From the IMG/VR virus record IMGVR_UViG_3300010401_000014, positions 1 to 50,978 of that record: a stretch of DNA of 50,978 nucleotides. One strand, written 5' to 3'. Made by a program: the position numbers and the translations under genes. Origin of the DNA: a virus (taxonomy: Duplodnaviria > Caudoviricetes). How positions within the stretch are numbered: position 1 is the first letter of the stretch; the number at the start of each line of letters is the position of its first letter. Shown in pieces: positions 1 through 50,978 of this stretch. Below the pieces are notes generated by a model. The model had not been told where the DNA came from. It did no database searches and saw only the letters and a program-made list of their open reading frames with translations.

Positions 1-123
1 ATTGGACCTGGAAAAGATGTAGAAGATGTTGAATTTGAGATAGCTGGAAAGGGAAAATTTAAAGCAAAAAAAGTTTATAGAAAGCAAATGCTTCTACGTA
101 TTCCACCTAGGTTAGATGAAATG
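1..123. repeat. Terminal direct repeat (copy 1); assembly circularity overlap
   Basis: Identical to 50856-50978; one reading frame runs through the junction. Confidence 0.95.
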
Positions 124-255
124 ATAACTACTGCTAGTTTACTTCTAAACAAGCCAAAAAATCAATTTGAAATTGAATTCCATGAAAGATTTTTGGTTGC
201 ATTTATGCAAGAAAAAGGTTTAGACGTTATTAAAGGTGAGGTATTTTCCAGGTGA
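1..255 (+). CDS. 3' part of a junction-spanning 97-aa putative ribbon-helix-helix DNA-binding protein (TTG start at 50817)
   Basis: Own translation across the junction: MSNKGTRYKE...KQMLLRIPPRLDEMITTASLLLNKPKNQF...VFSR*; AAGGA upstream; Arc/RHH-like strand-helix-helix pattern. Confidence 0.6.
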   Translation: MGPGKDVEDVEFEIAGKGKFKAKKVYRKQMLLRIPPRLDEMITTASLLLNKPKNQFEIEFHERFLVAFMQEKGLDVIKGEVFSR

Positions 256-324
256 TAAGAATTTTGTTGGTAACAGTTTTAGTTATATGTATTTTACTTA
301 TGATACTAAAGGTTAAATATCCAC

Positions 325-780
325 ATGATTGAACTAAAAGAAAAATGTAATATATTTGATAAAGTTGACGAAGGCTTTGTTGGTATACTTACGAACGGCG
401 TAGTAAAACCTAATGGTTGTTTAGTAATGGGAGCAGGCCAAGCTAAAGAAGCTTTAGATTTGTTTCCGTTTATTGACGCAGTATTAGGCGATCATGTAAA
501 AGAACATGGAAATATTCCAAAGTTATTTGAGATGCTTGATAAATTTGAAGTACCTGCTGATTTATTTTCATTTCCTACAAAGGTACATTTTCGTGAACCA
601 TCGTCATTTGAACTTATCAAGAATTCCGCAAAATGGTTAGATGATACTGCTAGAGAAAATGCAAGTGAATTATTCTTTTTACCTCGACCTGGATGCGGAT
701 TAGGTGGATTAAGATGGGATGATGTTAGATATAATATTAGTTTCTTACCTGATAATGTAATAATTGTAACTAACACATAA
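325..780 (+). CDS. Macrodomain (ADP-ribose processing, DarG/TARG1-like) protein
   Basis: Motifs TNGVV..VMGAGQAK, FPTKVHF, LPRPGCGLGGLRW. Confidence 0.85.
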   Translation: MIELKEKCNIFDKVDEGFVGILTNGVVKPNGCLVMGAGQAKEALDLFPFIDAVLGDHVKEHGNIPKLFEMLDKFEVPADLFSFPTKVHFREPSSFELIKNSAKWLDDTARENASELFFLPRPGCGLGGLRWDDVRYNISFLPDNVIIVTNT

Positions 781-782
781 TT

Positions 783-1079
783 ATGGAACATCAATATAAT
801 AGCGGTGATAACGAACCTGAATATTTAAGGTTTCAAGAAAACTTACAAGTAGATGTTAATGAGAAATTCTATAAAACAAGAAAATGGTATGTTATTATAG
901 AATTCAAATCTCTAACAATTGGAGAAGTTAGATGGTATTTTGGATGGAAAAAATACTGTTTTTATCCTAATGTACTAAAAAAAGAAATACCACTAGAGCA
1001 TAGATGCCTAAAAGACATTGCAGAATTTTGTGTTGAACAAACAAGAGAGTATAACATTGGAAGAACTAATAAAAACTAA
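783..1079 (+). CDS. Hypothetical phage protein
   Basis: 98-aa ORF in tight operon. Confidence 0.6.
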   Translation: MEHQYNSGDNEPEYLRFQENLQVDVNEKFYKTRKWYVIIEFKSLTIGEVRWYFGWKKYCFYPNVLKKEIPLEHRCLKDIAEFCVEQTREYNIGRTNKN

Positions 1080-2052
1080 AATCTCAGACATTTATGTTAC
1101 AAAAGAACGTGAAGAAATTGATGGTATTGAACCATTAGCACAATCAATTTCTCAAGCTGGCAGATTAATTGAACCTGTAATTCTTTATAGAGATGAAAAA
1201 AATAGAATACTTGTAGCAGCAGGTAGACGAAGAATTCGCGCCTTAGAAATGCTTAAATGGGAATATGTTGATGCTATATTTTGCACACAGCAAGAAGCTG
1301 AATTAATTAGAATTGATGAAAACTTACGTAGACAAGAATTAACTGCTTTTCAGCGTGCAAAATCTATTAGAGAAAGAGTAGAAATATTAAAACGGATGGG
1401 AATTGGAGTAGGAAAGAATGAAGGAAAAAGAGGGCGTCCACCTGGTGGAAAAACAGAAGCAATTAAAAGAGCGGCTAGAGACATTGGAGCTAGCGTTTCT
1501 ACAATTAAAAGAGAACTTCAAATTGCTGACATATCGAAGAATGCTTCTGAGAAGATCGCTGGGACTAAGCTAGAAAATGATAAGATGATGTTAGTTAGAA
1601 TTGCTCAACAACCTAAAGAAAAACATTTAAGGTTAGTTGACGCAATTCAATCCGGTGAGACTTTTGAAGAAGCAATGAGAAAGCTTGAGTCTAAAGAGCT
1701 AAAAGGACAAGAATGGCCTGATGATTTCAACGATATCTTTATTTACAATAGACGTGAACTGTTCTTTCTAATTAGCAAGATTAAGGGAGAGTTAAATCGA
1801 AATTATAGCATTCTATCTAAGTATAAAGGAAAACCCCATAGGAACCAAATTTATCAAGCAGCAGTAAAAATGAGAGAATTCTATGAAGAAATAATCGCCA
1901 ATCTACTGCTTGCAATTCCTACAGGGCCTTGCCCGTATTGCGATTTTAAAGGTTGTGAGAAATGTTTATTTGATGGTTATGCTCCTAAAGGTTTATTAAT
2001 AACAGCAGAAGAAGAAGGAATTATGGTGAAGAAATACTATTTCAGTAGATAG
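1018..2052 (+). CDS. ParB/Spo0J-like protein with HTH and C-terminal Cys cluster
   Basis: LIEPVIL..VAAGRRRIRA..IDENLRRQELT (ParB N-domain); HTH AARDIGASVSTIKR; CPYC..CEKC. Confidence 0.85.
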   Translation: MQNFVLNKQESITLEELIKTKISDIYVTKEREEIDGIEPLAQSISQAGRLIEPVILYRDEKNRILVAAGRRRIRALEMLKWEYVDAIFCTQQEAELIRIDENLRRQELTAFQRAKSIRERVEILKRMGIGVGKNEGKRGRPPGGKTEAIKRAARDIGASVSTIKRELQIADISKNASEKIAGTKLENDKMMLVRIAQQPKEKHLRLVDAIQSGETFEEAMRKLESKELKGQEWPDDFNDIFIYNRRELFFLISKIKGELNRNYSILSKYKGKPHRNQIYQAAVKMREFYEEIIANLLLAIPTGPCPYCDFKGCEKCLFDGYAPKGLLITAEEEGIMVKKYYFSR

Positions 2053-2856
2053 CTAAACTAGATCCTTTGCAATCAAATCAGCAGCAAGATTCTTTAGCTT
2101 TTCAATGCGATCTTTGCCTATTGGCCTTCCGCCCCATCCGACCATTAACTTTACTGTCTCTTTAGATGCATCAGAAAGTTTTACAGATTTAGGCGATTCA
2201 ACATGAGGCGTTTCCACTGGAACAGGATTTGTAGTAGGTTTAGGAGTTACATTTAAATTAGTAGCCTCTTTAGGAAGAACAAAGCTAGTAATTTCACCTT
2301 GACCCAAAGCGTTCATTATATAAACTTCTCTACCATCAAGATTCAACTTCCACATGAAACCGTTTTCTTTAGTTTCATCTTTAGTTAAATAAGGCTTCTG
2401 CAGAGTACCGTTAGGAGAAAGATCAATTTTTACTTTGTATTGCGCCAGTGCTCCGTCAGTACCAATTCCAGTTGCAGCTAAATCAACTACTTCTTGAAAT
2501 GTTGGGATACCATCATATTTATCTTTACTACCAAGTAATCCAGCTTCAAATGCTCGTTTTAGAACTTCAAAATTATTCGGCATTCGCTCGGCAGAAGGTC
2601 CTACCCACTGAACACCTGGAATTGCTTCGCCATAACGCATCGCATAGTTATCGCGTGAAGTAACTTGTCCTGATCCACCATCGTAATGCTGAGGAATAAA
2701 CGCTTGAATCTCTTCACGAAATTGTCCAGATGTAAGAATTCTTTTAACTCTATTTGTGTTTGGGTCAATAGCTCCAGTAGGATCAGCAGTAAACCATCTA
2801 ACAGTTTTCACACCAAACATTGAAGGCTTGAATCCAGTACCTAGCTCTTTTTCCAT
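2053..2856 (-). CDS. Hypothetical protein, last gene of late operon
   Basis: 267-aa ORF, AAGGA RBS, abuts the convergent ParB gene. Confidence 0.7.
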   Translation of the reverse strand: MEKELGTGFKPSMFGVKTVRWFTADPTGAIDPNTNRVKRILTSGQFREEIQAFIPQHYDGGSGQVTSRDNYAMRYGEAIPGVQWVGPSAERMPNNFEVLKRAFEAGLLGSKDKYDGIPTFQEVVDLAATGIGTDGALAQYKVKIDLSPNGTLQKPYLTKDETKENGFMWKLNLDGREVYIMNALGQGEITSFVLPKEATNLNVTPKPTTNPVPVETPHVESPKSVKLSDASKETVKLMVGWGGRPIGKDRIEKLKNLAADLIAKDLV

Positions 2857-2880
2857 TTTAATATTCCTTTAACTAGTTAA

Positions 2881-3066
2881 CTAATCTCCACCGCCTGCGC
2901 AATTAGAAGGATCTATTTTTCTCCAGTTATCAATATTATCTTTCTTGAATTGATCTAAATTCCTTTCCCACTTGCTTTTAGTAGTTAACTTTCCTTGAAA
3001 CAATTCTTTTACTGCTAAAAACAAAACTCCAAAAACAAGTATTGCAATTGCTATTAGCCAATCCAT
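2881..3066 (-). CDS. Small single-TM membrane protein (lysis-cluster candidate)
   Basis: Probable start MDWLIAIAILVFGVLFLAV immediately after the upstream stop. Confidence 0.55.
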   Translation of the reverse strand: MDWLIAIAILVFGVLFLAVKELFQGKLTTKSKWERNLDQFKKDNIDNWRKIDPSNCAGGGD

Positions 3067-3067
3067 A

Positions 3068-3385
3068 TTAATTACCAATTGGAAAATTTGCTTGCTGTTC
3101 TCCTGCGCTTCCTTTGATTGGTGTAAATGTAACCTCTCTACGATAGATATTAAAAATACCAGCAGCAACACCAATAACCTTAACTGAAATTACTGCAATT
3201 TTTGGATCAAAAGCTTCATTAAGAAAATCACAAATCAATTTAACAATCTCATCAGATCCAAATAGAATAGTAAAAATGAAAGCTATATTACCCCAATGTG
3301 TAATAGATTTAATTCTATCCTTTGGAGTAACTACTACTTGATCTTTTGAATTATCTACTACTACAAGCTTTTCATCTGGCTGCAT
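3068..3385 (-). CDS. Putative holin (two hydrophobic segments)
   Basis: KSITHWGNIAFIFTILF and IAVISVKVIGVAAGIFNIYRR; position after tail genes. Confidence 0.5.
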   Translation of the reverse strand: MQPDEKLVVVDNSKDQVVVTPKDRIKSITHWGNIAFIFTILFGSDEIVKLICDFLNEAFDPKIAVISVKVIGVAAGIFNIYRREVTFTPIKGSAGEQQANFPIGN

Positions 3386-3393
3386 AATTTATC

Positions 3394-3879
3394 CTAACCT
3401 GCAAACTTAAAGATTAAAGTTAATATAGCAACCAGTGCTATAATTCCAGAAATAATCCATCCTAGAAATTGAGTTATTCCTCCGCTTTTACCTTCTTGCT
3501 TATCAAGCTTTGAGGAAAGTGAATTAACTAGAGTAGTAACATTCCCTATTTTTTCATCTAATGCTGCAAACTTTGCATCAGATTCAACTCTAGTTATATT
3601 TAATCTTTGAGCGTCGGCCATAGCTCCGCGAATTTCATTCATTCCCTCAAATCTTTTATCAGAAGCACTTTCCGCTTTCTGTACTGCTTTTTCAGCAGAA
3701 GCCATTGCTACAGTCGTAGCTTCTTTAGATAAATTAAACCTTAAATCATTTTGTTCCTGTGCTGCTTTTAGCAAGCTTTCAAGATGATTAACTTTAGATT
3801 CAAGTAAATCTATAAAGTTTTTCTTTTGAGCATTATATAGCTCTTCAAAGAAACGCAGTATAGGAATTTCTAATTCCAC
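3394..3879 (-). CDS. Coiled-coil protein with C-terminal TM anchor
   Basis: Heptad-rich body; C-terminal FLGWIISGIIALVAILTLIF. Confidence 0.65.
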   Translation of the reverse strand: MELEIPILRFFEELYNAQKKNFIDLLESKVNHLESLLKAAQEQNDLRFNLSKEATTVAMASAEKAVQKAESASDKRFEGMNEIRGAMADAQRLNITRVESDAKFAALDEKIGNVTTLVNSLSSKLDKQEGKSGGITQFLGWIISGIIALVAILTLIFKFAG

Positions 3880-3899
3880 TTACTTAATTCCAGTTTAGT

Positions 3900-4115
3900 T
3901 TAGATCGCCTTTTGCTGTTCCAGATAATCTAGAATTTCTTGACAATATTTAGCTACAGCTTCTGTTCTAGATATAAATTCTTTAACTTGATCCTGCGTAG
4001 GCTCTACATTAAATTGATCTCGATATTCGACAATTGTATTCTCAGTGCATTTCATTTGATGAACAAGTGCAGCCATGTTATCAATGATTTCTTTTGCGCA
4101 GCGAATTCCGCCCAT
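3900..4115 (-). CDS. Hypothetical protein
   Basis: 71-aa ORF co-oriented in operon with GAGGA upstream. Confidence 0.55.
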   Translation of the reverse strand: MGGIRCAKEIIDNMAALVHQMKCTENTIVEYRDQFNVEPTQDQVKEFISRTEAVAKYCQEILDYLEQQKAI

Positions 4116-4120
4116 TTTAT

Positions 4121-4420
4121 TTAATCCTCGTCTTTCTTTAATCTAAAACCGCGTTCTAATAACTGGCGCTCTAGTCTTTCTCTTTTTAAGATTTCAACCT
4201 TCAAATCTTCTCTCAAGTCTAAATCCCTAGATTTTGATTCTATTTCTATTCTTGTTTTCTCCTCTCTTAGATTGTTATATCTTTCTGTTAAAGTTGCACC
4301 CCACCAAACGCCGCCTATTAATTCACCTAAAGCAAATAAGAAAACAACAATTGGTATTGTAATTCCTGATTTAGAATCTAGGCGTACATTTCCATTTCCG
4401 TTGCCATTATCACCAGCCAT
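4121..4420 (-). CDS. TM plus coiled-coil protein (holin/lysis accessory candidate)
   Basis: ITIPIVVFLFALGELIGGVWWG followed by a charged coil. Confidence 0.55.
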   Translation of the reverse strand: MAGDNGNGNGNVRLDSKSGITIPIVVFLFALGELIGGVWWGATLTERYNNLREEKTRIEIESKSRDLDLREDLKVEILKRERLERQLLERGFRLKKDED

Positions 4421-4459
4421 TTCTCACCTATAAAATTTAAATATACATTCTAGATAGTA

Positions 4460-4858
4460 TTAAGGCTGAATATCAGAATCGTTATTTATTGCTATAGTTG
4501 TTGCAATTGTTGCGTTTGCTTCTTTTTCTTCTCCAGATTTTCTAGCGTTTCGCAGAAATGTAATCACAGCAACATCAATTGCCTGTAAACAAGTTTGAGG
4601 ATTAGGAACCTGCGTGTTAAGTTGTCCCGATGTACATTGTCCTGCATTTACCATCGTCTGACCGCATAAAACAGTCGCAGTCCACCCAATTCCGCGGCAA
4701 GTATCATCTTTAACATCTACGGCTTTTGTAGTAGCTATAACGTATGAAGCTTTTAATGTAGTTGTTCCGTCTCCATTATTAGTAGTAATAACAGTAGAAA
4801 ATAATGGAATAGATAAAAAAACCAGTAAAGCAATGAATACTATAGTTTTCTTATACAT
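4460..4858 (-). CDS. Signal-peptide protein with four Cys
   Basis: Probable start MYKKTIVFIALLVFLSIPLFS; Thr/Asn-rich mature part. Confidence 0.65.
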   Translation of the reverse strand: MYKKTIVFIALLVFLSIPLFSTVITTNNGDGTTTLKASYVIATTKAVDVKDDTCRGIGWTATVLCGQTMVNAGQCTSGQLNTQVPNPQTCLQAIDVAVITFLRNARKSGEEKEANATIATTIAINNDSDIQP

Positions 4859-4887
4859 TGCTAATGTCCTATCTTGGTTGAAAATAA

Positions 4888-6282
4888 CTATGGAGAATCC
4901 CACGCACGGCAAAATGAACCTCTATATATTGTTAATGTTCCAGAACTATGCGTAGCTTGAGCATATCTAGGAATAAACGTACCATTACCACTGGATTCAA
5001 ATGAAAAATGAACCTGAATTTCGCTGTCTCCAGTAACAGTAGCAACCGAAACAGCCGTACTTAATGACGTAACTTGTTGTGATTTTATAAGAGCTGTGTC
5101 TGTAATTTTAACATGAGCTCTAAAATCTGTTGCAGTTGCAGTCCCTCCATTAAAATCTACCTGTACACCTTCACCTGCTACAGAATCATTGACAAAGAAA
5201 GTACATTCACCATCATAATTTCTACCAGTTGTTAAAGTCATTGAAAGGCCAGTGGTTGCCATTGTTGCAGTTGCGTTTGTACCATTAGAAGAAAGATGAG
5301 ATTGGCCAGCCCATTGGTACCACTGATTATGCGAAGAACCTCCAAATCCTAAAACTTTAGTGGTTACAGATCCTATTGTGATAGCACCGCCATTTAAAGC
5401 AAGCGTACATCCGTTTGCGCCAAGACAAATATTAACTCCGCCGCTATAAAGAACTTGCAATATACTATCATTAGGATTACCGCTATGTACATCTAATAAT
5501 GATGTACCAAGTGGATCAGACATAATATAATAATTAGCATTTGATACTGCTGCTAATTTTAAAGCGCCAGCACTAGGTGAACTGCTATTTGTTATAACAC
5601 CAAGGGTAGAGCTAGTGCTTCTAGTCATAACTTCTGTACCACTTCCCGGTACCGTAATTCCGGGTAATGCGCATGTGAGATTTCCAGAAGCATCAATTGC
5701 ATTAGCAAAATTTGATCCAGAGCAGTCTGTAGGATTTGTAACTAATGCTGTAGCAGTTGTAGCTGCTCCACCTGGACTAGAACTTCCTGCGTAATTTCCT
5801 GTTACACTTACTCCTAATGCAGGAGTTAAACAAGTTAAATTTCCAGAAGAATCAATACTAACTGCAAAAGTATTAGATCCGCAATCAGTAGGATTAGTAG
5901 CAAGTGCAACAGAAGTTAACGCAGGTCCACCTTCACTTGAACTAGTTGCATAATTACCATTTGTTTCAGTGCCAAGTATAGGCGTTGAGCAGGTAATATT
6001 TCCAAATGTATCTATACTTGATGCAAATGTATTAGCTGGACAATCAGTAGGATTTGTTACTAACTGAACGCATTGTAAAGCAGAACCACCTTCACTTCCG
6101 CTTAATGCCCAATTAAACTGTACTTTTGCAGCAGTAACAGCATCATCAACAATTTTAACAGTAGTTACAGAATTATCATCTGGCGTTCCACCACCAGCTT
6201 CCGTATAAATTCCTCCAGAGCTTTGAGAATTTCCAATTGATGGAAACAATATAATTATAAGTAATAATAGAAACTTTTTCAT
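4888..6282 (-). CDS. Signal-peptide, Cys-repeat tail-fibre-like protein
   Basis: MKKFLLLLIIILFPSIGNS; fibre-type DNSVTTVKIVDDAVTAAKV; three TNPTDC..ID..GNLTC repeats at 53-aa period; beta-rich C-terminal domain. Confidence 0.65.
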   Translation of the reverse strand: MKKFLLLLIIILFPSIGNSQSSGGIYTEAGGGTPDDNSVTTVKIVDDAVTAAKVQFNWALSGSEGGSALQCVQLVTNPTDCPANTFASSIDTFGNITCSTPILGTETNGNYATSSSEGGPALTSVALATNPTDCGSNTFAVSIDSSGNLTCLTPALGVSVTGNYAGSSSPGGAATTATALVTNPTDCSGSNFANAIDASGNLTCALPGITVPGSGTEVMTRSTSSTLGVITNSSSPSAGALKLAAVSNANYYIMSDPLGTSLLDVHSGNPNDSILQVLYSGGVNICLGANGCTLALNGGAITIGSVTTKVLGFGGSSHNQWYQWAGQSHLSSNGTNATATMATTGLSMTLTTGRNYDGECTFFVNDSVAGEGVQVDFNGGTATATDFRAHVKITDTALIKSQQVTSLSTAVSVATVTGDSEIQVHFSFESSGNGTFIPRYAQATHSSGTLTIYRGSFCRAWDSP

Positions 6283-6291
6283 CTGATATAC

Positions 6292-6657
6292 CTACTGAGT
6301 GTGAATCGTAAGCTCTGTAGTACCTGAGTTTCTGTCTACAAACAATCCAAGAGTAATACGTGGCCCTGTAGAACCTAACGGAATTCTTGTACTTTCGCCA
6401 GCGTTTAATGTAATCTTAGAAAGAAGTTTTTCTCCGGCAACGCTAGTACCATTTCTTAGAGTAACTTCTGCCCTGTTTACATCAGACGTGTTAGTTACTG
6501 TAACAAAAATAAGTCTATAAAATCGACCAGTACCAGGGGCAGAAATAGCTTGAACATCACCACTTCCAGAAACCACATTAGTTACTACTGTATCAGTGGC
6601 GGCAAATACAGGAAAAGATAAAATAGCTAGTAGTAGAAAAATTGAATATCTCTTCAT
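6292..6657 (-). CDS. Signal-peptide beta-rich protein
   Basis: MKRYSIFLLLAILSFPVFA|ATD. Confidence 0.7.
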   Translation of the reverse strand: MKRYSIFLLLAILSFPVFAATDTVVTNVVSGSGDVQAISAPGTGRFYRLIFVTVTNTSDVNRAEVTLRNGTSVAGEKLLSKITLNAGESTRIPLGSTGPRITLGLFVDRNSGTTELTIHTQ

Positions 6658-6665
6658 ATATTCAC

Positions 6666-7166
6666 CTAGCTAAGCGTAGAGCATTTCCATGTATTAGTAG
6701 CAGTACAGGCGCAAATAGCTGGAACTTGTGTATCGATGTAAGTATTACCAACTGCGCAAGTAGCTGGTTTTGATACAGTATTCCCGTTTTGTTGAACAGT
6801 TAGTTGACATGATAGATTTCCAGAAGCATCAATTGCATTTGCATATTGATTAGCAGAACAATCAGTTGGGTTAGTAACCAAAGATACACACTGTAATGCT
6901 GATCCACCTTCGCTTCCACTTAATGCCCAATTTACTTGCAGCTTTGCAGCAGTAACCGAATTGTCAGCTAATTCCGTAGTAGAAATAATTCCTGCGCTAT
7001 TGGTATCATCGCACAAGGCATCCAGGTTTGCCCAATTTTTTATAGCTTCTCGATAAGTCATATGAAGTTTTTCAGTGGTAGTATTAGGACATACACTTGC
7101 CGCATATGCAGGCCACGAAGAAAAAACAATAGAAAGAACAAAGATTAGAATTCGTAGAAAATTCAT
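6666..7166 (-). CDS. Signal-peptide Cys-rich fibre-like protein (shares a module with 4888-6282)
   Basis: MNFLRILIFVLSIVFSSWPAYA|; DNSVTAAKLQVNWALSGSEGGSALQC..TNPTDC; nine Cys. Confidence 0.65.
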   Translation of the reverse strand: MNFLRILIFVLSIVFSSWPAYAASVCPNTTTEKLHMTYREAIKNWANLDALCDDTNSAGIISTTELADNSVTAAKLQVNWALSGSEGGSALQCVSLVTNPTDCSANQYANAIDASGNLSCQLTVQQNGNTVSKPATCAVGNTYIDTQVPAICACTATNTWKCSTLS

Positions 7167-7178
7167 TTATCCAACTCC

Positions 7179-7679
7179 CTATTCACGAGTAAATCGTTGT
7201 GGAATTCCAACTGAACCTGATTCATTCCAAGTTGCCAAAGCTTGTGTTTCTCTCTTAAATCCACTTACAGGACATTCTAAATGTAAGTGACTTGGATTTA
7301 GATTGTAAATAGTCGATAATTTATCTCCTTGAGCCATAGGGAAAAGATCATTTAATCTGCGAGTCGCAAAATTAGCCTTAGGAAATCTCTTTTGCATCAT
7401 TAGATCAATACTGTGGACTCTTGGATCAACTAATTCTCTAACTGAAACATCCGCAGCGCATCCATAGTAATGCGGAGAATCTTTCTTAGCTAACTCTTCT
7501 GGAGTATTACCCAATAGTCTAATAATTCTTAATCTAGAAGCTCCTAACTCGTGATAAATCATTGCTGATGATATAATCATAAATCTCAATGATGGCTCAA
7601 TATTTGAAGAATACCATTGTTTCTCAAGAATTTCTTCAAACTGAGTTGTAAATCGAATGTGCGCGCCTGGCCGGATCAT
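7179..7679 (-). CDS. Peptidase M15-like zinc peptidase (cell-wall hydrolase candidate)
   Basis: SPHYYGCAAD (H-x6-D) and HLHLE (HxH) motifs. Confidence 0.7.
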   Translation of the reverse strand: MIRPGAHIRFTTQFEEILEKQWYSSNIEPSLRFMIISSAMIYHELGASRLRIIRLLGNTPEELAKKDSPHYYGCAADVSVRELVDPRVHSIDLMMQKRFPKANFATRRLNDLFPMAQGDKLSTIYNLNPSHLHLECPVSGFKRETQALATWNESGSVGIPQRFTRE

Positions 7680-7680
7680 A

Positions 7681-9156
7681 TTATGGGATCTCTAAGTTAA
7701 GAGTTATTAAAATCTTACTGGGTCCAGTGGCAGGAATATCATCTACTTCTATCTCTAATCTAGTATTTTTTTCTAAAACTCTATCAGTAGGCCATGCATC
7801 ATTAAAATGAAAATCATCTCCTTGAATTATTGGCCGCAAATTTTGATCGTCAAAGATTGTAGTAAATGCTGAACCATCAACAGACTTGTTTATATCAACT
7901 TTTGTATCACCTGCGCCAGTGCCACCAATAACGGATGAATAAATAGAAATTATATATGCTTTTCTACTTCCATTATAATGAGCGTAATCAACATCAGAAA
8001 TTGCAAGCAACGGTCCACCACTTGCATAAATATCTAATTTTTCAACCTGTACACCAATGAATCTACGTAAATCTACTATTTGAGTAATAACCCCAGCAAC
8101 CGTAAAGAAGATATATAGAGGCATTTCTTTCTCTTGATCTATTTCTCCTGTAATGTTAAGCGTGAAGTTACGATCATTTCTAAGAAATAGATAGTTAGTT
8201 TCGTTGTCAGTAAGTGCGAAATTAGTTACTTTATTATGGTATAGAAGATTATTATTTACCTGTGCTATACCATGATGAATTACGATGTTTAACCCGTTTG
8301 TAGTTACTGCAAATCTATCCAGATTCCATACATTCTCAATATCTGCATCTTGAATTAATCCAGTAGAATCTTGTTTAACCCACGCTAAGATATAAACTAG
8401 ACTTTCATCTATAACTGGTTTAACTGGTGGATTTCCGTTTAATCCTTTAACTATACCAACAGAAGATCCATCGAAAGTTAATGCTGCATAAAACTTATTA
8501 GCTCCAGCAGGAACTGCTGATGCAGAATCATCTGTCCCAATGTCAACTAAATCTTCTTTAACAGCACCAGCTAAATTATTAACCCATCCAAATACTTTTG
8601 GAACTAAAACTTGCGAATCTGCGCCACCTGGATTTTGAACTACATTGGCAAAATCAATTAAAAAATTTCTAGATGAATCACCTAATCCAGAAACAATACC
8701 ATTACCAATTCCTTCAAAGAATCCATTACCTAAAGCTATGTATGGTTTTCTTTCTACTCTAACTTTAACTTGGTAAACAGCAACTTGAGAACTTTCAAGG
8801 GAAAGAATTCTAGCCTCTATAGCAATAAAACCACCGTCTAATAAACTTGGGATAATTAAATAAGATCCCGCGCCCATTAACTGCCATGCAGAATCACCTT
8901 TAATTCTAGCTTGGAGATACTTGTTTTCTACAAATTCTTCATTCTCTGCTACAAATGGATCTTCACTAACTTTTCGACAAAGAATAGAAACTAGTAATCC
9001 TTCTTCATTCTGTCCACTGTTATTTTTAAAATGCCATTCTTGAATAGCTGTAGCTGTACCACCAATAACATCATTAAATTCAAAACCTACTCCACCCTCA
9101 CTTACAGGAGCAAGTTTAACAGTATCATCAGAATTACACCATTCAAAATCAGCCAT
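7681..9156 (-). CDS. Minor tail / fibre-attachment protein
   Basis: 491-aa acidic beta-rich ORF in the tail-tip cluster. Confidence 0.55.
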   Translation of the reverse strand: MADFEWCNSDDTVKLAPVSEGGVGFEFNDVIGGTATAIQEWHFKNNSGQNEEGLLVSILCRKVSEDPFVAENEEFVENKYLQARIKGDSAWQLMGAGSYLIIPSLLDGGFIAIEARILSLESSQVAVYQVKVRVERKPYIALGNGFFEGIGNGIVSGLGDSSRNFLIDFANVVQNPGGADSQVLVPKVFGWVNNLAGAVKEDLVDIGTDDSASAVPAGANKFYAALTFDGSSVGIVKGLNGNPPVKPVIDESLVYILAWVKQDSTGLIQDADIENVWNLDRFAVTTNGLNIVIHHGIAQVNNNLLYHNKVTNFALTDNETNYLFLRNDRNFTLNITGEIDQEKEMPLYIFFTVAGVITQIVDLRRFIGVQVEKLDIYASGGPLLAISDVDYAHYNGSRKAYIISIYSSVIGGTGAGDTKVDINKSVDGSAFTTIFDDQNLRPIIQGDDFHFNDAWPTDRVLEKNTRLEIEVDDIPATGPSKILITLNLEIP

Positions 9157-9176
9157 AATCTATAAAACTCCCAGCT

Positions 9177-9758
9177 TTAACTTCTTGATATTTCGAACCA
9201 GATTTTATAAGTTAAAATTTCTGTTACTGGAGTATCTGGTGAAGTATCTACTGTAATATCTAATTGTTTATCAGATATCCAAACAACTGAATTAACTGTT
9301 AAAAATGGATCGTCATCCCATTCCTGAGTTATATTATTGAATCTTACTGCTCTAACAGAGTCTACAGGAGTTTCCAGAAAACCGCCACCTAGCAGCGACA
9401 CGGCGAGGTCCGAGCTACCGGCGGGAATTGCTTGCGGCGCCGCCTCACGAAGCGCCAGAGCGTCGAACGGACCGGAGCCTAGAGAGAGCACTGGCCCAGC
9501 GCTCGCGCCCCTCCTGCCAGGCGGTGGGAGGCTGACGATCGCCCGCTGCTGGCTACCCTGAATCCTTGCAATATTTACTGATGTTCCTGGTGCATAACTT
9601 CTACTACCTTGTCCAGCAGAAGCACGGAATAATTTATTACACCCTAAACCCTTGATTAACCAAATTCCACCACCTAAGTATCTCCTAATGATACCTTTTT
9701 CTAGGTCTGCTTTTCTTGCACTCTCATTGCTAAGAGCTTGCTTAAGATTTCTAGCCAT
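9177..9758 (-). CDS. Tail-tip protein, probable C-terminal Ig/IPT-like domain
   Basis: Position; P..IPAG...VSLLGGGF...VNSVVWISDKQLDITV pattern. Confidence 0.5.
   Translation of the reverse strand: MARNLKQALSNESARKADLEKGIIRRYLGGGIWLIKGLGCNKLFRASAGQGSRSYAPGTSVNIARIQGSQQRAIVSLPPPGRRGASAGPVLSLGSGPFDALALREAAPQAIPAGSSDLAVSLLGGGFLETPVDSVRAVRFNNITQEWDDDPFLTVNSVVWISDKQLDITVDTSPDTPVTEILTYKIWFEISRS
9385..9560. other. GC-rich island A with core GCTT-N8-GGCGCCGCWWGC (minus strand, 9430-9453)
   Basis: Hand count about 71% GC over 9391-9550 in an AT-rich gene. Confidence 0.8.
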
Positions 9759-12001
9759 TATATTGTATAGATTCTACCTGAAACTTTAGTAACGATTGTA
9801 CTGCCAATTCCATTCCATGAGCCACTTACGTTCCTTACAAATACATGCTCATTGATTCCAGTGCGCCTTAAATGTAATCTTACTTTCTTTCCACAATCTA
9901 TTGGGATGTTAAATGGAATAGAAAAACTAGCTGGCAATGCAGAGCTTTCTCTTAATTCGCTAATTGCTAATAGTTGAGCGTTTTCCTCTGATTCAACTAA
10001 TGAATTCTGTAACTCTTTTTCGTACTCCGGATGCGAGTCTAATAAAACTGGAGCAGCTATTGTAAACTCAAATGACTGTACTTTTAGATTCTTACCTTCT
10101 CCATTTTTAAAAGTTGCAAATGGTAAGAATCCGTCACTATCTTGAGTTTCATCTTTAGATCTAGGTGGAGTAGTAGAATAATCTACAGTTGTTTTAATAG
10201 TTTGCAATCCGGTTTGTTCATCTGCTGAATAGATATTTATTTCTTTAGATTCAAAGTTTTCTTCTGCCAGTATTAATCCGTCTATTCCGTAAGCTAAGAC
10301 TGCTGATAAAGGTTTTTCATCTACATATTTACTATAAAATGGCCCATTGTAAAAATATGATCCACCTGGAACGATTCTAGTTTTATATTGAAACTTTCTA
10401 TCTCTAGTGATATAACCATCGTCTCTAATATCATTAACCATTAAATCAAATTGCAAGTAACCTTGACCAGTGCCGGCCGCTTCTGTATGCCCTGACTTTT
10501 CTCCGAAGTATTCTTCTATAGTATGAGTATCAGAAACACCGTCACCGCCACCAGTAACCTTTTTATTAGTAATGAAATTAGTCTGCTCCCACGGTAATGT
10601 AGGATCTGATATATTTGTTTTAATTGCAGACTTGAGTAATTGATAGCCACTATATAAAACTCTATTTCTGTAATTAGAAGCAACTGGTGGATACAACCAT
10701 CCTCCGTCAAATGCCAAACCTTGATCCGCTGAAAAATCTGTATATGTAGTAACTTCACTAGTTTGAATAAACTTTTCTTCTGGCCAATAATATAATTCAG
10801 AAGATATATTAGGGGCAGATTGATCCATGAAATAACCAAAATTCCATCCTACAATTGTTCCAGATAAATCACCATCAACTCTATATCTCCACGTTCTAAG
10901 ATTTTTCCATTCCCATGTAATTAGCTTTTCACAAATTACAGTTTCACAATCATATGTTAATATTTTTCTAACTATCTTTCTTGTTCTACGAATAACTGGT
11001 AATGGCGCTCCATATGGATTAATTCCACCGCCTGTATCCTGAGAATATAATGCACTTAATGGGGCAAAATCATCTTCAAGAATATAATCAGTTGATACGT
11101 TTTTTAGTCCACAATCATCGATAAATGCAGTTTCTCCAGTAACTAATATAGATGTAGGTACTTCTCCACCATCTGATTCTAAAGTAGCATCATCGACTTC
11201 TAAAATATTAAAATCATGAAAATACTGAGACTGAGGTATATTAGGATCATATCCTTTTTCTATCAGTCTAACATTGTTTTCCTTATCAAAATATAATATC
11301 TTAGCAATTGAATCAGCTTGATTTCTACATTCTTGTAATCCGGGTTGACATACTATATCTATAGGTTTATTTCTCTTTATAGTGCCGTCGCTTATAGTTA
11401 CGTTATTTATTCCAAGTAGATCAAGAATTTCTTTAATAACCTTCTGTGGAGTCTTTCCATGTCCTGTGTCTAAAGTATAATCAACTTTCTTAGTTTCATA
11501 TCTATATTCAGGACCTAAAACGCTTATTGTCATTACTGCTTGTTTACTATTAATCCTTGAACTAGAATGATCTGCAACTGCTCCAGAAATTATTTTGCTC
11601 CAACGTGGAATTCCACCTGAAACATAAGCGCCCCATAAAGTAATTTGACGCATTCCTGGCGGCGGACCTTTCCACTGAATCTCATTTCCAAATGGTGGAT
11701 TTTTTCTATCTACTGTTAAAGTTATTTTAGCTCCACCTTCAATATCTCTTTCCCATGAAATGCCATCTGTAAGCTGTGCCGGCTTAATTAATCCATATCC
11801 TTCTATTTCTAAAGCTAGAGAAACTATCTGAGGAACAACTCCAGTAGGATTTACAGATTGATAGTAATATGGATCAAAATTAACTACTCCACCTAATTCA
11901 TATGAATCATCATTTTCTGCTAAATATACCTTTCCTTCAAGATCCTGCAACGGACCTTCTTGTGAGATTCTAACAGAACCTAACAATTCAGAGATTATCA
12001 T
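9758..12001 (-). CDS. Tail hub/tip protein (Tal-like)
   Basis: 747 aa downstream of TMP; hub-like ends (EILDLLGI..ILYFDKENNVRL; IPFNIPIDCGKKVRL). Confidence 0.6.
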   Translation of the reverse strand: MIISELLGSVRISQEGPLQDLEGKVYLAENDDSYELGGVVNFDPYYYQSVNPTGVVPQIVSLALEIEGYGLIKPAQLTDGISWERDIEGGAKITLTVDRKNPPFGNEIQWKGPPPGMRQITLWGAYVSGGIPRWSKIISGAVADHSSSRINSKQAVMTISVLGPEYRYETKKVDYTLDTGHGKTPQKVIKEILDLLGINNVTISDGTIKRNKPIDIVCQPGLQECRNQADSIAKILYFDKENNVRLIEKGYDPNIPQSQYFHDFNILEVDDATLESDGGEVPTSILVTGETAFIDDCGLKNVSTDYILEDDFAPLSALYSQDTGGGINPYGAPLPVIRRTRKIVRKILTYDCETVICEKLITWEWKNLRTWRYRVDGDLSGTIVGWNFGYFMDQSAPNISSELYYWPEEKFIQTSEVTTYTDFSADQGLAFDGGWLYPPVASNYRNRVLYSGYQLLKSAIKTNISDPTLPWEQTNFITNKKVTGGGDGVSDTHTIEEYFGEKSGHTEAAGTGQGYLQFDLMVNDIRDDGYITRDRKFQYKTRIVPGGSYFYNGPFYSKYVDEKPLSAVLAYGIDGLILAEENFESKEINIYSADEQTGLQTIKTTVDYSTTPPRSKDETQDSDGFLPFATFKNGEGKNLKVQSFEFTIAAPVLLDSHPEYEKELQNSLVESEENAQLLAISELRESSALPASFSIPFNIPIDCGKKVRLHLRRTGINEHVFVRNVSGSWNGIGSTIVTKVSGRIYTI

Positions 12002-12699
12002 GGAACTGTAATATTATAGTTTCTATTTGGAAGATGTTCTTCCATTGACAAGCCCATCACGTATTCGTCTGTATCTGGAATTTCTTCATTAAGTGATACT
12101 TTGCAAATATAAAACTTGGGTGGATAAAAGAATCTAAGATACGTACCAGCTATACCGTCTGGTGTAATAATAGACGATGATTCTATATCAGGCAAAACTT
12201 TAACCTCACCAGCACCAGGATCTCCAGCTTGTATAATATCTTGTGGAATATTATCAATAAAGGCCTTTGGCAGGTAATCACTAGTAGGATCATTAATATC
12301 AATTAAATCATAGGCTGTATTTCTAGATGTTTGCCAAACTGTTTGACCGGCAGCTTTAGCTGGAATATACCAAATATCCTCTAGCCAAATACCTGCAAAA
12401 AAAGATTGTGGCGAAAAAGAACAAAGGCTCCCAAATCTCTGTAAAGCAAAACATTCATCTTCTGCGTCAGGTTGAAAATCAATTTCAATTGGCATTTTCA
12501 TTAAGTTAATAGGAGCATCACCGCCAAACCAAAATGGCTGATGAATACTTGTACCTGCTAAAGTTGTTAATGAATTTGCTTGACCTTCCCTAGGATATCT
12601 AATTCTGGCTGGATTATCATAAACAATTTCAGTACCTCCAATAAATAAACGTCTAAAAAACGCAACACTCCATTGTGACCATCCAGATAAATTATTCAT
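11998..12699 (-). CDS. Putative distal tail protein
   Basis: Size and synteny between TMP region and hub gene. Confidence 0.45.
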   Translation of the reverse strand: MNNLSGWSQWSVAFFRRLFIGGTEIVYDNPARIRYPREGQANSLTTLAGTSIHQPFWFGGDAPINLMKMPIEIDFQPDAEDECFALQRFGSLCSFSPQSFFAGIWLEDIWYIPAKAAGQTVWQTSRNTAYDLIDINDPTSDYLPKAFIDNIPQDIIQAGDPGAGEVKVLPDIESSSIITPDGIAGTYLRFFYPPKFYICKVSLNEEIPDTDEYVMGLSMEEHLPNRNYNITVP

Positions 12700-13604
12700 A
12701 GTTTCTGACGCCTAAAATCTAATGAACTGCTAAGAATTGCATTTTCAACACGTGCAAGACTTTTAACAATTCTTTCATTACCTACATTAACAGCTCTTGT
12801 AATTGTATCTAAAGATTTACCACCCGAAACATCTGGAGGTACATAAGATCCTAAATTAGGCTGACTATAATCTATTCCAGGAGCATTTAATCTTGGATTT
12901 GCATTACTAATTCTAGATCCACCTCCAGAAGTGGTAGAGGATTTTACACCACCTGATCCGCTTCCACTAGATGAATAACTAGGTAATGTATCTGGAAGTG
13001 GAATAAATCCAGGAATAGTTACATTACTTCTAACTAGTAAATCGTGTACTGATACAACTTGATCGTAAGAAGGAAAAGCTAATTCAAAATCAGGAGAACT
13101 AACTTTTCCACCATTGTCACCAAAAGATTTTATCCATGCGCTAAGCCATAATCTACTATTTGTAGGTAATCCTAAATCCTCTAAAGCTTTTCTGCCTATC
13201 TTTTGTAAATCACCTAATCTAATCCCACCGCTGGTAGCTCTACCAGGCGCAGCTGTTGGATATTTTCTTGGTTGTCTTAATTGATGACTTCCACCAAATG
13301 AATCTCCAGCATCAGTATCAATTCCACCACCAAATGGTCCTGCTGGAGTCGTTCCAAATGGTGAAGATCCACCAGGTACAGGAGCAGGCGGTCCAAATGG
13401 TTCGCCTTTTTCATTTAATATTACTGATTGATTGCTGTGGCTAGGTTTCTTTTTTCTAACTTTATTAGTAATATCAGAAGCTTGGAGTCCTAATTCTTTT
13501 AATTTGTTAACTTCAGTAACTAGTCCTGCAGTTTCCTCTTTTAGATCCCTCATATGGATCTTGCTAGCATTTATATCTTCTCTAGTTTCTCTAAAAAATG
13601 ACAT
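12696..13604 (-). CDS. Gly/Ser/Pro-rich tail-associated protein
   Basis: Probable start MSFFRETRE; low complexity; C-terminus resembles TMP C-termini. Confidence 0.55.
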   Translation of the reverse strand: MSFFRETREDINASKIHMRDLKEETAGLVTEVNKLKELGLQASDITNKVRKKKPSHSNQSVILNEKGEPFGPPAPVPGGSSPFGTTPAGPFGGGIDTDAGDSFGGSHQLRQPRKYPTAAPGRATSGGIRLGDLQKIGRKALEDLGLPTNSRLWLSAWIKSFGDNGGKVSSPDFELAFPSYDQVVSVHDLLVRSNVTIPGFIPLPDTLPSYSSSGSGSGGVKSSTTSGGGSRISNANPRLNAPGIDYSQPNLGSYVPPDVSGGKSLDTITRAVNVGNERIVKSLARVENAILSSSLDFRRQKL

Positions 13605-13779
13605 CTTCTGCCAGCCATTCCGGAGTAATGTTAACTTTATCTGATGATGTAGATTTGTTATCAGAAACAACAGAATGATATATTATAGAAGTATCACCCT
13701 GCATAGATTGTAAATCTGAAACAATAAGCTTCAAATCATCCCTAATTTCTTCCATTAGATCAGATAATGATTCAGACAT
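13591..13779 (-). CDS. Small acidic protein directly after TMP
   Basis: ATG 1 nt after the TMP stop; overlaps the next ORF. Confidence 0.6.
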   Translation of the reverse strand: MSESLSDLMEEIRDDLKLIVSDLQSMQGDTSIIYHSVVSDNKSTSSDKVNITPEWLAEDVIF

Positions 13780-13780
13780 T

Positions 13781-16700
13781 TTATACGGGAGTGCCTATTG
13801 TTTGCTCTGTACCTTTAATAATATCTTTCCATTTCTGAGTTTCTATTTGTGCTTTAGGTAACCAATTTTCAACTATATCTTTTAATACATCCCTAGACGT
13901 TTCAAATTGAGTAGTAACACCTTTCATTGATTCTTCCATTTTAGGTCCTGCATCTTTAACCTTTTTAGAAGAATCTTCTACTACATTTCCAAACCTATCT
14001 ACTTGAACTATAGTATCACTATATTCTTGATTTGTAGTAGTAATTACAGCATTAAATTCATCTTGTCTATCTGATAACCCGGCTATTGCATCTTTATTCT
14101 TTTCAAACGCCGTTGCTTGTTCAGTGTTAACGTCTGAACTTATCTGTATAGAATCACTTAATTCATCAGTTGTATTTTTTAATATTCTAGTCGTATCTGT
14201 AATAGGTTCTAATTGCTGTCTTGCTTTATTAGTGGCATCAGCTAATTCGGATAATCCAGATGCTGATTTTCCAACCGATTCTGTGACTTGATCTTGAGAT
14301 TCTACTAGCTTGTCACTTCCTACTACATATTCATCTTGTCTACTATTAACTTCTGCAATAATATCGCCTTGGCGTTTTACAGTAGATTGCAATTCACCAA
14401 TACTTAATGTTCCACTACTAGCAGCAGCTCTTAATTGATCGTATTCATTTTTTAACTCATCTATTGATTTAGAAGAATCATCAGTTTGACTTCTTAAACC
14501 TTGTAAGACTCCATTTTGCTCAACCCATATATCTGATAATTCACCGGCTGTTTTTTTTACTTCATCTATAGATGCTACCGCTTGAGTGTTATCTACAGCA
14601 GTAGAAGGTTTATCTTCTCCAGTTTTACTCTTATTAGATGAATCAATTTCTTTCTGCGCATCAAGAATTTGAGCTCTTAACTTATCCGTTAATGTAGCCG
14701 TAGCACTTAAAGAAGCAACAAATCCATTAATATCTACGCCTGATTGTTTGAATATCTCAGAAAGTTTTTTTCCAAAGTCCTCTAAATCTAACTCGCTCAC
14801 TTTGCTATGAGTAGCTAATTCATCAAATCCTTGTACTAGCGAAATAAAAGCTTGTTGAGCAGCCGGAGAAAGCCTTGCTACACCTTCAATCAATTTATCA
14901 TTCTTAAGGATTAATTCTTCAAAAGCTTTACCTATATCTTGTTTAGCACTATCAAAAACTTCTCTTATTGCGTCTCCGGCGTTTTGTTGTCTTTGAAGCA
15001 ATTCACCTGATAGTTGATTAAATCTATTCAATTCTTCAATATTTAATGGTCCTTCGTTAGACTTTTTCTGTAAGTCAGCAAATTCTTCTTTAAGTTTCTT
15101 TAAATCATCAGCAGCGCCATATATGTCTTGGCCTGAAATTTTTTCCTTAAGCTGATCGAAGATTTTACCTATCTCGTCTGACAAACCTTCAAATGCTCTA
15201 GCGGTTTCTTTCCTAAGTTTTTCAGCTTCTTTTGCAGCCTCTGTAGTAAACTTAGAATATTTACTTTGTACAGATTCTAGAGATTTTTCTAAATCTACAA
15301 ATGCTTCACGCTGACCTTGAGGAAGTTTTCTTATTGCTTCAAGAATATCTTTAATAGATTTAACAATTAAATCAGCTTGCTCTCTTGTAATCTTTCCAGA
15401 ATCTTTAAACGTATCAAGATATTCATTTAAAGCATCTATTGATGTATGAATATATTCAGGAGATTTGATTCCAAGCTCTTTTAGTTGAGCATTTAATTGA
15501 CCGGCAGCTAAAGCGGCAGGTGTGAACCTTTGTTCAAGTGCTCCGATTTGTGTTGCTAATTCTCCAGTAAATAAACCAGCTTGCTTAGCGTCAATCTTAA
15601 TTTCTTCTAGTCTAGTTGCATATTGAGTTTGCGCTACTATATCAACAGACCATGTTTTTTTAGTCTGTTGTTCAATATCAGTTAAACCATCCTCTACTTC
15701 ATTTAAAGCTTTAGCAAGTTGTCCTACTTTTCCTTTAGATTTATCTAAATCCTGATTAAATCCTTCAAGATCAGAAGATCCTCTATTCCTTAATTTCTCT
15801 AAAGCTTTTTGTACTTCATCAACCGCTTTAGCTGCACGGGTATTATGTTCTACGGCAACATCGCCAGCAGTTTTTGTTGCGCCAATCCAAAGCTTAATAC
15901 TTTCAATAACTTCATTTATATTTTCTTTATGAGTTTGATAAGCTTGTAATACTTTTTGTCCAGCACTTTCGCTAAATACACTTATAATCTTTGCAGCTAC
16001 TTCGGTTAATACTTCCTGAGTTTTAGATATTTCAGAAATCCCAGCTTCTAAAGAAGCACCAATAATCTTTCCAGGATCTAAAGTTGTTATACCAATTAAA
16101 ATATCTACAACCGATTTCAATGCTACTGCAATTTGATGTGCATCTTCTGTAATTTCATTTAAATCTGTACCTTCCTTTAATTCTGTTAATTCTCTAATTA
16201 AGTCAATAACTACTGGAAGTAACCCATCGCCAATTGCTTTCTTTAGGTCTAATACAGTATTAGAAAACCTTCCAAATTCAGCACGTCCAGAACTGACATT
16301 TGCAATAGCTGCGCCAGAAAAAGTTTTAAGAAGCTCTTCTGCAATCTTTGGAACAACATCTTTAGATAAAAGAGAACCGCTTCTTAAAAGTTTTTCTAAC
16401 TCAGCATTAGAAACTCCAATGGCGCGAGCTGTAAGAGAAAACGCACCAGGAAGATTGTTACCTAACTGTCTACGAATTTCTTCTGCTGATAGAACTCCCT
16501 TAGAAAGAATTTGTTCAAATGCCGTAATTGTCCTATTTAATTGACTAGTAGACTGATTTAAAGCAGCAGAAGAAACGATAATCGAATTAAAGATAGCATC
16601 TGTAGACTCTGCTGTTAAATTAGCAGCGTCACCAGCAATTCTAAATCTAAGATAATTCTCTGTTACATCTAAAAACTTCTTACCAAATGTATCGGCAGTA

Positions 16701-17836
16701 TCTCGTAATCTTCCTAATACTCTATCGGCTTCTCCAGAATCTCCGATAATAGCAACAAACGAATTATGTAAAGCTTCTAATTCAGTTGAAGCCTCTACCG
16801 ATACAGTAGCTACATCTTTTATTTCTCTAAATATTCTAGAAAATATTACAGCCTTTATTACATTACTAAGACTAAATAACGAATCAGTAAAACTTTTAAC
16901 AGGAGTCTTAGAAGACTCTATATTTTTTGAAGCATCTTGTATTGATTTTGCTGCTGCTTTTGCGGCTTTATCAGCTTCTTTTTGAAATTTATTAAGATCA
17001 CTATTAACTGATGTTAAGGAGCCATTTACAGCATTTCTTAAAGTTTGAAATCTTTGAGCTACTTCTGGAGTATTCTTAGCTATGCTAACTATCTTAGGAG
17101 CTATAACATCTAATTGTCTTGATATTTCAACATATCCAGACTTGCTTTCCAGTAATCCTTCTTTAGACTTTACAGCAGCAACTCTTAACTGTAATAGTAT
17201 ACTTTCAAGACCACCTAATTTATTAGATAAAGATGTAGCTGTACTTTCCGAACCCTCTTTTAATGTTTTTAATTCTCTAGTTACAAGAGATAGCGATGCT
17301 CTTGCATTAGATCCAAAGTTATTATAAAGTCTTAGTAATCCATCTATATGAGAACCTTCTTGCTCAACTTCTGAACCAAGAGATTTGTACTGATTTAATA
17401 ATCCCTGTATTTCTGTTCTAGCCTTAGAATAATCTCCAGCTTCTCTAGATTTATTTACAGATACAATGGTTTGAAGTAAAGAATTATTTAACTCACCTAT
17501 TTTCTGAACTAGAGGATTTAGCTCAAATGATGCCTTTTCCGCAAAAGCAGAAAATCTTATTCCAAGTCTATCTGATTTTTCAATTAATGAGTCTAGCTGT
17601 TTTTGAAAGTCTGCTGATATTCCTACTTTTAAAGCTTTAGATGCATTTAACTGTAAATCGGATAATATTTTATTAGCTAAACTTAATTGACCTATAACCT
17701 TTTCAATATCAATCTTTAATGTAGTTTCTTTACCAGTTTCAGATTCAAATGTTTTAATTAAAGATAAAGCTTGCCCTAGCTTACTAACTAAGTCGTCAGT
17801 AACAGCTTTATACTCTAGAATTGTCGGTTCAGGCAT
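13781..17836 (-). CDS. Tail tape measure protein
   Basis: 1351-aa helical protein; tape-measure motif AFEQILSKGVLSAEEIRRQLGNNLPGA. Confidence 0.92.
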   Translation of the reverse strand: MPEPTILEYKAVTDDLVSKLGQALSLIKTFESETGKETTLKIDIEKVIGQLSLANKILSDLQLNASKALKVGISADFQKQLDSLIEKSDRLGIRFSAFAEKASFELNPLVQKIGELNNSLLQTIVSVNKSREAGDYSKARTEIQGLLNQYKSLGSEVEQEGSHIDGLLRLYNNFGSNARASLSLVTRELKTLKEGSESTATSLSNKLGGLESILLQLRVAAVKSKEGLLESKSGYVEISRQLDVIAPKIVSIAKNTPEVAQRFQTLRNAVNGSLTSVNSDLNKFQKEADKAAKAAAKSIQDASKNIESSKTPVKSFTDSLFSLSNVIKAVIFSRIFREIKDVATVSVEASTELEALHNSFVAIIGDSGEADRVLGRLRDTADTFGKKFLDVTENYLRFRIAGDAANLTAESTDAIFNSIIVSSAALNQSTSQLNRTITAFEQILSKGVLSAEEIRRQLGNNLPGAFSLTARAIGVSNAELEKLLRSGSLLSKDVVPKIAEELLKTFSGAAIANVSSGRAEFGRFSNTVLDLKKAIGDGLLPVVIDLIRELTELKEGTDLNEITEDAHQIAVALKSVVDILIGITTLDPGKIIGASLEAGISEISKTQEVLTEVAAKIISVFSESAGQKVLQAYQTHKENINEVIESIKLWIGATKTAGDVAVEHNTRAAKAVDEVQKALEKLRNRGSSDLEGFNQDLDKSKGKVGQLAKALNEVEDGLTDIEQQTKKTWSVDIVAQTQYATRLEEIKIDAKQAGLFTGELATQIGALEQRFTPAALAAGQLNAQLKELGIKSPEYIHTSIDALNEYLDTFKDSGKITREQADLIVKSIKDILEAIRKLPQGQREAFVDLEKSLESVQSKYSKFTTEAAKEAEKLRKETARAFEGLSDEIGKIFDQLKEKISGQDIYGAADDLKKLKEEFADLQKKSNEGPLNIEELNRFNQLSGELLQRQQNAGDAIREVFDSAKQDIGKAFEELILKNDKLIEGVARLSPAAQQAFISLVQGFDELATHSKVSELDLEDFGKKLSEIFKQSGVDINGFVASLSATATLTDKLRAQILDAQKEIDSSNKSKTGEDKPSTAVDNTQAVASIDEVKKTAGELSDIWVEQNGVLQGLRSQTDDSSKSIDELKNEYDQLRAAASSGTLSIGELQSTVKRQGDIIAEVNSRQDEYVVGSDKLVESQDQVTESVGKSASGLSELADATNKARQQLEPITDTTRILKNTTDELSDSIQISSDVNTEQATAFEKNKDAIAGLSDRQDEFNAVITTTNQEYSDTIVQVDRFGNVVEDSSKKVKDAGPKMEESMKGVTTQFETSRDVLKDIVENWLPKAQIETQKWKDIIKGTEQTIGTPV

Positions 17837-17872
17837 TACTTTTTCTTTATATCATAACTAGCTACGTAGGCC

Positions 17873-17905
17873 AAAAAAAGGGCCGAGGTAACTTGACCCC
17901 GGCCC
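17873..17905 (-). terminator. Rho-independent terminator after the major tail gene
   Basis: GGGCCGGGGT-CAAGTT-ACCTCGGCCC followed by T7 on the minus strand. Confidence 0.85.
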
Positions 17906-17940
17906 GGACCCATTCGGACACGCACCGACCACCGCAAAAT

Positions 17941-19287
17941 CTAAGCCGCTAATGATGCGATAGTATTGGTATTTAAAATAGTTAAATCATCTGGATAAGT
18001 AACATCACCTGATGGATGAGCAGTAAAGTTATAGTTTTCATCCATCGAGTCTTGACCACCAACCGATGGAGTTTTACCACCAAGAACGAAAAGACCGCAA
18101 ATTAGAGATAACTGGCCTTCATAACCACCTGCAATTACTTCACCATCAAAAGCGTCTACCTGCAACCATGCAGGATGAGCACGCTCTAAACGCTTGCGTA
18201 ATTCGACACTAATGTATTCACGCTTAATTGTTCCTGTAACTGTACGCTGCCCGCGAACCTTAACACGCTTAGCATGTCGTCCGCCAATTGCAAACTTAGG
18301 AGCAGCAGGCCGAGTTACGGTAAGATCGAAGGCGTCAATTTCAAATTCCTCAGCAGTAGCAAGAGTTTCGCCAAGTAGAATCTTTGCAAAGATTTCATTA
18401 AACTTAGGAACCGAAGGATATACAGGAGTCCAAACAGGACGTTCTCTCTGAATACTAAATTCCTGATTTACTACATAACTAGCTACAGCATCAACATGAA
18501 CTTCTACAGGAAGATCACGAGTGCCCATTCTTGTTCCAGTATTACTATCAATAATTTCATAGAATCTTGGGCGACCCTGAGAATCGTTTCCTACAGTGAC
18601 ATTAAATGAAGTTGCACCATATGCGCCTGTACCAAGCTTTGCGAGGAAAGTAATAATACTTCCTGCAATTACAGTAACTTTCAATCTTACTTGACCATCA
18701 GCAGCAGAAAGATTCCAATCATCATATTCAGGCAAGCCACGAATAAACGGGTAAGTTGGTTCTGCGCCACCTAAAACGTCAATTCTATCTGTATCATCCC
18801 AATATTCACCACGAGCAATCGCGGCGCCAATTTCACCAGTATAGAAACCTTCTGGCGCAAGAGAAAACTTCAACGAGTTAACACGAAAGTCAGTAGAAAT
18901 TTGTGGAATACCATCATCGCGTGATACTTCTACAGAAAGAGATTCCTTGAATGATACAGCAGTTTCTGATGGTGCAAGTTTGTGAACGTAAACACCTGGA
19001 GTAGGATTGGCAACAGAACCTTTTCTTTGAAGATTTGCAATGTATCTAGAATACATCTCAGAATCCCATTCAATAGGAATACCACCTGCAAAAGTAATCT
19101 TAGATGGTTGTCCAGCAGGAATCTGAGAATTTTTAGTAATTGATTTAGGTTGAATTAATCCATAATCTCCAGAAATAGCCTCTGAAACAATTTCATTATC
19201 GTGCCAGTTTGCTTCATCGGGAATACCCACTACGGTTTCCCATGCATGGCGCATTAACGCGTTGGCTGGATTAAAATCATTTGACAT
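17941..19287 (-). CDS. Major tail tube protein, probably with an inserted accessory domain
   Basis: Position before TMP; tube-like ends (GVYVHKLAP..SLSVEVSRDD; RVKVRGQRTVTGTI). Confidence 0.75.
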   Translation of the reverse strand: MSNDFNPANALMRHAWETVVGIPDEANWHDNEIVSEAISGDYGLIQPKSITKNSQIPAGQPSKITFAGGIPIEWDSEMYSRYIANLQRKGSVANPTPGVYVHKLAPSETAVSFKESLSVEVSRDDGIPQISTDFRVNSLKFSLAPEGFYTGEIGAAIARGEYWDDTDRIDVLGGAEPTYPFIRGLPEYDDWNLSAADGQVRLKVTVIAGSIITFLAKLGTGAYGATSFNVTVGNDSQGRPRFYEIIDSNTGTRMGTRDLPVEVHVDAVASYVVNQEFSIQRERPVWTPVYPSVPKFNEIFAKILLGETLATAEEFEIDAFDLTVTRPAAPKFAIGGRHAKRVKVRGQRTVTGTIKREYISVELRKRLERAHPAWLQVDAFDGEVIAGGYEGQLSLICGLFVLGGKTPSVGGQDSMDENYNFTAHPSGDVTYPDDLTILNTNTIASLAA

Positions 19288-19291
19288 TTAA

Positions 19292-19588
19292 TTATCCTTT
19301 CTTCTCTTCATCTTTATCTTTAATCACAGCCTTCTTTTCCTTAATCAGAGAAGCCTTAAATCCATAATGATTTCGCAGATCGTTGACTTCTGTTTCAGTG
19401 AGCATCATTTCTTTAATTGGATAATCTTGCTTTTGCTTAGCTTCTTCTTGATCTGGATCATTAAGTCGATTTAGATTAAAAACTTGACCAGTACCCATTA
19501 CTACTTTTCTAGATCCTGGATGATTTTCTGGAAGCCAAACCTTCCATCTTTGCTTTTCTTCTACCTTGACTTCTTCTTTGTCTGCCAT
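19292..19588 (-). CDS. Hypothetical charged protein
   Basis: 98 aa, AAGGA RBS. Confidence 0.65.
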   Translation of the reverse strand: MADKEEVKVEEKQRWKVWLPENHPGSRKVVMGTGQVFNLNRLNDPDQEEAKQKQDYPIKEMMLTETEVNDLRNHYGFKASLIKEKKAVIKDKDEEKKG

Positions 19589-19590
19589 GT

Positions 19591-20103
19591 TTACATCCTT
19601 TGTCTACTAATGAAATTAATATCAACTATATATTCTACATGGTATGCGGCGTATATTGTAACCTTATCATGTTCTGGCTTGCCACCATATGAAGATAATT
19701 CAAATCTATGTATTCTCTCAGTCTTTATAACTGCATCATCAATCTTTAAATGCGGATCAGATAGGAGTATTCGTTCAAATTCATCAACAACTGAAACAAT
19801 TGTTATATCGTCATCCTGTAATTCCAGGTATGGTTCCTCCCATACAAACAAAGATCCGCATACTACTGTTTTTCTTTGCCTTACATTCGCTCTAAACTCA
19901 GATGAAGTTGTCAATATCTGATTAAGAATATATGGAGTAGGAACACCTTCAATTGGTTCAAATGCAGATGATGATCTTAATATATGTCCATTTGTCCATT
20001 CGAGTAATGAATCACTAGATCGAATTAGCTTATTAAAAGCAACCCCAATATTATCAACTGGAGCTAAACTAAATACATTATTAATTAACCTATTATCATC
20101 CAT
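19591..20103 (-). CDS. Putative tail terminator / neck protein
   Basis: Synteny and size. Confidence 0.45.
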   Translation of the reverse strand: MDDNRLINNVFSLAPVDNIGVAFNKLIRSSDSLLEWTNGHILRSSSAFEPIEGVPTPYILNQILTTSSEFRANVRQRKTVVCGSLFVWEEPYLELQDDDITIVSVVDEFERILLSDPHLKIDDAVIKTERIHRFELSSYGGKPEHDKVTIYAAYHVEYIVDINFISRQRM

Positions 20104-20573
20104 TACGTAGTACCAAAAACTATGAATTCAAGAATTGTTTCTCTAATCTTTTCGTCTAACTCTGGATTTCTAGTGCCATGCGGGCGAGGAGTAATATTTT
20201 TCCACAATGGAGATTGTTGTATATCACTTCCTGTTCCTCCGCGCTGCACTTCCGCATATGGCAAACTAGATCCAATTGAGAAAGTTTTAGGTGTAATCAC
20301 TGGTTGACCTTCTGTCCATTCTAAAAATAATGCTCTAGTAAGTATCAGTAACGGATGATTAAGATTATCTTTTCTTCTTTCCCAGCTTACTTGACCACCA
20401 GAAGGAGTTTTCCAATAACTACCTAAAAACTCTTGTCTAACTGATTCTTGAGCTTGCTTTGCACCTTTTTTTAATGCTTGAGTTAAATTTTTAGCTCGTT
20501 TGAATCTTTGATCTACTTGCTGTAATATTACACCAGTTTTAAGAAAACGAGTCTGGAACTTAACTACAGACAT
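20103..20573 (-). CDS. Virion morphogenesis / tail completion protein (Mu gpG-like)
   Basis: PSGGQVSW..LILTRAL..IGSSLPYAEVQRGG..ITPRP pattern. Confidence 0.7.
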   Translation of the reverse strand: MSVVKFQTRFLKTGVILQQVDQRFKRAKNLTQALKKGAKQAQESVRQEFLGSYWKTPSGGQVSWERRKDNLNHPLLILTRALFLEWTEGQPVITPKTFSIGSSLPYAEVQRGGTGSDIQQSPLWKNITPRPHGTRNPELDEKIRETILEFIVFGTT

Positions 20574-21025
20574 TAAAATATTCTAGATGTTCTAAATAAC
20601 TGAGTTGTCAATTCATTTTCAACATCACCTACTACTGCAAATGCAGGAGATATTCTACCAGTAAGATATGGAAGTCTATATTTTCCGACAATTAAATCAT
20701 TAAGTCTTGATCTAACTCTATCATAAGATATCTGAATACCAAGTGGAACACCAGAAGATCCCTGAGGAATTAACGCATAAAGAACTAATGCAACTATCCA
20801 TCTTTTTAATAAATCAGTAATATTATCTTGTTGTTCGCTTGTTAGTCCAGATATATCAAGAGGAAGATTATACAACTTACCTATATAAACGTCCATTTCT
20901 CCTGATTGCGCATTAATAGTTTGTTGTATAATTGCATCTATATCACCTGCTGCATACGGAACAAACGTAGCTAACCTATTAGCAGTAATTGCATCTTTAA
21001 CATCGTCTACTACTGCGTAAGGCAT
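20573..21025 (-). CDS. Head-tail adaptor (Mu gp36/DUF1320-like)
   Basis: MPYAVVDDV..EMDVYIGKLYNLPL..YDRVRSRLNDLIVGK. Confidence 0.75.
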   Translation of the reverse strand: MPYAVVDDVKDAITANRLATFVPYAAGDIDAIIQQTINAQSGEMDVYIGKLYNLPLDISGLTSEQQDNITDLLKRWIVALVLYALIPQGSSGVPLGIQISYDRVRSRLNDLIVGKYRLPYLTGRISPAFAVVGDVENELTTQLFRTSRIF

Positions 21026-21030
21026 TTTAT

Positions 21031-21411
21031 CTACTTCTTAACTAGCGCCTGTTTTGGTTTTTCAGAAACATCTACAAATTCAAGCTCTTCTCGTGGAACG
21101 CCTTGTTCCCTTGCAGTCATTACCAAATCTTTTCTATCAGTATCAATATCAAGATCACGTTTCTTTAGAGCTTTCTTAAGTGATTCAGTCGTTGCATTCT
21201 GATAAAAATCAAGCTTTTCAGAAGGAGTTACATCAGAAGCAAACTGCAAAAGATGCTGGTCATGCTTAAGAGTTTTTTCAGAAAGAACTACTGTATCTCC
21301 GCCTTTTGCTCTTTTTCGATCTCCATCTTCATCGACAGTAATAACAGCGCCTTTATAATCCTTCGGAAGGACTACTGTTCTATAGCCGTCTGGAACTTCT
21401 TGTTTTTGCAT
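21031..21411 (-). CDS. Hypothetical head-associated protein
   Basis: 126 aa after capsid gene, AAGGA RBS. Confidence 0.6.
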   Translation of the reverse strand: MQKQEVPDGYRTVVLPKDYKGAVITVDEDGDRKRAKGGDTVVLSEKTLKHDQHLLQFASDVTPSEKLDFYQNATTESLKKALKKRDLDIDTDRKDLVMTAREQGVPREELEFVDVSEKPKQALVKK

Positions 21412-21422
21412 TTATGTTATCC

Positions 21423-22394
21423 TTATACTAATGAAGATGTATTAGTAATAATGAACCCAAGTTTATTGTTAATGATTTTTGGATTTGCGTAATCTTGATA
21501 TGGGAACCACCAGCAAGTTTCTTTCTTCTCAAACCAAGTTTCAAGAGCTACGCCTTTGTTCCACTTAAAGTTAACACCAAAATCAAACTCACCATATTCA
21601 GTATCCCAATCGCCTCCAGAAAGATTACGAACAAATCCAATAGCAATATCATCATATAGTGGAGAAACAACGCCAGTAGAAGAATACTCAATCATATTAG
21701 CAGTAAGAACTTCGCGAATTCCCCAATAACGAGTTAGAGCATCGCGATTTGGAGTATCAGTATCGAAATTTTGGCGAGCACCTAAGAAAGTAGGATCTGA
21801 TAGTGCTGCATTTAGCGAAGATTCTGGAAGATAAACACTGACATCTTCAATTGACACTCCGGAATCAGCAGCAACCTCGGCAGCCATTCCTCGAATATCA
21901 GCACGAGAATCGCCGCCTGCTGCATCCCATTCAGAACCCGCACCAATTGCAAGACGATGAGTAACTGGATAATTAGTGACAGTAGAAAATAGATTACGAA
22001 TAATACGTTCAATATTCATGTCAACTTTAAACTTAGCCTGGAAAGCAAGAAGCTCGCGAAGTCTTAGACTCGGATGAGCATTCTTAATTTCATCTTCATC
22101 GCGCTTTAATGCGTGAGTAAAACGACGAAGCTTTCCAACTTGCTGTTCAAACTCAACATCCGAGGTAGTAATTTCAGCGCGCATCGCACGTTCAGTATCA
22201 ATATCTTCCCAAGCTTCAAAACCATATTGATTATACTGGAACGTCCAAGTATCTACTTCAATATTTCTAACTAAAAATGAGCTTGGTCTAGTTTTTCGAT
22301 ATGGAGCACCAACTACCAGTTTAGTAATAACTGGATCTACTCCACCTTGAACGTTGTGCATTGGATCTGCTAAATCGTAAATAGAACCTTGCAT
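21423..22394 (-). CDS. Major capsid protein
   Basis: 323 aa after protease and cement genes; VDPVITKL..DTERAMRAE..ERIIRNL pattern of lambda-E/Mu-like capsids. Confidence 0.8.
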   Translation of the reverse strand: MQGSIYDLADPMHNVQGGVDPVITKLVVGAPYRKTRPSSFLVRNIEVDTWTFQYNQYGFEAWEDIDTERAMRAEITTSDVEFEQQVGKLRRFTHALKRDEDEIKNAHPSLRLRELLAFQAKFKVDMNIERIIRNLFSTVTNYPVTHRLAIGAGSEWDAAGGDSRADIRGMAAEVAADSGVSIEDVSVYLPESSLNAALSDPTFLGARQNFDTDTPNRDALTRYWGIREVLTANMIEYSSTGVVSPLYDDIAIGFVRNLSGGDWDTEYGEFDFGVNFKWNKGVALETWFEKKETCWWFPYQDYANPKIINNKLGFIITNTSSLV

Positions 22395-22425
22395 CTTTTT
22401 TATACTCCAGAATTTAATTTCACAA

Positions 22426-22794
22426 TTAAGGCTTAATGTACTTACCGCGATAAATCCTAAATTCGATCACGTCACCATCTGCCAATGCGGCCTGCAATGC
22501 TTTTCCTAAAACATGCTCACCGGCTGCTGCGACTTGACCCTTGCCATTTGCCGCTGCTGAAATTTCATCGTTCAATGCTACAGCTTCTGATACTTGCAAT
22601 TTAACATCGCCATCTTGATGAACTGTTCCGACGTCACCATTTACAGTATCAAATTTCAATACGCCCATGCATTTTTCACCAGCACCAGCATAAACCATTC
22701 CTTTTGCAGCTACGCCTTCTTTAACAAAACGATTAGCAAGAAGGTCCGCTTCTGCACGAGCAGTAAATGGAAAATGTTCTCTGTTTCCTTGCAT
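22426..22794 (-). CDS. Capsid cement/decoration protein (DUF2190-like)
   Basis: Ala/Gly-rich ADLLANRFV..G.ALQAALADGDVI. Confidence 0.75.
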   Translation of the reverse strand: MQGNREHFPFTARAEADLLANRFVKEGVAAKGMVYAGAGEKCMGVLKFDTVNGDVGTVHQDGDVKLQVSEAVALNDEISAAANGKGQVAAAGEHVLGKALQAALADGDVIEFRIYRGKYIKP

Positions 22795-22811
22795 TTTATA
22801 AATTTCCTATA

Positions 22812-24095
22812 CTACTTAACGTCAGCTTCTTTTTCTGGAACAACTGGCTTAGGCGGTACTCTCTCGCCAGCTTGAGCATAAACACGCTTCCTAAAATCAT
22901 CGTAAGATTCACCTTCAACGTTCAATGAATCAAATGCGGCAATCGCAGACGGATGAGGAATTTTATGTCCATTATCCTTTGTAGGAACAGTAAAATCTTT
23001 ATCCAAAACACAGCTCTTGGTTGAACCGTCACCCTTGGTAACTTCTACTGAAAGAACTCCATTTGCAATCTTATTACGTGATTCTAGTCCTTTTACGTAT
23101 TCTTCACCAGATTCTTCATCAAGTTTATTTACAATCTTTACAGCAGAATCACGTTCTACTGGAGTAACCTTTCCAGCAGAAACGCATGCATTAACACGAT
23201 TGACAAGTAGCTTACGTTTATCTTCTACAGTAGAAAGTCCCTGCTTTTCCTTGTATTCTTTAAGCTCTTTTTCAGCAGTTTCTGCGCGAGTCTTTAGTCC
23301 AGTAATTTCAGTAGTAAGTGGTTCTACAGCGGCTTTAATACCGCCATCTAACATAGCTTTAATTTCTTCTTTTGTCATTTCATCCTCTGTATCTTTTTTA
23401 TCTTCTTTATCTTTATTCACAGTTGTAGGTTTATCTTCACGATTAACTAGATTTTGAATAAATACTGGTACTGCATTAAAGCTACCATATCTATCACCAG
23501 CAAATGCTGCAACTTCGACTTCTTCGCTTAATTCATCAGCAAATCCTTTTTCAATAGCTTCGTCAGCCGTTAACCATGTTTCCTCCTTTACGAGATTTTG
23601 TATTTCTTCCCTTTTAATTTTAGCTCTGGATGCATACGTATCAACAATGTTATTTTCAATCTTATCAAGTAAGTTAGCTTGATTTCTTAATTCATCAGAC
23701 TTTCCAAAAAATAAACCTTTTGGCTGATGCATCATCATAAATGCATTTTTAGCCATAACAACTGAATCACCTGCCATTGCAATAACACTAGCAATACTCG
23801 CAGCAATACCATCAATCTTTACATTAATCTTTGCAGAATGAGAATTAAGCATTTCATAAATAGCAAAACCTTCAAAAACCTTACCACCATTTGAATTTAT
23901 GAACACGTCGATTTCATCGACATTACCGATTTCTTTAAGTTGATTTCTAAAATCCTTTGCAGTTAAACCAAAGAAAAAGAAACCACCACCAATATCATCA
24001 TAAATATCAATCTTAGCTTTCTTATCACCTTTATTTTCAATCTTGAACCAGGGTGGACAGGCTTTGTTCTTAATTTTATTTAGGAATTCTGACAT
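22812..24095 (-). CDS. ClpP-type prohead protease fused to scaffold
   Basis: INSNGGKVFEG, DGIAASIAS, MMHQP, ETWLTADEAIEKGFAD; coiled-coil C-terminus; probable ATG at 24095. Confidence 0.92.
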   Translation of the reverse strand: MSEFLNKIKNKACPPWFKIENKGDKKAKIDIYDDIGGGFFFFGLTAKDFRNQLKEIGNVDEIDVFINSNGGKVFEGFAIYEMLNSHSAKINVKIDGIAASIASVIAMAGDSVVMAKNAFMMMHQPKGLFFGKSDELRNQANLLDKIENNIVDTYASRAKIKREEIQNLVKEETWLTADEAIEKGFADELSEEVEVAAFAGDRYGSFNAVPVFIQNLVNREDKPTTVNKDKEDKKDTEDEMTKEEIKAMLDGGIKAAVEPLTTEITGLKTRAETAEKELKEYKEKQGLSTVEDKRKLLVNRVNACVSAGKVTPVERDSAVKIVNKLDEESGEEYVKGLESRNKIANGVLSVEVTKGDGSTKSCVLDKDFTVPTKDNGHKIPHPSAIAAFDSLNVEGESYDDFRKRVYAQAGERVPPKPVVPEKEADVK

Positions 24096-24255
24096 CTTCT
24101 TCAACCTCTGTATTAGTGCTTACAGTATGTTGAGAAATAGCAAGTCCAAGCTTTTCATCTAATTTCTTTTCTAATTCAGCCTGTAATTCAGCTCTAAGAA
24201 TAGCTCTCAATCTTTCTTTTTCTTTCTGACTAATTAACTTGCTAAGCCATCCCAT
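24076..24255 (-). CDS. 59-aa helical protein not in the ORF track
   Basis: MGWLSKLISQKEKERLRAIL...VRIPK*; AGGAG RBS; fills the portal-protease gap. Confidence 0.6.
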   Translation of the reverse strand: MGWLSKLISQKEKERLRAILRAELQAELEKKLDEKLGLAISQHTVSTNTEVEEDVRIPK

Positions 24256-25623
24256 TTAATTACTCCTTCTAGTTTGTTCATCTTGCTTTTGAACTTGCTT
24301 TTTAGGATTGGATCCAGGGTTTTCTCTATTAGGTCCAGTTGTCTTTGTAGGTTTAACTAACTTTAAAATATTAGTAGTATCTTCATCTGCAAGTGGAAGG
24401 TAGAACCTTCTTGCAATTTCATCAGCATCTAATTTCATTCCCATATTATATGCAGTTTTAACATCTGCCAGTGTTAAAGGGATTCTACAATGTGAAATCT
24501 GTTTTGGTGCATCGTCTGGATCAATCTCGCCGAAGTTGTATTCTAGAACTGGCAATATAAAATTATCATTCCATTCGCTATCAAACCATCCACCATCAAC
24601 CATTGCCGTCTTATTACCAGATTCAGCATGCATTACTGACTGCGCTCTAGATCCAAATTTTCCTTCCTGGAAAGAAAGAATCTCAGAAGCAACAATTAAA
24701 GTAATTTGCTTGTCAACATAATCAAGAGCTTTAATCCAGCCATCAGCAAAACTAACATTGTTTAGAAAATCAAGAGTCCATCCAGCTTTTTCAACAAGAA
24801 TATTACTAGAATTAAGAACCTCGATAATTTCTGTTATATCTCTAACAACAGAAGAAAAAACTTCTTGCGCGTTTGCAGCTTCTTCCGTAGCTCTAGAAGC
24901 GGCTGGAGCAACCATTCCGCCAAACCCTGTCTGCTTAGCCTTTACCATTCCAAGGCTACGCTGCATTCCCTGAGAAAACATTTCAAAGAATTTAGACTTA
25001 GCAAAATAAATCAAAAATACTGACTGATATATTCCGACACCTTGAGGAATATCTAAGCTGCCATAAGAAGGAATAAACCATTTAAGTCTTGCAATCTCAT
25101 TTTCAAAGATTACATATTCACGCTTTTGTCTATCAAAATAAGCAAGATCTCGCTGTTCTGTAAATCTAAAATTCTCTTGATTTTTCTCTTTTGGGCTAAT
25201 AGGAGCTAAATATGGCTTTGATCTAAACGAGATTTCTGAAAAAGTATTCTCAAAAGGTCTAAATCCTTGATACATCGCATCAAGTGATCTAATTCTAAAT
25301 GTCTGTAATTTTTTAATTCTCTTGAACCAATTTATAGTAAACTCATGAAGAGTCTTAGAACCTCTTGATTTACTTGATCCTTTTCTAATAGAAAAACCTG
25401 GATTAAGAAGATTGTTATCTCTATTTTGACGTCCAGCTTTAACTGCTGAATCGTTTCTTTCCATTATACGATAAGCACGTTCATCATTATTGGCAATATA
25501 AAGAAGAACTGGATCTGGATTTCCCATTATTCCTCTATTGCCAAAACTTCTTGTAATTCCAGAACTAAAAGGAATTAGCTCTTTTTGTAAGAACTTACGT
25601 TCGCTCCGGGCGGGAAGTGCCAT
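24256..25623 (-). CDS. Portal protein (DUF935, Mu gp29-like)
   Basis: Follows TerL; LDAMYQGF..E, PQGVGI, YVDKQIT.I, GSRAQS.MH; probable start MALPARSE. Confidence 0.8.
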   Translation of the reverse strand: MALPARSERKFLQKELIPFSSGITRSFGNRGIMGNPDPVLLYIANNDERAYRIMERNDSAVKAGRQNRDNNLLNPGFSIRKGSSKSRGSKTLHEFTINWFKRIKKLQTFRIRSLDAMYQGFRPFENTFSEISFRSKPYLAPISPKEKNQENFRFTEQRDLAYFDRQKREYVIFENEIARLKWFIPSYGSLDIPQGVGIYQSVFLIYFAKSKFFEMFSQGMQRSLGMVKAKQTGFGGMVAPAASRATEEAANAQEVFSSVVRDITEIIEVLNSSNILVEKAGWTLDFLNNVSFADGWIKALDYVDKQITLIVASEILSFQEGKFGSRAQSVMHAESGNKTAMVDGGWFDSEWNDNFILPVLEYNFGEIDPDDAPKQISHCRIPLTLADVKTAYNMGMKLDADEIARRFYLPLADEDTTNILKLVKPTKTTGPNRENPGSNPKKQVQKQDEQTRRSN

Positions 25624-25633
25624 AGCGGAATTC

Positions 25634-27289
25634 CTAGCACACAGTCCGAGCAATACCTAGCGTTTTTGACAAAGTATTTCCACCCAACGATAAAGAACTC
25701 TTTTTTAATTCTGACAAATCTTCATTCTGAGGCTTTAGCAAATATCTAACTACACCACCAACTAAATACAAAAGAGCATTTGCTGGATGTGAATAACCAT
25801 CCTTTTTTGGGGCTATCCATGCTTTATCAATATTGTCTATCGGAATCCCTTCTGGAATATTATATCTCCATTGCTCAATAGCCTCCCACGTTAATCTGCA
25901 TCTTTCATGTATTCTAAGCTTTCTAGAATCAAGAAAATTCTGTACTAACTTAACATTTGTATCAATACCAACTTGAGTATTAAACACCGATTGCTCACAT
26001 TGTGTTATTGGTATTCCACAGTTAGCAAGATTGTCAATCCATGATGATTGATCTGATTCTCTATTCTTTCCAGCAGGATCGCCGAAATGTATTCTAAAAG
26101 AACTTCCATATTGCGAAAGTCTTAAATTTGCATCGGTCGCAACAGTATCATATCCTGCTGACTTCCATGCTAACTCATCATCTAACCAAATACAAGGAAT
26201 AGGATCATTTGGAAAATATTGTAATATAGAAAATAAACAACAAGTTAAAGATGGACCACTACCAAAATCCCAACCACCTACATGTGGCCACAATCTCCTA
26301 GCTTCATCTTTAATAATCAACCATTCAGAATCGGTTTCACCATAAGAAGATGCATCGCGTTGTGACTTAAAAATCTTACCTACACGTATAGCAGAAAATG
26401 AAGCTCCATGCTCTTGTTCAAACTCATCTTCTGTAAGCGTAAGAAGTTTGTTATCTTTCCATGCTTTATCTCTATATGGATTAGCTTCCCATTTAATCTC
26501 AAATGTATATTCTTGAGGAAATGATGAATACAAGAAATAAAATTTATTACCCTTTCCATTTGGAGAGCTAGGAAGCCATGCACATTTTGTAACTGAATCA
26601 ATAGATTTCCAAATAGAATCTGCAATAGCAGGAAGATTGTGCGCATACTCATCTAACATTACAACTGTTTTTCTTCCACCTCGACCAAATCCAGTATTTG
26701 TAGCTTCACCAATAATTTCAGAATTATTACGGTTATTTATGATCTGTAGATAAATATCCTTAATGTTCTTTTCTTTTAGATGCGGCGGTTGCTTGTCCAA
26801 GATAAATCTAAGCTTTCCAAACAAAGAATCCATAGTAGAATCATCAACCAATGATTCTTTTCTAGACCCAAGCTTTGCAGAAAATAGCTTAGAAAATCTC
26901 CAAGCATGGAATATACGATAAAGCATTAACCACGAAATACCTAATTCTCTTCCTTTATTACAAAGAACTGGATGCCCTAATTTTAAAGATTTATTCAATA
27001 ACTCAAGAAGTGCAATCTGCTGATTAAACATTACAAATGGAAATTCTCTAATAGATTCTTTATCCTCTTGCGGATTAGCTAGCCATCCATAATTCTCAAT
27101 CCAATATTGAGGATTTTCTTTACAAGCTTGGTAATCTGCGTTTAGTACATTTTTTCTAAGTTGTGGATCATGTATCGTATACATTTTTCGTAGACGTCTA
27201 GCTCTACGAATTAATTCTAATTTATTCCAATCTTCAAACGATCTAACTTCAGGTAAATGTCGAACGGGTTCAGATAAATTTAGCATCAT
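25634..27289 (-). CDS. terL: Terminase large subunit
   Basis: KGRELGISW (Walker A), VMLDEYA (Walker B), SSPNG, GWDFG, GDPAG. Confidence 0.92.
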   Translation of the reverse strand: MMLNLSEPVRHLPEVRSFEDWNKLELIRRARRLRKMYTIHDPQLRKNVLNADYQACKENPQYWIENYGWLANPQEDKESIREFPFVMFNQQIALLELLNKSLKLGHPVLCNKGRELGISWLMLYRIFHAWRFSKLFSAKLGSRKESLVDDSTMDSLFGKLRFILDKQPPHLKEKNIKDIYLQIINNRNNSEIIGEATNTGFGRGGRKTVVMLDEYAHNLPAIADSIWKSIDSVTKCAWLPSSPNGKGNKFYFLYSSFPQEYTFEIKWEANPYRDKAWKDNKLLTLTEDEFEQEHGASFSAIRVGKIFKSQRDASSYGETDSEWLIIKDEARRLWPHVGGWDFGSGPSLTCCLFSILQYFPNDPIPCIWLDDELAWKSAGYDTVATDANLRLSQYGSSFRIHFGDPAGKNRESDQSSWIDNLANCGIPITQCEQSVFNTQVGIDTNVKLVQNFLDSRKLRIHERCRLTWEAIEQWRYNIPEGIPIDNIDKAWIAPKKDGYSHPANALLYLVGGVVRYLLKPQNEDLSELKKSSLSLGGNTLSKTLGIARTVC

Positions 27290-27925
27290 CTAATCCCACC
27301 CGTCAATTTCACCGGCAAGAATGTTTGACAATTCTTGAACTTCTTCTTCATCATCTAAATCATCAACATCAGGAACATACTGACCATCACCATTTAAAAA
27401 CATATCAATAACACCCTTTGGATTATCCATAACAGTTGGTGCTGATTCTAAATCAACCTGCTGAGCAGAACCAATTTTCTTCATATCAACACGACGAACA
27501 TCTCCAAATTCCTCTGGATAAGAAACTTTCAACAATTGAATAGCGACTTTACCATCAGGAGGAATTTCCTTAGTTGTAACTGTAGATGATGTTAATTGTT
27601 GTTCTTTAGGCCCATCTGGATTATTTGGATCTATTGGCCTAGTTTCATAATTTTCTCTAACCTCTCTAACTACGGAACCTTTCGTTGCAATCCTATTTAC
27701 AGCTCTAACTAAGTTAACTTTAGACTTAGCTTTGGCGATGGCAAATCTCTCTAAAACTTCTGGTATTTTTCTATATCTAGCTAACTTTTTTGATTTTGGA
27801 TTAATGCCTGCTGCGATTGAAGCTTCTGCTTCTGTAGCACCTTCCTCTAATGCTTTTTCTATGGTATCAATAATACCGCTTGCTAAAAGCTGTTGTCGAG
27901 TTAAAAGACTAGACATATTAACCAT
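27290..27925 (-). CDS. Terminase small subunit (putative)
   Basis: Directly upstream of TerL; N-terminal HTH-like GATEAEASIAAGI; PPDGKVAIQLLK..PEEFG. Confidence 0.7.
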   Translation of the reverse strand: MVNMSSLLTRQQLLASGIIDTIEKALEEGATEAEASIAAGINPKSKKLARYRKIPEVLERFAIAKAKSKVNLVRAVNRIATKGSVVREVRENYETRPIDPNNPDGPKEQQLTSSTVTTKEIPPDGKVAIQLLKVSYPEEFGDVRRVDMKKIGSAQQVDLESAPTVMDNPKGVIDMFLNGDGQYVPDVDDLDDEEEVQELSNILAGEIDGWD

Positions 27926-28337
27926 CCTTCATCATATCTGATAAAGTCTTAGCTCTTTGTCCGACCTGTTTTGCCCATAAACTATCAAGCATTGCAATAG
28001 CAGCAAGTTTATACTTTCCATTTCTGATTAGATTAAGAGTATTCTTAAATTCTAGCAATCTAGATATACCAAGATTAAAACACATATCAAGTAAAACTAA
28101 TCTACGATTTTGAGATAAACCTCTCCACCACGAAAGCGAATTATCTAAATCTCTCTCGCATGAGTCAATATCATTATTCAGTAAGTATAAGGCTTCTTCC
28201 TTTGTAATACCTCTATCTCTAACATTTCTACCAATGCCAATTGTGGGTATTCCCTTACTATCAGGATATACTTTAAGTTTTAATCCTTCGTTCTGGATTA
28301 ACTGATTTGTAATTAACTCTCTATCAACTTGTTCCAT
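27918..28337 (-). CDS. GH24 (T4-like) lysozyme / endolysin
   Basis: NEGLKLKVYPDSKGIPTIGIG (E-x8-D-x5-T), DMCFNLG, MLDSLWAKQVGQRA; probable start MEQVDRE. Confidence 0.92.
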   Translation of the reverse strand: MEQVDRELITNQLIQNEGLKLKVYPDSKGIPTIGIGRNVRDRGITKEEALYLLNNDIDSCERDLDNSLSWWRGLSQNRRLVLLDMCFNLGISRLLEFKNTLNLIRNGKYKLAAIAMLDSLWAKQVGQRAKTLSDMMKDG

Positions 28338-28702
28338 TTTTAAACTCACTATTTTTAGGTAATTTTGCCCAAAACTGGCGATACACGTTATAGATTCAGA
28401 ATTCTGAGAAGAAGGGATTATGGATATTACAAGCAATCTATATAGCTATAATCTGGAATATAATCTGTATAATCTTGCAAGTAAGATGTCTCTCCTAGTG
28501 AGTGGTTCTTCCTGGGTTCTGTATGTAAGATATATCTTATATTAGTGATTACTCTAGGTTCAAGATTAATATAGGATTCATATATATGGAATCCTCTTAT
28601 CTTGTACATCTTCTCTTGTCTTATATATCTTCTCTTCTCTTAAGAGGTGATCCATAATTGATTAATGGCTCAGCGGTGCGGCCGCAGGTTAGGTCTGAGA
28701 TC

Positions 28703-28732
28703 TTGACATTACGGCCGTTCCCATGCTAACAT
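28703..28732 (+). promoter_or_regulatory. Sigma70 promoter
   Basis: TTGACA-18-TAACAT with extended TG; ATG at 28742 implies a near-leaderless mRNA. Confidence 0.7.
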
Positions 28733-28741
28733 ATCTTCATT

Positions 28742-29053
28742 ATGGCAAAACAAGAAATTGATGAAAACGTAGAAATCGGTCCAGTAAAACTTCTCTACTT
28801 CGCACTATCTACAAAAATCTTAGCATCTAACGATCACGTAGATATTCTTCCACTTTTTGGGAATGTTAGACAGCTTGGTTTTACTAATAATAAAGATTCA
28901 GAAAATCAGGTTTTCTTTAGAGTACCACCCGACTGGATTGAACAATTAAACGACGATAGCAAAAGAGACACATTCTACTTTGTTAGAATTAAGAGTAGCG
29001 AGGTTGATAATCTAAAAAGATTAATGGAAACTGCGGTGTACGAGAAAGATTGA
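28742..29053 (+). CDS. Hypothetical protein
   Basis: 103-aa ORF after promoter. Confidence 0.65.
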   Translation: MAKQEIDENVEIGPVKLLYFALSTKILASNDHVDILPLFGNVRQLGFTNNKDSENQVFFRVPPDWIEQLNDDSKRDTFYFVRIKSSEVDNLKRLMETAVYEKD

Positions 29054-29388
29054 TAAATACAATAGACTTTCCAGTTAAGATATCTATAATGCAAGCATTG
29101 TTTTACGGACCAATGTATGCTAAAGGTATATCTGAATGGATTGAAAAAAGAACTAATGCTTTAGTAATGATGCAAAGTAAGGAGGTAACATACCATCTAA
29201 AAAGACTAGAAAAAGAAGGAATGATTGAATTTAAAGGCGAGAAGAAAGAAGAAGGAAGAACAAGAGGAACCGAAAGAAGGTACTACAGAATTACTGACAA
29301 AGGAAGGATATCTATTATAGCATTACGTGAAGCTCTAAAAATGGTATTTTCTCAACCACCTGATGAAGTAATGGAGAATTACAAATAA
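29050..29388 (+). CDS. PadR-family winged-helix regulator
   Basis: GPMYAKGI..HLKRLEKEGMI..RRYYRITDKG. Confidence 0.85.
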   Translation: MINTIDFPVKISIMQALFYGPMYAKGISEWIEKRTNALVMMQSKEVTYHLKRLEKEGMIEFKGEKKEEGRTRGTERRYYRITDKGRISIIALREALKMVFSQPPDEVMENYK

Positions 29389-29738
29389 TGTCATTTTCTG
29401 AGATGATAGAAGAAAATTTACCAGAAAATTATGTTCAAGGATTAAGAGCTATAGCATACGAAGGTGCCGACAATCTTTACCCACTTAAAGAGGTAGATTA
29501 TCGCTACTGTGAAGATCAAAAATACTCTTCTATCCATATAGATGATATCAGATTAGGAGAGAATGAAACTCATATAGCTGAATGTTTGTGGATATGTTGG
29601 TATAAATCAAGAGCTTATACAGATGCAATCTGGCTACTTTCTACACACTCTGTTCCAAGACTTCCAACATTAGAAGAGTGTAAAGCAATACTTACATGGT
29701 TTAAAAATAAGTATCCATTCCTCAGAATTGAGATTTAA
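29388..29738 (+). CDS. Hypothetical protein
   Basis: Coupled stop/start with PadR gene. Confidence 0.6.
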   Translation: MSFSEMIEENLPENYVQGLRAIAYEGADNLYPLKEVDYRYCEDQKYSSIHIDDIRLGENETHIAECLWICWYKSRAYTDAIWLLSTHSVPRLPTLEECKAILTWFKNKYPFLRIEI

Positions 29739-29740
29739 TA

Positions 29741-29896
29741 ATGAGTAAAACGTATTACACTGGGAGATTGACAGTAAACGAATTCTGTAAAATGGTAATA
29801 ACTGTCGTTGGTACATTTTGGCTTATTGCTGTTATTACTTGTTTTGGATTTGCCATGTGTACGGGATTTCTTACATGGGCTGGCGTACTTAAATGA
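29741..29896 (+). CDS. 51-aa membrane protein not in the ORF track
   Basis: MSKTYYTG..MVITVVGTFWLIAVITCFGFAMCTGFLTWAGVLK*; ATGA overlap with next gene. Confidence 0.5.
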   Translation: MSKTYYTGRLTVNEFCKMVITVVGTFWLIAVITCFGFAMCTGFLTWAGVLK

Positions 29897-30222
29897 AAAA
29901 ATTTATTAAAGATGTATTTAGAATAACTCTGTCTTATCTACTAGTAGATTTACTACATCATTCAGTTGAAAATAAAAATAGGTATACATGGATTTATAAA
30001 CGAATCCAGTGTGTAATATTCGGACACTATGCATCACTACAAGAAAAACCAATAGCTTTAAATTTGATTAAACGGAAAGGAGATTTTCTTGCGTTAGCTA
30101 CATTTACTTGCGTTAGGTGCGGATGTATTGAAAAGGAAATTATGCCAGCTAAATTCTGCATAATTCCACTGAGAATTCAAAAACTGTTAGACGAAGAAGA
30201 AGGAACGGAAGGACTAAACTAA
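29893..30222 (+). CDS. Hypothetical Cys/His-containing protein
   Basis: CVIFGH...CVRCG. Confidence 0.6.
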   Translation: MKKFIKDVFRITLSYLLVDLLHHSVENKNRYTWIYKRIQCVIFGHYASLQEKPIALNLIKRKGDFLALATFTCVRCGCIEKEIMPAKFCIIPLRIQKLLDEEEGTEGLN

Positions 30223-30471
30223 ATGGCTGACGAACGCTACAATATTGTATTCTTTAAGCGGTTTCCAGAAAATTACGTAGACAAATCAGGCAACGATCGC
30301 AAGGGTGTATTTCGTAGAATTGGAAATGCTATAGCAAGGGATGATGGAAGTTTTCTATGCTTTATTGATTCAATTCCGTTAAATTGGGATGGTCAATTTA
30401 AGTTGTATAAAGCAGAAAGTCAATCAGAAAGAGAAACTAGAGAATCAGAGGCTGCTGGAGATTTTGAATAG
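30223..30471 (+). CDS. Small phage protein, possibly ssDNA-binding
   Basis: RRIGNA..DDGS..IDSIP..WDG; acidic tail ending GDFE. Confidence 0.5.
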   Translation: MADERYNIVFFKRFPENYVDKSGNDRKGVFRRIGNAIARDDGSFLCFIDSIPLNWDGQFKLYKAESQSERETRESEAAGDFE

Positions 30472-30485
30472 ATGTACGACGGTCT

Positions 30486-30824
30486 CTAAAAAATCTCATT
30501 TCCAGGGTTTAAGTAATTCCATAAAAACTTAACAGCTCTATCATTTTTAATATCTTCGCTAGTAAACCTAAAAATCTTAAATCCTAATGCTTGAGCTTCG
30601 TTATACTTATTGCAATCATCTTGATATCCATGCATTCTAACGTGCGAACCTTTCATCCAGATACCACCTTCGATTTCAATAAGGATATTTAGCTCAAGTA
30701 TAGCAAAATCCACTCGCCATTTTCGTTTTGGATGAAATTTAACCTCTCGCTGTAATGGTGGGAGGTTAGTTTTTTTATACTGTACTAGAAATAACTCTTC
30801 GTATTGGCTTTTCTTATTTGACAA
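30486..30824 (-). CDS. PD-(D/E)XK endonuclease (Vsr/DUF559-like)
   Basis: REVKFHPKRKWRVDFA..IEIEGG..DCNKYNEA..GFKIFRFT. Confidence 0.85.
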   Translation of the reverse strand: MSNKKSQYEELFLVQYKKTNLPPLQREVKFHPKRKWRVDFAILELNILIEIEGGIWMKGSHVRMHGYQDDCNKYNEAQALGFKIFRFTSEDIKNDRAVKFLWNYLNPGNEIF

Positions 30825-31005
30825 AGTTTCTACCTCTAGGAGATTTGTCTCTAGTTAGTATTGCTTTACGATTTTTGTTATTCATAATTCCAATAAAGCA
30901 ATTATATCCAGCTTGGATTAATTTCTCAAGAGCATCTTGTTGAGAAACCTTAAAATGCTCTGAATATGATTCAATCATTTTTTTATATCTATTATCTAAA
31001 GTCAT
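30814..31005 (-). CDS. Small putative DNA-binding (RHH-like) protein
   Basis: MTLD..YKKMIESY...VSQQDALEKLI. Confidence 0.4.
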   Translation of the reverse strand: MTLDNRYKKMIESYSEHFKVSQQDALEKLIQAGYNCFIGIMNNKNRKAILTRDKSPRGRNFVK

Positions 31006-31195
31006 GGCGTTAGCCTCGGTTTCGGCTGAGCGGTCACAGGCGCCTCTGGACGTGTCGATCTAGGTCGGAGGTAGGGCAGCGTCCGTCGCTTCGATCCTGG
31101 GCTTAAAGAACTGGCGCCGCTTGCCTATCTAGCACTAGCAGCCGGCCGGCGAGGGACCGGACGACGGGCCGTCCGACCCTCTGCCGCCCACGTAC
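31005..31195. other. GC-rich island B with core motif at 31101-31124 (+)
   Basis: Hand count about 67% GC over 31011-31190; GCTTAAAGAACTGGCGCCGCTTGC. Confidence 0.8.
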
Positions 31196-31439
31196 AAAAA
31201 TAGTTAGAAAAAAACTCCACAACGCTACCTGTAGAGATTTACATTTTCTTTCTATGTTTGCCAATAACGAAAACGCCGCCTTATTTAAGACGGCGCTAAC
31301 GTCGCGTTTCTTGGTAAGGATGGACGCGATACCAACCAATCGGGAGATTCTAAATCTTGCAGCTATGGAGCTTATCTGCAAAGTTAGATTCCCTGTAAGC
31401 TGCTCCACTTGTTAACTATACAGAACGCATACAAGCTTG

Positions 31440-31664
31440 TCAATGGATAAATGGAATTAGTATTTCGTATTGTATCTTTCCAAATTCATCAATAACTACT
31501 AATCTACTATCAGACTTAAGGTACTTATAAATTAGTACAAATACAGCTAATGATGTTCTTAGAATAAATGATTTAGTTTGTTTATGTGTAGCTGAAATAT
31601 CATGCAATAACTTAAATTCATCTTTATTAACTTCTACGCGAATTGTCTTAGTTTGATCTACCAT
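31440..31664 (-). CDS. CopG/RHH-like regulator
   Basis: TIRVEVNKDEFKLL..TKSFILRTSL. Confidence 0.55.
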   Translation of the reverse strand: MVDQTKTIRVEVNKDEFKLLHDISATHKQTKSFILRTSLAVFVLIYKYLKSDSRLVVIDEFGKIQYEILIPFIH

Positions 31665-31852
31665 AGTATAATTTTACCATCTTTAATTTCGCTACTTATA
31701 TTTGATCTTTCGTTATTTTCATCTAAATGAAATTCTACTATTTTCATTAGGTGTTTAGATAGAGATCTTTTTGATCTTTCTGTAATTTTTAGTTTCTTAC
31801 ACAGCTTTATATAATTATTATATTCTTCATTGGAGACTTTTATTCTTTTCAT
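31658..31852 (-). CDS. Hypothetical small basic protein
   Basis: Coupled ORF in operon. Confidence 0.5.
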   Translation of the reverse strand: MKRIKVSNEEYNNYIKLCKKLKITERSKRSLSKHLMKIVEFHLDENNERSNISSEIKDGKIILW

Positions 31853-32250
31853 AGTGATAATGTAAGCTGTTCTAATTGTTGTTGTTTTTCTGTCTTTTTA
31901 ACTATTATTGGTATTACAAAAAACGGCGTTCCTACTTCTGCACAATACTGCATAGTGTAAAATGTACCTCCGTATTTTCTTCCATCCCATGCAAAAATCA
32001 TCAAGTTAGATTCTGCTACAATTTGTCTATTGCGAGTTAATGGAGCAGTTTTAGCAGGATATAGTGTATAGTTAGGTAAATGAATTTCAGTTTTAATTCC
32101 CCTTTGTTTAGCAAATCTTTCAACTTGAGAATCAAAACCTCCAGCTCCGCCATGAACCCAAACATTAAACATTGGGAATCTTTTTCTCGCCCATTCTAAC
32201 CATTTCAGGTTAACTTGGCGATTTCTATGCCCGCTAAATCCTAGCTTCAT
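31849..32250 (-). CDS. SLOG-superfamily protein (DUF2493/YspA-like)
   Basis: GFSGHR, VHGGAGGFD, APLTRNRQIV, AWDG..GGT. Confidence 0.8.
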   Translation of the reverse strand: MKLGFSGHRNRQVNLKWLEWARKRFPMFNVWVHGGAGGFDSQVERFAKQRGIKTEIHLPNYTLYPAKTAPLTRNRQIVAESNLMIFAWDGRKYGGTFYTMQYCAEVGTPFFVIPIIVKKTEKQQQLEQLTLSL

Positions 32251-32428
32251 AATTAATAGTCTTGTATTTGAATGTACTCGTTATTATTGTGAATCTTATT
32301 CTTCCTAAATCTAATATTTGTGATTTTAGATGGAAATCCTCTTTTACCGCATACTACAACATCAATATTTCCATGTCTAACCCAATAAAAAAATAATATT
32401 CTTATAGTTTCAGATATTTTCATTGTAA

Positions 32429-32659
32429 TTAAAATGGTATCTTGTCATATTCTTGAATAATTAAATCTTGTATTGGGTCAAGTACAAACATATCAGATTC
32501 TAGGATAATGAACTTATGACCCTTGTTTGCTTTAGCGAGTCTTTTTGCTTCAATAATAGCTTCATTCCTAACTCTGTGCTTAAATACGATATATCCAGTC
32601 GATTCATTTAGTACCATCCAAAATTGCTTTTCCATTTTAGTTTCCTTTTTAGTAATCAT
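32429..32659 (-). CDS. Hypothetical phage protein
   Basis: FWMV..KH...AIIEAKRLA..KFIILES; probable start MEKQFW after AAGGA. Confidence 0.6.
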   Translation of the reverse strand: MITKKETKMEKQFWMVLNESTGYIVFKHRVRNEAIIEAKRLAKANKGHKFIILESDMFVLDPIQDLIIQEYDKIPF

Positions 32660-32755
32660 AGAAAGGTATGTCTAAATACTCTTCAAGATATGAAAGACTC
32701 ACACGAACGTCTAATACTGGCGAGGATGTGTAATAATAAAACATATCTCTTAATT

Positions 32756-32831
32756 TGGTATGCCCGGAAAGAATTGAACTTTCTACCTTCGTCTTATAAG
32801 GACGCCGCTCTAACCGATGAGCTACGGGCAT
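32756..32831 (-). tRNA. tRNA-Ile(UAU), CCA encoded
   Basis: Cloverleaf: ATGCCCG/CGGGCAT acceptor, GCTC/GAGC D arm, loop CT-TAT-AA, GAAAG-TTCAATT-CTTTC T arm, A-CCA end. Confidence 0.9.
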
Positions 32832-32844
32832 GTTTATTTAGTTT

Positions 32845-33192
32845 TTATTCTCCGTATGTTCTTTCTACTAAATTATCACCATCGTTATCAATGATAGGTA
32901 AAGGTTTCATGTTGATAAATCTTTGTATATTTTCATTCATTTTTTGATACTTGCAAAAACACTCCTGTCTAATTTGATTAGATACTGACATGAAGTTAGA
33001 TTCTAAATAATCGTATTCTTTTGTAGTAATAACTCTTTCTAGTCGTGCATTTTTCAATAGATTTCTAAATTGATGCTCAAGTGAACGAAGAGATTTGTTT
33101 AAATTTAGTCTTGTAATTTTTGAAACGTTACCACTCACTATTTCCACAGCAGTTTCAACTGATGAATTCTTATATTCCTGATTTATTGTCAT
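32845..33192 (-). CDS. Hypothetical protein
   Basis: 115-aa ORF in operon. Confidence 0.55.
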   Translation of the reverse strand: MTINQEYKNSSVETAVEIVSGNVSKITRLNLNKSLRSLEHQFRNLLKNARLERVITTKEYDYLESNFMSVSNQIRQECFCKYQKMNENIQRFINMKPLPIIDNDGDNLVERTYGE

Positions 33193-33526
33193 AACTTGCT
33201 CCTATTCCATCTATGTTAACTATAAATTTAATGTATTCTTTTGGTTCACGTATGTCTTGAAGTGGGATGCATTTTTCCAAGACTTGATCTAGCTCAGCTT
33301 TATTTCTAGGTTTATAGATAATTAAGTCTGATGATGGTTTATTATTTCTTGCTATAAATGGTAGATCAATCCAGTTAACAACTTCTACTAAATATCTAGT
33401 ATTTTCATACGGCCAAGCTTCACTAATTCTTATAAACGCCTTATGTTTTTCTGACCAGTAGAAATCGTTATGCGATGCTACTATTAAAGATCCAAAACTA
33501 GGATTACTTAAACTATCTACGCCCAT
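33170..33526 (-). CDS. Hypothetical protein
   Basis: 118-aa ORF in operon. Confidence 0.55.
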   Translation of the reverse strand: MGVDSLSNPSFGSLIVASHNDFYWSEKHKAFIRISEAWPYENTRYLVEVVNWIDLPFIARNNKPSSDLIIYKPRNKAELDQVLEKCIPLQDIREPKEYIKFIVNIDGIGASYDNKSGI

Positions 33527-34353
33527 GCTTTCTTTACACTTACGAGATTATCATTTTCCACTACAACTTCATTACAAACCCACGAATCATTTACTTGTCC
33601 ATTTTGCGGACTCTGCAAAAATGCTCTATAGCCATTACCTGTTCTTTGAATAAACAATGGACAACGCATCTTAGGAATCGAGCTAGAAATCTGAACTGCT
33701 TTAAGTTGTACGTTACAATAATAAGATGCAACAAAACCAGTCCAATATCTATCATCTTTAATATTATCAATAGGAGGTACTTTAACTAATTTTCTACCGC
33801 TATAAAGCCTCCAAATACTAGACATAATCTTTTGATATGGTTTATCTTCTCTTGAGTTACAGCAAGGTGAATAAACTTCACCATTAGATGTACTAAGATT
33901 CTTGCAAATAAACAGATACTTAGAGATCCAACTACTAACCATTTCAAGAATTTGAGTATCATTAAAATAATTAGCAGCCATAAAGCAAACAAAAATTGCA
34001 CCAGCCCACATTCCTGCATGCGGATCTGGCGCGCATTGTTCTGCTACCATCCATTCATTTTCTTGCCGCTTGAATTCATCAATTAGTACATTTCGCCAAT
34101 AAATTAACCTTGGATCATTTGCGCCATAAGCCAAAGTAAAATAGACGTAAGCTAACACCCTACCCATAATCTCGTAATTATTCGACCTTCCGCCTTTGGT
34201 AATTGTACCAGGTTTCATTAGCCAATCTTCTGGCGGTTCTGGAGGTAGGGATAATTTTTCAACATTTTTGTATTTTTGTAATTGAGGAATCATTAAATTC
34301 AATAAATTCAAAAGATTCTGTGCAATACCTGAAATTCCTGATTCTTGGCTCAT
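33517..34353 (-). CDS. Hypothetical Trp-rich protein
   Basis: 278 aa, GGAG RBS. Confidence 0.7.
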   Translation of the reverse strand: MSQESGISGIAQNLLNLLNLMIPQLQKYKNVEKLSLPPEPPEDWLMKPGTITKGGRSNNYEIMGRVLAYVYFTLAYGANDPRLIYWRNVLIDEFKRQENEWMVAEQCAPDPHAGMWAGAIFVCFMAANYFNDTQILEMVSSWISKYLFICKNLSTSNGEVYSPCCNSREDKPYQKIMSSIWRLYSGRKLVKVPPIDNIKDDRYWTGFVASYYCNVQLKAVQISSSIPKMRCPLFIQRTGNGYRAFLQSPQNGQVNDSWVCNEVVVENDNLVSVKKAWA

Positions 34354-34365
34354 TTTTTTCTCCGC

Positions 34366-34575
34366 TTACTCTACAAATTGACTAATATATTCTTGCGTTG
34401 TGACGACCTTTTCTACCTTATTTTTGCCTAATTTCTTTAATTCTAGCTCTAATTTTTGTATTTTTCTATAACAATTATGATGTTTTGTTGTATAAATCCT
34501 CATTCTACGTTGATAATTCTTTAGTTTTATTCTTTCTTTTCTTAATTCTTCTCCAATTTTATCAAATTCTTCCAT
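34366..34575 (-). CDS. Hypothetical coiled-coil protein
   Basis: 69-aa ORF in operon. Confidence 0.55.
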   Translation of the reverse strand: MEEFDKIGEELRKERIKLKNYQRRMRIYTTKHHNCYRKIQKLELELKKLGKNKVEKVVTTQEYISQFVE

Positions 34576-34580
34576 AAATC

Positions 34581-34841
34581 TTATCTATTCTTACGTCTAG
34601 ATTCTTTTTGAATTCTTTGTTTATTCTTACGCTTTAATTGTCTTTGTCTTTTGGACCAATTTGACAACTTACCACCAGATGTTAAAGAAACCATAGCTTC
34701 ATCATTCTTGCCAAGCTTCTTTTTTGCAGCTCTTTCTAAAGACTTTGGAACTTGTGTAAATTGTTTATCAAAATCTTCCATCATCTTTCTTAATTCTTCT
34801 GCTTTTTCTGGAGATACCAACCTACCTGTACTTGTATCCAT
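34581..34841 (-). CDS. Hypothetical basic phage protein
   Basis: MDTSTGRLV...KESRRKNR. Confidence 0.65.
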   Translation of the reverse strand: MDTSTGRLVSPEKAEELRKMMEDFDKQFTQVPKSLERAAKKKLGKNDEAMVSLTSGGKLSNWSKRQRQLKRKNKQRIQKESRRKNR

Positions 34842-34846
34842 TTCTG

Positions 34847-35209
34847 TTATTCCCTTTCTTTCTCTCTTTCAATCATTGCGCGAAGTAGCATAAGATAAAC
34901 TCTAGCATCTTTAATTCTTCCCTCAATAGGCTCCCTTTGTTGTTCATTTCCTTCTACGAAAGAAAGTATACCATCTATATGCTTTAGAAAGAAAGTCATT
35001 AATACAATATAAGGTCCTATTTCTTTTTTACAGCTTTGGCATTTTAACATCTTGCCAATTCTATCAAAATTAGCAAGTACATTGTTATCTTCCCTAGCAT
35101 ATTCTTTTTGAGCTTTAGATCTAACTAAATTTTCTTCCTTAATCATTTGAGCAAACAACGCAGTCATATAATCAGAATTAATCTGTCTCATTAGTATCAA
35201 AAGCCTCAT
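34847..35209 (-). CDS. DUF1599/Nmad1-type all-alpha nucleotide-pyrophosphatase-like protein
   Basis: KAQKEYA..VLANFDR..LKHID..EPIEGRIKDARVYL. Confidence 0.6.
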   Translation of the reverse strand: MRLLILMRQINSDYMTALFAQMIKEENLVRSKAQKEYAREDNNVLANFDRIGKMLKCQSCKKEIGPYIVLMTFFLKHIDGILSFVEGNEQQREPIEGRIKDARVYLMLLRAMIEREKERE

Positions 35210-35338
35210 TAACTGATTTTAAAGTCTTGTTAACTAATTTAATATCTCTATTTACTTGATGATTTCTTCCGCCTTGCCACCCAGACCAAAATGCAATAGA
35301 CATTAATACTATAACTTCTAATAAGTCTATTAATGTCA

Positions 35339-36145
35339 TTATGTTGTTCTTTCTAATTCAAAGAGGCCAAGTGAACGAGGAAATTTTTCAGTTAGAAATT
35401 CTTGTACAATTCTAGCATATTCTCTAATTTCAAACTGTGCATGTCCACCTTGTGGAGGGTTCCCCGTAGCATCGTTTCTAAGAGATAGAAAATGTAACCA
35501 ATTTCTCAAATTAGCACTAGCGCGCATTTTTGAAAATCTAGAAACTGGAGTATTAATTCTTGCTACTTCTTTAGAAATTCCTACACTTAGCCAGTATTCG
35601 TATTGCTCATAAATTCTATCTTGAGTTGCTTTAATAGAAAGTTGTAATCTAAATGCATCTTGTTCATTAATCTCTAGTTTTTTACTTCCCTGTTTATTCT
35701 TAACGTCTTGTCCAGAATTCATTATTCTTTCAATAGTTGGCACATAATGAACATTTGGCATCTGTATATAACGTGCTGACATTTCATTATAACTTTGCGT
35801 TCTATGTCTATGCCATTCACGAAAAACAAAGATAGGTGCGGAAATTTCAAACGTAGCACCGCACATTTCAAATGGAGTTAAATGGTTATTTCTATATAAA
35901 TATTCAAGTAGCTTTTCATCACCAGATTTTGTAAAGTTATGAATTGTTAGTCCATCTGAATCTTCGCAATAATTACCAGCTAACTCTTCAGTATAGCCGC
36001 ATCTTTTGCAAACATCGGATGGTAGGGGTCCCCATCCTAAAAATCCTTTATTTGTAGACATTCTAGCTGATTCAATAATTCTTTCATCAGAGCCCCATGA
36101 TTCGATTAGTTCTACATAGCCGTAAGTAAACAATTCTTTTTTCAT
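35339..36145 (-). CDS. thyX: Flavin-dependent thymidylate synthase
   Basis: HLTPFE, signature RHRTQSYNEMSARY, KEVAR, NLRNWLHFLSLR, HAQFEIR. Confidence 0.95.
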   Translation of the reverse strand: MKKELFTYGYVELIESWGSDERIIESARMSTNKGFLGWGPLPSDVCKRCGYTEELAGNYCEDSDGLTIHNFTKSGDEKLLEYLYRNNHLTPFEMCGATFEISAPIFVFREWHRHRTQSYNEMSARYIQMPNVHYVPTIERIMNSGQDVKNKQGSKKLEINEQDAFRLQLSIKATQDRIYEQYEYWLSVGISKEVARINTPVSRFSKMRASANLRNWLHFLSLRNDATGNPPQGGHAQFEIREYARIVQEFLTEKFPRSLGLFELERTT

Positions 36146-36150
36146 TTTAT

Positions 36151-36354
36151 TTATACTTCACATCTGATATTACTAAATTTAATAGCTCTAATTAATTTAT
36201 CCCATTCAATTTCTGTTAATCCTATGGTTGCTTGTAGCTCAAGAGAATCTCCTCGTTTTACTGCAATATATAGCCGTTCGCTAACTTGAGAATCTTTTTG
36301 TTTGGGCGCATAATCAAGTTGTATTGGACCAAGTATAATGGATTTATAAATCAT
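36151..36354 (-). CDS. Hypothetical protein
   Basis: 67-aa coupled ORF. Confidence 0.5.
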   Translation of the reverse strand: MIYKSIILGPIQLDYAPKQKDSQVSERLYIAVKRGDSLELQATIGLTEIEWDKLIRAIKFSNIRCEV

Positions 36355-36556
36355 TAATTACCTCATCATCTATTATTTTAATTTCTTTTAAGTGTAGAGT
36401 AGTTAGACCGCTTGATTCATTTTCATGTAAAAATGCACATTTCCATCCTGCGCCACAATTTCTACATCGCCATTTAAAGTTAGGTTTTTCAACTCTCTCA
36501 TCTTCTCTAACTCTCTTCCTGGCGCTACATTTTAAGCAATTAAGATATAATTCCAT
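36344..36556 (-). CDS. Zinc-ribbon protein
   Basis: CLKC...CRNC. Confidence 0.55.
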   Translation of the reverse strand: MELYLNCLKCSARKRVREDERVEKPNFKWRCRNCGAGWKCAFLHENESSGLTTLHLKEIKIIDDEVINDL

Positions 36557-36864
36557 TAATACTTGTAATTATTATTTATAATTCTTGATAGATCTGTTTT
36601 ATAATTTAATTCTACAAGATACCAAAATTCGCTTAAAACTCTTGTAGGTAACTTTAGAATTTCTCTATTCTTTTGTCTGTTAAAGTTATGTCTAGCTTGT
36701 TTTATATTCTTTTTAAGTTTTTCAATTTTATCTTTTCGTGACTTTATTTCATGTTCGCAATCCATGCAATAGCCGCGAGTGCTGATATCGTCTTTCTTTA
36801 ATCTACAAAACTTACAGTGCGTAATACGCGGAATACTAATATCTCTAAATTCAATTTCTTTCAT
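36556..36864 (-). CDS. Zinc-finger plus basic coiled-coil protein
   Basis: CKFC...CMDC; first ORF of the leftward operon. Confidence 0.55.
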   Translation of the reverse strand: MKEIEFRDISIPRITHCKFCRLKKDDISTRGYCMDCEHEIKSRKDKIEKLKKNIKQARHNFNRQKNREILKLPTRVLSEFWYLVELNYKTDLSRIINNNYKY

Positions 36865-37228
36865 TCTTGTCTCATCTTATTAAATTTATCAACTCTTGAT
36901 TTATCTAGCAAGGGTTCATACGCTTCTGCTACATAATCATCTATGAGATATTTAAGATATGCCTACATGCTATTTTTACATCAATAATAATTTATAGTCT
37001 AATCCCCTGACCTAACCTCCGGGTAGCCGGCTCGCCTGGCGTCTCTAGCCATGCCATAATAGTACCACAAATCAGACCTAAAACAGCGCCTTCAGCAAGT
37101 TGCTATAGCAGCTAAGTCACCACACGAGGTACCTCACTACAGCTAATTGCTATAGGGAGCTAGCTCGTCACGCTCGGTACCGGCCACAACCATCCCGCTA
37201 ACTGGCATCAAACTTACTTGGAGGTTAG

Positions 37229-37245
37229 CTGGCATCTCTTTTGCT
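37229..37245 (+). promoter_or_regulatory. Sigma54 -24/-12 element
   Basis: CTGGCATCTCTTTTGCT (GG-N10-GC). Confidence 0.55.
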
Positions 37246-37654
37246 TACCATCCAACCCGGCAAGTCATGCCGCATTGCGGCAAATTGACGTCTTAGCGCG
37301 GCAAGCTCTAATGCCGCATTGCGTCATACCGTGCTTTTGGCTCACTACTGGTGTAGTGCGTGCTGTACACCGGGTGGAAACGCTACCCACCGAATCCTCG
37401 AGCTGGCCCTGCTCTAGAGCTCGCTGTGCCATCCTCCGACCTCAGCACGACCACCAGCACAGCCACCAGCAACCAGGGTCACACAGGCCTCTACAGCAAG
37501 CGCCACAGGGGAACGGATCCACCATGGGGATTGGCTCACTACCGTCGATCGCTGCGCTCCTAGCTGAGCTAACACAAGCTACAGCTGTAGGTATTCCCGC
37601 TCTGTATCACCTATGCTATCACCTGTTACCAAAGTGCTCATCCTGTAACACGGC

Positions 37655-37780
37655 TGACAAAGAGTGTCAGTAGGTGACAAAAGTTGTCAGTACCCAGTGA
37701 CAAAGATTGTCAGCTTAGATCTGATCCTTAGACCTAAAACAAAGTGACAAAGTTTGTCAACTCTATGACACAAAGTGTCG
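37655..37780. repeat. Five TGACA-N5-TGTC(A/G) palindromes (enhancer/operator array)
   Basis: Copies start at 37655, 37675, 37698, 37745, 37766. Confidence 0.9.
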
Positions 37781-37786
37781 ATGGCG

Positions 37787-37811
37787 TAAGTTACTGGTAC
37801 TAAACGACTTA
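37787..37811. promoter_or_regulatory. IHF-like site
   Basis: Minus strand TACCAG-TAAC-TTA vs WATCAR-N4-TTR (one mismatch); TAAGT-N15-ACTTA symmetry. Confidence 0.5.
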
Positions 37812-37900
37812 GATATGGTTATGTTACCTATAGTAACGTTGGCACGGAAAAGAATTGTCAGTCTTAGAGTCTACATAGAGAAATCTCCCTCTAAAGATAG

Positions 37901-37917
37901 CTGGCATTTGCTTTGCT
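37901..37917 (+). promoter_or_regulatory. Sigma54 promoter
   Basis: CTGGCATTTGCTTTGCT (GG-N10-GC) 120-250 bp downstream of the palindrome array. Confidence 0.7.
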
Positions 37918-37964
37918 ATGTAGATCAGAGAGAAAGGCAAGACAAAACGGACGGCCGAAAGGTC

Positions 37965-37993
37965 TTGACAGTCTCACGGTTCTAGGCTACGAT
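37965..37993 (+). promoter_or_regulatory. Sigma70 promoter
   Basis: TTGACA-17-TACGAT. Confidence 0.75.
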
Positions 37994-38020
37994 TCGCGGA
38001 GTAGGAAACAGACGGTTTGA

Positions 38021-38033
38021 GGTTCGTTGAAAA
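38021..38033 (+). promoter_or_regulatory. boxA-like antitermination site 1
   Basis: GGTTCGTTGAAAA about 20 nt after the predicted start site. Confidence 0.55.
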
Positions 38034-38342
38034 CCTAGAATCTAGAATGATTCGCACTAGTTTAGTTTATGTTGAACCAGTGTGACAAACTAGGAACAAA
38101 TCACATGCTCATTTATGCGTTTCCTAGAACGAAAAATGAGAAAGCGATAACGCAGTTACCGCCTAGCGCGAATCATCTTAGACTTTAGGTTTAGCAGGAA
38201 AAACAGGAGAAGAAAGCAAGCCTGAAAAGAACGATTGCGAAATCAGCGAAACGGCTAGACAGGATCTGTAAAGGTCCACGGAGCATGGAGTAGCTGTCAA
38301 AGTAGCGAAAGATCCTAGTAAGGCTTGACTTTCTCCTGTTTC

Positions 38343-38355
38343 GGTTCTTTGAAAA
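38343..38355 (+). promoter_or_regulatory. boxA-like antitermination site 2
   Basis: GGTTCTTTGAAAA in the linker between cassettes 2 and 3. Confidence 0.65.
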
Positions 38356-38672
38356 TCAGCTCAGTATCGCGATAGGGATAACCCCGTCGCTTCACCTAAA
38401 ACTAGGTGGTGAAAAGGCGATACTGAAAAAAACAGTGTGTGGAAACTCATGCGCTAATGTTTGAAAGAAAGCATGATAATCTAAGCCAAATCATGCGCCT
38501 GTACTTAGCGGGAAAGTGTCAGTAATCGAATTAAAATCTGTTTCACGAATGCGTTGTGGACCTCGGAAAGCAACGTGCTAGTGAATGCTGGCGCCGCGTT
38601 AGCGCAGTAGCTTCCACATACTGAAAACTCTGGGGCTTCTTCCTGCCGTCAAGTAATGCAAGGAATGAAAGA

Positions 38673-38771
38673 ATGAATTACATCGTCGTAATTGGTAAAG
38701 ACGTTTACAAATTCAAAATGCGCTTCACTGCCGAGCTTTTTGCAAAGCATTTCGGTGCGAAGGTTTTTTAG
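38673..38771 (+). CDS. 32-aa mini-protein inside RNA cassette 5
   Basis: AAGGA RBS; MNYIVVIGKDVYKFKMRFTAELFAKHFGAKVF*. Confidence 0.55.
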   Translation: MNYIVVIGKDVYKFKMRFTAELFAKHFGAKVF

Positions 38772-38774
38772 TTT

Positions 38775-38945
38775 ATGAAAGAGTACACGAAGCATATGAA
38801 ACCTATCTGTACATGCGGTGAATACTGGCCGTGTAGCGACAGTGAAAGGAAAGATATTTCTGGTATTTTGCGCGCCAGTCATCATCTTGCATCATTTTGC
38901 AGAAAAGAAATACGAGTAACTACGATAGAAAGAAAGATTAAGTAA
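38775..38945 (+). CDS. 56-aa Cys-containing mini-protein inside RNA cassette 5
   Basis: MKEYTKHMKPICTCGEYWPC...ERKIK*; starts 3 nt after the previous stop and ends 7 nt before the closing strand. Confidence 0.5.
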   Translation: MKEYTKHMKPICTCGEYWPCSDSERKDISGILRASHHLASFCRKEIRVTTIERKIK

Positions 38946-39182
38946 GCAAACAGACGGCAGAAAAAAGTCTCAGAGAAAGAATCCATCTAGCAGGGAATCC
39001 GTAAACATATCCGGAATCCTGCAAGAAACCGCAAAAGCCGCTAAACAGAAAGACGTGCAAATGAAAAATACCGCACAATTTTCTCAGCGGATTCCTTGCT
39101 ATATGGATTCTAGAGTTTCAGCGGCCGAAAGCTAGCTGGAAAAATCCCGTCGAATAAACGTCGGGAAGCGAAAGGATGTATT

Positions 39183-39497
39183 ATGGCCCGTCCAAAGGCG
39201 CAAGTAGAGAATGACGATTTCGATGCAGACCCGGATGCCGCTGCCGATGCAGCCGAGGAAACGTCAGATGACAAGCGTTCGCCAGAAGAGAAGTTTACGG
39301 CTGCCGCAAATCGACGTTTCAAGGTTTGGGTAGTTCGCACTCGCGCCATTGCAAAGCTTCACAGTAAGACTTACGGTTATTCGACGGATCAGGCGGAAAA
39401 GCTACTTACTGCGATGCAATCAGAATTCGATAACATGGCGACTCTTCTCCGCACTCGACCTGAGCGAGACGACGCCGCAACGCCAGACCTGTTCTAA
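39183..39497 (+). CDS. Early hypothetical protein with GC-richer codon usage
   Basis: AAAGGA RBS; acidic N-terminus; flanked by hairpins. Confidence 0.75.
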   Translation: MARPKAQVENDDFDADPDAAADAAEETSDDKRSPEEKFTAAANRRFKVWVVRTRAIAKLHSKTYGYSTDQAEKLLTAMQSEFDNMATLLRTRPERDDAATPDLF

Positions 39498-39500
39498 AAA

Positions 39501-39563
39501 CAGCATGTAGATTTGGCACTCCGGTAGTCAAAGGATTATCGGAGTGTCGCTGTGTACATACTG
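39501..39563 (+). other. Long hairpin after the first early gene (processing/stability element)
   Basis: GGCACTCCGGTAGTC-AAAG-GATTATCGGAGTGTC; no U-tract. Confidence 0.6.
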
Positions 39564-39818
39564 GAAGGAATGCTAGAATGGAAATTCTAACTAGGCTAAT
39601 TAGAGGAGTTTTTTACAAAGTAGGAGTAGGATCAATCTGTTTATAGACTTTCAAGAGACGCACCTAATGCAAAATGATGAAAATATTTAAGACTATTTTT
39701 AATGCAATAGATTATTGCAGGTTATTTTTAATGTGGTTAATTCCTGGAAATTACCACGAAGATGCAGTATACTATTTATCTAGAAAATCGAATGAAAAAC
39801 TTAGAATGAGATGAATGA

Positions 39819-40073
39819 ATGAAATTTTTAATCGCTACAAAAGGCACAATAGAAGATTTACGTAAAGAGCTTCTAGAAAAAGATATTCAATTTAGCTTAG
39901 TAACTATACATAAGTCAGAAGATAACATTCTTTATTCTAACGTTGAATTTCATGATTCTAATATATTTAATATTTGGATGAATGAAACAACCGAAAATGA
40001 TATAATTCCTGAATATGGATATCCTAATGGTTCTCTAATTTGGTGGAGTACAATAAATGAAACAAAAGACTGA
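39819..40073 (+). CDS. Hypothetical early protein
   Basis: 84-aa ORF. Confidence 0.6.
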   Translation: MKFLIATKGTIEDLRKELLEKDIQFSLVTIHKSEDNILYSNVEFHDSNIFNIWMNETTENDIIPEYGYPNGSLIWWSTINETKD

Positions 40074-40176
40074 AAAAATTCCTGTTATATGTAATGAATG
40101 TAATAATAAATTCAAAACATCTAAACTAATTCCAGAATGTCCTAAATGCGGTGGAGTAGATATAGAACCGAGGTAG
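40057..40176 (+). CDS. 39-aa zinc-ribbon protein not in the ORF track
   Basis: MKQKTEKIPVICNEC...ECPKCGGVDIEPR*; GGAG upstream. Confidence 0.6.
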   Translation: MKQKTEKIPVICNECNNKFKTSKLIPECPKCGGVDIEPR

Positions 40177-40335
40177 AATTATGAAAAAAGACATTACTGA
40201 AAGAAATAGAAAGCTCATGAATGACCTGAAGGATCTTTTCGTAAAGCATGGACTAAATATTCTAGAAATAAAGTATGAATTCTTAGATGGTACAGAGCAT
40301 TTTAAGTCTTATAAAATATCAAGAGATTAAAACCA

Positions 40336-40563
40336 GTGGAAGCTAAAACAGAGAAGGTATTTGTTAAAGGTCCATTTTGGCCTAACAACTCATACATTGT
40401 AATTCGTAAGATTCAAAATGGAGATATTGAATCTAATATAAAAGTATATTCTAGAGAGACTAGAAAAAGAGCAGAAAAATCTGCTAGTGAATTATGCAAC
40501 CATCGTAATCTAGAATTTGGTGGATTCTTGAATGCTGAATTTATGGAAAAGGAACCGCGATAA
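40336..40563 (+). CDS. Hypothetical early protein
   Basis: 75-aa ORF. Confidence 0.55.
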   Translation: MEAKTEKVFVKGPFWPNNSYIVIRKIQNGDIESNIKVYSRETRKRAEKSASELCNHRNLEFGGFLNAEFMEKEPR

Positions 40564-40772
40564 TGAAAGAATTAAACAAGTTAGAATGTACAATTAGAGA
40601 ATTATTTGATTCTTATTTTCATTATAGAATGCACTCTGCATGCGGAGTCTTTGAGTCAATTAAGCGTACCGTTATATTTCAAATTTACGGACGCGAGAAG
40701 TGGGTAAAGTATCCAAATGATACAGAGTTAGACTGATATCACTAGTCACGAATGAGCCAAAAATGAGATAAT

Positions 40773-41012
40773 ATGGCAATACTTAAAAAGCGTAAATATA
40801 ATCCATCTAGGATTACAAATAAGATTTTAGCGGAATCAGACTTAATATTTACGCCAGTTAAACGTGGTGAAAATGAAATTATTGAAATACGTATTGTATC
40901 AAAAAGCTTAGATAAATTAACGCTAGATTATGATACTATATATATATTAGAAATTAATAGATCGGATATTGCTGATTTACTAATTTGTGAAAAAAGATTA
41001 GATACACTTTAA
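40773..41012 (+). CDS. Hypothetical early protein
   Basis: 79-aa ORF, stop overlaps a convergent gene. Confidence 0.55.
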   Translation: MAILKKRKYNPSRITNKILAESDLIFTPVKRGENEIIEIRIVSKSLDKLTLDYDTIYILEINRSDIADLLICEKRLDTL

Positions 41013-41977
41013 TCTAAGCAAAACATATAACTTGGCGTTGTTGCAAGTGGTGAATTATCTATATTCAACCAAACCGGAGGAACATCCGAATTAAGTAGAA
41101 TATGTGATAATTTATCAGTTTCAATAATTAATGCAGTTTCTCCATCACTAGATGGATCGCACGATTTTGCATATACCCCACTTGTATCTAAACTTGCATT
41201 ACCAATGATTTGCGTATAAACAGCATCTTGAGATAATTTTCCAATTTCTCTAGTTGCATTTGTTGAATTTGTATTTACGATTAATGAATCTGTAGATCCT
41301 GGAATAGTACTTCCTTGAATGTAATTCAACCATGAACCATCAGATGGATCGTTTGGTAAAAAATCATTACTAGGAACGAATTCAGATTGAAATGCTCCAA
41401 CCTTAATATATCCAGATTCTCCAGGATCTCCATAAACAGGGATGATTCCAATATCTCCACAAGATAAAACAGAACCACTTGAAGATCCTAATAATGGACT
41501 ACTAAGGTTTTCTAATGCAGCAGGAGATATCTCTTCTGGACCTATAGACGTTAATTGGTATAAAGCATAATAATCTTCTGAACGCTTATAAGCAGTAAAA
41601 TAACATTTCCCGTTCTTACCGTCACTATTCATTAATCTAGTAAAAGCTCCATTTGTAACAGCATCGAATGCTCCATATAATATGTCATTATCAAAATCAT
41701 AAACTACTGTTTTTCCATTGCTTCTATTGAATCCTATTACAAGTGGCGAAAGCGATAATACTTGACATGAAACAATTGTACCAGTTAATATACCCGAATA
41801 ATCTTTTGATCCTATAAAAGAATCATAAGTACCACCTATATATTTGTGTAGGTAAATAATGTTAGTATCAAATGTAACTCCTAAATATGGTCTATTGACT
41901 ATGCTAGGAGTATCGTCACCTTTTGTAACTTCCAACACTTGTGAAATAACTTTTGCTTTTCCAATTCCTAATGCCAT
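41009..41977 (-). CDS. Beta-rich (propeller-like) protein, inverted relative to its neighbours
   Basis: 322 aa, GGAG RBS, Ser/Gly/Asp-rich. Confidence 0.7.
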   Translation of the reverse strand: MALGIGKAKVISQVLEVTKGDDTPSIVNRPYLGVTFDTNIIYLHKYIGGTYDSFIGSKDYSGILTGTIVSCQVLSLSPLVIGFNRSNGKTVVYDFDNDILYGAFDAVTNGAFTRLMNSDGKNGKCYFTAYKRSEDYYALYQLTSIGPEEISPAALENLSSPLLGSSSGSVLSCGDIGIIPVYGDPGESGYIKVGAFQSEFVPSNDFLPNDPSDGSWLNYIQGSTIPGSTDSLIVNTNSTNATREIGKLSQDAVYTQIIGNASLDTSGVYAKSCDPSSDGETALIIETDKLSHILLNSDVPPVWLNIDNSPLATTPSYMFCLD

Positions 41978-42278
41978 TTAATTGCTCCATTCTAGCTGGT
42001 TAACTAACAATGAAAACAAACCATAAAAAAGAGGCTTTGTAGATCCTGGATCGTTTAGAGATAGAACATTCGACTTGCCAATTGGTAATGACTTTTGTTG
42101 TGGAAAACATGGACATTCTAGAGCTGTTCATGGTTTTAAAAAATCAATCAGGACTCATAATAGGAGGATTGGAAAAAAGATTGAATATAACGAATTACGA
42201 GATAATGAATATATCATTCAAAAAAAGTCATTTAAAGTTAGACTTCATAGATGTAGAAAATAGCACATTTTGCTGCCG

Positions 42279-42308
42279 TTGACAAGGTGATAGCACCTAT
42301 GATATCAT
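42279..42308 (+). promoter_or_regulatory. Sigma70 promoter with palindromic spacer
   Basis: TTGACA-18-TATCAT with extended TG; AGGTG-ATAG-CACCT at 42285-42298. Confidence 0.75.
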
Positions 42309-42348
42309 CCCTGTGTAACTTGATGAATTATTTAAAGGAATAAATCTC

Positions 42349-42726
42349 ATGGCGCAACCTGTAAGGAAAACGCAAAGCCGTAGGTCTAATGTAATCAATC
42401 AGTTTCTACTAGAACAATTCTATAAGACTAATAAGAAGATAGTATCTCTAAAACAAGAGATCGAACAAAAGACTCTTGTACTACAAGATGAGCTACTGTA
42501 TGAAGTGCAGCAATTGGAAAGCTTACAAGAAGAAATTCTTGAAAAGCGTAGAAACGGCTGTAAAGTAGAAGATGGACGTAGAATTCTCAATATTAAAGTA
42601 ACTAAAGGTCGCAGGGTTCCTAAGTATAAGGAAATTCTTATTAGTGTGACAAGCGAAGCATACGTTGAAGAGATTATCGAAAATACCATCCCTACTCCTG
42701 ATAAAGAATCTGTAGAGGTACTGTAA
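42349..42726 (+). CDS. Hypothetical coiled-coil protein
   Basis: AAGGA RBS, first gene after promoter. Confidence 0.7.
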   Translation: MAQPVRKTQSRRSNVINQFLLEQFYKTNKKIVSLKQEIEQKTLVLQDELLYEVQQLESLQEEILEKRRNGCKVEDGRRILNIKVTKGRRVPKYKEILISVTSEAYVEEIIENTIPTPDKESVEVL

Positions 42727-43022
42727 AAATGTCATTAGAAGTAATCGTAAATAAAAGAAATAGAATATTAAGGTACGCAAGAAAGCATTTTGCATATTCA
42801 GGAATACAGAGACTTGCTTTTCTAAAAAAGAAGCTTAGGAAACTAAATTATTCATCTTCTCGTATTAAAACTTTATGGATAAATTTTACATAACGTGATG
42901 TAATGAAACTATCTCAACTTTGTAAAGAACAAAGATTAGAGAGTGTAAATTTGAAGAAGGCGAAATAGATTTTTTTATTCGTAGGTACTTATTCTCCATT
43001 CGGAGTTTCTTTTGGTTTATAA

Positions 43023-43427
43023 ATGTCTAAATATTACTTGCAACCACTACTAGAAGAAAAAGAAAAAGAAAGAGATAAAATTAGAATTGAACATAGAGAA
43101 CAGATTAAAGTATTACAAGAAATAGAAAAAGATTTATGTAAGGTTGAAAGAGAAATTGAAGCATTGAAGTTTTATTTAGAAGGAAAAGAATTTCAATCTG
43201 AACAGTTAAACAATAATCATTCTAAACTGGTAAATATTCTAGATATCATTAAAAGCAGACCCGAAGGAATAACATCTAGAGAACTAACAGAATTGACAGG
43301 TAAAACATACAATAGTATTCAGGGTACTCTAGATTATCATACTAAAAAGAAAAGATTAATTAGAGAGGGTCCATTTGTTGGTAAGGTTAAATATAGGTAT
43401 AAATATAATGAAATCGCTGACAAATAG
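43023..43427 (+). CDS. Coiled-coil plus winged-helix protein
   Basis: ILDIIKSRPEGITSRELTELTG..SIQGTL. Confidence 0.65.
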   Translation: MSKYYLQPLLEEKEKERDKIRIEHREQIKVLQEIEKDLCKVEREIEALKFYLEGKEFQSEQLNNNHSKLVNILDIIKSRPEGITSRELTELTGKTYNSIQGTLDYHTKKKRLIREGPFVGKVKYRYKYNEIADK

Positions 43428-43624
43428 AGAGTTTGAAGTAGACAGAATAAGTAAAGAAATTGAGAAAGTAGCTCAATGGCTTTATAGCTAATCTTTGAAA
43501 AATATAAATCTTCAACCTCTTACACTTGAAAGAAGGCTTAAAGAAATTATTAAATTTTGCAAGCAATTGCAACTTACTGATGAAGATATTATAGCTTTAC
43601 AAATGCAAGGTAGAGGAAATAGAA

Positions 43625-43984
43625 ATGGATAACACTGATAAAGTGCAAGTAACAGTGGCTTTATTTAGTTGGGTTGTTAAGTGGGAAAGAAAAAAAGAAT
43701 ACGTATTTACTAAAGATGAAATAGAATTTACACACGGTAAAAGTAAAATCAATTTCTTCACTAATAGATTCAAGAAACAACTGCTAGATGAATTCTTTTC
43801 TGATAAACTTGAAAAGCTAGAAAATAGTGGGTTTGTACTAAATATTTCTTTTACCACCAAACAATATCCAAATCTAAATAATTTCGTTTTAGAAGTAAAA
43901 TGCACCGTTAGCGTTCTTGGAATGGAAGATATAAATGAAAGCAAATTTGCATACGTTGATTTCAAGAATGAGGAACAAGTCTAA
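43625..43984 (+). CDS. Hypothetical protein
   Basis: GAGGA RBS, 119 aa. Confidence 0.6.
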   Translation: MDNTDKVQVTVALFSWVVKWERKKEYVFTKDEIEFTHGKSKINFFTNRFKKQLLDEFFSDKLEKLENSGFVLNISFTTKQYPNLNNFVLEVKCTVSVLGMEDINESKFAYVDFKNEEQV

Positions 43985-44243
43985 ATCTATTCCTTGTAGG
44001 TATAGAATAGTTGCAGTAGGTATAGATGTAAATGGAGTTATCATTGACATTACTGGAAATTCGCATCGACTTGAACAGCGCAGTTGGCATGCAGAAGAAA
44101 AGCTTATCCATAGAAACCCGCGGTCACTTAAAAGAATTCTTATCGCACGATTCAATAAGACTGGTCAACTTCTACCTATTGCAGCTTGTAACCATTGTTC
44201 AAAGCTCGCAAAAAATCGCGGTATAACTATTGAGGCTTATTGA
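43935..44243 (+). CDS. Zinc-dependent cytidine-deaminase-fold protein
   Basis: HAE motif (WHAEEKL) and ACNHC (PCxxC variant). Confidence 0.75.
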   Translation: MKANLHTLISRMRNKSKSIPCRYRIVAVGIDVNGVIIDITGNSHRLEQRSWHAEEKLIHRNPRSLKRILIARFNKTGQLLPIAACNHCSKLAKNRGITIEAY

Positions 44244-44245
44244 AA

Positions 44246-44419
44246 ATGAAAATATCAGAATTAATGAATAAGTTATTAGATTTGAGGCGAAATTATGGAG
44301 ATTTGCTAGTTACCGTTTTAGACTTAAATGATAATGAATTTGATTTCAATGTTGAGTATTTTACTGGAAATGAAGATCCTCAAGTAATTTTAGCTATTGT
44401 TGAAAGTGAAGAAGAATGA
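44246..44419 (+). CDS. 57-aa protein, paralogue of 44622-44819
   Basis: MKISELMNKLLDLRRNYGDLLV vs MKISELIKNLEKVKKDVGDLEV. Confidence 0.6.
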   Translation: MKISELMNKLLDLRRNYGDLLVTVLDLNDNEFDFNVEYFTGNEDPQVILAIVESEEE

Positions 44420-44604
44420 TTCGCGAACCTTTACTTAACGGTAAAAAGACTTGCAATAAATGTCACAAATCTAAACCATATATATCATTTTCTGTGTCTA
44501 AACATCATAAAGATGGATTAAGTAATACTTGTAGAGAATGTGATTCATCAAATCCAAATAGGAAAAAGAGAAAGAAAAAGCCTCATTTTATTAGTGAGTT
44601 TTAA
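44416..44604 (+). CDS. Zinc-finger protein (HNH/EndoVII N-terminal type)
   Basis: CNKC..K....F......KDGLSNTCREC. Confidence 0.6.
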   Translation: MIREPLLNGKKTCNKCHKSKPYISFSVSKHHKDGLSNTCRECDSSNPNRKKRKKKPHFISEF

Positions 44605-44621
44605 CTGTATTTAGGTGAACC

Positions 44622-44819
44622 ATGAAAATATCTGAACTAATTAAAAATCTAGAAAAAGTTAAAAAAGACGTTGGCGATCTAGAAGTTTATGGCATGGATG
44701 AAATTTGGGACGAAGATTGTAAAAAGATATCTATCACATATAATGAAGAAGATAAAGGTAGAGTTGATATAAGTTTTGTAAAATTGATGGATAAGGATTT
44801 TTCATTTGAAAAGTTTTAG
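44622..44819 (+). CDS. Hypothetical protein
   Basis: AGGTG RBS; paralogue upstream. Confidence 0.6.
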   Translation: MKISELIKNLEKVKKDVGDLEVYGMDEIWDEDCKKISITYNEEDKGRVDISFVKLMDKDFSFEKF

Positions 44820-44822
44820 ATA

Positions 44823-46484
44823 ATGCAACTGCGCTACTACCAAAAAGAAGCCAAGGATTCTATTCTTGATGAATTGATTTATCAAGATAGACATTCTACG
44901 CTTCTTGTTATGGCAACTGCTAGCGGTAAAACCATAACATTTTCACATGTCATTAACGAATTCATTAAAGCTGGAAAACGTGTATTAGTTTTAGCTCATA
45001 GAGACGAATTAATTCAACAAGCTCATGATAAAATTTGCGATGTAACTGGACTAAATTTTGAGGTATCAATTGAGAAAGCAAACGAACACGCTAATTTGTT
45101 TTCTAGGATTGTTATTGCGTCTGTTCAGTCACTTAAAGGTGAACGTCTAAGATTCTGGCGTAGAGAACATTTCTCATTAATCGTAATTGACGAAGCGCAT
45201 CATACTGTAGCAGATGGTTATTTAAAGATTATTGCTCATTTTGATAAAGCTAAAGTATTAGGAGTTACAGCAACACCAAAACGACTAGATAAAAAAGGAT
45301 TGGGACAAATCTACGATAGCATTGCATATGTTTATACATTGCAACAAGGTATTAAAGATGGCTTTTTATCTCCTATCATAAGAAAACAAATTATTGTTGA
45401 ACATTTGGATCTATCTAAAGTTAGAAGAGTTAGAGGAGATTTTGTTGAGTCTGACTTAGAAAAACAGCTAGTACAAAAACCAACATTATACGAAGTTGCT
45501 AAACCTACTATTGAGCTAAGCGAAAATAGACCTTCTTTAGTTTTCTGTGTTACAGTAGATCATGCTAAGCAATTGTGTGAAGTATTAAATACGATCAAAC
45601 CTAACTCATCGGACTATTTATATGCAAAAGACACTCCGCAACGTAGAAAGATGGTTTTGGAAAGGTTTAGGAAGTTTGAAATTCAGTATCTTGTTAACTG
45701 TTTATTATTTACCGAAGGTGTTGATTTACCTTTTGTTCAGTGTATTGTCTGTGCTCGTCCTACGCAATCGGAATCAATGTATTCCCAGTTTATTGGAAGA
45801 GGCTTACGAATTTGCGAAGGAAAAGAGAATTGTCTGATTCTAGACTTTACAGATAACAGTGATAAATATAACCTTGCTACTTCTGAGAATCTATTAGGAG
45901 AAGAAGATGAAGAAGAAGTAAAGATTAGAGAACAAGTATTCATTCCTAAAGAAGAAGAAATACAAGTACCTGAAAACGGCGAGCCAAAAGAAAATATAAA
46001 TGATGATCTAGAAAAAGAAAAACAACGAGCGCTAACTCAAGAAAGAGTTAACTTTAAAATAAAGCAAGTCGATCCATTTGGTATTATTGGAATATACATT
46101 AAACATCCAAAACTAGGAGGAATACCACCAACACAAAAACAAAAAGACTACATAGAAAAGCATGGTTTATGGAGAGATGATTTAACTAGACGGCAAGCTT
46201 CGATGATTTGCCAAAAGATTTCAGAACGTATTAAGCAAGGTTATTGCAGTCCAGGACAAGCTAGAATATTGGCTCAGTTTGGTTTCAATCCTAATTATTC
46301 AAGAGATCAGGCTAACGTAATCATTATTGAGTTAAAGAATAATCATTGGCATTTAACTAAGGAATTAGAGAAACAAAAATCATGGGATCTAACAACGAAC
46401 AAAGTACAGAACAAATTAGGCAAGAATCTATCACAGACGACAAAACGCCTAATCGAAACTGGAAATATAGGCAAACTGAAATAA
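44823..46484 (+). CDS. Superfamily 2 DNA helicase (RadD/ResIII-like)
   Basis: LRYYQ, ATASGKT, DEAHH, GVTATP, TEGVD.P, QFIGRGLR. Confidence 0.92.
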   Translation: MQLRYYQKEAKDSILDELIYQDRHSTLLVMATASGKTITFSHVINEFIKAGKRVLVLAHRDELIQQAHDKICDVTGLNFEVSIEKANEHANLFSRIVIASVQSLKGERLRFWRREHFSLIVIDEAHHTVADGYLKIIAHFDKAKVLGVTATPKRLDKKGLGQIYDSIAYVYTLQQGIKDGFLSPIIRKQIIVEHLDLSKVRRVRGDFVESDLEKQLVQKPTLYEVAKPTIELSENRPSLVFCVTVDHAKQLCEVLNTIKPNSSDYLYAKDTPQRRKMVLERFRKFEIQYLVNCLLFTEGVDLPFVQCIVCARPTQSESMYSQFIGRGLRICEGKENCLILDFTDNSDKYNLATSENLLGEEDEEEVKIREQVFIPKEEEIQVPENGEPKENINDDLEKEKQRALTQERVNFKIKQVDPFGIIGIYIKHPKLGGIPPTQKQKDYIEKHGLWRDDLTRRQASMICQKISERIKQGYCSPGQARILAQFGFNPNYSRDQANVIIIELKNNHWHLTKELEKQKSWDLTTNKVQNKLGKNLSQTTKRLIETGNIGKLK

Positions 46485-46744
46485 CAGTTGAAGGTTTTAC
46501 ATTCATTAATAATGAACATGGATATACACATTACTGGTACGATAGAAGAATTGAACTAGAACAGAAACCTTTCTTTATGAAAGGAATTTGGCATCCACCT
46601 ATTCTATTAGTTAAAGATATCAATTTATCAGTTGAAGATATTTTCATGTTTTCTCAATGTTTAGAGAATTCTTTTATCATAGCTCAATTGTTACAAAAGA
46701 GAACAGGAAAACAGATTGAGGAAAACAAAATCTTTAACGGCTGA
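46382..46744 (+). CDS. Hypothetical protein
   Basis: 120-aa ORF overlapping the helicase 3' end. Confidence 0.45.
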   Translation: MGSNNEQSTEQIRQESITDDKTPNRNWKYRQTEITVEGFTFINNEHGYTHYWYDRRIELEQKPFFMKGIWHPPILLVKDINLSVEDIFMFSQCLENSFIIAQLLQKRTGKQIEENKIFNG

Positions 46745-47114
46745 CTTTATTGGATGGAAAGGAGTTATTAAACTAGCCGAATTAAAGTTACCAAATAAAG
46801 ATAAATGTAATCTAAAATGTTGCGAAGGCATAGGAAGAAAAGTAAGAATTCAATTAGGAAAAGATTCTATATCTAAACGTGAAGGAATTGTTACTCACTT
46901 AAACACATCAAGAGCAATAATAGAGCTAAATAAGAAAGAAGGAGAGGTGTCAATAAATAAATTTCAATTAGGCGCATTGGAAATGTACAAAAATGATGTA
47001 GAAGAAAGAAAAATGAAAACTGATAATAGTGGTAACATGGATAGATTTAGACCTTCGATGCTAACCGACACACAAGAAACAATAAACGATGATTTCGATG
47101 AGGTAGAATTCTAA
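46716..47114 (+). CDS. Hypothetical protein
   Basis: 132 aa, acidic C-terminus. Confidence 0.5.
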   Translation: MRKTKSLTADFIGWKGVIKLAELKLPNKDKCNLKCCEGIGRKVRIQLGKDSISKREGIVTHLNTSRAIIELNKKEGEVSINKFQLGALEMYKNDVEERKMKTDNSGNMDRFRPSMLTDTQETINDDFDEVEF

Positions 47115-47130
47115 AAGGAGACCTTCAAAA

Positions 47131-47346
47131 ATGACAAAGATTGAAGTAAAATACGCTGGATACGATAAAGGTTGGGATATTTTTAGAGATGGGACTTACG
47201 TTCAATCAAGTATGGATAAATCCTCATGTATATGGCATGCTTTAAGAATATCAAAATCATATAAAGAATCTAACCTAATTGTACAAAATGAAAATGGTGC
47301 AATTGAGAGATCAATGAAATTTTTTAATGGAGAGCTATATGGCTAA
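47131..47346 (+). CDS. DUF2188-like protein
   Basis: GWDI...LIVQNENGAIE; AGGAG RBS. Confidence 0.55.
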   Translation: MTKIEVKYAGYDKGWDIFRDGTYVQSSMDKSSCIWHALRISKSYKESNLIVQNENGAIERSMKFFNGELYG

Positions 47347-47575
47347 AAGAGTAATAATTACAGTTAGATGGAATAAACAATTACAACTGTGGGATGTTCA
47401 TGTAGATAACATTTATAAATGGGATGAGACTAGAAAAAATTATGCAGTAGCAGAAGCTGTAGCAAGAGCAAAACAACAAGAAAAAGCTACATTAGTTATC
47501 TATAAAAAGAATGGTAGAATTCAAGAAGAAAGAACATATCCAAGAAAATCTGATCCAAGAAAGTCTAAAGGATAA
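47327..47575 (+). CDS. DUF2188-family protein
   Basis: AVAEAVARAK..TLVIYKKNGRIQEERTYP..DPRKSKG. Confidence 0.75.
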   Translation: MESYMAKRVIITVRWNKQLQLWDVHVDNIYKWDETRKNYAVAEAVARAKQQEKATLVIYKKNGRIQEERTYPRKSDPRKSKG

Positions 47576-47577
47576 TA

Positions 47578-50978: not shown

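Follow-up and report, generated by a model that had tools for sequence, protein, structure and literature searches.

A tandem array of six stem-closed modules, one of them around a small interrupted gene, ahead of the first rightward genes of an uncultivated soil phage

The window, which is the whole stretch of 50,978 nucleotides from an uncultivated soil phage (Caudoviricetes) that was analysed, carries six adjacent units between positions 38031 and 39111, all of which have a long imperfect inverted repeat as their closing stem. The array is approximately 1.1 kb long and lies directly ahead of the first rightward genes of the phage (Table 1). Five of the modules appear to be non-coding and the other encloses a small broken gene; an action of the modules as RNA is a candidate role.

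Table 1. Features in and around the array. Fold z-scores are given for the plus strand and, after the slash, for the minus strand; probabilities refer to the closing helices.
Feature	Positions	Strand	Description	Fold z	Pair probability
Island left part	36990-37650		54.5% GC, no supported gene	-0.57/-0.66	
Palindrome cluster	37655-37759		four palindromes TGACAAAnnnTGTCA; fifth partial copy at 37847-37862; families D1 and D2		
Sigma70-like promoter (putative)	37965-37993	+	TTGACA-17-TACGAT, 10/12 consensus matches; implied start near 38000		
Outer helices, 5' halves	38014-38030	+	pair with 39118-39133		0.94
Cassette 1	38031-38192	+	162 nt; 30-nt repeat I1 (38031-60/38163-92), 83%: 25 Watson-Crick, 2 G-U, 3 A-C	-6.4/-8.0	0.89-0.99
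Cassette 2	38196-38349	+	helices of 5 + 12 + 7 bp with bulge; arms of the preliminary description 38201-23/38321-41	-4.3/-3.75 (38201-38341)	0.48, 0.84, 0.99
Cassette 3	38361-38426	+	66 nt, three-way junction; 10-bp perfect repeat (10/10 Watson-Crick)	-5.1	0.98
Cassette 4	38433-38623	+	191 nt; helices of 12 + 11 bp; 28-nt arms: 22 Watson-Crick, 3 G-U, 1 A-C, 2 other; repeat I4 (38433-57/38599-623), 25 nt, 84%	-5.4/-3.5	0.99
Cassette 5	38628-38975	+	348 nt; 23-nt repeat I5 (38628-50/38953-75), 83%: 19 Watson-Crick, 2 G-U, 2 A-C	-2.5	0.99
Small protein gene	38673-38945	+	one frame: 32 codons, TAG (38769-71), TTT, ATG + 55 codons		
Cassette 6	38978-39111	+	134 nt; 24-nt repeat I3 (38978-39001/39088-111), 92%: 22 Watson-Crick, 1 G-U, 1 other	-8.6/-5.5	0.98-0.99
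Outer helices, 3' halves	39118-39133	+	from minimum free energy (MFE) fold and pair probabilities		0.94
ORF104, first full-length gene after array	39183-39497	+	104 aa, 53% GC, AAGGA before ATG		

The preliminary description had placed the array behind a sigma70 promoter at the start of the early region, and the sequence is in keeping with this. A putative promoter, recognised by its match to the consensus, was found 30-60 nt upstream of the array; it is the best of eight promoter-like sites in 36500-40000 and one of 23 sites in the genome with at most two mismatches. Since shuffled sequences gave 6.7 +/- 2.3 such sites in the same interval, the number of sites is not above chance. At its other end the array runs into the 104-aa gene and then into a plus-strand block comprising a helicase (phrog_16, E 4e-89), an exonuclease and small ORFs. 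Both terminator-like sites detected in 36500-40000 lie on the minus strand, so that none follows the array on the plus strand. The ORF104 product was modelled at low confidence (pLDDT 63.8) as an acidic disordered N-terminus followed by a helical hairpin. Its one homologue, P0002 (58% identity by BLASTP, 63% in the alignment), is encoded together with P0005 on a contig of 52,436 bp. ORF104 belongs to no Pfam, PHROG or NCBIfam family, and only unnamed clusters with scores of at most 0.86 were obtained in the Atlas.

The array is embedded in a 2.5-kb island of 38-55% GC, compared with 35% for the genome. Two protein genes (38% and 53% GC) also lie in the island, as does a 660-bp block without fold signal, which forms its left part; the high GC content thus extends beyond the structured part and may point to a foreign origin. 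A 151-aa ORF in the left part (37218-37673) showed no Pfam match and no homologue. An AT-rich stretch (36865-36989; 29% GC) adjoins the island, a 21-nt inverted repeat of 86% (36963-83/39490-510) flanks it entirely, and the island is located at the cumulative GC-skew minimum, where leftward genes also give way to rightward ones. The palindromes precede the putative promoter by 100-300 bp. In IMG/VR, at least 81 contigs carry two copies of this palindrome in tandem and otherwise have nothing in common with the island. None of these 81 loci matched any protein of the phage, and their neighbouring genes have no family in common, the largest groups comprising 7/81 loci. Two or more inverted repeats (17/20 scan, spacer of at least 20, span of at most 450) were present at 17 of the 81 loci, and inspection of their coordinates by eye revealed no comparable array beside the palindromes. 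An assembly chimera was rejected on the ground that a Logan contig of 50,860 bp from run X1 spans 36300-40300 with 0 differences; as run X1 is probably the source sample, this contig represents a second assembler and not independent data. The one run listed for the sequence is a DNA run labelled soil metagenome.

The improbability of the folds was evaluated with 200 dinucleotide shuffles for each cassette. The plus-strand fold was equalled by none of the 200 shuffles in five cassettes and by one in cassette 5, with z-scores from -2.5 to -8.6, and the closing helices showed mean pair probabilities of 0.84-0.99, the sole exception being a 5-bp extension of stem 2 (0.48). The six stem-closed cassettes of the preliminary description are present at the coordinates it gave, and its count of 2 G-U and 3 A-C pairs for stem 1 proved exact on recount. 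In a genome-wide scan for long-range inverted repeats (at least 17/20 Watson-Crick pairs, spacer of at least 20, span of at most 450), three of the six strongest repeats in the 50,978 bp fell inside the array; the same scan of three block-shuffled genomes returned 1, 2 and 0 repeats. The closing repeats of cassettes 1, 4, 5 and 6 were recovered independently by the repeat search, and those of cassettes 2 and 3 appear in the MFE fold, where 8/10 bp of the cassette 3 stem are paired as one stack. The repeat arms are unrelated between cassettes, and the repeat search found no further copies within the window.

The cassettes are separated by five linkers, AGCAGGAA, a 19-nt stretch, AAAAAA, AAAA and AA; with three of five purely A, they agree with the mostly A-rich short linkers noted before. 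Two outer helices predicted in the MFE fold (38014-18/39129-33 and 38025-30/39118-23) enclose the entire array, and as an alternative pairing, inverted repeat I10 (38025-42/39106-23) can also form. Purines predominate in the plus strand of the array (A 0.34, G 0.24, C 0.19); A makes up 53% of the unpaired bases in its fold. The word GAAAG occurs 17 times compared with 4.2 expected, and its A's are predicted to be unpaired (P >=0.69) in 12/17 copies. As for coding potential, the largest plus-strand ORF of cassette 1 has 39 aa and no ribosome-binding site, and plus-strand ORFs of 25 aa or more are absent from cassette 2.

Cassette 5 differs from this picture. The preliminary description had counted it as one of several distinct RNAs, which is contradicted by the small protein gene of a conserved family that its stem encloses. 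The gene is preceded by AAGGA 7 nt ahead of the first ATG, and its codon 33 is an in-frame TAG, which interrupts it. Its product carries the motif CxCGEYWPCSDSERKDISG..RA.HH and gave nine protein matches in an exhaustive phmmer search (E 3e-6 to 5e-4). Thirteen invariant columns are common to seven aligned sequences, including C46, C48, G49, W52, P53, C54, R59, D61, I62, R67, A68 and H70. The product is accordingly a member of an unnamed family of proteins of 79-222 aa with the motif CxxCG-WPC...R-DI...RA-HH near the C-terminus; those members that could be located are in phage contigs of 66% GC. Neither the product nor P0128 gave a match by tblastn against isolated phages. The stem brackets the gene from 22 nt 5' of the start to 8 nt 3' of the stop and leaves AAGGA free, an arrangement that fits a role at the mRNA level. 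The fold signal of this cassette, the weakest of the six, is as expected if the interior codes for protein. Recoding of TAG as Q or TGA as W was rejected, because no convincing long frame was opened in 36900-39300; the best recoded frame in the array (131 aa) needs four TAGs, and TAG is an ordinary stop in this phage, ending 18/60 long ORFs.

The base pairs of the closing stems were considered for a sign of the acting strand. Over the arms of the preliminary description, 109 Watson-Crick, 10 G-U, 9 A-C and 8 other pairs were counted, 5 of the last 8 arising from the ungapped reading of cassette 2. The mismatches thus have no strand bias, which argues against selection for a plus-strand RNA helix, since such selection should give far more G-U than A-C. 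The energies gave a mixed preference, the plus strand being more stable in four of six cassettes (e.g., -71.5 vs -55.0 kcal/mol in cassette 4) whereas cassettes 1 and 6 favour the minus strand, and the z-scores fail to separate the strands across cassettes. For the whole array, the plus-strand fold (-382.3 kcal/mol) is better than that of the minus strand (-349.8 kcal/mol) by 32 kcal/mol. The RNA interpretation proposed earlier is supported only in part: position, orientation and the length class of the stems speak for it, cassette 5 and the balance of G-U and A-C pairs speak against it, and the strand preference of the single cassettes is mixed.

Regarding this length class, duplexes of roughly two helical turns, approximately 20 bp or more with internal mismatches allowed, were taken as the criterion for RNase III, and imperfect duplexes of 19-30 bp are of the length that this enzyme cuts. 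Of the six closing stems, five extend over 19-30 positions and are 83-92% complementary; that of cassette 3 has only 10 bp. A search of the genome indicated that the phage encodes no RNase III gene.

The earlier statement that no known RNA family is present was reproduced with covariance models. Rfam 15 at gathering thresholds yielded only tRNA in the whole window, and with E <=10 on both strands of 36700-39700 the sole match was D12-methyl (37592-37650; E 0.23, 23.5 bits vs a gathering score of 57), which is outside the array. The array was hence unmatched even at this level, including by the Rfam 15 models of GOLLD, ROOL, HEARO, OLE, ToxI, retron msr, self-cleaving ribozymes, group I/II introns and Y RNA. 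No reverse transcriptase (RVT_1) was matched in the complete genome, and the control genomes were matched. A retron msr-msd was rejected for lack of RVT_1 in the genome and of an Rfam retron match, and a group II intron for lack of an Intron_gpII or group-II-D1D4 match and of a reverse transcriptase. Miniature inverted-repeat transposable elements were dismissed in view of the unrelated arms, the absence of further copies and the absence of flank duplications beyond A-runs. Invertible segments, shufflons and integron cassettes were likewise excluded, as no Resolvase or Phage_integrase match was obtained (controls matched) and the repeat pairs have no shared core.

Searches for relatives of the island were mostly negative. 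It had no blastn match among isolated phages; for the large terminase, 271 records of such phages were matched, none of them reaching 60% identity. Scanned one by one against IMG/VR, ORF104, the ORF at 41009-41977, ThyX and P0007 found nothing, and neither did the ORF104 alignment in IMG/VR and the JGI metagenomes; P0007 had only two unrelated loci in metagenomes (23-25% identity). The helicase alignment retrieved 80 loci from IMG/VR with a best identity of 37%, none of which matched the island by blastn. As a result, no homologous island was obtained from eight viral and two metagenome scans, and the relatives consist of the proteins P0002/P0005, P0006 and P0007, the last two being encoded on contigs of 27,394 and 49,806 bp, respectively. 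Of the 80 helicase loci, L116 alone had, like the window, a chain of three adjacent stem-closed units (16/20). The L116 units were rejected as a similar array because they belong to a phage of 68% GC, overlap ORFs and show no similarity. In literature searched by full text, the abstracts describe no such array.

Taken together, we tentatively favour the reading of the array as the leader of an early transcript, structured and containing duplexes of RNase III type, which we regard as possible and somewhat short of probable. Host RNA polymerase would start near 38000 and, in the absence of a terminator, transcribe approximately 1.15 kb before reaching the gene at 39183. The leader RNA would fold co-transcriptionally into six independently closed domains with short A-rich linkers, five of them non-coding and one enclosing the small, now interrupted gene, and the two short outer helices would bring both ends of the array together. 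As the imperfect closing duplexes have the size recognised by host RNase III, cleavage may occur in or beside the stems, the most likely consequence being that the early RNA is processed and/or stabilised. Ends held in duplex would be protected from exonucleases, and the untranslated stretch, being compact and C-poor, would be a poor Rho substrate. Counted against the leader reading were the A-C pairs, the greater stability of cassettes 1 and 6 on the minus strand, the island-wide GC content and the nature of the promoter as a consensus match, as well as the lack of a phage RNase III and of an Rfam family.

The balance of mismatches also bears on two other readings, in which the repeats are not selected as RNA. 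The array may be a relic with little present function, i.e., a module from a GC-richer phage with decayed genes, whose repeats were left by mobile mini-cassettes or template-switch mutations and persist by neutral drift. We consider this unlikely, even though neutral decay predicts the even split of transition-type mismatches into G-U and A-C, the sole recognisable gene of the array is interrupted by a stop, the locatable members of its family reside in the 66% GC contigs, and the helicase's IMG/VR relatives that rank highest or share more than the helicase have 47-69% GC (15 loci). The 21-nt inverted repeat around the island would also fit. However, six side-by-side repeats of 83-100% complementarity would be hard to keep by drift, target-site duplications are absent around the cassettes and the island, and the unrelated arms indicate that the cassettes are not copies of one element. 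Save for one weak zinc-ribbon match, the phage has no match to a transposase-like protein or to a serine or tyrosine recombinase. Moreover, ORF104 has diverged about as much as the helicase (70% identity in one relative), so the island would be old and yet still GC-rich. The same strand symmetry, together with nearly equal z-scores on both strands, would be expected if the repeats act in DNA, as origin hairpins or cruciforms, single-strand priming sites or protein-binding sites at the divergent switch. This appears quite unlikely to us. The adjoining AT-rich stretch and palindrome cluster are in keeping with it, as is the GC-skew minimum at the leftward/rightward gene switch, but the minimum coincides with the change of gene orientation and is therefore not independent evidence for an origin. 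Six unrelated long-range repeats are rare in known origins, family searches recognised no initiator gene nearby, and one repeat neatly brackets a gene with its ribosome site.

The remaining readings accept the RNA and differ from the leader in what it would do. It might work whole and not as a precursor to be cut, as a six-armed folded particle of approximately 1.1 kb; its arms would radiate from an A-rich junction that the outer helices close, and in scale it would compare with the GOLLD, ROOL or OLE RNAs. We regard this single particle as very doubtful. The pair probability of the outer helices, the compact junction allowed by linkers of mostly 2-8 nt (with one of 19 nt) and the excess of largely unpaired GAAAG words are compatible with it, but the outer helices comprise just 5 and 6 bp, a protein gene makes up one arm and no large-RNA model of Rfam was matched even at E <=10. 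The preliminary description had proposed that RNAs are excised with protected ends and act as decoys or sponges towards RNA-binding proteins of host defence or regulation, which in our judgement is the least probable of all. Immediate-early expression, as suggested by position, five distinct non-coding folds and a repeated word that could bind a protein would suit such a role; against it, there is no likeness to ToxI, retron msr-msd, CRISPR repeats or other Rfam families, the phage has no reverse transcriptase, and no particular target is indicated. A broader conjecture, which we rate as a long shot, would combine these elements: a six-armed early RNA of approximately 1.1 kb, unlike described families, from which host RNase III or RNase E would cut five different, stable and duplex-capped RNAs that would titrate a host RNA-binding protein (chaperone, global regulator or defence sensor) through their many unpaired GAAAG and A-rich words, the whole forming an RNA-only host-takeover module with a smaller second example at 31006-31405.

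Several known systems resemble the leader in part. The early transcript of T7/T3 is a long polycistronic RNA from a host-polymerase promoter, with imperfect duplexes of approximately 20 bp or more between units, and is processed by RNase III. The array shares with it a putative early promoter, the duplexes between units and small first products; however, the T7 sites are local hairpins between genes, whereas the duplexes here are long-range around inserts of 46-302 nt, five of them gene-free, and by blastn the island has no sequence similarity to any isolated phage. In bacterial rrn operons, pairing 5' and 3' of 16S and 23S rRNA forms RNase III substrates in tandem on one transcript. Long-range pairing around several tandem inserts is common to both, but the inserts of the array are 46-302 nt long, match no rRNA, tRNA or other Rfam family, and in one case are mRNA. 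As in GOLLD, ROOL, OLE and HEARO, a long, GC-richer intergenic region of an AT-rich genome is phage-borne, multi-domain and strongly folded; unlike these, one arm is coding, and none of their Rfam models was matched at E <=10.

Correia and ERIC are transcribed miniature inverted-repeat elements; within mRNAs, their terminal repeats become targets of RNase III or RNase E. The units of 66-348 bp with imperfect terminal inverted repeats of approximately 10-30 bp in a putative transcribed leader are similar, but Correia and ERIC are multi-copy with shared ends, whereas the six arm pairs of the array are unrelated, single-copy and without target duplications. The array also recalls a group II intron, as its six domains, each stem-closed, surround a junction that is shut by 5'-3' pairing, and one of them contains an ORF; it differs from such an intron in having no 34-nt domain V and an ORF that is not a reverse transcriptase. 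Finally, the origin transcript of lactococcal phage c2 and ColE1 RNA II are untranslated, highly folded RNAs of 0.3-0.6 kb from early promoters. An untranslated folded RNA from an early promoter between divergent gene blocks is likewise predicted here; those RNAs have no tandem stem-closed design, and an origin role for the array is a candidate only.

If the stems act in RNA, the phage would possess an early transcript built on the principle of an rRNA operon, with tandem inserts each held in a long-range processing duplex, and five candidate phage non-coding RNAs without a known family. To our knowledge, such a design has not been described for phage leaders. The array would also add an example of a GC-rich structured RNA in an AT-rich virus; according to passages in two reports (PMC6429828, PMC8723152), long GC-rich intergenic regions in AT-rich genomes are an established pointer to structured RNAs. 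If instead the repeats are relics or have their role in DNA, the locus would be a clean case of strong single-sequence fold statistics being misleading, because the balance of G-U and A-C pairs gives no signal of an RNA strand. Relatives able to decide between these readings are already in public assemblies.

A second strong promoter-like site (TTGACA-17-TATAGT) was observed on the opposite strand at 31443, followed by a non-coding stretch of 53.5% GC. The z-score of this stretch was -3.5 on the transcribed strand (0/100 shuffles) compared with -1.5 on the other (5/100). Good folding is thus confined to the transcribed strand, and a promoter with a GC-rich structured leader behind it may therefore be a repeated design in this phage.

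Four of the six closing repeats, those of cassettes 1, 4, 5 and 6, were detected unaided by the repeat search, and the two remaining ones were visible in the minimum-free-energy fold, in which all six units lie side by side. The plus-strand z-scores of cassettes 1 to 6 were -6.4, -4.3, -5.1, -5.4, -2.5, and -8.6, respectively (200 dinucleotide shuffles each), and the partition function over 37990-39182 gave the closing helices mean pair probabilities of 0.84-0.99. A scan of the genome gave six long-range inverted repeats, three of which fell within the array; shuffled genomes yielded 0-2 in all. The anatomy agrees with the preliminary description and lies far beyond chance expectation. The linkers measure 8, 19, 6, 4, and 2 nt, the final three being pure A. 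Outer helices (38014-18/39129-33 and 38025-30/39118-23; pair probability 0.94) surround the whole array and on paper make it a single closed structure with six arms, about 1.1 kb in size. In 1,181 nt the word GAAAG was counted 17 times, whereas dinucleotide composition predicts 4.2 (Poisson p ~2e-6, uncorrected for the 1,024 words), and its A's are predicted to be unpaired (P at least 0.69) in 12 of the 17 copies; it may be a binding word or a mere by-product of A-rich junctions.

Coordinates of the array, the surrounding island and related features in the window
Feature	Position	Strand	Description
Leftward genes, structural and other	end at 36864
GC-rich island	~36990-39500		2.5 kb; 38-55% GC; open frames almost absent
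660-bp block	36990-37650		54.5% GC; C-rich on plus strand; no supported gene
TGACAAAnnnTGTCA palindromes, four and a partial fifth	37655-37759 and 37847-37862		operator-like cluster upstream of array
Array of six cassettes	38031-39111	plus	1, 38031-38192; 2, 38196-38349; 3, 38361-38426; 4, 38433-38623; 5, 38628-38975; 6, 38978-39111
Interrupted small gene	38673-38945		within cassette 5; AAGGA, 32 codons opened by ATG, TAG, one codon, in-frame ATG + 55 codons
Rightward genes	begin at 39183
Second GC-rich non-coding stretch	31006-31443	minus	53.5% GC; 400 nt; after TTGACA-17-TATAGT at 31443

The reading of all units as RNA cassettes had to be amended: five are non-coding modules, with no plus-strand frame longer than 39 aa, and cassette 5 is a stem-bracketed interrupted gene within the same outer closure. 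An exhaustive search of 1.84 billion representatives matched its 90-aa read-through product to nine proteins (E 3e-6 to 5e-4), all sharing the C-terminal motif CxxCG-E-x-WPC-SDS-x-R-x-DISG-x-x-RA-x-HH. The family alignment has 13 invariant columns, the N-terminal part is also similar to some members by side-by-side inspection rather than by statistics, and the family is without a model in Pfam, PHROG or NCBIfam. As 18 of 60 long ORFs in this phage terminate in TAG, an ordinary stop here, the window's copy, with an in-frame TAG at codon 33, is either interrupted or makes just the 56-aa tail. The stem starts 22 nt 5' of the start codon and stops 8 nt 3' of the stop codon; it brackets a cistron, not an RNA gene. 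A homologue lies directly past the divergent switch of a 66% GC phage on three near-identical IMG/VR contigs, where it has no notable bracketing stem and is the only thing in common with the island.

The virus record is complete (50,978 bp, with terminal repeats) and has 35% GC overall. The Logan contig of the single run holding the phage, probably the source sample, showed 0 differences over positions 36300-40300; therefore, the island is not one assembler's artefact. Of the 271 records matched by the large terminase none reached 60% identity, the island had no blastn match among isolated phages, and by these comparisons the phage is distant from every isolate. Since the rightward block opens with small ORFs without known function, followed by a helicase (phrog_16, E 4e-89) and an exonuclease, the region was labelled early/replication, a fair judgement by position. 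The 104-aa gene that begins this block has one homologue (58% identity by BLASTP, 63% in alignment) on a 52,436-bp contig whose helicase is 70% identical to that of the window, so that at least this gene, if not the island as a whole, is old in the lineage. None of eight viral and two metagenome scans returned a homologous island.

The array was interpreted, tentatively, as a structured early leader that is probably processed by RNase III; the genome encodes no RNase III, and any such enzyme acting would be the host's. The upstream site described earlier as a sigma70 promoter (TTGACA-17-TACGAT) is the best promoter-like match nearby, its orientation agrees with transcription of the array, and no plus-strand terminator-like site follows it. 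The plus strand is purine-rich, as in the downstream genes, and has the lower total energy (-382.3 versus -349.8 kcal/mol). A second case also argues for the RNA level: the minus-strand stretch directly after the near-consensus promoter-like site at 31443 has a long-range closing stem of its own and folds well on the transcribed strand only (z -3.5, versus -1.5 on plus). This stretch also holds, near 31265-31295, a hairpin with a U-run that resembles a terminator; an ATG follows at 31006, and no Rfam family matched (best E 1). However, energy favours the plus strand in four cassettes and the minus strand in two, and the non-Watson-Crick positions of the closing stems comprise 10 G-U and 9 A-C. 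As a plus-strand A-C is a minus-strand G-U, strand signal is absent; such an even split would be expected of neutral decay or of repeats acting in DNA, and the mismatches give the RNA reading no advantage.

The raised GC also counts against the RNA level: it reaches two protein genes and the 660-bp block, which lacks fold signal on both strands, and so does not mark out only the folded part. The view of the island as a foreign, GC-rich module surviving as a relic ranked second and was considered unlikely; an element acting in DNA, at an origin or at the divergent switch, which the even mismatch split would suit, was ranked below it. One large functional RNA, as the outer closure would allow, was placed lower again; no family matched the array in Rfam searches of the whole window at gathering thresholds and of 36700-39700 at E up to 10, and the preliminary description had recognised none either. 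The decoy or sponge role suggested there for the RNAs was judged the least probable. Retron-like, inverton and integron readings were ruled out, as the genome encodes no reverse transcriptase and no serine or tyrosine recombinase, and miniature transposable elements are argued against by the unrelated, single-copy arm pairs and the lack of target duplications. Alternative genetic codes left the region unopened. The design is unusual and testable, yet rests on a single sequence.

Tandem pairs of the TGACAAAnnnTGTCA palindrome were found in at least 81 IMG/VR contigs (28-64% GC). Beyond the palindrome these contigs have no sequence in common with the island, and no gene family is common to their neighbourhoods, which points to a widespread putative binding site for some protein. 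Another palindrome, ATGCCGCATTGCGGCA, occurs twice, 44 nt apart, inside the 660-bp block, whose 151-aa ORF had no homologue. A 21-nt inverted repeat (36963-36983/39490-39510, 86% complementary) lies exactly on both island borders, with no target duplication seen; it may mark where an old insertion ended or have arisen by chance. In the 104-aa gene, the 5' untranslated region and the coding region are linked by a 15-nt pair (39147-39161/39373-39387, 93% complementary) whose halves lie 211 nt apart. A Shine-Dalgarno-like word precedes only 20 of 60 long ORFs in the window, and both island genes have AAGGA. The sole tRNA gene is tRNA-Ile (anticodon TAT; 32756-32831, minus strand).

The 80 helicase relatives from IMG/VR showed at most 37% identity, and the 15 listed have 47-69% GC, unlike the 35% GC phage. 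One of these loci, the contig L116, belongs to a distantly related phage of 68% GC and has no sequence similarity to the window. It carries a near-perfect hairpin, about 128 nt long (8369-8497), between two more stem-closed units, 1.3-1.9 kb upstream of its helicase.
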